32,000 bases of DNA from Alkanindiges illinoisensis DSM 15370 (GTDB taxonomy: Bacteria; Pseudomonadota; Gammaproteobacteria; Pseudomonadales; Moraxellaceae). The stretch spans positions 550,064-582,063 of the forward strand of contig NZ_JHUX01000003.1 in assembly GCF_000619845.1 (NCBI RefSeq). The letters are read 5' to 3'. Positions 1 through 32,000 of the stretch are shown piece by piece. Each line of letters starts with the position of its first letter. Position 1 is the stretch's first letter. A program made the position numbers and the translations under genes. The notes below the pieces were generated by a model. That model saw only the letters and a list, made by a program, of their open reading frames with translations, did not search any database and was not told where the DNA came from.

Positions 1-212
1 CAACTGGTACTACAGGCACTACAGCGACCGATACCACCGATACAACGACTGGTACTGCTACTGGCACCACTGCAACTGCGGGTACTGGCAGCAACTCAGC
101 TGCCAACGCTGCACAGTCTGCTGCTGATGCTGCCAACTCTGCTGCAAAAGCTGCTAACGAAGCCGCTGCTGCTGCCACCAATGGCACTGCTACGGACAAC
201 AGTGCACGCTAA
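1..212 (+). CDS. 3' end of a gene for a Thr/Gly/Ala-rich low-complexity protein (5' end outside window)
   Basis: The open frame in phase with position 3 reads TGTTGTTATDTTDTTTGTATGTTATAGTGSNSAANAAQSAADAANSAAKAANEAAAAATNGTATDNSAR, then TAA at 210..212. A hairpin terminator follows. No family recognised. Confidence 0.5.
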   Translation, partial: TGTTGTTATDTTDTTTGTATGTTATAGTGSNSAANAAQSAADAANSAAKAANEAAAAATNGTATDNSAR

Positions 213-226
213 GCACTGGTAAACGC

Positions 227-259
227 AAATCCCGTACATGCTACGGGATTTGTTGTTTT
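227..259 (+). terminator. Rho-independent terminator
   Basis: aaatcccgta / tacgggattt 10-bp stem (227..236 and 242..251), followed by gttgtttt. Confidence 0.6.
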
Positions 260-369
260 AGCACCTTTTATTTATTTAAAGTCCATCGGCCACAAGAATA
301 AAAATTCCTAATATCACTGACATATTGCTTGACACACGTTAGAATTGGCCTAATTTTCTGGAGGATAAT

Positions 370-1410
370 ATGGCACTGATTTCCTTGCGCCAGTTGCTTG
401 ACCATGCAGCTGAATATAATTATGGGGTTCCTGCTTTTAATGTAAATAACCTGGAACAGATGCGTGCCATCATGATGGCAGCAGACCAGACTAACTCTCC
501 GGTGATTGTGCAGGCCAGCGCCGGTGCTCGCAAGTATGCCGGTGCACCCTTCTTACGTCATTTGATTCTGGCTGCTATCGAAGAGTGGCCACATATTCCG
601 GTGGTAATGCATCAGGATCATGGCACCAGTCCTGCGATTTGCCAGCGTTCCATTCAGTTGGGCTTTAGCTCGGTCATGATGGATGGTTCACTGGGTGAAG
701 ATGGTAAAACACCAACTGATTATGATTACAACGTGAGTGTAACCCGCCGTGTGGTTGACATGGCGCATGCCTGTGGTGTTTCTGTGGAAGGGGAAATTGG
801 CTGTCTGGGCAGTCTGGAAACTGGCATGGCTGGTGAAGAGGATGGTGTAGGTGCCGAAGGTGTGCTGGATCATTCGCAGTTATTGACCGATCCGGAAGAA
901 GCAGCCCAGTTCGTAGCAGATACCGGCGTAGATGCGCTGGCAATTGCCGTGGGAACCAGTCACGGGGCTTATAAGTTTACCCGTCCACCAACTGATGACA
1001 TTCTGGCGATTGAGCGTATTAAGGAAATTCATGCCCGCATTCCCAATACCCATCTGGTAATGCATGGCTCCAGCTCTGTACCACAGGATTGGCTAGCTGT
1101 GATTAACCAGTATGGCGGCGACATCAAGGAAACCTATGGTGTTCCTGTTGAGCAACTGGTTGAAGCCATTAAACATGGTGTACGCAAAATCAATATTGAT
1201 ACCGACCTGCGTCTGGCATCTACGGGCGCTATTCGTCGTGAACTGGCGACAAATCCTGCCGAGTTTGACCCACGCAAGTACTTTGCCAAAACCATTACCG
1301 CCATGCAGGAAATCTGTGTAGCCCGCTACGAAGCATTTGGCACGGCTGGAAATGCCAGCAAGATTAACCCGATTTCTCTGGAAAAAATGGTTAGTCGCTA
1401 CAGCAAATAA
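370..1410 (+). CDS. fba: Fructose-bisphosphate aldolase, class II
   Basis: 346-aa ORF. The N-terminus [27 protein letters not shown] and the HQDHG, SVMMDGS and GTSHGAYKF segments are typical of class II (metal-dependent) FBA. GGAG-type RBS (ggagga) upstream. Confidence 0.95.
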
Positions 1411-1430
1411 GCATTTATAAAGTATGCATT

Positions 1431-1465
1431 AAAAACCCGTAGCTTTCTGGTCTACGGGTTTTTTT
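1431..1465 (+). terminator. Rho-independent terminator after fba
   Basis: aaaaacccgtag ... ctacgggttttttt: GC-containing stem (1436..1442 / 1452..1458) plus a T7 run. Confidence 0.8.
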
Positions 1466-1740
1466 ATAGCTTCTAGTCATTAAATTTATAGTTTTTACTT
1501 ATTAAAATAACTAAAGAATCTTTTTAAGCTTAACACTTAACAATGTAGCCATACGTATCTTATATATCAGCATTGTAGTTATAGCCGTGCTTCCTGTTGT
1601 CATGTGTTATGAAGCTGTACCTGCATATTGATTGACCTTTCAATTTACCTTATTCATAGCGCTGACAATACAGACAGGTCATAACACGCCTAAATAAAGC
1701 TAGCGGCTATTAGGCATAAAAACCCATCGCACTGGAGCCA

Positions 1741-3891
1741 ATGATGATTAAGAATCCACAAACAGATAATGATGCGTTTAAAAGTGAACTTGCAGGCACA
1801 GATACTACTGACCGCCAGAATAGCTCTGAAAAGAACGAGCAACTGGAACAATATAAGGCAGATGCTACCAATGAAGCCTTGCGCAGCAATCAAGGAATTA
1901 AGGTTTCAGATGACCAAAATACTTTAAAAGCGGGTGTACGTGGGCCTTCCTTGCTGGAAGATTTTTTGTTCCGTGAAAAGATGACGCATTTTGACCATGA
2001 GCGTATTCCAGAGCGTGTTGTGCATGCACGTGGTGCCGCAGCGCATGGTTATTTCCAGCCATATAAGAGCCATGCTGAATTGACCAAAGCAGCTTTTCTG
2101 CAAGATCCTAGCAAGCAAACCCCCGTATTTGTGCGTTTTTCACCTGTTCAGGGGCCGCGCGGAACATCCGATACTGTACGCGATACCCGTGGTTTTGCCG
2201 TAAAATTTTATACCGAAGAAGGTAACTATGATCTGGTAGGTAATGATATTCCAGTATTTTTTATTCAGGATGCCATCAAATTTCCAGATCTGGTCCATGC
2301 AGTAAAACCTGAACCGCATAATGAAATTCCGACAGGTCAATCCGCACATGATACGTTCTGGGATTTTATTTCTTTAACACCTGAAACTGCGCATCATGTC
2401 ACCTGGCAAATGTCTGACCGTGCAATTGCCTTAAATTACCGTACCCGTCAGGGCTTTGGGATTCATACCTTCCGGTTCATTAATGCAGAAGGCAAGGCAC
2501 GTTTTGTCAAATTCCACTTTAAGCCTTTGCAGGGTGTACTGTCTTTATTGTGGGATGAAGCACAAAAATTGGCTGGTAAAGATCCGGACTATCATCGCCG
2601 CGATTTGTGGGAATGCATTGAAGCCGGACTTTATCCAGAGTGGGAACTTGGCGTTCAGGTCATTGAAGAAGAAGATGAGCACAAGTTTGATTTTGACCTG
2701 CTGGATGCCACCAAACTTATTCCCGAAGAACTGGTGCCAGTTATTCCTTTGGGTAAAATGGTGCTTAACCGTAATCCGGAAAACTTTTTTGCTGAAACCG
2801 AGCAAGTGGCGTTTTGTCCAGCGCATATTGTGCCGGGTATTGATTTCACCAATGACCCGTTATTGCAAGGTCGCCTGTTTTCCTATACCGATACCCAGTT
2901 GCTACGATTAGGCGGACCAAACTTCCACGAAATTCCAATCAACCGTCCGGTTTGTCCATTCCATAATCATCAGCGTGATGGTTTCCATCGTCAAACCATT
3001 AACAAGGGTCGTGCATCCTATAATCCGAATTCTATTGATAATAACTGGCCACGTGAAACTCCACCAGCCGCGGCACAGGGTGGTTTTGAAACGTATCAGG
3101 AGCGGGTAGATGGTCATAAAATCCGTCAGCGCAGTCCATCATTTGGGGATCATTTCTCGCAGGCCCGCATGTTCTTTAAGAGCCTGAGCGCGCCTGAACA
3201 GCAACATGTGATTGATGCCTACAGTTTTGAGTTGGGTAAGGTGGAACGTGTATGGATTCGCGAGCGTACCGTAAATGAAATTCTAGCCAATATCGATCTG
3301 GAACTGGCCAAAAAAGTTGCAATGAATCTGGGTGTTGAACCACCTACCAAAGGCACGGTTGAGGTGCCAGAAGTAAATCTGCAACCTGCGCCATCGTTAA
3401 GCCAGATGAGCTTTTTGCCAAAAGATATTAAGGCACGAAAAATCTCGGTACTGGTGACTAATGGCGTCAATGCCGATACGGTTGAGGATATTCTGAACTG
3501 GGCATTAAAGGAAATGGCTGTAGTGAAGCTGGTTGGCCCAAGTCCGGCTCCGGTTAAAACCAGTAAGGGTGAAATGCTTAAAGTTGATGCGGCAATGGAT
3601 AGTATGCCATCCATTATGTTTGATGCTGTTGTGGTGGTAGATGGCGATGATATTGCAGCCATGCAGCAAAATGGTGAAGGCCTGCATTATTTGCTGGAAA
3701 CCTATAAGCACTTAAAGCCACTGGTACTGCTGGGTGACAATGCTCAATTGCTGGAGCAGCTACGTCTGACGCCAGATGAAGGCACACTCAGCGGAAACAG
3801 TTTTGCTGATGTGCAGGATCAGCTAAAACAGGGTCTGTTAAAACATCGTGTTTGGGCGCGTGAGCCACTGGCTAAAATGGTTCCAGCCTGA
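1741..3891 (+). CDS. katE: Large-subunit monofunctional catalase (HPII type)
   Basis: 716-aa ORF with the catalase core ([37 protein letters not shown]) plus the C-terminal flavodoxin-like extension that defines HPII-size catalases. Confidence 0.95.
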
Positions 3892-3906
3892 TTTATTGAG
3901 TGTGGC

Positions 3907-3938
3907 AAAAAAACCAGTCTAATTTAGGCTGGTTTTTT
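3907..3938. terminator. Bidirectional terminator between convergent katE and lpxH
   Basis: aaaaaaaccagtcta att taggctggtttttt: imperfect stem flanked by an A-run and a T-run. Confidence 0.6.
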
Positions 3939-3979
3939 GTGAATGCGGTTTGTTAATTAATTGTTAGTTAGAAACTGGT

Positions 3980-4729
3980 CTAAAACTTCCATTCAATTAG
4001 TTGTAAGCCTTGTTCATTAAGCAGGGCAATCATGGCGCTACCATTGGTTGAATCTGTTGTCGAATCTGTAGTTTCTGATTCACGCCAGTCACCCAGCACC
4101 ACACGTTTTTTGCCATTGCTGTATTCATGGACAGCAGAACGATGTGTATGTCCATGCAGTAAAATATCATGATTGCTGAGAACAGCTTTTACTGTCTGTT
4201 CATTGACATCCATCACATAAGCAGACTTGCGCTGATGGCTACTTTTGCTTCTTTGCCGTGTTTTTTTTGCAACCTTGCGTCGTGTGGTTAGGGGTAGTCT
4301 AAGAAGTGTATTCACAATTATTGGATGGCGGATTATTTTTTTATAACGCTGATAGGAGCGATCATCGGTACACAGGGCATCACCATGTTCAAGTATGATA
4401 CGCTGGCCTGCATTCTCAATAGTAATACGTTCTTTATTGATTAACTGGCCACCAAAGCGGCTCATGAATTGCTGGCCCAGAGTAAAATCACGGTTGCCAT
4501 GCATAAAAAAAATCCGGTTACCATGCGCTGTAAATACCTGCAAAGCATGAACAATGTCATCCAGCCACTGCGAATGATCATCATCGCCCAGCCAGGCTTC
4601 AAACCAGTCGCCCAGAATATAAAGCTGATCAATGCTAACTTGATAGTGAGCCAGTAAATCTAAAAACCCCCGCACAAGGCGAGGGTGATTAGGTGACAAA
4701 TGTAAATCAGCAATAAACAGTTGTTGCAC
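3980..4729 (-). CDS. lpxH: UDP-2,3-diacylglucosamine diphosphatase
   Basis: 249-aa ORF with a GTG start. Calcineurin-like metallophosphoesterase motifs match LpxH in sequence and order (IADLHLS, GDWFEAW, HGNRDF, LLHGHTH). It lies downstream of a cyclophilin gene, as in the E. coli ppiB-lpxH arrangement. Confidence 0.9.
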   Translation of the reverse strand: MQQLFIADLHLSPNHPRLVRGFLDLLAHYQVSIDQLYILGDWFEAWLGDDDHSQWLDDIVHALQVFTAHGNRIFFMHGNRDFTLGQQFMSRFGGQLINKERITIENAGQRIILEHGDALCTDDRSYQRYKKIIRHPIIVNTLLRLPLTTRRKVAKKTRQRSKSSHQRKSAYVMDVNEQTVKAVLSNHDILLHGHTHRSAVHEYSNGKKRVVLGDWRESETTDSTTDSTNGSAMIALLNEQGLQLIEWKF

Positions 4730-4778
4730 GGGACTTATAACCCCCTTGCTCCCCCTTATTAAGGGGGATAAAAATAGA

Positions 4779-5462
4779 TTATTCGCTGATCACTTTGGCA
4801 GATTCGATCACGATGTCTTCAACCGGTACATCGGAATGATAGCCACGGTTGCCTGTTTTTACCTTTTTAATGGTATTCACCACATCCATGCCTTCAACCA
4901 CTTTACCAAATACGGCATAACCCCAGCCTTGTGGTGTTTTGCCAGTATGGTTCAGGAACGTGTTGTTTTTTACGTTAATAAAAAACTGAGCGCTGGCAGA
5001 GTGCGGGGCATTGGTACGTGCCATTGCCACAGTGCCTTCTTCGTTGGTCAGGCCATTGTCTGCTTCATTTTCAATGGAATCACGGGTTGGTTTTTCCTTG
5101 AAATTGGCATCAAAGCCGCCGCCCTGAATCATGAAATTGTCAATGACACGGTGGAAAATAACGCCATCATAATGACCACTTTTCACATAAGACAGAAAAT
5201 TCGCCACAGTTTTTGGGGCTTTTTCAGGATTTAATTCCAATACAATGCGACCTTTGTTGGTATTTAACTCAACTTGAGGGTGACTCATTGCTGTATCTCC
5301 AGGTTGTGCGGCAAAAGCCGTTTGAATTGGTTGAGTGATAGAGACGCAAACGGTAAACTGCAAGATCAGTAAAGCAAGAAATTGCGGTCTAAACGAAAGC
5401 GTTCCTAAATTGAGTGACATAGTTTTGACGAAATTTTCGAGTTTTGCGAGTATATTTTTCAA
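4779..5462 (-). CDS. Peptidyl-prolyl cis-trans isomerase, cyclophilin type, with N-terminal signal peptide (periplasmic)
   Basis: 227-aa ORF with a cyclophilin core ([34 protein letters not shown]). The hydrophobic leader ends in AFAAQ. The real start may be the internal ATG at 5420 ([10 protein letters not shown]...), which leaves room for divergent promoters shared with glnS. Confidence 0.9.
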
Positions 5463-5489
5463 TTTTCGTACCTAAACCTTTTCCTGCGT

Positions 5490-7211
5490 GTGATCCATAT
5501 GAAGCCAAATGATGCTGCCACTGCGATGCCTGACTTGACCCCAACCTCTTCCAACGCACCACAACAGCAGCAAGCACAGGCCGGTCTGGATTTCATTCGC
5601 CAGATTATTGCAGATGACCTGGCCAGTGGCAAACACAGCCAGATTGTGTCACGTTTTCCACCAGAACCCAATGGCTACCTGCACCTGGGTCATGTGAAGT
5701 CCATTTGCCTGAATTTTGGCGTGGCGATTGAAAACAATGGCCTATGTAACCTGCGTCTTGATGACACCAACCCTTCTGCTGAAAAACAGGAATATGTCGA
5801 CAATATTAAAAATGACATTCACTGGCTGGGTTTTAACTGGAATGGTGACATACGCTATGCCTCCAGTTATTTTGACCAGCTGTATCAATGGGCACTGCAA
5901 CTAATCCAGCAGGGTGATGCCTATGTTGACCTGCAAACTCCGGAGCAAATCAAGCTGAACCGTGGCAGTTTTACTGAAGCAGGCACCAATTCGCCCAATC
6001 GTGATCAAACCGTTGAGGAAAACCTCAAGCTATTTGAACAAATGCGTGCGGGTGAATTTAACGAAGGTGCTGCTGTATTGCGTGCCAAAATTGATATGGC
6101 CAGCCCCAATGTCCACCTGCGTGACCCGGTACTATATCGCGTGCTGAAGGCACACCATCACCAAACTGGCGACAAATGGTGCATTTATCCCATGTATGAT
6201 TATGCGCATCCGTTGTCTGATGCAATTGAAGGTATTACCCATTCGCTGTGTACGCTGGAATTTGAAGACCATCGTCCCTTTTATGACTGGATTATTTCTA
6301 AGGTAGACACTCAGGCCAAACCGCGCCAGATTGAGTTTTCACGCCTGAATGTGGATTACACCTTAACCAGTAAACGCAAGCTGAAAAAACTGGTAGATGA
6401 TGGCGTGGTACAAGGCTGGGATGATCCGCGTATGCCAACCATTGCCGGGATGCGCCGTCGGGGCTTTACTGCTGAAGGCTTAAGGGATTTTTGCCAGCGT
6501 ACCGGCGTATCCAAGGCGGATGGCGTAGTAGATATTGGACTGCTGGAATTCTGTATTCGCCAGTCACTGGAAAATACTGCACCGCGTGCCATGGCCGTGT
6601 TAAACCCGCTTAAGGTCACACTCACCAACCTGCCACAAAGCATGACATTGCAGCATTCACGTCATCCCAATGTGGATATGGGCGAACGTGATATTCCTTT
6701 ATCCTCTGTGATTTATATTGATAAAAATGACTTTGCCGAAGTACCACCGAAAGGCTTTAAACGTTTAATCCCTGATGGTGAAGTGCGCTTGCGCCATGCC
6801 TATGTGATTAAATGCAATGAAGTGATCAAGGATGCAAACGGCGAAGTGGTTGAGCTAAAGTGCAGCATTGACCCGGATACACTAGGCAAGAACCCAGAAG
6901 GCCGCAAGGTCAAAGGTGTGATTCACTGGGTAGACAGTGCGCAAGGTGTGCCTGCCGAAGTGCGTATTTATGAGCGCCTGTTTAGCAATCCTAATCCGGA
7001 AGCTGGCGATGATTTTATGCAAAACCTCAATCCTGAATCGGTCAAAGTGCTACAGGCAGTGATTGAGCCGTCTCTTGCACAAGCCAAAGCGGGTGACCGT
7101 TTCCAGTTTGAGCGTGAAGGCTATTTTGTGGCAGATGAAAAAGACTTCACTACGGATAAACCCGTGTTTAACCGGATTCTGGATTTAAGAGATAGTTATA
7201 AGCCAGCTTGA
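5490..7211 (+). CDS. glnS: Glutamine--tRNA ligase
   Basis: 573-aa ORF with a class I HIGH motif (PNGYLHLGH), an MSK-like loop (LTSKRKL) and the GlnRS-type C-terminal beta-barrel region. The start is either GTG 5490 or ATG 5499. Confidence 0.95.
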
Positions 7212-7217
7212 TAAGTT

Positions 7218-7256
7218 AGTGCCTTTTAATTAGTGAAATTATAAGGCACTATTTTT
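7218..7256 (+). terminator. Rho-independent terminator after glnS
   Basis: agtgcctt (7218..7225) pairs with aaggcact (7243..7250), followed by attttt. Confidence 0.6.
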
Positions 7257-7266
7257 GGTAATTATA

Positions 7267-7911
7267 ATGAAAAATGATGATAGATATAAATTTGTTAGAG
7301 ATATTCAAGAGCATTCTAATAGTAAGTTAACTTTTATTATTAGAAATCCAAATCTTTATAATCCTAGGAGTTATAATGTAGGGAAAATTCTTGCTCTTAC
7401 AATTTTAATAATATTATTTACTGTGCAGTTGGTTATTGCATTTTTAATTGATAATTTTGCTTTGAATATCTCATTTATGATTGGGTTAACTCTTTTATAT
7501 TTGTATTATTCTGATTTAGAAAAAACTGTATATATTTGCTTGCTACAATCAAAGGATAGAAGTCAATTAGAATACATTGAAACAATCAATAATAAATCTA
7601 TTATTTTAAATTATCCTATAAAAATTAGAGTGATATATAGATATTATCCAATTCCTAAAGCAGGAAAAATTATTAGAATTGTTGTAGAAATAGTCGGTCA
7701 GAGTACAAATGATATAGTGCGCCTCGGTGAAATTAAAAGTGAACATTTTTTAAGAGTAGCTTCCGTGCCTTATACATCAACACAGGATGCTTATCAAGCA
7801 TTTGATAAAATCTATAATAGTTATAAATTTTTAGAGAAATGGTTAGAAATTCCATTAGTTAAAGAAGAAATTCTATTATTTAAAGATAGCAGTAGACCCG
7901 CTATCTTTTAA
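7267..7911 (+). CDS. Hypothetical two-pass membrane protein encoded on a very AT-rich insert
   Basis: ORF of about 214 aa from ATG 7267; the track's TTG at 7255 is less likely. Two hydrophobic segments (ILALTILIILFTVQLVIAFLI, ISFMIGLTLLYLYY) are followed by a soluble domain of about 130 aa. No family recognised and no obvious SD. Confidence 0.6.
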   Translation: MKNDDRYKFVRDIQEHSNSKLTFIIRNPNLYNPRSYNVGKILALTILIILFTVQLVIAFLIDNFALNISFMIGLTLLYLYYSDLEKTVYICLLQSKDRSQLEYIETINNKSIILNYPIKIRVIYRYYPIPKAGKIIRIVVEIVGQSTNDIVRLGEIKSEHFLRVASVPYTSTQDAYQAFDKIYNSYKFLEKWLEIPLVKEEILLFKDSSRPAIF

Positions 7912-7922
7912 GGAATTTAAAT

Positions 7923-8540
7923 TTGGATCCATTACTGAAATACCGTGAACAGCATAAAAAACGCCTGAGTTATATGCCTTGGCTATACTGGCGTTTAAAA
8001 CCCAAACACAGGGAATGGGCGCAAGCATGGCAGCAGGAGTATCAGGACTATCTGCAAAGCATGGAAAGCGTGCAGATTGGCAAGGACTGTTTTATTTCAC
8101 CGGATGCGCAGTTATTTGCCGAACCCAATCGCGACATTATTATTGGTGATGGCAGCTTTATTGCAGCCGATTGTGTGCTACATGGCCCCATTACACTGGG
8201 CAAACAAGTGGCCTTAAATCATCATTGTACGCTGGACGGTGGGCGCAAAGGAATTCATATCAGCAATAATGCGAGGCTGGCAGCTTATTGTCATCTCTAT
8301 GCGTTTAATCATGGCATGAAAATCGACAGTACCATTCATGAGCAGGCTGTGACTTCAAGTGGGATTTACATTGGTGAGGATGTCTGGCTAGGGGCCAATG
8401 TAGGGGTGGTTGATGGTGTCAAAATTGATGACTTTGCAGTGATCGGCATGGACAGCACTGTCACGCGCCATGTAGAAGCTTATGCCATTATGGCCGGAAG
8501 TCCTGCCAAAAAAATCGGTGATCGGCGCGACAAGAAATAA
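7923..8540 (+). CDS. Hexapeptide-repeat (left-handed beta-helix) acyl/acetyltransferase
   Basis: 205-aa ORF with a TTG start after aagga. It has repeating [LIV]-G-x-x-x-x hexapeptide turns (IIIGDGSFIAADCVL, IYIGEDVWLGANVGVVDGVKIDDFAVIGMDSTV), as in the LbH acetyltransferase superfamily. Confidence 0.8.
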   Translation: MDPLLKYREQHKKRLSYMPWLYWRLKPKHREWAQAWQQEYQDYLQSMESVQIGKDCFISPDAQLFAEPNRDIIIGDGSFIAADCVLHGPITLGKQVALNHHCTLDGGRKGIHISNNARLAAYCHLYAFNHGMKIDSTIHEQAVTSSGIYIGEDVWLGANVGVVDGVKIDDFAVIGMDSTVTRHVEAYAIMAGSPAKKIGDRRDKK

Positions 8541-8626
8541 AGAAACAGTAGTCATCCATATCTTTGCTAAAACATTATTTTAATAAACTATTTTTTTAAA
8601 TCGTATTAAAAACCATAAGGAAAATT

Positions 8627-9409
8627 ATGCTGCTTTTAAAACTCACCATTGTTCCGTTATTTATTGCACTGGTGACCCTTGCTGGAAAAAAATGGGGTGC
8701 ACAACTGGCAGGCCTGCTGGGTGGTTTGCCAGTGGTTGCTGGGCCGATTGTTGTTTTTCTTGCCATGGAGCAGGGGCAGGCTTTTGGCGTTGTTGCATCG
8801 ACTTCTGCTATTGCTTCAGTGGTTGCATTGCTAGCGTTTGGTTTAGCTTATAGCTGGCTCAGTTTATCAAATTCTTGGCCAGTAACTTACGTATTGTCGC
8901 TATTGGTTTGGCTGACAACGGCTGCTTTATTGGCACAGCTGACGCTTACTCCTTTTTTCGCATCGGTTTTGGTATTAATGGCAATTGTGCTGACACCTGC
9001 CTTGTTGCCTAAAGTGCCATTTAAAGCCAGTGGTGCAAGCAGTTTAAAAGATTTACCCCTACGGTTAATATCAGGCGCTATTTTAACGCTTGCAGTAACA
9101 CAGTCAGCACAGCTACTGGGTGGAAGCTGGAGTGGCATTCTGGCCGTGTTTCCAGTGATTGGTTCAGTGTTAGCGATATTTACCCATCGTAACCAGGGAG
9201 CGGCAGCTGTCACACAGCTATACCGTGGCATGGTAAAGGGCTTATGTTGGCTCAGTCTGTTTTTTTTGATTCTTACTTTTGCCTGGCAGCGTTATGGTTT
9301 TTGGTGGCCAGTTTTAATCGCGATTTTTAGTGCACTAGGTTTGCAGCTTTTGTTTCGCTTACCGTCATTATTAAAAATGCAAAAGATTGCCAATGCTACA
9401 GGGAACTAA
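8627..9409 (+). CDS. Polytopic integral membrane protein, unknown function
   Basis: 260-aa ORF, almost entirely hydrophobic helices, with an aaggaaa RBS upstream. No family recognised. Confidence 0.75.
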   Translation: MLLLKLTIVPLFIALVTLAGKKWGAQLAGLLGGLPVVAGPIVVFLAMEQGQAFGVVASTSAIASVVALLAFGLAYSWLSLSNSWPVTYVLSLLVWLTTAALLAQLTLTPFFASVLVLMAIVLTPALLPKVPFKASGASSLKDLPLRLISGAILTLAVTQSAQLLGGSWSGILAVFPVIGSVLAIFTHRNQGAAAVTQLYRGMVKGLCWLSLFFLILTFAWQRYGFWWPVLIAIFSALGLQLLFRLPSLLKMQKIANATGN

Positions 9410-9426
9410 AATAATTTAATCATCCT

Positions 9427-9457
9427 AAAAGGGCTGACCAGTTCAGTTAGCCCTTTT
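9427..9457. terminator. Bidirectional terminator between convergent genes
   Basis: aaaagggct (9427..9435) pairs with agccctttt (9449..9457). Confidence 0.6.
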
Positions 9458-9463
9458 AGTTTC

Positions 9464-9886
9464 TTATACTTGGTCTAGCTCAGCGCGGATTTTCTCAGCC
9501 AACTGCCTGATTTTTTCCTGATCGCCCATCTGGCTTGCATGCCGTCCCAGTTCATGAATGGAACTTGGTATCAGGTGAAAGTGAATATGCGGCACAGTTT
9601 GCCCAGCTTTGCTGCCGTTGAGCTGCATTAGCACAATTCCCTCGCTTCCCAATGCCTTTTTAATCGCATTGCCGACTTTTTGCACAATGTTAATGGTGTA
9701 AGCAGCGCTTTCAGGTGATAAATCCATCAGTGTTTCGGCAGGTTCCTTGGGAATCACCAGTGTATGACCATCAGCCTGTGGCATAATATCCATAAAGGCC
9801 AGGGTCTTGTCATCTTCATAAACCTTGGTGCAAGGTATTTCACTCCGTAAAATTTTGGCAAAAATATTCTGGTCATCATAGGCCAT
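9464..9886 (-). CDS. HIT (histidine triad) family nucleotide hydrolase/transferase
   Basis: 140-aa ORF with the histidine triad HIHFHLIP and a typical N-terminus (IFAKILRSEIPCTKVYEDD). Confidence 0.9.
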   Translation of the reverse strand: MAYDDQNIFAKILRSEIPCTKVYEDDKTLAFMDIMPQADGHTLVIPKEPAETLMDLSPESAAYTINIVQKVGNAIKKALGSEGIVLMQLNGSKAGQTVPHIHFHLIPSSIHELGRHASQMGDQEKIRQLAEKIRAELDQV

Positions 9887-9950
9887 GGTAAGGCTCCTGT
9901 ATTCTGCGGTGAAAACAATAATGCGGTTAAAAAATTTAAAAATAATCTGC

Positions 9951-10826
9951 TTAACTTAGTTCAATATTGGTCCAGCGTTCCAGCATTTTGACTGCTGCTG
10001 AAAAGTCGCTGTCACTGGCTGAGGTGTCGCTGGCCGCGCGAATCAGGCTTTGGGTGAGCGCTAAAACCGGAGCAGGTAGTTTGGCTCGCTGCACCAGATC
10101 AAGCGCAATTCCGGCATCCTTGGCCAGCAAATTTAAGGCAAATGTATTGGGAAAGCTGCGGTTAAAAACCCGCTGTGGCAAAACGGTTTCAGTGGCATTG
10201 CTTTTGCCGCTAGAGGCATTAATACAGGCAAGTGCACCTTGTAAATCAACGCCATGTGCTTTTAAGGCACTAAAACCTTCTGCTGCTGCCCATAGATTAA
10301 CTGCCAGTAGCATGTTGTTCACTGCTTTGACTGCAAAGCCTGAACCACTGTCGCCGACATGCTGGATTAAACCAGAAAATGGTTCAATCGCTGGACGTGC
10401 ACGTCGTAGTGCTTCGGCATCACCGCCCACCATAACTGTTAAAGTACCTTTTTCTGCACCAATAGTCTGGCCTGAAACCGGGGCATCCAGAAAAGCCACG
10501 TCACGCGCCTGCAAATGGGCATTCAGGTACTGTGCTGAAGTGGGTTCGCCACTGGTGCAATCCACCCAGATACTGCCAGCCCTGGGTAAATGTTCAGCAA
10601 TCAGGGTTTCAACTTCGCTACTGGTAGGCAGGCAGGAAAAAATGATATCTGCCTGTACTGCTTTTTCAATATCGACTGCGCGGGTGCCAAATTCTGCTGC
10701 ATGCTGCTGTGCTTTGCTAAACGTCCGGTTCCATACCCTTACATCAGCAAATGCCTTGGGCAAATGGGCAGCCATGCGCCATCCCATGGCACCCAGTCCA
10801 ATAAATGCAACAGAATTAATTGTCAT
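9951..10826 (-). CDS. NAD(P)-dependent beta-hydroxyacid (3-hydroxyisobutyrate-type) dehydrogenase
   Basis: 291-aa ORF with an N-terminal Rossmann motif (VAFIGLGAMGWRMA) and DAPVSG and GSGFAVKAVNN segments typical of the HIBADH/6-PGDH-like family. Confidence 0.9.
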   Translation of the reverse strand: MTINSVAFIGLGAMGWRMAAHLPKAFADVRVWNRTFSKAQQHAAEFGTRAVDIEKAVQADIIFSCLPTSSEVETLIAEHLPRAGSIWVDCTSGEPTSAQYLNAHLQARDVAFLDAPVSGQTIGAEKGTLTVMVGGDAEALRRARPAIEPFSGLIQHVGDSGSGFAVKAVNNMLLAVNLWAAAEGFSALKAHGVDLQGALACINASSGKSNATETVLPQRVFNRSFPNTFALNLLAKDAGIALDLVQRAKLPAPVLALTQSLIRAASDTSASDSDFSAAVKMLERWTNIELS

Positions 10827-10897
10827 TACCCGCTTTTTCCTAAAAATCTGGTTGAAGTGCTGCCAAGACTAATCAAGAAAAAGCAGTCTTGGCAAGC

Positions 10898-12040
10898 TTA
10901 ACTTGAGCGTGTGGCCAGCCAGTTTGCCATCAATGGCCAGAACTCTGTGGCGGCCTGCTGGCTACTCATCAGACCAACATGACCACCGGGAATTGTGGTA
11001 AAGGTAACATCTTCGGTACCGACCAACCGTGTAAGCGGCCGTACTGAATCGACAGTCACCATGCCGTCATTGCATCCGCCACCTGCCAGCAGGGAAGCAT
11101 GAATATCCTTGAGGTAGGCGGTCTTGCCACCAATAGGAAATTCGCCACGGCTCAGGCTGTTTTCCATCCATACTTTTAGCAGCATATCCCGATTAATGCC
11201 ACCGGGATAATCCACCATATTGTTTAAAAATGAACCCAGCGTGGCATGGGCTTCCACAGCCTTGCGGTCATCAAGTTGCCGGATCAGGTTAATATGGCCT
11301 TTGAGTGTGCCTACAGGATCAAGCAGTTTGAAACCCAGCGCATTTGACCAGCCGGGCGAGTGTAATAGAGTTGCGGGAAGCTGACGCGGATGCAGGCCGG
11401 TTTTGTGCTGTAACCAGCGGAAGCTATTGCCCGCATGGCGGTACAAGCGGCCAATACCACCAGAGGCATACGCATCAATAGGCGTTCCCAGAATAATAAT
11501 GTTCTTAATGTCCGGGTCTTTGGTTGCTGCTGCATACAGCAGTGTAAATACACCAGCCATGCTCCAACCGTGCAGTGTTACCTGCTGTTGTCCACTATGC
11601 TGGCGCACCTGAGCCAGCATGTTTGGCATAAGTTCCAGCACGTAGTGTTCAAAATTCAGGTTTGCATGTTTGCGCGATGGATTGCCCCAGTCCATCAGGT
11701 AGACCTCAAACCCCTGTGCTGTAAAATAGCTGACCAGTGAGCGGTCATGAAACAGGTCATAAATATCCATGTTAATGGCCAACGGTGCAACAAATACCAG
11801 TGGAATCCGATACTTGATGGGAGCTGTGGCAGCCGCTGGATAGTAGCGCAAGGTTGCCAGACCGTCGTGATAAATTTCCTGATAGGCTGTCCTGCCGGAT
11901 TGTACTAATGGGGCCTTATTAAACAGCCGGTCATAGGCATTGATCAGGCGTGGATTCTTACGAAGCTGATTCACTGATGTAAACGGCTTGGGCTCAAGCG
12001 CCTTTGAAGTAAATGCCTTGGGTTTAAACAAATTGGACAT
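10898..12040 (-). CDS. Alpha/beta-fold hydrolase resembling class III PHA synthase but with Ser in the nucleophile elbow
   Basis: The ORF is open to 12181, but the first 47 codons look non-coding and ATG 12040 (MSNLFKPKAF) is the plausible start. The core PLVFVAPLAINMDIYDL...VYLMDWGNP...LHGWSMAG resembles the PhaC layout as I recall it. The nucleophile box is G-W-S-M-A-G. Confidence 0.8.
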   Translation of the reverse strand: MSNLFKPKAFTSKALEPKPFTSVNQLRKNPRLINAYDRLFNKAPLVQSGRTAYQEIYHDGLATLRYYPAAATAPIKYRIPLVFVAPLAINMDIYDLFHDRSLVSYFTAQGFEVYLMDWGNPSRKHANLNFEHYVLELMPNMLAQVRQHSGQQQVTLHGWSMAGVFTLLYAAATKDPDIKNIIILGTPIDAYASGGIGRLYRHAGNSFRWLQHKTGLHPRQLPATLLHSPGWSNALGFKLLDPVGTLKGHINLIRQLDDRKAVEAHATLGSFLNNMVDYPGGINRDMLLKVWMENSLSRGEFPIGGKTAYLKDIHASLLAGGGCNDGMVTVDSVRPLTRLVGTEDVTFTTIPGGHVGLMSSQQAATEFWPLMANWLATRSS

Positions 12041-12279
12041 GGCAGGACTCTGGCAATGTAGTACAACGGGATACAACAGGTAAACTACAGGAGTCTGCAA
12101 GAATGAATGCAAGAAACTGTAATCGACAAGGTCACTTATTTTAATCCAATACAACAACTGATGATTTGGCATTACTGACAATTTGTATTTTCAAAATTAT
12201 CAATAACCCTTGAATACAGGATGAGCCAATTTCTAAATTGCTTGCCGGGCTTACATCGCAATTTTCTAATAATTTAACC

Positions 12280-12308
12280 TTGACGGGCTGGTTTGCCGCT
12301 CTCACAAT
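12280..12308 (+). promoter_or_regulatory. Candidate sigma70 promoter for metZ
   Basis: TTGACG (12280..12285), 17-nt spacer, CACAAT (12303..12308), about 50 nt upstream of the ATG. Sequence match only. Confidence 0.3.
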
Positions 12309-12356
12309 TAACCCTTATTTGATAATCTGTGTTTTTAAGCACCTTGAGAGAAAAAA

Positions 12357-13595
12357 ATGAGTCAAACACCTGATTTTGAGCCTAATTCATTCAGTACTGC
12401 TAAACAGGATCAGGAATCGCAAAACCAGCATTTTGACACGCTGGCCTTGCGAACCGGACACCGCCGTACCCATGAAGGCGAACATGGTGAACCCATTTTT
12501 TTAACCTCATCATTTGTTTATCAGAGTGCTGCTGATGCGGCTGCCTATTTTTCCAATGAAAAGCAGGGCAATATCTACTCCCGTTTTACCAATCCCACGG
12601 TGCGTATGTTTGAAGAGCGTCTTGCCGCACTGGAAGGTGGCGAGCGTTGTGTGGCAACCTCTTCGGGTATGGGGGCTATTCTGGCCACTGCACTTGCATT
12701 CTTAAAAGCAGGGGACCATGTGGTGTGCTCACGTGCCGTGTTTGGCACGACTACTGCTATGTTTGACAAATACATGCGCAAGTTTGGTGTGGATGTTACG
12801 TTTGTTGATCTTACCGATTTAAGCCAGTGGCAAACTGCAATTCAGCCTAGCAAAACCCGGCTGTTCTTTTGTGAATCTCCCAGCAATCCATTGTCGGAAG
12901 TCGCTGACCTTAAGGCATTGTCCAGTCTGGCTCATCAGTATGATATTTTGCTGGCTGTAGACAACTGCTTTTGTACACCCGCCTTGCAACAGCCACTAAA
13001 ACTTGGCGCTGATCTGGTAATTCATTCGGCCACCAAATATCTGGATGGACAAGGTCGTGCGCTGGGTGGTGCGGTGGTAGGTAATGCCAAACTGCTGGAA
13101 GAAGTGTTTGCCGTAATTCGCACTTGTGGCCCCAGCATGAGCCCGTTTAATGCATGGATATTTCTTAAAGGTTTAGAAACCCTGCGCTTGCGTATGGAAG
13201 CACATTCCAAGAGCGCATTACAACTGGCCAATTGGCTACAAACCCATCCAGCCGTTGAAAAAGTCTTTTATAGTGGTCTGGAAAGTCACCCCGGTCATGC
13301 GCTGGCCAAACAGCAACAACGTGCCTTTGGCGGTATTGTTTCGTTTATTGTCAAAGGTAAGCGTGCAGGTGCATGGTCGGTGATTGACCAGACTCAATTT
13401 ATTTCCATTACCGGTAATCTGGGTGATGCCAAAACCACAATTACCCATCCAGCCACAACCACGCATGGCAAGTTGTCTAATGAAGCAAAGGCAGCTGCGG
13501 GGATTGTCGAAGGCTTGCTGCGTGTATCAGTGGGTCTGGAAGATATTGACGATATTCAGGCTGATTTGGCACGTGGCCTTGATCAGTTGGCTTAA
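12357..13595 (+). CDS. metZ: O-succinylhomoserine sulfhydrylase / Cys-Met metabolism PLP enzyme
   Basis: 412-aa ORF of the cystathionine gamma-synthase family, with the PLP-lysine segment [11 protein letters not shown]. The N-terminal extension and overall pattern fit MetZ-type enzymes. Confidence 0.85.
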
Positions 13596-13633
13596 CTCGA
13601 CTCATTCATTTTATTTTCATCAGGAGACGTGAC

Positions 13634-13963
13634 ATGAACATTAATATGCTGATGCAGCAAGCGCAGCGCATGCAAAAAGATGTTGAAGCCAATATCAAAA
13701 AGGCCAAGGAACAACTGGCACAAACTGAAGTGAATGCTGAAGCCGGTGGTGGTCTGGTTAAAGTCACCATGACCGGCCGTTTTGTGGTCAAACGGATTCA
13801 GATTGATCCTGAGTTACTAAAAGATGATGCCGATATCATTGAAGATTTAATTGCAGCCGCCATTAATGATGCAGTACGTCAGGCTGAAACCGTTTCTGAA
13901 GAAACCATGCAAAAAGCCAATAGTGGCATGGGACTTCCACCGGGAATGGCAGGTCTGTTTTAA
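13634..13963 (+). CDS. ybaB: Nucleoid-associated protein YbaB/EbfC
   Basis: 109-aa ORF ([12 protein letters not shown]...[25 protein letters not shown]...[11 protein letters not shown]) lying immediately upstream of recR, the conserved synteny. Confidence 0.9.
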
Positions 13964-14083
13964 TCTAAGATATACAGCGCAGGATAAATATGTCTGGAAT
14001 ACTTTTTTCCAAGGGTGAGGTTAGCGGCTTTGCGCTCAGGTCGAGCATGAGAAGCATCGCTTCGCAAGGACTGGTCTTCGCTC

Positions 14084-14680
14084 ATGTTTAGTCCAGCGTT
14101 TGATGATCTGGTGCAGCGCCTGCGGGTGCTGCCGGGTATTGGCCCAAAATCTGCGCAGCGCATGGCATTACATTTGCTGTCGCGTAATCGGCATGGGGCG
14201 CTGGATTTGGCGCATGCCTTGAACCATGCCATGCATTCTATCCAAAGTTGTGCCATGTGCCGCTCTTTGTCTGAGAAAGAAGTCTGCAATATTTGTGCTT
14301 CCAATGACCGTGACCAGCATTTGCTTTGCGTGGTGGAATCACCTGCCGATGTGATTGCCATTGAACAAAGTGGTAGCTTTAAAGGACGCTATTTTGTATT
14401 GGGTGGGCACTTGTCACCGTTGGATGGCATTGGCCCGGAGGAAATAGGCATTCCGTTATTGCTGTCACGGATTAACCACGAAGAAATTAGTGAGGTTATT
14501 CTGGCAACCAATGCCACTGTAGAAGGGCAGGCGACTGCGCACTATATTATCGAAGCCAGCAAAAACCTGCCTATTAAGGTCACCCGCATTGCGCAGGGCG
14601 TACCACAAGGCGGCGAACTGGAGTATGTGGATAGCCATACCTTAAGTCAGGCTTTGCAGTATCGTTTATCCGTACGTTAA
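14084..14680 (+). CDS. recR: Recombination protein RecR
   Basis: 198-aa ORF with HhH ([13 protein letters not shown]), a Cys4 zinc finger ([16 protein letters not shown]) and a Toprim segment ([15 protein letters not shown]). Confidence 0.95.
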
Positions 14681-14850
14681 AGCATCTTAAGCCTGGCTAA
14701 TTAATGAGCTAACAGTAAAGCAATTTGTCCAAAAAAGCTGGCTAAAAATTGTCTAAATGGTTGGCTTATTGCTTAAATTATTGCTTTTAGCTTGTCAGCC
14801 ATTAGGCAACGTGGCTTAATGGTTTCCTAGATTGTTACGGTAGAAAATGG

Positions 14851-15993
14851 ATGTTCCAGTACATCACTCAGCAGGATCAGCTGTATGATTTGTACGCTGC
14901 TATGGCCAGTACAGATACGTATGCTCTGGATACCGAATTTATTAAAGTCAATACGTTAAGACCTTGCCTGGGCCTGCTGCAAATTAACGTTGATGGACAA
15001 GTGTTTTTGCTGGATGGTAAAACGCTTGACCTTACTGATTTATGGCTGCTTATTTTTAATGCACGCCTGAATATTCTGCATGCCTGTGGCGAAGACCTTG
15101 ATCTGATTCATTATTATGCCAACCAGAAGCCGCTATCAAATGTATTTGATACGCAGGTTGGATTAGCATTTCTGGGTCATGGCTTGCAGCTGAGTTACCA
15201 GCAGGCACTAAGCCAGGAGCTGGATATCCAGATTGACAAGGGTGAAACCCGTTCTGATTGGCTGGCACGTCCGCTACGTCCTGAACAATTGCAATATGCA
15301 GCCAATGATGTCATTCACTTGCCCGCACTGGCCCAAACCATTCAGCAGCAGCTTCAGCACAAGCAGCTGTGGGAATATGTACTGGAAGACTGCCAGACCT
15401 GCGCGCATGAAATTGCCAGTGAAACCCCACTGACTGAGCTTTATCTTGAAGTTGCCAATTTTCGCTATAACCGCAAACAGCTGGCCCAGCTTCAGCAGCT
15501 TTGCATCTGGCGTGAACAAATTGCCCGTGCTACCGACCAGCCCAAAAGCTTTATCTTAAAAAATAGTACGATGGTTGATTTGCTGGATAAGCAGCCCATG
15601 AATGCCTATCAATTGCAACGCATTAAGGACTTACGTCCCAATATCCAGCGTGAACATGGTAAAACCATTCTGGATCTCATGCATTATTTGCCAGAGCATT
15701 CGCAGTGGCCAATGCGTTTACCACGACCTTTACGCTTTAAAAACAATGAATTGCTGGATCATGTTAGTCATTACGTAGAATCGGTTAGCCAGAGTATTCA
15801 GGTGCCGACAGAAGTGTTGCTGCGTAAAAAATGGCTGAGTGCCATGATTAATCTTGTCGCGCTTAAAGAAGATGAAAGCAAATTACCGCCCTTCTTGTTG
15901 GGCTGGCGCTATGACTTGCTCACCCGTCCCATTTTAAGTTTGCTGAGCCAGCAACAACAGGCCCTCGCTGCCGAAATGTCCCCTGTGGATTAG
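14851..15993 (+). CDS. rnd: Ribonuclease D
   Basis: 380-aa ORF with DEDD 3'-5' exonuclease motifs (ALDTEF, HACGEDL, YAANDV) followed by an HRDC-like region. Confidence 0.9.
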   Translation: MFQYITQQDQLYDLYAAMASTDTYALDTEFIKVNTLRPCLGLLQINVDGQVFLLDGKTLDLTDLWLLIFNARLNILHACGEDLDLIHYYANQKPLSNVFDTQVGLAFLGHGLQLSYQQALSQELDIQIDKGETRSDWLARPLRPEQLQYAANDVIHLPALAQTIQQQLQHKQLWEYVLEDCQTCAHEIASETPLTELYLEVANFRYNRKQLAQLQQLCIWREQIARATDQPKSFILKNSTMVDLLDKQPMNAYQLQRIKDLRPNIQREHGKTILDLMHYLPEHSQWPMRLPRPLRFKNNELLDHVSHYVESVSQSIQVPTEVLLRKKWLSAMINLVALKEDESKLPPFLLGWRYDLLTRPILSLLSQQQQALAAEMSPVD

Positions 15994-16074
15994 CAAATTT
16001 TACTCACCAGTCTAAACTTTCAGTCAATGGCATTCTTTCAAATTAGTGTATGCTAGGCGGGTTATTGGTGATCC

Positions 16075-16392
16075 ATGTTGACATCTATGCATTGCGATAT
16101 TTATAAGTCCAGCAAAAAAGATGAAATGTATCTGTACATTGCGCGCCCGGATTATCCGGATGATGCCGATGTCCTAGACCCGCTTGCCGTGGTTCCTGCG
16201 TCATTAAGGCAGGCTTTTGGCCGTGCTACATTTGTCATGCATCTGGAACTACAGCCTGACCGTAAACTGGCGCGTGTCAATGTTCAGGATGTCTTGCAAG
16301 CTTTTAACCAGCAAGGATATTTTCTGCAACTTCCACCAGAAGGGCTGATTTCTGCCACAGCGCCTGCACCAGAGGGCTTGCGCGGTGCCTGA
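16075..16392 (+). CDS. YcgL domain-containing protein
   Basis: 105-aa [19 protein letters not shown] ... QGYFLQLPP matches the YcgL pattern (E. coli YcgL has CVIYRSSKRDQTYLYV ... QGYYLQLPP). The start may be ATG 16087. Confidence 0.8.
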
Positions 16393-16747
16393 CCTCTTTG
16401 CATTTCTCGACAACATTCCTGAATATTATCTGGCAATTGCCATCTATCTGGGTGGTAGCCTGTTTGTGCTTTGGCTCTGGTATTTTATTGCCCGGGCGTT
16501 GCCACGGCCTATTGGTGGCATGAGCTGGATATTCCTGTTTGCAGTGCTGCTATCGCCAACCATTACTGAAGGAACCAATGCCAAGATTGCACCAGCAATT
16601 GTCGGGCTAATGTTTGGCTTCCTAACCGATGAAAAGCACCTGATCTGGTCTAATCTGGTTCCAATTCTTTTTGTGTCAGCGCTTGGGTTTTTTCTGGGAT
16701 ATTTGTGGAACAAATATCAGGAATACCATCAGCCAGCTGCTGAATAA
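16385..16747 (+). CDS. Small integral membrane protein, unknown function
   Basis: 120-aa ORF with 3-4 hydrophobic helices. Its GTG start overlaps the YcgL stop (GTGCCTGA), which suggests translational coupling. Confidence 0.65.
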
Positions 16748-16807
16748 TATAGTGATTTAGCCGTATAGCTTAATTGACGCCAATTTCTCTTTTGTAATGA
16801 TCTTATT

Positions 16808-17671
16808 GTGATGAATCCCATGACAAACCTACAGCAAAAATTTAGTGGTACAGACCAGTACATTGCAACAGACAACTTGCGTCTGGCAGTCAATGCAGCC
16901 CGTACTCTGCAAAAACCCCTACTGGTTAAAGGTGAACCGGGTACAGGTAAAACCTTACTCGCCGAACAGGTAGCCAAAAGCCTTGGCATGAAGCTGATCA
17001 CCTGGCACATCAAGTCAACTACCAAGGCACAACAAGGCCTGTATGAGTATGATGCTGTATCGCGCCTGCGTGACAGCCAGCTGGGTGATAACAAGGTTTA
17101 TGACATTGGGCATTACATCAAGCCGGGCAAATTATGGGAAGCTTTTACCAGTGATGAGCGCTGCGTGCTGCTGATTGATGAAATTGACAAGGCCGACATT
17201 GAATTCCCCAATGATTTGCTGCATGAACTGGATCGCATGGCATTTTATGTGTATGAAACTGGCGAAACCATTAGTGCCAAGCAGCGTCCCGTCGTTATCA
17301 TTACCTCAAACAATGAAAAAGAATTGCCGGATGCTTTCTTGCGTCGCTGCTTTTTCCATTACATTGAGTTTCCTGATGAAGCCACCATGCGCCAGATTAT
17401 TGATGTGCATTTCCCCAATATCCGTGAAGGGCTGGTGAGTGAAGCACTACAGATTTTCTTCAAGCTGCGTGACGTGCCGGGCCTGAAAAAACCGCCATCC
17501 ACAAGTGAATTGATCGACTGGCTTAGCCTGCTCATGGCTGATGACATGCCGGAAGATGTACTGCGCAAGCGTGATCCCAAATCGGCTATTCCTCCATTAT
17601 ATGGTGCCTTGATTAAAAATGAGCAGGATGTACAACTGCTGGAACGCCTTGCCTTTATGTCACGTCGCTAA
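16808..17671 (+). CDS. MoxR-like AAA+ ATPase
   Basis: 287-aa ORF with Walker A GEPGTGKT, Walker B LLIDEIDKA and the MoxR/CbbQ-type single AAA module. A VWA protein gene follows. Confidence 0.9.
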   Translation: MMNPMTNLQQKFSGTDQYIATDNLRLAVNAARTLQKPLLVKGEPGTGKTLLAEQVAKSLGMKLITWHIKSTTKAQQGLYEYDAVSRLRDSQLGDNKVYDIGHYIKPGKLWEAFTSDERCVLLIDEIDKADIEFPNDLLHELDRMAFYVYETGETISAKQRPVVIITSNNEKELPDAFLRRCFFHYIEFPDEATMRQIIDVHFPNIREGLVSEALQIFFKLRDVPGLKKPPSTSELIDWLSLLMADDMPEDVLRKRDPKSAIPPLYGALIKNEQDVQLLERLAFMSRR

Positions 17672-17695
17672 CCTGAGTTATAAGCTGGGCAGTCC

Positions 17696-18883
17696 ATGTT
17701 TGTTCATCTGTTTTATACCCTGAAAAAATACGGTGTGCCGGTTACCACCACGGAACTGCTGGATTTGAATCAAGCCGTTCAGGCAGGGTTGGTATTTGCG
17801 GATCGTGAGGAATTTTATCATCTGGCCAAATTATGTCTGGTTAAGGATGAGCGTTACTACGATAAGTTTGACCGTGCTATCAAGGATTATTTCGAGGGCA
17901 TTCAGTCGCTTGATACAGATGAGCTGCTGGAGCGGCTAAAGCAGATTCCACCTGAATGGCTGGATCTGGAACTGCTGGAAAAAACCCTGACGCCAGAAGA
18001 AAAAGCATTGCTGGAAAAAGCGGGTTCACTTGAAGAACTGATGAAAATGTTGCAAGAGCGTTTGCGCGAACAACATAAAAAACATCAGGGCGGCAACAAG
18101 ATGATTGGCACAGGTGGCACTTCACCATTTGGCGCTTATGGTGATAATCCAGAGGGTGTGCGTATCGGTGGGCCAGGTCGGCAGCGTTCAGCAGTCAAGG
18201 TGTGGGAACAGCGTCAATACCGTAACCTTGATGATGATCAGGTATTGGGCACACGCCAGATGCAAATTGCCTTGCGCCGCTTAAGGCGTTTTGCACGGCA
18301 GGGCGCTGCTGAGGAACTGGATGTTGACCTAACCATTGATGCGACAGCGCGTCAGGGTATGCTGGATATCCAGATGGTGCCGGAGCGTCGCAATCGGGTT
18401 AAAGTGCTGATGCTGTTTGATATTGGTGGCTCAATGGATAGTTATATCCAGCAGTGTGAGAAGCTGTTTAGTGCTGCCAAATCCGAATTTAAAACCTTAG
18501 AGTTTTTTTATTTCCACAACTGCTTATATGATCATGTCTGGAAAGATAACTTGCGCCGCTCCAGTAGTCGTATGAGTACGTGGGACTTGATGCATACCTA
18601 TGGCAAGGATTACCGTGTGATTTTTGTCGGCGATGCCAGCATGGCGCCTTATGAGCTGATGTCACGTGGTGGGTCGGTTGAGTACATGAATGATGAGCCG
18701 GGTAATGTCTGGTTGCAGCGTATGCGTCATCATTTTAGTAAAACCGCATGGTTAAATCCTGAAGATGACAGTTATTGGCATTACACCCAAACGATTGCAG
18801 CCATTAAGCAGATTTTTGAGGATAAAATGTTCCCAATGACTTTAAACGGTATTGAGGATATGACTCGGTATTTATCCCGCTAA
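17696..18883 (+). CDS. VWA domain-containing protein (CoxE-like partner of MoxR ATPase)
   Basis: 395-aa ORF whose C-terminal half has a VWA/MIDAS-like start (VLMLFDIGGSMDS). Pairing with an upstream MoxR ATPase is the classical arrangement. Confidence 0.85.
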   Translation: MFVHLFYTLKKYGVPVTTTELLDLNQAVQAGLVFADREEFYHLAKLCLVKDERYYDKFDRAIKDYFEGIQSLDTDELLERLKQIPPEWLDLELLEKTLTPEEKALLEKAGSLEELMKMLQERLREQHKKHQGGNKMIGTGGTSPFGAYGDNPEGVRIGGPGRQRSAVKVWEQRQYRNLDDDQVLGTRQMQIALRRLRRFARQGAAEELDVDLTIDATARQGMLDIQMVPERRNRVKVLMLFDIGGSMDSYIQQCEKLFSAAKSEFKTLEFFYFHNCLYDHVWKDNLRRSSSRMSTWDLMHTYGKDYRVIFVGDASMAPYELMSRGGSVEYMNDEPGNVWLQRMRHHFSKTAWLNPEDDSYWHYTQTIAAIKQIFEDKMFPMTLNGIEDMTRYLSR

Positions 18884-18933
18884 ACAGTAGTTGCACAGGC
18901 TGCTTACTTTTGCCGTTTAATCCAATCAAGCTA

Positions 18934-18970
18934 TAAAAAAGAGCGAGAAATTCCCGCTCTTTTTGTTTTT
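18934..18970. terminator. Bidirectional terminator between convergent VWA and lipase genes
   Basis: aaaaaagagcg ... cgctctttttgttttt. Confidence 0.65.
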
Positions 18971-18991
18971 AATAACGATATTGCAAAAGCA

Positions 18992-20227
18992 TTATTTGGC
19001 AGGCAGGTTCTGTTGTAGAAAGCCAAATAAATAATCGGTACCTTCTGTAATCACAGTGCCGTGATCTTTACCGGGGAGGTAAGCAACATTAACATTAGTC
19101 CCCTCAGCTCGTAGTTGGCTTTCCAAGCTTCGTGTAGCAAGCGCAGGTACTGTGGTATCTGCCTCACCCTGAATGATCAGTACGGGCTGGGTAATTTGCT
19201 TTGTTGCTATTTTTGAATTTTGCAGGAATTCAGCAATAGCTGGCACTGTATAGAAAGTAGGTGAAAGACCAGGGTACAGACTAGTCGCATTCGCAGGCTC
19301 ATTATAATAAGCGGTAATATCATTGCTGAATGCACCTGCTAAAGAGCTCGTACAATCTGTCTCTGCTTTAGCGGCAATGGTTGCTGAGCGTTCACTGGTA
19401 AATGCATCTGTATATTTAAAATCAGAATGAATTTCACGAATGCCCGCTGTAGCCAACGCTGAGAAGGTTTGCAGCCCAGGTAAGGTGGCCTGAGCAGTAG
19501 GAATCCCGGTAGCTGTTTGGAGTGCGGCTTGTACTTGCTGATAACCACCTATTAAAATTGCATCCAGATTAGAGGCAGGGGCATAGGCAACAGCGCCTTT
19601 AAAGTTCAAATGGGCTTCACTGGCGCGTTCAGCCGCAGCAATAGCTGCGTGTCCACCTTGAGAGTGGCCAACCACCATCCAGTCATTAGAAGTATTGGCA
19701 ACCAGACTCTTGGCTGCTATAACGGCATGAATAATGGATTCGCCTTCGCTATTGGCGTTGAGGAAGGGATGAATACCATCACCGCCCAAACCTTCATAAT
19801 CTGGTGCTACCACCACATAACCATTGATCAGCAGGTTAGCAATTAAACTATCAGCACCGCCCAGATTGGTGCTTGCGCTTGGTGCACATTTATCCGCTAC
19901 ACCTACGGTACCATGTGCCCAGACTACAATAGGCCAGCCACCTGCAGGTGCTCTACCATTTGGCACTAAAACAACTGCTGTTGCCGTCGTGTTTTTATTA
20001 TCAGGGTCAGTTACTTTGGGCATTGTATAGGTAATGAGTTTGCTTTGTGCTGCAAGCCCCTGAGTTTTGGCATAGCTGACATCTGCAGTGCTGGTAATTT
20101 GACTTGTTGTGGCAGGATAGCTGTACTGATCATGAGTATTGGAGTCACCGCCACAACCACTAAGAAGTAAAGCAGTAGTGAGGGCAGATATAGAAAATAT
20201 TTTACTTACAGAAAATACGTTTTTCAT
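18992..20227 (-). CDS. Secreted lipase / alpha/beta hydrolase lipoprotein (LIP-type)
   Basis: 411-aa ORF with a lipoprotein signal peptide and lipobox (LLLSGC), the nucleophile elbow GHSQGG, and a layout resembling the secretory lipase family. Confidence 0.85.
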   Translation of the reverse strand: MKNVFSVSKIFSISALTTALLLSGCGGDSNTHDQYSYPATTSQITSTADVSYAKTQGLAAQSKLITYTMPKVTDPDNKNTTATAVVLVPNGRAPAGGWPIVVWAHGTVGVADKCAPSASTNLGGADSLIANLLINGYVVVAPDYEGLGGDGIHPFLNANSEGESIIHAVIAAKSLVANTSNDWMVVGHSQGGHAAIAAAERASEAHLNFKGAVAYAPASNLDAILIGGYQQVQAALQTATGIPTAQATLPGLQTFSALATAGIREIHSDFKYTDAFTSERSATIAAKAETDCTSSLAGAFSNDITAYYNEPANATSLYPGLSPTFYTVPAIAEFLQNSKIATKQITQPVLIIQGEADTTVPALATRSLESQLRAEGTNVNVAYLPGKDHGTVITEGTDYLFGFLQQNLPAK

Positions 20228-20393
20228 AAAAATTCCTTTTTAATCCTCATATATTGTGAAGGGAATATGGGTTAAATCGAGAATATATAAAGTTCAAGAA
20301 AAACTGTTTAAAGAAATTGTATTATTGTGTAATAAATAAAAAATATTAAAAAAATGATTGTTGCAACATCTATTATTGCAGGGCAGGAAGTGA

Positions 20394-20840
20394 TTATCCT
20401 AAGCGTGCTTTTATTTTTCCAGAAACTACACTGGCATCAGCACGACCCGCGATTTTTGGCCGTAATGCATTCATTACCTTGCCCATATCGCGAATGGTCG
20501 TGGCGCCTTGTTCGCTAATTTCATCTTCAATCAGTGTATCCAGTTCTTGCTCGGATAACGCTGCTGGCAGAAATTGACTTATCACCCCGATTTCAAATTG
20601 TTCTTTAGCAGCCAAATCATCACGTCCTGCACCAGAAAAGGCAGAAATAGATTCCTTGCGTTGCTTAATTTGTTTCTCTAAAACTGCCAATACTCGTGCG
20701 TCATCCAGTTCTTCACGAGTATCAACCTCTATTTGCTTGATTGCAGCCTGCACATTACGAATTACTGTGACAGTATCCATATCGCGTTCGCGCATGGATG
20801 CTTTTAATGCTTCAGTAATCTGGGATTTTAATGCAGACAT
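20394..20840 (-). CDS. GatB/YqeY domain-containing protein
   Basis: 148-aa ORF (LKASMRERDMDTVTVIRNVQAAIKQ ... MGKVMNALRPKIAGRADASVVSGKIKARL), the typical YqeY pattern, lying downstream of rpsU. Confidence 0.9.
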   Translation of the reverse strand: MSALKSQITEALKASMRERDMDTVTVIRNVQAAIKQIEVDTREELDDARVLAVLEKQIKQRKESISAFSGAGRDDLAAKEQFEIGVISQFLPAALSEQELDTLIEDEISEQGATTIRDMGKVMNALRPKIAGRADASVVSGKIKARLG

Positions 20841-20886
20841 GGCAAACAGACCTTACTAATTAATAGTTATTAAATTAAACGATTAA

Positions 20887-21102
20887 TTAGTACAAGCGAG
20901 TTGTACGAACAGACTCACGAGCCAGTTTTTTCGCGTAACGCTTTACAGCAGCAGCTTTTTTACGCTTACGCTCTTGAGTTGGCTTTTCGTAGAATTCGCG
21001 CTTGCGCACGTCAGCCAATACACCTGCTTTTTCGCAAGAACGCTTAAAACGACGGATCGCAACGTCAACTGGTTCGCCTTCTTTCAACTTAACTTGTGGC
21101 AT
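20887..21102 (-). CDS. rpsU: 30S ribosomal protein S21
   Basis: 71-aa [59 protein letters not shown], essentially the canonical S21 sequence. Confidence 0.97.
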
Positions 21103-21279
21103 GTAACATCCTCTGGAGGTTGATATTAACGCGCCTGATGTTTATCCAGTCATTGGATAGATACAAAGCAAGGACGCAGTAAAGGCCAGTATTTTACGCG
21201 TTTACATCTACAAGAACAAGACTATAATAACTCCGTTTGTAGTTATTTTTTATGCAGGACTTTTGCGGGTAGGCACCTT

Positions 21280-22290
21280 ATGCTGGTTTTAGGCTTGGAA
21301 ACATCCTGTGATGAAACGGGTTTGGCGTTATTTGATAGTGAACGCGGCTTATTGGGACAGGTTTTATATAGCCAGATTCAACTGCATGCCGAGTATGGCG
21401 GTGTCGTGCCGGAATTGGCTTCACGCGATCATGTGCGCAAATTAATTCCGCTTCTGGAACAATTGTTATTGCAAATGGATATAACTAAACAGGAAATCAA
21501 TGCAGTTGCCTATACCCGTGGGCCGGGCCTGATGGGTGCTTTAATGACAGGTGCATTATTTGGGCGCACACTGGCTTATGCGCTGAATATTCCAGCCATT
21601 GGCGTGCATCATATGGAAGGTCATTTGCTGGCACCTTTATTGTCAAATAATCCGCCCCAGTTTCCCTTTGTGGCCTTGCTGGTTTCCGGTGGCCATACCC
21701 AGCTAATGGCCGCCTATGGAATCGGTCAGTATGAGCTTCTGGGTGAATCCATTGATGATGCAGCCGGTGAAGCATTTGATAAGGTGGCCAAGATGATGGG
21801 CTTGCCATATCCGGGTGGACCAAATATTGCCAAACTGGCGTTGCAGGGTGATCCTAAATCGTTTGATTTGCCACGGCCCCTGATGCACCAAGCGCTGGAT
21901 TTTTCCTTTAGTGGTATGAAAACCGCTGTACTCACGCGTTATAACAAGGTAAGAGGGCAAGGCCGTGAGGCTGATCTGGCTGCCAGTTTTCAGGAAGCCA
22001 TGGTAGACACACTGATTAAAAAAGCCATTCGTGCCTTAAAACAAACTGGCTTAAAGCAACTCGTCATTGCAGGCGGGGTCAGTGCCAACCAGTTGTTACG
22101 TGAGCGTCTGGAAAGCGAGCTTAAAAAAATAAAAGGGCAGGTTTATTATGCAGAACCTGCGTTATGTACAGACAATGGTGCCATGATTGCCTTTGCGGGC
22201 TGGCAACGCCTTAAAGCCGGACAAAAGGATGATCTGGAGGTAACAACCACTCCGCGCTGGCCAATGACTGAATTACAGCCACCTGCCTAA
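21280..22290 (+). CDS. tsaD: tRNA N6-adenosine threonylcarbamoyltransferase
   Basis: 336-aa ORF with [11 protein letters not shown] and the GVHHMEGH metal site. It is divergent from rpsU, as in E. coli. Confidence 0.95.
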
Positions 22291-22726
22291 AATTTTTTAG
22301 GTAATAAATAGTATAATAAGAAGCTTAGCGTCTAAAGATACAAGTCATATTAGACGCTGTAAGCTTACTCAGTGGTCGTCTAATTACAATGTAGAAGGCA
22401 GATTAGCTGAGTGTATGCAGTCTTTCTAACAGATCAGTTTAAAACCGAAAAAATATTTACCAATAGACACTTTGCATAACCTGTTCTTTGATATTGAAGC
22501 ATCCATGTTATGTTTTGATTCATTTCATCTTTTTCAGCAGCTTCTTGTTAAAAATGACTTGCAAAAAATGGCTGGGAATCTTATTTATAACCTATGAGTA
22601 AAGGTTAAACCATGTTGATTTAGATCAGCTTAACTAAAGCCTGTTGTTAATCAATAAGTAATGGACGTTTAAGTAATTAGCAATAACCGCTATTACGGTT
22701 TAGCAAGAATACAACAGGGAACTTTT

Positions 22727-24289
22727 ATGAATCTGCATTTGCCAACTTATACCCATCATTCAAACCTTTCCACCCGCATCAAAAAGCTTGAGCAGAATCT
22801 GCAAGCCGCAAAGGATTATCAAACCTGGAAGGAGGTGGCACTGGAATTGGATGAGGCCACAGGCAGGCAGGACTGGAAGCTGGACAATACTTCACCTTAT
22901 TACGATTATGAACTGATTGCTGACCGCCTGACCCGTTTGCGCCGTTATCGCCTTGAGCGCAAGGACGTTGAGCTGGTGCGGATTTTGCGCGAAGGCCTGC
23001 ACCATGATCTAGGTAATATTGGTCATCCCTTACTGTACAGTCATGCGTATATTGGCACTAAAAAATTGATAGAAGACTATATTGAAGAGGTTTGTCAGTG
23101 CCTGTATTACGTGTGTGAACATGACTTTGATTTTTTACCTGCCGCAGAAAAATACTGCTTCTTTGAAGACACCAAACATAGTTATGGCCAGCCAGCCCTG
23201 ATGTTTTCTGGTGGTGCAACGCTGGGCCTGTTCCACACGGGTGTATGTAAGGCGCTTCATGCACAGGATTTATTGCCTAAAGTTTTTTCCGGTTCCAGTG
23301 CTGGTGCTTTGATGGCGGGCATGCTGGGTACACATACGGATGAAGAGCTGATTGATTTATATGATGGTGATGGGTTTTATCAGCATGCGTTCCGCTTTCG
23401 AAAGCTGTTTGAAATTTTAAGAGGCGGTGGCATTGCCGATGTCAATGTTTTGAAGGTATTTTTGCGGCAAAATCTGGGTAATTATACGTTTGAAGAGGCA
23501 TTTGCCAGAACTGGACGCCATATCAATATTGCGGTAGCCCCATTTGAGGGTAGCCAGTCCCCTCGCATTATGAATGAACTGACGTCGCCATACTTGTTAA
23601 TGTGGAGTGCTGCACTGGCATCCTGTGCTGTACCAGTTTTATTTCCGCCAGTAAAACTGACTGCAAAAAATGCTGAAGGAAAAAACAGTCCTTATATGTC
23701 ATCGCTGCGCTGGGTAGATGGCAGTGTACGCAGTGACTTTCCACGTACCCGGATTGCACGGCTCTATAATATTAACTATACCATTGCCTGTCAGGTGAAC
23801 CCGCATATTGTGCCTTTTATGCAAACCGATGTGCAGCGCTATCGCAAGGATTTACTAAGCTGGCCAAGCAAGATTGTGCGGGGACAGGGCAAAATGCTGG
23901 CGATGGGCGCCATGGATTTTACCCGTGAACGTTTTGGCCGTATGCCAACTGTGAGGCGCATGCTGGATCATGGTTATGGAATTATTGGGCAGCGTTATTA
24001 TGGCGATGTAAACATTGTTGGCAGTTATAATTTGCGTCATTATACTTATATGTTAAAAAATCCCAGCAAAAAACTATTTCAGATCTTGCAACACGAAGGC
24101 GAGCGTGCCACCTGGCCAAAAATCAGCGGGATTGCAACCCATGCCCGCATTGGCAAAACCCTGGAGCATTGCCTTGAAATATTAAGTGCCAAGCGTCTGG
24201 AGTTACTTGCTCAATCTGTAAATGATGAAGAGTGTGCCAAAACCTTGCTGGCGATCGAATCGCGACGTGTGCACCGGGCACAAATCTAA
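22727..24289 (+). CDS. Patatin-like phospholipase with N-terminal DUF3336-type domain
   Basis: 520-aa ORF with the patatin oxyanion motif FSGGATLG, the nucleophile GSSAG and the catalytic Asp context WVDGS. The long helical N-terminal region is of the kind seen in DUF3336/TGL-like patatins. Confidence 0.9.
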   Translation: MNLHLPTYTHHSNLSTRIKKLEQNLQAAKDYQTWKEVALELDEATGRQDWKLDNTSPYYDYELIADRLTRLRRYRLERKDVELVRILREGLHHDLGNIGHPLLYSHAYIGTKKLIEDYIEEVCQCLYYVCEHDFDFLPAAEKYCFFEDTKHSYGQPALMFSGGATLGLFHTGVCKALHAQDLLPKVFSGSSAGALMAGMLGTHTDEELIDLYDGDGFYQHAFRFRKLFEILRGGGIADVNVLKVFLRQNLGNYTFEEAFARTGRHINIAVAPFEGSQSPRIMNELTSPYLLMWSAALASCAVPVLFPPVKLTAKNAEGKNSPYMSSLRWVDGSVRSDFPRTRIARLYNINYTIACQVNPHIVPFMQTDVQRYRKDLLSWPSKIVRGQGKMLAMGAMDFTRERFGRMPTVRRMLDHGYGIIGQRYYGDVNIVGSYNLRHYTYMLKNPSKKLFQILQHEGERATWPKISGIATHARIGKTLEHCLEILSAKRLELLAQSVNDEECAKTLLAIESRRVHRAQI

Positions 24290-24313
24290 TTGTTTGCAGG
24301 TTTTGCCATATTG

Positions 24314-25195
24314 ATGGAAGGTAGACTCGGGCAATACTACTTAATCAGGCCATTGCGGGCACAGGCAGCTCATCTGAATTTTGCACGGTCACAGCTTTAT
24401 CTGGCGCAAGCAACAGATGATCAATCATTATACATAATAAAATTCCTATCTGTAACAGCAGGCCAGATTGAGCAGGAATTATTTCTCAACGAAGTTCGGG
24501 TCTTGAGTGAGTTAGGAAAACTAAATTCATCATACTGGTTGCCATTATTGAAAAGTGGGCAAGAAGTATTATGTTTAAAATCATCCAGCACGCGGCCTGA
24601 ATTAGTGCGTTATTTGGTTTTGCCCTATATAGAACAAGGTAATATCAGGGATTTTCTGAGTAGCCAGATTTGCACTTTACCACAGGCAGAACAATTATGG
24701 CTGGGCATGCTGGATGCAGTGGTTGCATTGCACAAAAACGGCTGGTTGCATCTGGATTTAAAGCCTTCTAATTTTCTGCTTAACGCGCCTTCTGATGTGT
24801 ATTTGATTGATCTTGCATTTGCTCAACCTTACATTAAATCTCAAGTATCCAATGTTGCTACGAAAGCAATGGATGCAATCAGAGGCACACCACGTTATAT
24901 GAGTCCAGAGCAGTTTCTGGGACAGCAATTGACAGCACAAACTGACTTTTACAGCCTTGGCTTGATTCTTTATGAACTATTGATGCGAAAAAGTTTGTAT
25001 CATGCAAATGATTATCAAAGTTGGGCTATGCAACACTGTCAGCAACCTGTGCCATTGCTACCTGAAAATTTGGCCAGTTTTCAAATGCTCATAGATGGGT
25101 TACTGGCTAAGAATAGGCATAATCGCCTGAACGAAGTTACTGAAATCCGGCAACTGGCCCAGCAGGCTTTTCAGGGTGTTCATCATCACCTATAG
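24314..25195 (+). CDS. Hanks-type Ser/Thr protein kinase, atypical (no Gly-rich loop)
   Basis: Catalytic loop HLDLKPSNFLL, DLA in place of DFG (YLIDLAFA), activation/P+1 segment GTPRYMSPEQ, candidate VAIK lysine in LYIIKFL. The frame is open from TTG 24290, directly abutting the patatin stop; ATG 24314 is chosen here. Confidence 0.8.
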   Translation: MEGRLGQYYLIRPLRAQAAHLNFARSQLYLAQATDDQSLYIIKFLSVTAGQIEQELFLNEVRVLSELGKLNSSYWLPLLKSGQEVLCLKSSSTRPELVRYLVLPYIEQGNIRDFLSSQICTLPQAEQLWLGMLDAVVALHKNGWLHLDLKPSNFLLNAPSDVYLIDLAFAQPYIKSQVSNVATKAMDAIRGTPRYMSPEQFLGQQLTAQTDFYSLGLILYELLMRKSLYHANDYQSWAMQHCQQPVPLLPENLASFQMLIDGLLAKNRHNRLNEVTEIRQLAQQAFQGVHHHL

Positions 25196-25233
25196 TGATC
25201 ACTGCCAACTTGCCGTAGGAATAACCCTTCACA

Positions 25234-25665
25234 ATGTCAAATACACCAATATCCCTAACGCCTGAACTGACACCATTACCTGAACCTGTGACACCCTATT
25301 ATGAAACGGAAGATATTATTGCGGGGAGATGGTTGAATCGCTCTATGACACGTCAGGTCAGGTTTTCTGCCGAAGACTATGAGGAGTTTTCCAAAAAGTT
25401 TCAGCATATGGCAGATGAATTAAAGACATGGCAGAAACAGTATAAGCGTAAGGCAAAAGTGCTTGAGGTTTCGATTTTTGCCCATCCATGGATTTTAAAG
25501 CGTATTTTGCAGCAGTTTAATACTACATTTAGCGCAGGCCATAGCTACGGTGATTTTAGTCAGAAGGGAACAATTAAATTGCATTTACACGATGCTTTTG
25601 ATGCCTTGGGTACGCATTATTTGCTTTATCAAAATGGTCAAAAACTGCAAATAGATAAAAATTAA
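25234..25665 (+). CDS. Hypothetical protein (143 aa)
   Basis: Clean ORF with aggaat upstream. No motif recognised. Confidence 0.65.
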   Translation: MSNTPISLTPELTPLPEPVTPYYETEDIIAGRWLNRSMTRQVRFSAEDYEEFSKKFQHMADELKTWQKQYKRKAKVLEVSIFAHPWILKRILQQFNTTFSAGHSYGDFSQKGTIKLHLHDAFDALGTHYLLYQNGQKLQIDKN

Positions 25666-25805
25666 GCTTATTTGCGCAATGTTTGAACATTTGGCGCTAA
25701 TAATGCTAGGCAAGAATAAGCTGTTTTGTTATGATGCGTTCACAGAAAAATCATGGATTTTTCTCTAGCAAGAAGAAAATGCAGTGCATTTTTAATCTTC
25801 TCTCA

Positions 25806-25890
25806 GGGGGCGTGGCGGAATTGGTAGACGCACTGGATTTAGGTTCCAGCGCCGCAAGGTGTAAGAGTTCGAGTCTCTTCGCCCCCACCA
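25806..25890 (+). tRNA. tRNA-Leu (anticodon UAG)
   Basis: Hand-folded cloverleaf. Acceptor gggggcg/cgccccc, D-arm gcg-gaattggtaga-cgc, anticodon stem ctgga/tccag with loop ttTAGgt, long variable arm (class II tRNA), T-arm aagag-ttcgagt-ctctt, discriminator A and encoded CCA. Very close to E. coli leuW as I recall it. Confidence 0.95.
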
Positions 25891-25906
25891 TTTTTAAATA
25901 ATAAAA

Positions 25907-27115
25907 TCAATTACTTAGTCTGAGCTTACCCCCTGTGGGCACGTTTTGGGCACGTTTCTCTAATTTTGCAATCTCCTCTTTATTTTTGTCACTGTTAATC
26001 CAGCGCGCGTATCTTTTCATCAGCATGACCAGACTATGGCCAAGCTGATCAGCGACATATACCGGATTTAAGCCACTCATCAAGCAAACCGTCGCATAAG
26101 TATGCCTTGTGTTATATGACGGCCTGTAGCGCAAGCCTGTGGCTTTAATCGCAGCTTTAAAATGCTTATATAAAGATTTCTGCGTGTTGTAGTTTTCATT
26201 AGTCTCAGCACAAATAAACACATGGTCATATTTGAGATAACTTAATTGCTTGAGTTGCTGGAATGCTTCAAAAGCCGTTTGGTTTAAATCAACAAACCGG
26301 TCTTTATTGGTCTTTGTGCTGTCCTGCTGCACACCATTCACCCGACCCTTATTGATGTAGATTTGCCGATTCACAAAATCCACATCCTGCCAGGTGAGGG
26401 CAATCAGTTCTGAAGGCCGGCAACCAGTCCAGAACGCCACAGTAAAATAAAGATAAACCACTGGCCGCTCAGTAATACACTGGCTCTTTAACCATTGAAG
26501 CAACAAGTCACGTTCACCAGCAGTGAAAGGATCGGGGAGTTCCTGATTGTTCTTCTGGTTCTTTAAGCGTTCAGCCGGGTTCTTATCAATTACCTCATCA
26601 TCAGCAGCCAGCTCGAACACCCCACGTAACGGAATTAGGGCATCATTCCTGACCTTGGCCGATGACCACTCACGGCCATTAACTGCATTACGCAGCATCT
26701 GGCTGCTAATGTCATCTATCGGCATTTCTGCTAGTAGCGGCATCCAGATCCGCTCCAGGATGGACAGGTATTTTTCCTTGGTTCCCTGTTTATGGTTAGT
26801 CAGGTTAAATAGGTACTGCTGGGCATAGTAGGCAAATGTCGGAACACTGGTCGGAGAGGTGATGTTTGGATCTTCCTGGCCATTTTCAAATGGCCGGCCA
26901 GTGACTTCCTCAATATCAGCATGCGTTAAAATATCAAACTCTATTTTCTTGATTAGCTCTTGTCTAATCTTAGCTGCCTTGGTGAAGTTAGTATGGGTGT
27001 CCTTGAGTGGAAGGACGATCCACTGGCGTTTGCCGTTCCATGTAAAGTTAATCTGGATTTTTCCATTTTTTGCTCTTGTGCCGCGCGGTAGCTCTGAGCC
27101 TTCTGCATTACCCAC
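25907..27115 (-). CDS. int: Tyrosine recombinase / phage integrase with N-terminal arm-binding domain
   Basis: 402-aa ORF with a GTG start. N-terminus LPRGTRAKNGKIQINFTWNGKR is arm-DNA-binding (DUF3596-like). Catalytic residues are present (GCRPSEL Arg, TRHTYAT His-x-x-Arg context, LGHS His, KRYARW Tyr). Confidence 0.95.
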   Translation of the reverse strand: MGNAEGSELPRGTRAKNGKIQINFTWNGKRQWIVLPLKDTHTNFTKAAKIRQELIKKIEFDILTHADIEEVTGRPFENGQEDPNITSPTSVPTFAYYAQQYLFNLTNHKQGTKEKYLSILERIWMPLLAEMPIDDISSQMLRNAVNGREWSSAKVRNDALIPLRGVFELAADDEVIDKNPAERLKNQKNNQELPDPFTAGERDLLLQWLKSQCITERPVVYLYFTVAFWTGCRPSELIALTWQDVDFVNRQIYINKGRVNGVQQDSTKTNKDRFVDLNQTAFEAFQQLKQLSYLKYDHVFICAETNENYNTQKSLYKHFKAAIKATGLRYRPSYNTRHTYATVCLMSGLNPVYVADQLGHSLVMLMKRYARWINSDKNKEEIAKLEKRAQNVPTGGKLRLSN

Positions 27116-27285
27116 TTGTTATAACCCTTAATTGAATAGCTGAATTTGCGTTCTGAAAGTTGGACCCACACAAGGCCCTCATCCCACAATGGACGTAGAT
27201 TTTTTAGATTGGTAGGTAACTCACCCGTGAGTTCACAAAACCGTTCGGCTGTTACCCAGTCAACAGCATCAACTATTATAGTCAT
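26953..27285 (-). CDS. xis: Excisionase-like protein
   Basis: 110-aa ORF. The first ~60 aa (DWVTAERFCELTGELPTNLKNLRPLWDEGLVWVQLSERKFSYSIKGYNKWV) follow the excisionase-like winged-helix pattern. The last ~54 codons overlap int in another frame. Confidence 0.65.
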   Translation of the reverse strand: MTIIVDAVDWVTAERFCELTGELPTNLKNLRPLWDEGLVWVQLSERKFSYSIKGYNKWVMQKAQSYRAAQEQKMEKSRLTLHGTANASGSSFHSRTPILTSPRQLRLDKS

Positions 27286-27454
27286 TGCTCACCTCTCAAC
27301 CGTCTTAAACTATTGCCGCTAACGATTTCGCGCGTACCATCTGCAAACTCAATTTCGCGGCTGTTCTGTGTACCGTGTGCGATGATTCGACAGGGCTTGC
27401 CGTACATCTGTGCTCGCTTTTCATTGTTCTTCCAGGCATAGTAGTGAGTCATCA
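27282..27454 (-). pseudogene. Small phage ORF split by a 1-nt frame change in an A-run (or two tiny overlapping ORFs)
   Basis: Hand translation. ATG 27454 with a good SD (aggaag) gives MMTHYYAWKNNE, then this frame runs on to a TAA at 27305 (49 aa). A second frame reads ..KRAQMYGKPCRIIAHGTQNSREIEFADGTREIVSGNSLRRLRGEQ and ends in an ATGA overlap with the xis start. The two frames join at the run gaaagc (plus-strand ttt at 27418..27420). Confidence 0.4.
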
Positions 27455-27496
27455 TTACTTCCTATGTAGGATGCCCGTCAAAGCAGGGCGGTTGGG

Positions 27497-27823
27497 TTAA
27501 ATTCGGCGTTGATTCGCCTGCCGGGTAGTATTGATTGAATAGCCTTTAGCCTTGGCACGACGGATTGAACGGCCAGCAATGTCACGGAAATCGTTATATT
27601 TGCCTTGCAGCACATCCTTAATATTGTATTTAGGCTGTATGCATTCAGCGTCAGTCATGGCAACCCAGCTGGCGTCTACTTTCTTAAAAACCGTTTGGGT
27701 TTGAACATCGAGGCGGTAAGGCTTACCGGCAATGTGACCGGAAATGCCTTCACCTGGCTTATAAGTGCCGAACACCCAGAACGGGGTCGGATATATTTTG
27801 GGAGCGGTGGCGCGGGCGTTCAT
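27497..27823 (-). CDS. Hypothetical phage protein (108 aa)
   Basis: ORF from the track. Its ATG overlaps the stop of the upstream 44-aa ORF (TAATG). The C-terminus is basic. No family recognised. Confidence 0.7.
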   Translation of the reverse strand: MNARATAPKIYPTPFWVFGTYKPGEGISGHIAGKPYRLDVQTQTVFKKVDASWVAMTDAECIQPKYNIKDVLQGKYNDFRDIAGRSIRRAKAKGYSINTTRQANQRRI

Positions 27824-27957
27824 TAGAAGAAGCCCCAGTTGTGCAGGCCATAGCCGATGGTAAATAGCAACGTACCCAGGCCACCAGCAAAAATTTTGGC
27901 ATCGTTAGCAAATGAACTAACATCCGTCGCTTGCAATTCCTGCGTTTTGTTATGCAT
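27823..27957 (-). CDS. Small membrane peptide (44 aa), first ORF of the leftward early operon
   Basis: Below the track's size cut-off and translated by hand: MHNKTQELQATDVSSFANDAKIFAGGLGTLLFTIGYGLHNWGFF. It has a strong SD (aggag, plus-strand 27970..27974), one C-terminal hydrophobic helix, and a TAA overlapping the next ATG. Confidence 0.5.
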   Translation of the reverse strand: MHNKTQELQATDVSSFANDAKIFAGGLGTLLFTIGYGLHNWGFF

Positions 27958-27996
27958 AATCTTCTTACTCCTAATACCCCAAAAGTTAGGTGTCAT

Positions 27997-28032
27997 GCCT
28001 CCGGTTGCTTCGACTCAACGCGGGGGCTTTTT
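27997..28032 (+). terminator. Intrinsic-terminator-like hairpin on the + strand, inside the leader of the leftward operon
   Basis: gcctccg (27997..28003) pairs with cggGggc (28021..28027) with one G.U pair, a 17-nt loop, then TTTTT (28028..28032). No + strand gene lies upstream. Confidence 0.4.
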
Positions 28033-28060
28033 ATTGCCTGTGTTTTGGCTTGATAAATCT

Positions 28061-28089
28061 ATTATTAGGCATACCTAAATAAAAGTAAA
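28061..28089 (-). promoter_or_regulatory. Candidate leftward early promoter (PL-like)
   Basis: On the minus strand: TTTACT (28089..28084), 17-nt spacer, AATAAT (28066..28061). The context tgcctAATAAT.gattt is shared with the rightward promoter at 30328..30345. Confidence 0.45.
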
Positions 28090-28102
28090 TAGGTTTACCT
28101 AA
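28065..28102. promoter_or_regulatory. Two repressor-operator-like palindromes (OL-like)
   Basis: TTAGGcataCCTAA (28065..28078, perfect) and ATAGGtttaCCTAA (28089..28102), centres 24 bp apart. They overlap the -10 and -35 of the PL candidate. Confidence 0.55.
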
Positions 28103-28173
28103 TATTTCTCATGAATTTCTGCTATATTAAAAAAAGAAACCCGGCACATGGCCGAGTAGAAAAGAGGTGGTTT

Positions 28174-28668
28174 ATGCAATTTGAAGATTTTGAGCAGACT
28201 GAAAAGCATATGCAGAAAAATAAATATGATGGGATCTCGATGCGTCATATATCTAATGAACAGATTGTTTCATTTGAGGCAAAAACGCGTCAGCAAATTG
28301 CACAGGCTTTTATGACTAGTGGTATTAGTCAACCAAAAACATTGGCTTATTTAATAGATCAGTTCTTTGAATTAATTCAATCAGGCACAAGTAGTGTAAA
28401 TAGAAATCTAATTGATTTTACTGAAAATTCTTATAAATTACCTGAAATTAGAAGTAAATTTCGGCAAGAAAATAGACTGCGTTTACTTATCGAATTCCTT
28501 TCGTCTGGAGTAAGGAATATAGCTTACCTGGGTTATGTAGTAACGCGGTTTGACCACTTAATTGCAACAGGTGAGGATAGTTTTCCAGAAACTCCTGAAC
28601 TCCTACAGCTCTTGCCCGATCATAAGGTACACCCATGTAATGAACATGAATGGTTTTGTGTGGATTAA
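28174..28668 (+). CDS. Hypothetical protein (164 aa from ATG 28174; frame open from 28111)
   Basis: Strong SD gagg (28164..28167) 6 nt before ATG 28174. AT-rich, no family recognised. The 3' 182 nt overlap the convergent ORF 28487..28882, so one of the two ends is uncertain. Confidence 0.5.
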   Translation: MQFEDFEQTEKHMQKNKYDGISMRHISNEQIVSFEAKTRQQIAQAFMTSGISQPKTLAYLIDQFFELIQSGTSSVNRNLIDFTENSYKLPEIRSKFRQENRLRLLIEFLSSGVRNIAYLGYVVTRFDHLIATGEDSFPETPELLQLLPDHKVHPCNEHEWFCVD

Positions 28669-28882
28669 GGTTTAAATCTATTAAATATTCAATCAATGGA
28701 TTTAGATCACCTGCTAAATCTTCACTTTGGCCAAATGCCAAGGGAATATAATGATCAGGTTTTTCACTATCCAGCCTAGCTAATACAAACATGCCTATAG
28801 AACCTTCTGTGATGACATGATTGGTAGGAAGAATATTGTAGAAGCGTCCATTCCATTGCGATTGGGCTATAAGTGGTTTCAT
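28487..28882 (-). CDS. Hypothetical protein (131 aa from ATG 28882; frame open to 28975)
   Basis: MKPLIAQSQWNGRFYNILPTNHVITEGSIGMFVLARLDSEKPDHYIPLAFGQSEDLAGDL... reads like a real protein. No family recognised and the RBS is weak. Confidence 0.55.
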   Translation of the reverse strand: MKPLIAQSQWNGRFYNILPTNHVITEGSIGMFVLARLDSEKPDHYIPLAFGQSEDLAGDLNPLIEYLIDLNLNPHKTIHVHYMGVPYDRARAVGVQEFLENYPHLLQLSGQTALLHNPGKLYSLLQTKGIR

Positions 28883-28898
28883 AAGCAAAATTCCGAGG

Positions 28899-29150
28899 TT
28901 GATTTTGAAACATAAAAAGAAGTGTAACTGTAAACATGCACGACAATTAAGGCATTTGAAGCAGATAAGCCGCAATAGTGCCGAGCTTTACCATAATCTG
29001 CAAAAATCACTGGAACAATCTATAGCTAAAACCACTGCCGAATTGAGTGCATCAATCCAGAATTTTCAAGCGATGACAAAAGCGGAACGGCGGGTATCAC
29101 TTGAAACAGCAATTAATGATTTGCAAGAACGTATAAAAAGTAAAAGCTAG
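28899..29150 (+). CDS. Hypothetical basic/coiled-coil-like protein (81-83 aa, TTG start)
   Basis: An 83-codon open frame in AT-rich DNA with no competing long ORF on the other strand across 28976..29150. No in-frame ATG near the 5' end. TTG 28905 lies 6 nt after gagg (28895..28898). Confidence 0.45.
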   Translation: MILKHKKKCNCKHARQLRHLKQISRNSAELYHNLQKSLEQSIAKTTAELSASIQNFQAMTKAERRVSLETAINDLQERIKSKS

Positions 29151-29183
29151 TCATTTGATAACCTTGAGTTTTTATATAAAATA

Positions 29184-29483
29184 TTAGGTATGATACTTTT
29201 CCAAAAAATCATCAATCCAGCTTTGAGCTTGCCCAAGATTGCTGATATCGGCCAGCTTCAAATTAGTGCCTTCTGCTTCATTATACCCTTCGATTATTGC
29301 TTCAAAAATATTGGCTTCATTGACAACTTCTCGGGCAAACTCAGCAGCGTCATAGCTCTGCTTTGCTTTTTTTAGTGATGCAATTTGCTTGTCAATACCA
29401 TCGCCAATTTTAGCGAGTGCTGCTTTAAAGTCTTGTTTATTAATACTTAGCGCCGTTTTGGTTTTGTTGAGTGTTGCAATCAT
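29184..29483 (-). CDS. Hypothetical helical protein (99 aa) encoded directly downstream of cI
   Basis: ATG 20 nt after the cI stop, preceded by aaggaaa. Same strand as cI, so probably co-transcribed in the lysogen. No family recognised. Confidence 0.7.
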   Translation of the reverse strand: MIATLNKTKTALSINKQDFKAALAKIGDGIDKQIASLKKAKQSYDAAEFAREVVNEANIFEAIIEGYNEAEGTNLKLADISNLGQAQSWIDDFLEKYHT

Positions 29484-29503
29484 TGTTACGTTTCCTTTTT
29501 AAT

Positions 29504-30241
29504 TTAATCAAAATCATTAAACCGCCCCACTACCTTGCCTACTAATCGGCAATGTTCATTAACTGGCATTAGCCTGGGTTGCCAGTTTGGATTTAAAGGC
29601 CGTAAGTAATAATTACCATCTTCAACAACCAGTTCTTTAAAGGTTGCTTTTTCGTCGCCATCACAAGCCATAATGACCAGATCACCTGTATGCAGTTCAT
29701 CAATCTGGAAAGTGGGATTCACATAAATACGGTCATCAGGCATGAATTTTGGTTCCATGGACACGCCATCAACAATAAGCGCAAAGCCGTATTTACCAGC
29801 CTTGGGATTATAGGGAATCCATTCAATCACACGAGATAAATCACCAGACAGAACCTCAGTGTAATCGCCAGCAGAAACCCATGAAATCACAGGGGTTTGT
29901 TTGGATGGTGGCAAGCCATCATGTCTTACAGGTAAATCCCGGATGTCCTGCTGCTGTGGCATACCTAGTGACTGGCTTTGTGACTGACCAGATTGGAATT
30001 GATGCTGGGTTTGGGAGGGGCGCATTTCGCCAGTACCACTAGCCAGCCATAAAGCATTTACACCTAAGCACGTAGCAGCCTTTAAAAGATTTTCACCTTC
30101 CATTGTTTTTGACTTTCCGCTTAGCCAGTCACTTACTGATGGGGGTTTGACCCCTACACAGCGTGCCAGCTCAACACCCTTCATTTTTTTAGGAGTTGCT
30201 TCTTCCATCGCAAGTTTAAGGCGCTCAGCTAACGTTTTCAT
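29504..30241 (-). CDS. cI: CI-like prophage repressor (N-terminal HTH, C-terminal S24 LexA-type autopeptidase)
   Basis: 245-aa ORF with an HTH region (GVELARCVGVKPPSVSDWLSGKS), a Gln/Ser-rich linker, an Ala-Gly cleavage context (WVSAGDY), the Ser nucleophile in DGVSMEP and Lys in LVGKVVG. Confidence 0.92.
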   Translation of the reverse strand: MKTLAERLKLAMEEATPKKMKGVELARCVGVKPPSVSDWLSGKSKTMEGENLLKAATCLGVNALWLASGTGEMRPSQTQHQFQSGQSQSQSLGMPQQQDIRDLPVRHDGLPPSKQTPVISWVSAGDYTEVLSGDLSRVIEWIPYNPKAGKYGFALIVDGVSMEPKFMPDDRIYVNPTFQIDELHTGDLVIMACDGDEKATFKELVVEDGNYYLRPLNPNWQPRLMPVNEHCRLVGKVVGRFNDFD

Positions 30242-30271
30242 AAGAAAAAGACAAATTATCGATTACAACTG

Positions 30272-30334
30272 TTAGGAAATCCTAACATAAATAAAATTAG
30301 GAATGCCTATTGATTATTTATAAGGATTGCCTAA
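30272..30334. promoter_or_regulatory. Three repressor-operator-like palindromes (OR-like) between cI and cro
   Basis: TTAGGaaatCCTAA (30272..30285, perfect), TTAGGaatgCCTAT (30297..30310) and TAAGGattgCCTAA (30321..30334). Centre spacings are 25 and 24 bp. Confidence 0.6.
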
Positions 30335-30338
30335 TAAT
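30310..30338 (+). promoter_or_regulatory. Candidate rightward early promoter (PR-like)
   Basis: TTGATT (30310..30315), 17-nt spacer, AATAAT (30333..30338). It lies upstream of the cro SD aggag (30351..30355). Confidence 0.5.
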
Positions 30339-30362
30339 TGATTTATTGTTAGGAGATGCAAG

Positions 30363-30638
30363 ATGACAGATGACCAACTCATTAATGCATTGGGTGGCTG
30401 TACTGCTGTAGCCAATTTTTTAGGAATTAAGCCTCCGTCTGTAAGTGGATGGAACTCAATTCCTTTGGATAAAAAAATTTTGCTAGCAGTAATTGCGGAA
30501 GATCATGGCATTTGCACCCGCAAAGAACTTTTTCCCGATTCTTATCAGAATATTTGGATTGAATTACGTCCTGAATTTAACACTGCTTCCAGTCGAAAAA
30601 CCAAGTTAGCCACCTCTGTAAATGAACGTATTTCCTGA
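30363..30638 (+). CDS. cro: Cro-like HTH regulator (YdaS family pattern)
   Basis: 91-aa ORF divergent from cI. LGGCTAVANFLGIKPPSVSGW ... ELFPD parallels E. coli YdaS (GGQSAMARLLGVSPPSVNQW ... ELRPD) as I recall it. Confidence 0.8.
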   Translation: MTDDQLINALGGCTAVANFLGIKPPSVSGWNSIPLDKKILLAVIAEDHGICTRKELFPDSYQNIWIELRPEFNTASSRKTKLATSVNERIS

Positions 30639-30707
30639 ATACAAGATTAGCCAAACTGGACGGCAAGTTACACGGCCAAATTTTTAAAAAGTACCGAGTA
30701 CCCAAAA

Positions 30708-31178
30708 ATGAGAGACATATTTTTAGCCCTACAGCATATCGCTCAATCCTACGGAATTCGTCAGATTGCTGAATATCTGGGCACCAAGCCTGAGGGCCTG
30801 CGTAAAAAACTAAATCCTAATGACGATTCGCATCAGGTCACGCTGGCTGAGTTTCTACACATTAGTAGTATTACAGGCAAGCCAGATGCGTTATTGGCCA
30901 TCGCTGCTGAGCTGGGCTATGTATGTATTAAGGCTCATAAGGCAACTAATGAAACCAGCATGGCGCAGATGTGCTTCTTGACCATGATGCTTGAACTTGG
31001 TCAGTCCAAAGGTGATTTAAGCGGAGCGATCAAGTCAGGCATGAGTGACAACCGAATCTGCATGAGGGATGCCCGTGACATCAAAGCGGCTGTCTATGAA
31101 ATGCAGTGTGACCTTGCTCAGATTGAGCAAGCCATTGATGAGTGCTTTAACAATGAAAAACAAGGAAGCCGAAAATGA
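30708..31178 (+). CDS. Phage CII-type regulatory protein (CP76-like pattern)
   Basis: 156-aa ORF in the cII position. The segment EGLRKKLNPNDDSHQVTLAEFLHISSITG resembles the LRNKLNP...H.FT..E motif of the CP76/YdaT-like family. Confidence 0.7.
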   Translation: MRDIFLALQHIAQSYGIRQIAEYLGTKPEGLRKKLNPNDDSHQVTLAEFLHISSITGKPDALLAIAAELGYVCIKAHKATNETSMAQMCFLTMMLELGQSKGDLSGAIKSGMSDNRICMRDARDIKAAVYEMQCDLAQIEQAIDECFNNEKQGSRK

Positions 31179-31369
31179 CCCAAAAACAATGTCCATGTCC
31201 TGAAGCCAAAGCAGGTGAGTGCTGCAAGCATTGCCCAACGCTGTTGGTTGATAACGAATGCCAGCCAGTTGCACCGGGCGATGCATCATTTTTTCCACCA
31301 GCAGAGTCACCGCTTTATGCGGTTGAGTCGAGTGATGAAGTCCGGCCGATCCTGAACGGGGGCTGGTAA
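31175..31369 (+). CDS. Small Cys-rich hypothetical protein (64 aa)
   Basis: ATGA overlap with the CII-like stop. Six Cys lie in the first 29 residues (CPCPEAKAGECCKHCPTLLVDNEC). No family recognised. Confidence 0.55.
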   Translation: MTQKQCPCPEAKAGECCKHCPTLLVDNECQPVAPGDASFFPPAESPLYAVESSDEVRPILNGGW

Positions 31370-31399
31370 AAACGAAAAACCCAGCGGCCAGGCTGGGTT
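31370..31399 (-). terminator. Strong Rho-independent terminator oriented on the minus strand
   Basis: Minus strand reads aacccagc-ctggcc-gctgggtt followed by tttt cg ttttt. On the + strand the same hairpin lacks a T-tract. Confidence 0.5.
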
Positions 31400-31449
31400 C
31401 TAAGCGTATCTGTTTTGAACAGGTACTAAGTCGATGAAGGAATTATGCA

Positions 31450-32000
31450 ATGTCTGAATTGAAAAGTAAAGCTGTACCCCAGTTGTACAAAACCCGCATG
31501 GTTCGTGCACTAATTCGCACCCTTAACCCTAAGACTGAAACCCGCCGCATTCTTGACCCACAGCCACCATTTGACCCTGAACACGTTTCAGTGGATGTAG
31601 ATGATCTTGGCTTTATTACGTTCTGGTCGGGCAATCATACCCAAGGTATTTATCATCAGGTTAGGGCTAAAGTCCGCCCGGGCGATATTATTTGGATAAA
31701 AGAAACTTTTGTTCGCGCCACGAATGCGCAGGATCAGGACTGCTCTATTTATAAGGCTGGCCGGATTGATGAGGAAATTGACGGGGGTTGGACGTCCTCA
31801 TTATTCATGCCGCGTGAGGCCAGCCGCATCACGCTGGAAGTGACTGAAAAAGTTCGGGTAGAGCGCCTACAGGATATCAGTGAAAAAAGCGCACTGGCTG
31901 AAGGCTTTATTAAATTACGTTCTGGTAGTGTGGTTGAGTTTGAGGGAGCACAGCACTTTGGAGCTGAATGGCTTACGGCTAAAGAGGCTTACCGCGACTT
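31450..32000 (+). CDS. Phage early protein, 5' part (runs off window), N-terminal K-T-x-T-R-R motif
   Basis: Not in the ORF track because it has no stop within the window. ATG 31450 follows gaagga, then 183 codons with no stop (MSELKSKAVPQLYKTRMVRALIRTLNPKTETRRILDPQPP...). The pattern is reminiscent of ASCH-like phage proteins; that assignment is low confidence. Confidence 0.7.
   Translation, partial: MSELKSKAVPQLYKTRMVRALIRTLNPKTETRRILDPQPPFDPEHVSVDVDDLGFITFWSGNHTQGIYHQVRAKVRPGDIIWIKETFVRATNAQDQDCSIYKAGRIDEEIDGGWTSSLFMPREASRITLEVTEKVRVERLQDISEKSALAEGFIKLRSGSVVEFEGAQHFGAEWLTAKEAYRD

Follow-up and report, generated by a model that had tools for sequence, protein, structure and literature searches.

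At the start of a 44-aa peptide ORF in a Moraxellaceae prophage, one strand carries a ribosome-binding site and the other a promoter-like pair followed by a terminator. The locus raises the question of whether the second strand specifies an antisense RNA and, if so, whether this RNA acts as the antitoxin of a hok/sok-type pair or as a phage antisense regulator, the two analogies offered by the original prediction. The window, i.e., the whole stretch of 32,000 nt that was analyzed, lies on contig 3 (C3) of a Moraxellaceae genome and carries a prophage arm at a tRNA-Leu gene.

The leftward operon of the prophage arm

The following features define the arm and its control region:

25806-25890: tRNA-Leu gene, followed by the prophage arm, which is all on the - strand
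25907-27115, - strand: integrase (Pfam match)
26953-27285, - strand: excisionase-like ORF (PHROG match)
27282-27455, - strand: orf57, in the leftward operon between orf108 and the xis-like ORF
27497-27823, - strand: orf108 (108 aa), second cistron, its start overlapping the stop of the peptide ORF
27823-27957, - strand: 44-aa ORF, first cistron of the leftward operon, with a polar N-terminus and a hydrophobic C-terminal half
27968-27972, - strand: Shine-Dalgarno (SD) core AGGAG, 10 nt before the ATG of the 44-aa ORF
28061..28089, - strand: PL-like promoter TTTACT-17-AATAAT, inferred start near 28054
28065-28078: operator TTAGGcataCCTAA, of the same kind as the three sites in the cI/cro gap
28089-28102: operator ATAGGtttaCCTAA, of the same kind as the three sites in the cI/cro gap
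28130..28157, - strand: intrinsic terminator upstream of PL, ending the cI-side transcript
29504-30241, - strand: CI-type repressor with HTH and S24 domains (Pfam)
30280-30346: three TTAGG-N4-CCTAA palindromes in the cI/cro gap
30363-30638, + strand: cro-like gene, right of the CI-type repressor

The two TTAGG-N4-CCTAA operators (28065-28102) sit over and between the PL promoter elements, and the PL operator region aligns with the cI/cro gap as an inverted repeat (61 nt, 74%). A leftward promoter overlapped by cI/cro-type operators is the arrangement of a lambdoid PL/OL; since the operators are common to PL and the cI/cro gap, the leftward operon can be assigned to the PL type under repressor control, in agreement with the original prediction, which had called it a PL operon. 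The - strand terminator at 28130-28157 separates this operon from the cI-side transcript and is kept in two MAGs (G031 and G002) and at the locus of a second prophage (L002). This second prophage resides in the same genome (C3:224436-224494, BLAST); it shares the leader and antisense module, but its operators are different.

The region beside OL contains a further conserved element, an extended -10 (TGCTATATT, 28120-28128, + strand) kept in L002, L138 and G031. It stands directly before the hairpin 28139-28157, which is the - strand cI-side terminator, and may drive a + strand cargo gene at 28174-28668, divergent from PL and adjoining OL.

The 44-aa ORF looks like a real gene, judging by its good SD, the stop/start overlap with the next cistron and a homologue at 80% identity. 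Its position at the head of the leftward operon and the hydrophobic character of its C-terminal half, both put forward before, were borne out: this half is glycine-rich and moderately hydrophobic (best 19-aa Kyte-Doolittle mean 1.31), and the TAA of the peptide overlaps the ATG of orf108 (TAATG). The SD had also been recognized correctly, with coordinates (27970-27974) that were 2 nt off. The one homologue, P0002, is likewise 44 aa long and differs by conservative changes with the same hydrophobicity pattern. Searches of Pfam, PHROGs and NCBIfam, toxin families included, returned no match for the peptide at E <= 0.01, and an Atlas search yielded sub-threshold leads only and no family. The related loci described below encode small peptides of 51 and 67/70 aa, for which homology with the 44-aa peptide or with each other was not established (16-30% identity); the alignment of the 67/70-aa family (A4), used as query, found no related loci in metagenome or viral contigs. 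A longer, 57-aa reading from the in-frame ATG at 27996 was rejected: this ATG, in the hairpin flank, is separated from GGAGG by no more than 1 nt, and it is not conserved, since G031 and L138 either lack it or have it in another frame. The 44-aa start is therefore preferred.

A predicted antisense RNA over the leader of the first cistron

On the opposite strand, the following elements were delineated:

27931..27936, + strand: -35 hexamer TTGCAA, inside codons 8-9 (Leu-Gln) of the 44-aa ORF
27955..27960, + strand: -10 hexamer CATAAT, its CAT being the reverse complement of the peptide ATG
27967..28035, + strand: predicted 69-nt cis-antisense sRNA, with an inferred start and an end at the U-run
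27967..27993, + strand: stem-loop 1, its 5' arm ACUCCU being an anti-Shine-Dalgarno sequence
27997..28035, + strand: stem-loop 2 and U-run, the intrinsic terminator of the sRNA (hairpin 27997-28027, U-run to 28035)

The + strand promoter is thus expected to yield an sRNA of ~69 bases (27967-28035), the exact 5' end being part of this prediction. The RNA would cover bases 27967-28035 of the PL 5' UTR, which extends from about 28054 to 27958, and its nt 2-6 are complementary to AGGAG (27968-27972). The two hexamers and the 18-nt spacer between them are all present as originally described. In the single sequence they do not stand out, as a promoter scan found 6 promoter-like sites per 2 kb vs 4.5 +/- 2.2 in shuffled sequence, which is chance level; it is the comparison with related loci that lifts the pair far above chance.

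For the 69-nt RNA, one dominant two-hairpin structure is predicted (frequency 0.55), with a folding energy of -21.9 kcal/mol (z = -2.77; 2 of 200 shuffles were equally stable), and the mRNA leader on the opposite strand has an unremarkable fold (z -0.69). The terminator hairpin of the window is more stable on the + strand (-15.7 kcal/mol) than on the - strand (-12.6 kcal/mol). The + strand intrinsic terminator that had been noticed from 27997 onwards was confirmed, with its U-run reaching 28035 and its hairpin covarying in relatives. The statement that no + strand gene lies in between also held: no plausible ORF falls inside the predicted RNA, and the two listed + strand ORFs that overlap it (27857-28078 and 27931-28053) begin upstream of its 5' end.

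A family of 42 loci in Moraxellaceae

When 397 Moraxellaceae genomes were searched with the region by BLAST, the operator, hairpin and RBS module was matched in the two MAGs, and the hairpin pattern recovered an IMG/VR contig (L138) with the second type of module, which has different operators. At these three loci and in the second copy, the leader is followed by a different small ORF (70, 67 and 51 aa) that has a C-terminal hydrophobic stretch and a stop that abuts or overlaps the next gene. The shared + strand plan consists of a -35 (ATGACA, TTGACA or TTGCGG), a 17-nt spacer, CATAAT or CATACT over the ATG, 6 nt, a 5' hairpin beginning with ACUCC, and a terminator. In total, the hairpin pattern scan matched one viral contig and two genome contigs, the latter being G031 and G002, and gave no match in metagenome contigs; the operator pattern found no match in viral contigs. 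A scan with a short terminator pattern was discarded, its matches (at least 120) being unrelated terminators, and the BLAST matches L011 and L016 were rejected as unrelated, the former being a terminator and the latter a gene start.

A covariance model (R1) was built from the five RNAs of the window, the second copy, G031, G002 and L138, and a search of 149 Moraxellaceae genomes with it added nine loci, all at E <= 4e-9. A second model (R2), built from these 14 loci, was applied to 148 Acinetobacter species genomes, 21 of which contained between one and three copies each (30 matches); as a specificity control, it was run against 150 genomes of other gammaproteobacterial families and gave 0 matches. 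The window RNA scores 65.1 bits (E 5e-15) in a covariance-model match and 61.4 bits against R2; its stem-loop 1 is unlike that of its relatives in sequence and aligns poorly. Altogether, the family comprises 42 loci with 38 distinct sequences, all from Moraxellaceae and from several genera.

Rfam release 15 gave no match at the gathering score for the window RNA and eight related loci, and at E <= 10, with the sar model included, returned a single chance-level match, sbrA (18.6 bits vs a gathering score of 45; E 0.19). A literature search that took in Acinetobacter transcriptome papers retrieved no description of such an RNA. A conserved family of predicted cis-antisense sRNAs at the PL leader of Moraxellaceae prophages, absent from Rfam and undescribed in the literature found, is therefore well supported.

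A similar plan was noticed by eye in the Acinetobacter phages BUCTT20, AM106 and YMC/09/02/B1251, in which TTGnnn-17-CATA(A/C)T lies over the first-gene ATG and is followed by a short RNA with a different sequence and a terminator just before the operators. The sites are located as follows:

L171, about 2436-2512: BUCTT20
L172, about 2343-2432: AM106
L173, about 366-455: B1251

The covariance models did not detect these versions, so the resemblance is one seen by eye only. Since the models miss such divergent phage versions, the RNA design probably extends beyond the 42 loci.

The predicted antisense promoter is kept inside unrelated coding sequences

DNA upstream of model position 1 was excluded from the covariance model. 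In this excluded part, the -10 reads CATAAT at 36 of the 42 loci and CATACT at six, its CAT coincides with the start codon of the opposite ORF at all 42, and the distance from the -10 to model position 1 is exactly 6 nt at every locus. The -35 is TTGnnn at 40 loci and ATGACA at the other two, with a spacer of 17 nt (30 loci) or 18 nt (12 loci). It falls in codons 7-9 of opposite ORFs whose N-terminal sequences form 17 unrelated groups, and TTGnnn was present in 16 of these; by our own rough estimate, chance would provide it in a few per cent of independent sequences when two positions are allowed. With TTG recurring in 16 of 17 unrelated N-terminal groups, neither chance nor protein constraint explains the -35, and we regard the conserved promoter as the strongest argument for a predicted antisense RNA.

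The target side is also recurrent. At 26 of 38 loci, the top-scoring - strand promoter-like site has its end 12-35 nt before the sRNA 3' end, and an S24/CI-type gene lies within 1.5 kb, on the expected side and strand, at 12 of 41. As far as predicted elements can tell, facing promoters with an antisense RNA over most of the early-left 5' UTR are the general arrangement. Such conservation shows that the + strand RNA, as modeled, and its promoter are under selection, and it leaves the target unspecified: a target in trans would produce an identical footprint, and so would promoter interference alone, so conservation by itself is not proof that the PL leader is the target.

Because the -10 coincides with the start codon context and the -35 with codons 7-9, the evolution of the operon's first gene is constrained. 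In the 67/70-aa peptide family, Val8 is invariant (A4: P0003-P0009, L002 and L138) and its codon coincides with GAC of the antisense -35, the coding strand being TGTCAA or TGTCAT in the members compared as DNA. The antisense promoter may thus keep Val8 fixed in this family.

Covariation and strand specificity of the RNA structure

Pair statistics were obtained from the 38 distinct sequences, whose alignments were fitted to the model structure, which flatters the pairing figures. On this basis, 97.1% of cells were paired vs 83.8% in shuffles, 12 of 20 pairs were changed on both sides, and 92 compensatory cells were counted vs 23.4 in shuffles, a number reached by 0 of 500 shuffles; slid partners gave 38-46% pairing. 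In alignment A8, helix 1 had 96.2% of cells paired, with both-side changes in four of eight pairs, and helix 2, the terminator, had 97.6%, with both-side changes in eight of 12. The anti-SD ACUC(C/A) is found at the RNA 5' end at 40 of the 42 loci.

The strand was assessed with a test that is independent of the bias from model-fitted alignment. G·U pairs make up 17.2% of cells, which would leave only 80.4% of cells paired on the complementary strand, and the + strand fold was the more stable one in 38 of 38 sequences (mean -23.7 vs -15.0 kcal/mol). By these predicted folds, the structured molecule is the + strand RNA. The central proposal of the original prediction, a cis-antisense RNA over the SD, is strongly backed by a promoter, two hairpins and a terminator conserved at 42 loci, as a sequence-based prediction.

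Unrelated first genes opposite the RNA

The ORFs opposite the RNA differ from locus to locus: small membrane peptides of 44-94 aa, and at other loci signal-peptide or lipoprotein-like proteins of 111-144 aa or soluble proteins of 85-167 aa. As the same RNA and promoter lie opposite unrelated first genes, the RNA belongs to the PL promoter/leader module and not to the peptide, which is the main reason to favor a phage antisense regulator over a type I toxin-antitoxin pair. In the second prophage, the first gene is again a membrane peptide:

L002:301-1477 region, - strand: 70-aa membrane peptide and, 1 nt beyond it, an ERF-family recombinase (Pfam E 3e-22)

ERF recombinases are typical early-left genes. 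Beyond the PL of this second prophage, a Cas2-like 91-aa ORF was seen (PF09827, E 1.7e-6; L002:1857-2132, - strand; C3 about 224806-225081).

Many Acinetobacter relatives have an N-terminal signal peptide in the first gene. They include a 144-aa family (L177, L179, L181, L183-L185, L191, L192 and L195) and 115-aa first genes (L178, L187, L190 and L199), and the first gene of L188 has a signal peptide together with a lipobox-like LSGC. Secreted proteins or lipoproteins as first genes under a PL-type promoter were unexpected.

Proposed mechanism and alternative explanations

Taken together, the predicted RNA looks like a sar/OOP-like cis-antisense repressor of the early-left operon and a component of the phage switch, and we consider this the best reading. 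It has the marks of RNAs of this kind, namely its own predicted promoter on the opposite strand, a short, non-coding, terminator-ended product and complementarity to the SD. Most likely, it would pair with the PL leader, mask the SD of the first cistron and lower expression of the operon by coupling, polarity or duplex cleavage. A sigma-70-type + strand promoter, with its -10 over the start codon and its -35 in the first codons, would produce the ~69-nt RNA; the 5' hairpin would present the anti-SD, and the terminator hairpin would stop the RNA just short of the PL promoter and operators. Being complementary to bases 27967-28035 of the PL 5' UTR, SD included, the RNA could block ribosome entry at the first cistron, the 44-aa peptide. 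The loss would spread down the operon to orf108, orf57, xis and int, as the stop of the first cistron overlaps the next start and loss of translation would pass downstream; the effect could be enhanced if RNase III cut the duplex, or by Rho polarity. In the lysogen, leaky PL transcripts would be neutralized by the RNA, and upon induction strong PL transcription would outnumber the RNA and overrun its promoter. What the sequences themselves show is the geometry, the conserved promoter, the covarying and strand-specific structure and the tie to the PL leader instead of a single protein. That the RNA is produced, where exactly it begins, its pairing with the leader, and the direction and size of its effect are what we infer here.

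A hok/sok-like type I toxin-antitoxin system, with the 44-aa membrane peptide as toxin and the antisense RNA as antitoxin, would account for a small peptide with a hydrophobic C-terminal half (P0002 being alike) whose RBS is covered by an antisense RNA, and small membrane peptides (44-94 aa) do make up about half of the first-gene families that face the RNA. The same module nevertheless lies opposite soluble, signal-peptide and lipoprotein genes elsewhere, so that the RNA, facing 17 unrelated N-terminal sequences, is not linked to one toxin family. The peptide gene heads an operon under operator control that reaches to xis and int, rather than forming half of a self-contained two-gene module with a separate, constitutive and stable toxin mRNA, and Pfam, NCBIfam and PHROGs gave no toxin-family match for it, the Atlas leads being sub-threshold. 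The hok/sok-type analogy therefore fared poorly and we regard this explanation as unlikely; the analogy with a phage antisense regulator, offered alongside it, fits a conserved RNA and promoter at the leader of a CI-type-controlled PL. That the promoter-like and terminator-like matches are functionless products of chance is extremely improbable. Shuffled sequence has as many promoter-like sites in a single-sequence scan, but promoter, spacing and covarying structure are kept at 42 loci in several genera, with 0 of 150 controls matching, which effectively refutes it.

Two further explanations accept the module and differ in what it does. The + strand promoter might act by interference or insulation only, through occlusion of or collision with PL or by shielding PL and its operators from + strand transcription, the RNA having no pairing role. 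The two promoters do converge, their inferred starts being separated by about 87 bp, and the terminator always ends the + transcript just before PL. Stem-loop 1, however, is dispensable for termination and yet conserved, with compensatory changes in four of its eight pairs and strand-specific G·U pairs; a conserved hairpin that termination does not need, with the anti-SD in its 5' arm, points to selection on the RNA product and makes interference alone improbable in our view. That the RNA has its main targets in trans, either the PL leaders of related phages that are co-resident or superinfecting or else host mRNAs, appears quite improbable. This reading is suggested by two copies in one genome, in two prophages with different operators, by an RNA core kept across different operator sets, and by non-cognate RNA-leader duplexes of -50 to -76 kcal/mol vs -28 +/- 4 for shuffled RNA. 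These duplex energies, however, ignore intramolecular structure and only reflect homology, as do those that make cross-pairing of the genome's own two copies energetically plausible (-63 and -71 kcal/mol vs -28 +/- 4 for shuffled RNA), and the perfect complementarity in cis offers the simplest target. The core hairpins kept among prophages with different operators, together with two coexisting copies, nevertheless make cross-immunity conceivable: the RNA might form an immunity layer across repressor-immunity groups, with which a resident prophage could silence the early-left operon of a relative that shares its host or superinfects it. We put this forward tentatively, as a rather doubtful reading.

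Significance

The regulation of temperate phages of Acinetobacter and its relatives is poorly understood; these phages move genes in a hospital pathogen and are mined for therapy. An antisense RNA in the early-left leader would be a second lock, beside CI, on excision, recombination and other early functions. The covariance model, with its 42 examples and a precisely placed predicted promoter, describes an element that is missing from Rfam and is directly usable for prophage annotation and induction work. The locus is also a clean example of a promoter kept inside unrelated coding sequences.

Comparison with known systems

RNA-OUT of IS10 is a structured RNA of ~70 nt, transcribed from a promoter just inside the target coding region and complementary to the 5' end and RBS of RNA-IN. 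The facing promoters and the structured ~70-nt RNA over the target RBS are shared with the prophage module; IS10 differs in being a transposon, the part of RNA-IN covered by RNA-OUT takes in the start codon and the extreme 5' end, and there is no homology. In phages P1 and P7, the target of the c4 RNA is icd, a small first ORF whose RBS it blocks; translation of icd is needed for ant expression, and c4 thereby forms an RNA layer of immunity. Blocking of the RBS of a small first ORF on which a downstream gene depends, as secondary RNA control of phage immunity, would be common to both systems. Rather than being a fully complementary cis-antisense RNA, c4 is released by processing of the target's own strand, upstream of the target, and works by means of short complementary boxes. 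The cross-immunity reading considered above resembles c4, but the RNA here is cis-encoded at PL and spread through Acinetobacter prophages. The hok/sok system is similar in its small hydrophobic peptide gene and in a short antisense RNA over the translation-initiation region; in contrast to it, the RNA family described here is untied to any peptide family, and the peptide is a cistron of a larger repressor-controlled operon.

The OOP RNA of lambda is 77 nt long and antisense to cII (PMC5415839). It is likewise a small, terminator-ended cis-antisense RNA of the immunity/early region that exerts secondary control, but its overlap is with the 3' end of cII, its mode of action is RNase III cleavage and not an effect at the RBS, and it lies on the rightward side and is unrelated in sequence and structure. 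The sar RNA of P22 is antisense to the RBS of ant in immI (PMC5415839). Its target is thus in a separate immunity region, whereas the target proposed here is the first CI-controlled early-left gene, by OL; the host range here is Moraxellaceae, the start codon falls within the -10, and the Rfam sar model gave no match. In design, sar is nevertheless the closest of the known systems: like the predicted RNA of the window, it is ~68-69 nt long and cis-encoded, starts from a promoter inside the 5' part of its target, crosses the RBS to an upstream terminator, and provides, as the predicted RNA would, a second layer of control on a repressor-controlled operon.

Follow-up and report, generated by a model that had tools for sequence, protein, structure and literature searches.

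In phage lambda, rexA and rexB are dispensable accessory genes that lie on the cI strand between cI and OL/PL, are expressed from the prophage, and end at the terminator t_imm. Temperate phages and their satellites also possess defense hotspots, such as those of P2 and P4, and the BstA gene of Salmonella phage BTP1 is adjacent to the repressor. Antisense control is known from the excludons of Listeria, the sar RNA of P22 and the oop RNA of lambda. Here we analyzed the rex-like interval of an Alkanindiges illinoisensis prophage located at tRNA-Leu, within a stretch of 32,000 nucleotides (the window). We found this interval to be a composite slot, in which a conserved gene next to cI forms one edge, a conserved cassette next to the leftward operators forms the other, and the content between them is hypervariable. 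In the window, this content includes two orphan genes, ORF1 and ORF2, that converge from opposite strands and share a long overlap that codes for protein on both strands.

The block (28103-29503) is situated between the cI gene and the OL operators, which is the position of an immunity-region accessory slot. The repressor gene (29504..30241, minus strand) encodes an HTH and a Peptidase_S24 domain (1.1e-19) and would head the lysogenic transcript; three OR operators (30272..30334) lie between it and cro. By domain search, Cro is P22_Cro-like and CII is CP76-like. On the other side of the block, OL1 (TTAGGCATACCTAA, 28065..28078) matches the palindrome TTAGGN4CCTAA exactly, and OL2 (ATAGGTTTACCTAA, 28089..28102) has one mismatch to the operator consensus. 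Allowing for up to one mismatch, the palindrome occurs six times in the window (0.83 expected by chance), and five of these matches are at OL or OR. A candidate PL-like promoter on the minus strand (TTTACT, 17-nt spacer, AATAAT; 28061..28089), picked out by consensus scan alone, overlaps both OL1 and OL2 and is directed into the early-left operon. OL/PL and cI are the flanks that a first-pass annotation of this DNA had named, and its description of the block itself proved accurate as well. All four ORFs that it listed are present, with an additional, longer start for ORF1 at 28111. The block is AT-rich (36.3% GC, compared to 44.9% in cI, 45.4% in int and 44.6% in the whole window), and its layout is compact, with a 182-bp convergent overlap and with the starts of ORF2 and ORF3 (28882; 28899 or 28905) 16-22 nt apart. 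The 99-aa ORF4 is indeed next to cI, starting 20 nt past its stop codon. An Rfam scan of 27700-30500 returned nothing except a chance snoRNA fragment.

The left edge of the slot is ORF4 (29184..29483, minus strand), which has a full-length HMM match to phrog_15679 (residues 1-98 of 99, E = 8.2e-57). This anchor gene is widely conserved and has a distribution of its own. IMG/VR contains 179 relatives; the 80 best are 80-90% identical to ORF4, and 62 of these follow repressors that are just 23-77% identical to the cI of the window. More than 80 Acinetobacter-type prophages have a member of the family behind repressors that differ widely, and a homolog is also encoded by the isolated phages R3177 and AM106.

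The content beyond this gene is swappable accessory cargo in the rex position, as had been suspected from the sequence of the window. Downstream of the ORF4 homologs, about 35 different contents are found among 80 loci (the best 80 of the 179 relatives). One relative (L084) has the same early-left operon as the window and lacks the cargo, and the homology block that the two share (27482-28035) begins just downstream of the PL-like promoter. Another (L086) encodes a cI 95% identical to that of the window, and its sequence diverges 21 nt before the cI stop codon. Many slot contents in relatives match known or candidate defense or toxin-antitoxin families. One slot (L002) contains a PD-Lambda-2_C/Beta protein (9e-54) on the cI strand and a ‘cll’ protein (2e-26) on the opposite strand, the latter starting from the cassette described below; the two genes are convergent and overlap by 41 nt. 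Others contain NsnA (2.7e-54) together with a HEPN protein, an AAA_21 ATPase resembling AriA, PtuA and GajA, PDC-S42 (1.5e-83), Hp1 (3e-47), or, in L009, a gene with a SocA/Panacea antitoxin domain. The anatomy and modularity of the slot are shown by this comparison of loci.

The right edge is a short cassette with a predicted t_imm-like intrinsic terminator on the cI strand (28129..28157, terminator scan), which would end the cI-strand transcript. Its hairpin (28157..28139, ACTCGGC-CATGT-GCCGGGT) is followed by a T-run (28138..28129) and folds with an energy of -10 kcal/mol (z = -2.15). The consensus hairpin has seven pairs, four of which show compensatory double changes, among 17 variants including that of the window. 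Read on the plus strand, the same hairpin would form a 5' stem-loop in the leader of ORF1. It is preceded by an extended -10-like element, TGCTATATT (28120..28128, plus strand), which we recognized by colinear alignment of the window with the cassettes of one other ORF1-bearing locus (L081) and of Acinetobacter prophages, and which is the diverged counterpart of their conserved TG(T/C)TTTAAT. It is followed by a Shine-Dalgarno sequence, AGAGGTGG (28163..28170, plus strand), read directly from the sequence, which ends 3 nt before the ORF1 ATG and matches the GGAG of the cassette in relatives in position. At the level of consensus, we infer that ORF1 has a promoter and that it could be under repressor control. 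In favor of this, several immunity types have a third operator copy that overlaps the conserved hexamer or stops 8-10 nt short of it. Against it, the gap between OL2 and the promoter-like hexamer of ORF1 is wider in the window, at 20 nt, and the conserved hexamer, TTTAAT, is without the usual A at position 2.

The phrog_15679 gene and a 22-nt motif of the cassette (TTTAATAGACAAAAGAAAACCC) together form a conserved bracket. Of 78 loci, 72 have the cassette, in no case on the cI strand; its distance from the ORF4 homolog, and with it the length of the slot, ranges over 51-4774 nt. Irrespective of cargo size, the terminator lies 118-213 nt ahead of the first early-left gene in all 18 Acinetobacter prophage loci (18/18). 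About 21 of 33 cassette variants run on into GGAGTTT(A/G)TT-ATG and an ORF on the opposite strand, and several families of these opposite-strand ORFs are under purifying selection (dN/dS 0.10-0.37).

ORF1 (28174..28668, plus strand) faces the cI strand and encodes a predicted all-helical orphan of 164 aa (RefSeq WP_156935687.1). A word-index search, repeated with an ORF1 profile, yielded one homolog (P0004, 57% identical). Outside the overlap ORF1 evolves with a dN/dS of 0.15, and its coding score is 0.133. The AF2 model is poor (pLDDT 42) and unsuitable for structure search. A longer, 185-aa version starting at ATG 28111 was rejected, as this start would precede both the hairpin and the Shine-Dalgarno sequence, and RefSeq and the homolog favor a position of at least 28174. 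ORF2 (28487..28882, minus strand), for which no RefSeq accession is listed, shares the strand of cI, precedes the terminator there and encodes a 131-aa orphan with a predicted alpha/beta fold. As with ORF1, the word-index search returned a single homolog besides ORF2 itself. The only match to an ORF2 profile among 1.84 billion representative proteins (HMMER) was P0002, which is 60% identical. Outside the overlap its dN is 0.35 and its dS saturated; the coding score is 0.101. The AF2 model of ORF2 has a pLDDT of 76.9 and a pTM of 0.75, with the part encoded in the overlap modeled best, and the protein has numerous invariant acidic, His and Arg residues. A 162-aa version of ORF2 starting at TTG 28975 was set aside, since the homolog starts at an ATG equivalent to 28882 and the extension would be antisense to ORF3.

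Apart from the window, the ORF1-ORF2 combination is known from one other locus, L081. There, a cassette almost identical to the conserved one precedes the ORF1 homolog, the repressor is unrelated (33% identity, in the HTH only), the genes following cI are different, and a 74-aa gene belongs to phrog_2719. No further copies were detected in two scans each of genome and metagenome contigs, the latter including a degenerate pattern for FDHLIATGED, in viral contigs, or by tblastn against 50,697 phage records. Sequence searches of the PDB gave no match below E = 0.1. ORF3 (28899..29150, plus strand; 83 aa from a TTG, or from TTG 28905 after GAGG) occupies the 300-bp spacer that separates ORF4 from ORF2, and it is probably not a gene but an open frame only. 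It had no homologs by tblastn, pattern scan or exact look-up, the spacer had no blastn or tblastx match in 80 related loci, and no counterpart was found in L081, the sole related locus. Its product from either start, with the first residue read as M, was missing from a collection of 15 billion proteins. The coding score of ORF3 (-0.020) is intermediate between those of spurious and real ORFs. The earlier suggestion of a self-contained four-gene module is therefore not sustained, given that ORF4 is distributed independently and ORF3 is unsupported; within the block, only ORF1 and ORF2 travel together.

ORF1, ORF2 and ORF4 are real genes, and the convergent overlap of the first two (28487..28668, the last 60 codons of each gene) is dual-coding. 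Both frames are open from end to end of its 182 bp in the window and of the corresponding 191 bp in L081. DNA divergence between these two loci is 25% inside the overlap and about 40% outside, and dS, saturated outside the overlap, drops inside it to 0.67 for ORF1 and 0.25 for ORF2. The selection tests used a simple null model and a single sequence pair, because the pair is known in two instances only. In this one pairwise comparison, identity in the ORF2 frame (34/59) exceeds the 21.7 +/- 3.4 that conservation of ORF1 by itself would be expected to produce (P = 6e-4), and identity in the ORF1 frame (38/56) exceeds the 16.3 +/- 3.1 expected from ORF2 conservation (P < 2e-4). Among ORF2 residues identical in both homologs, the same codon is used at 27 of 33 inside the overlap and at 12 of 39 outside (p = 1.6e-5). 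The ORF2 segment HYMGVPxDRARA is more conserved than the ORF1 residues encoded opposite to it.

When the four proteins and the two homologs were compared with Pfam, PHROGs, PADLOC and NCBIfam, phrog_15679 was the sole match for a block protein. The first-pass annotation could place no ORF in a known family, and this has to be amended for ORF4, whose family is itself without known function; for ORF1, ORF2 and ORF3 it stands. A toxin-antitoxin- or Abi-like identity, which had also been proposed, found no support: no block protein matches a toxin-antitoxin, Abi, Sie or defense family in Pfam, NCBIfam or PADLOC. The best scores in PADLOC-DB 2.0, ORF4 against NsnC (E = 1.3e-3, 16 bits) and ORF1 against PglX (E = 0.027), fall short of membership, and ORF2 and ORF3 had zero matches there. 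No similarity to RexA or RexB was detected for ORF1, ORF2 or ORF4 against Pfam-A at E <= 1. Nor do the genes have a type II toxin-antitoxin architecture, being convergent and without a toxin or antitoxin domain in Pfam, NCBIfam or PADLOC. Since no block protein matches such a family, the case for a defense or toxin-antitoxin role is one of location only, and this argument is weak for any single gene because such slots also carry non-defense morons.

Foldseek searches with the ORF2 model gave no match in the PDB and weak neighbors in BFVD among phage homing/GIY-YIG endonucleases (E = 0.04-0.6, TM = 0.3-0.48). The predicted topology of ORF2, beta-beta-alpha-beta-alpha, resembles that of the GIY-YIG family, and by eye two features can be aligned with the family motifs, the motif G-[MV]-[FY] ... 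Y-x-P-L-A-[FY]-G-x-S-E-D-L and a conserved Glu of the second helix. However, Asp59 apparently occupies the position of the catalytic Arg in this by-eye alignment. With no Pfam match at E <= 1 and hhalign probabilities of 0.1-0.2% against approximate sequences of the I-TevI and UvrC N-termini, we do not assign ORF2 to the GIY-YIG family and keep the resemblance as a lead only.

How might this slot operate? The cI-strand unit that would be closed by the predicted terminator just before OL comprises ORF4 and ORF2 and leaves out ORF1. Lysogen expression of ORF4 and ORF2 is plausible, since both lie on the cI strand upstream of this terminator. For ORF1, early expression under repressor control is more likely than expression in the lysogen, since it is on the opposite strand behind an operator-adjacent, promoter-like cassette. 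We tentatively favor, with somewhat less than even confidence, a model of a two-edged slot carrying a lysogen effector, ORF2, and an early, repressor-controlled partner, ORF1; the promoter, the repressor control, the timing of expression and any defense role are what we infer in it. Termination at the hairpin and T-run would stop the lysogenic transcript immediately short of OL/PL. In the lysogen, transcription running on through cI and ORF4 would yield ORF2, probably an enzyme, which might serve as a lysogen-phase exclusion or defense effector. ORF1 would be transcribed from the operator-adjacent promoter, which repressor would keep silent and which would become active early on once the prophage is induced or a cell is infected, and its product could be the early-phase partner of ORF2, acting as a self-immunity factor, a regulator or a counter-factor. 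The lysogenic transcript would be antisense to all of ORF1, so that the two genes might be expressed in mutually exclusive states, with antisense transcription sharpening the switch.

A bolder version of this model seems unlikely to us, namely that ORF2 and ORF1 constitute a previously unknown strand-split defense system within a two-sided hotspot of Acinetobacter-type prophages, which the phrog_15679 gene and the cassette would define. In such a system, ORF2 would be the lysogen-expressed effector enzyme and ORF1 its early-expressed self-immunity partner, the two being locked together by the 60-codon dual-coding overlap. The hotspot would hold defense genes on its lysogenic strand and matching early genes on its repressor-controlled strand, which might encode self-immunity, regulatory or counter-defense functions.

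The alternative that survives best, although we consider it doubtful, is that ORF1 and ORF2 are unrelated cargo packed together, with an overlap that arose from compaction and entails no functional coupling. ORF2 would then be a lysogen-expressed moron, for defense or another function, and ORF1 a cassette-driven early gene, for instance for counter-defense or host takeover, in keeping with the immediate-early position that is typical of anti-defense genes. The cassette precedes many unrelated opposite-strand genes beside many different cI-strand cargos, and therefore cargo on one strand of the slot can assort without regard to that on the other. Yet the pair has been co-inherited behind unrelated repressors and with different post-cI genes in the window and L081, its overlap of 60 codons has been retained with constraint on both frames, and the known multi-gene Beta and cll system of L002 is likewise split across the strands.

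We think it quite unlikely that the pair belongs to the lysis-lysogeny circuitry of the phage rather than to defense. Here, once the prophage is induced, antisense transcription from the operator-adjacent promoter into ORF2, ORF4 and cI would silence the immunity transcript; the ORF1 protein would modulate the switch or resemble an antirepressor, and ORF2 would be a factor for maintenance. The promoter-like element does face the cI operon, no plus-strand terminator was found between ORF1 and cI, and the cassette is also kept at loci without an ORF behind it (among them L015, L061 and L009), and therefore the transcript itself may matter. Against such a role, the genes are dispensable for this type of phage, as the slot is empty in L084 and holds other genes in most relatives, and neither protein has an HTH or an antirepressor signature (KilAC, Ant, Bro).

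An addiction module that stabilizes the prophage, with a toxic protein neutralized by the other protein or by an antisense RNA, appears improbable. The pair is small, AT-rich and mobile and consists of two genes, its antisense overlap is reminiscent of RNA-controlled toxin-antitoxin systems, and the SocA/Panacea antitoxin-domain gene of L009 sits in the same slot. It lacks, however, any match to a toxin or antitoxin family in Pfam, NCBIfam and PADLOC, the genes are convergent rather than co-directional, both proteins are large for a type I toxin, and the pair is extremely rare, unlike typical toxin-antitoxin families. Very improbable is an annotation artefact with a single functional frame in 28487-28668: codon-position substitutions fit ORF1 better (ten differences at ORF1 position 2 are at ORF2 position 3), only ORF1 has a listed RefSeq accession and the ORF2 frame is open by chance in about 8% of simulations, but the unique N-terminal parts of both genes are under purifying selection, so that translation of each has to continue to its stop codon, each frame is conserved beyond what the other imposes, conservation of HYMGVPxDRARA exceeds that of the ORF1 residues opposing it, and the overlap encodes the best-modeled part of the ORF2 fold.

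A conserved antiparallel overlap of 180-190 bp in which both frames are apparently constrained is rare in bacteria and phages. If our reading holds, ORF1 and ORF2 would be well suited to a study of the origin and persistence of such overlaps. One short element would then combine two roles, terminator on one strand and promoter-leader on the other, and would link cargo expression to the lysis-lysogeny state by compact means. The bracket of phrog_15679 and the cassette could also provide a simple handle to mine defense genes from prophages of the Acinetobacter group, and possibly counter-defense or self-immunity genes as well, a point of relevance for phage therapy against A. baumannii. The bracket is present in phages R3177 and AM106, which are possible experimental models.

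Among the described systems, lambda rexAB shares with this locus the slot position between cI and OL/PL, dispensable accessory genes in the orientation of cI, and a terminator that directly precedes OL. The block proteins differ from the Rex proteins in that they are without sequence similarity to them (no Pfam match) and are much smaller, and Rex has nothing comparable to an opposite-strand ORF1 behind its own promoter-like cassette or to the 182-bp overlap. Excludons resemble the pair in that the predicted transcripts could pair in full along ORF1 and the 3' part of ORF2, and therefore expression of the two genes would be mutually exclusive. In contrast to excludons, the overlap here is also protein-coding on both strands, and the transcripts are predicted from promoter and terminator positions alone. 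As in hotspots of the P2/P4 type, conserved flanks bracket highly variable cargo that in relatives includes defense-like genes (PD-Lambda-2/Gop-beta-cII-like, Menshen NsnA-like, an OLD/PARIS-like ATPase, PDC-S42 and Panacea), whereas the flanks here are phrog_15679 and the putative terminator/promoter-leader cassette, and both strands are used. The word ‘repressor’ is absent from a paper on Acinetobacter defense hotspots. The Gop-beta-cII/PD-Lambda-2-like system of L002 has the slot, the split across strands, the start of one partner from the cassette and the convergent overlap in common with ORF1 and ORF2; it has no similarity to them in sequence, and the overlap of ORF1 and ORF2 is 4-5 times longer and conserved as dual-coding.

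The prophage in the window is integrated beside a tRNA-Leu gene (25806-25890) and runs in the order int (25907-27115), an excisionase-like gene (26953-27285; phrog_9668), small leftward genes up to 27954/27996, the four-ORF block, cI (29504-30241; S24 peptidase and HTH), a P22-type cro (30363-30638) and a CP76-type cII (30708-31178). Its host, Alkanindiges illinoisensis, belongs to the Moraxellaceae and is a relative of Acinetobacter, not Acinetobacter proper. The first-pass annotation had correctly located OL/PL: a 14-bp palindrome, TTAGGN4CCTAA, lies at 28065-28078 and 28089-28102, both overlapped by a predicted PL-like promoter, and three further copies lie between cI and cro. These sites make up five of the six palindrome matches in the window, where 0.83 matches would be expected by chance. 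The described block is likewise present: ORF1 (28174-28668, +, 164 aa) and ORF2 (28487-28882, -, 131 aa) overlap convergently by 182 bp, the starts of ORF2 and ORF3 (28899-29150, +, 83 aa) nearly abut, ORF4 (29184-29483, -, 99 aa) stands 20 nt from cI, and the block is AT-rich (GC 36.3% vs 44.9% for cI and 45.4% for int). Immediately beyond the prophage, on the upstream side of the tRNA-Leu gene, lies a 301-aa ORF (24290-25195, +) with a Ser/Thr-protein-kinase-like catalytic motif, HLDLKPSNFLL. The segment 7001-8000, whose GC content (0.28-0.32) is far under the average of 0.446 for the window, is possibly a further island of horizontal origin.

Comparison of loci shows swappable content between OL and cI. 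ORF4 homologs, 80-90% identical, directly follow repressors 23-77% identical to the window's cI in 62 of the 80 loci compared (the best 80 of 179 ORF4 relatives in IMG/VR), and the content beyond ORF4 sorts into some 35 unrelated groups, none of which resembles the window. The early-left operon and its leader recur on contig L084 (87.5% identity to 27482-28035), where only cI, a terminator and operators accompany them, without cargo. On the metagenome scaffold L086 (ENA, 994-1165), cI and cro are 95% identical to the window's, at the DNA level for cI, up to a recombination junction 21 nt short of the cI stop; past it lies unrelated sequence, with a different gene start where the window has ORF4. 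On contig L081 the ORF1/ORF2 pair follows a repressor unrelated to the window's cI (similarity limited to the HTH, at 33% identity) and a different small gene, phrog_2719; on L088 phrog_2719 stands in tandem with an ORF4 homolog. These four contigs and the repressor comparisons therefore identify ORF4 and the ORF1/ORF2 pair as independent modules. The block is thus a composite, and it occupies a cargo slot bracketed by conserved edges. The first PL gene (27823-27954, -), encoding a 44-aa protein with a hydrophobic C-terminus (WP_265596960.1; FAGGLGTLLFTIGYGLHNWGFF), is conserved in L084 and a second Logan contig, L085, both of them without cargo and with a different repressor. A terminator-like hairpin and T-run (CTTCGACTCAACGCGGGG GCTTTTTATT; 28008-28035, +) lies within the PL leader, on the other strand from PL and in the block shared with L084; it might keep antisense transcription from reaching the immunity region.

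A conserved cassette marks the slot's right edge. Its cI-strand sequence, AACCCACC...GGTGGGTT TTCTTTTGTCT, reads as an intrinsic terminator; the opposite strand gives TG(T/C)TTTAAT-AGACAAAAGAAAA, a hairpin, GGAGTTT(A/G)TT, 2-5 nt and ATG. Of 78 loci, 72 have the motif, at 51-4774 nt past ORF4, and in none does the terminator reading fall on the other strand. Irrespective of cargo size, the terminator lies 118-213 nt upstream of the first early-left gene in all 18 loci where that gene is recognisable. Across 17 variants, those of the window and L081 among them, four of the seven hairpin pairs show compensatory double changes. Downstream of the cassette, about 21 of 33 distinct variants have an opposite-strand ORF of 59-196 aa. 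These ORFs form several unrelated families, three of them under purifying selection (dN/dS 0.10-0.14 in two, 0.28-0.37 in the third), and those scanned against Pfam and PHROGs gave no significant match. Unannotated small genes that the cassette would drive in the IMG/VR Acinetobacter prophages (L001-L080), just inside the terminator on the opposite strand, include MIGIT... (102-120 aa), MSNKSKK... (79 aa), MSLSNSQK... (71 aa) and MSKKKFRAELY... (70 aa). Cassette and ORF4 homolog also occur together in the isolated Acinetobacter phages R3177 (NC_041866; cassette at 5568-5589 of L082) and AM106 (2369-2390 of L083), where the cassette falls in an unannotated gap ahead of the early-left genes, with no annotated opposite-strand gene in the regions examined; these phages are possible experimental models for the slot.

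A near-identical cassette precedes the ORF1 homolog on L081, and the window's own is diverged but colinear (28120-28176: TGCTATATT, an A-run, a hairpin at 28139-28157, AGAGGTGG and ATG). Several immunity types (L007, L008, L059, L002 and L030) have a third operator copy that either overlaps the conserved hexamer or stops 8-10 nt short of it, which suggests that the repressor controls the cassette promoter. This step is weaker in the window because OL2 ends 20 nt upstream of the hexamer.

Six of ten large cargo proteins sampled from the slot matched defence models. The matches include PD-Lambda-2_C/Beta (9e-54) with a 'cll' protein (2e-26) in L002, an AAA_21 ATPase resembling AriA, PtuA and GajA in L064, NsnA of Menshen (2.7e-54) followed by a HEPN protein in L068, PDC-S42 (1.5e-83) in L067 and Hp1 (3e-47) in L073. 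ORF4 is clearly a gene, matching phrog_15679 end to end (8e-57), with its 179 prophage relatives and homologs in the two isolated phages. It also weakly matches NsnC of Menshen in PADLOC (E = 1.3e-3); the NsnA of L068 (3510-4559) is encoded by ORF4-adjacent cargo, and the pairing is probably a coincidence. The region's top promoter-like match (29155-29182, +; TTGATA, 16-nt spacer, TAAAAT; 10 of 12 positions) is directed rightward, entering ORF4 at its 3' end on the strand antisense to that gene and to cI; it may be chance in AT-rich DNA. ORF3 is unsupported as a gene: it starts with TTG, its coding score is borderline (-0.020) under a Markov model built from the long ORFs of the window, no homolog was found anywhere searched, its product is missing from a 15-billion-protein collection with both candidate starts tried and M as residue 1, and L081 has no counterpart, the ORF2 homolog there beginning 33 nt after the preceding gene. 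It might still be a real gene, the second on ORF1's strand. The first-pass interpretation is partly supported: the interval is swappable cargo in a slot that is defence-rich in relatives, but it is no four-gene module, ORF4 being independent and ORF3 unsupported.

ORF1 and ORF2 are orphans. Each has exactly one homolog (57% and 60% identity, respectively), the two being adjacent on L081, a 2.9-kb Logan contig; further copies were sought by scans of sequence collections and tblastn, and none was found. Neither matched four HMM libraries or any PDB sequence, and an ORF2 profile searched with HMMER against 1.84 billion representatives recovered only the known homolog. Both score as coding under the same Markov model (0.133 and 0.101), in which real genes average 0.147 and spurious ORFs -0.15. 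Outside the overlap both are under purifying selection (ORF1: dN 0.40, dS 2.7, dN/dS 0.15; ORF2: dN 0.35, dS saturated).

Several lines of evidence argue that the overlap, 191 bp in L081, is coding on both strands. Its phase sets codon position 1 of one gene opposite position 1 of the other, and either wobble position opposite the other gene's second position. DNA divergence is 25% within it vs about 40% outside, apparent dS falls to 0.67 (ORF1) and 0.25 (ORF2) from saturation, and dN does not exceed that of the unique parts. Identical ORF2 residues use the same codon at 27 of 33 positions inside and 12 of 39 outside (p = 1.6e-5). We also held one protein's sequences fixed and redrew synonymous codons at the background codon-retention rate. 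For this single sequence pair and simple null model, fixing ORF1 gave an expected ORF2-frame identity of 21.7 +/- 3.4 against 34/59 observed (P = 6e-4), the frame remaining open by chance in 8%, and fixing ORF2 gave 16.3 +/- 3.1 against 38/56 in the ORF1 frame (P < 2e-4). In the alignment, ORF2 HYMGVPxDRARA is almost invariant opposite a loose ORF1 tail, and ORF1 TRFDHLIATGEDSF is invariant opposite a looser ORF2 stretch, suggesting a way in which one stretch of DNA serves both frames.

The overlap also encodes the best-modelled portion of ORF2, whose reasonably confident model (pLDDT 76.9, pTM 0.75) predicts an N-terminal hairpin, a beta-beta-alpha-beta-alpha core and C-terminal helices. The model has no structural neighbours in the PDB and only weak ones in BFVD, phage homing/GIY-YIG endonucleases (E = 0.04-0.6, TM <=0.48). 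Some GIY-YIG motifs align by eye; hhalign against I-TevI and UvrC N-termini gave <1% probability, Asp59 seems to stand where the catalytic Arg would be, and membership of the family is not demonstrable. Many acidic, His and Arg residues are invariant between the homologs, which suggests an enzyme. ORF1 is predicted, at low confidence, to be all-helical (pLDDT 42).

The most likely mechanism, we infer, is expression of ORF1 and ORF2 in opposite states. In the lysogen a transcript would run from cI through ORF4 and ORF2, antisense to all of ORF1, and end at the hairpin 28139-28157; no convincing terminator was found between the cI start and that hairpin. Loss of repressor would activate PL and the adjacent rightward promoter, so that ORF1 is made from a transcript antisense to the 3' 182 nt of ORF2, possibly further. 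ORF2 would be an exclusion or defence effector acting in the lysogen, and ORF1 an early-acting self-immunity factor, regulator or counter-factor. The whole block had been put forward as lysogen-expressed; at least one member probably is not. A doubtful but possible reading is that the two are independent cargo genes on two strands, to be set against their conserved overlap and beside the several unrelated cassette-driven families. That they serve the phage's own switch is unlikely; L084 has the early-left operon, cI and operators with neither gene. A toxin-antitoxin or addiction module, in favour of which the slot of L009 contains a SocA/Panacea antitoxin-domain protein, is less probable again. 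An artefactual overlap, given the resampling results from either frame, is very improbable.

We found no earlier description of the combined terminator and promoter-leader bracket, or of a conserved 60-codon antiparallel dual-coding overlap. The interval itself is of a known kind, repressor-adjacent prophage cargo. The most useful comparison is L002, where a recognised multi-gene system is divided between strands: Beta lies on the cI strand like ORF2, 'cll' begins at the cassette and runs convergently into Beta, and the strand split is exactly that of ORF2 and ORF1, with an overlap of 41 nt where ORF1 and ORF2 share 182 bp.
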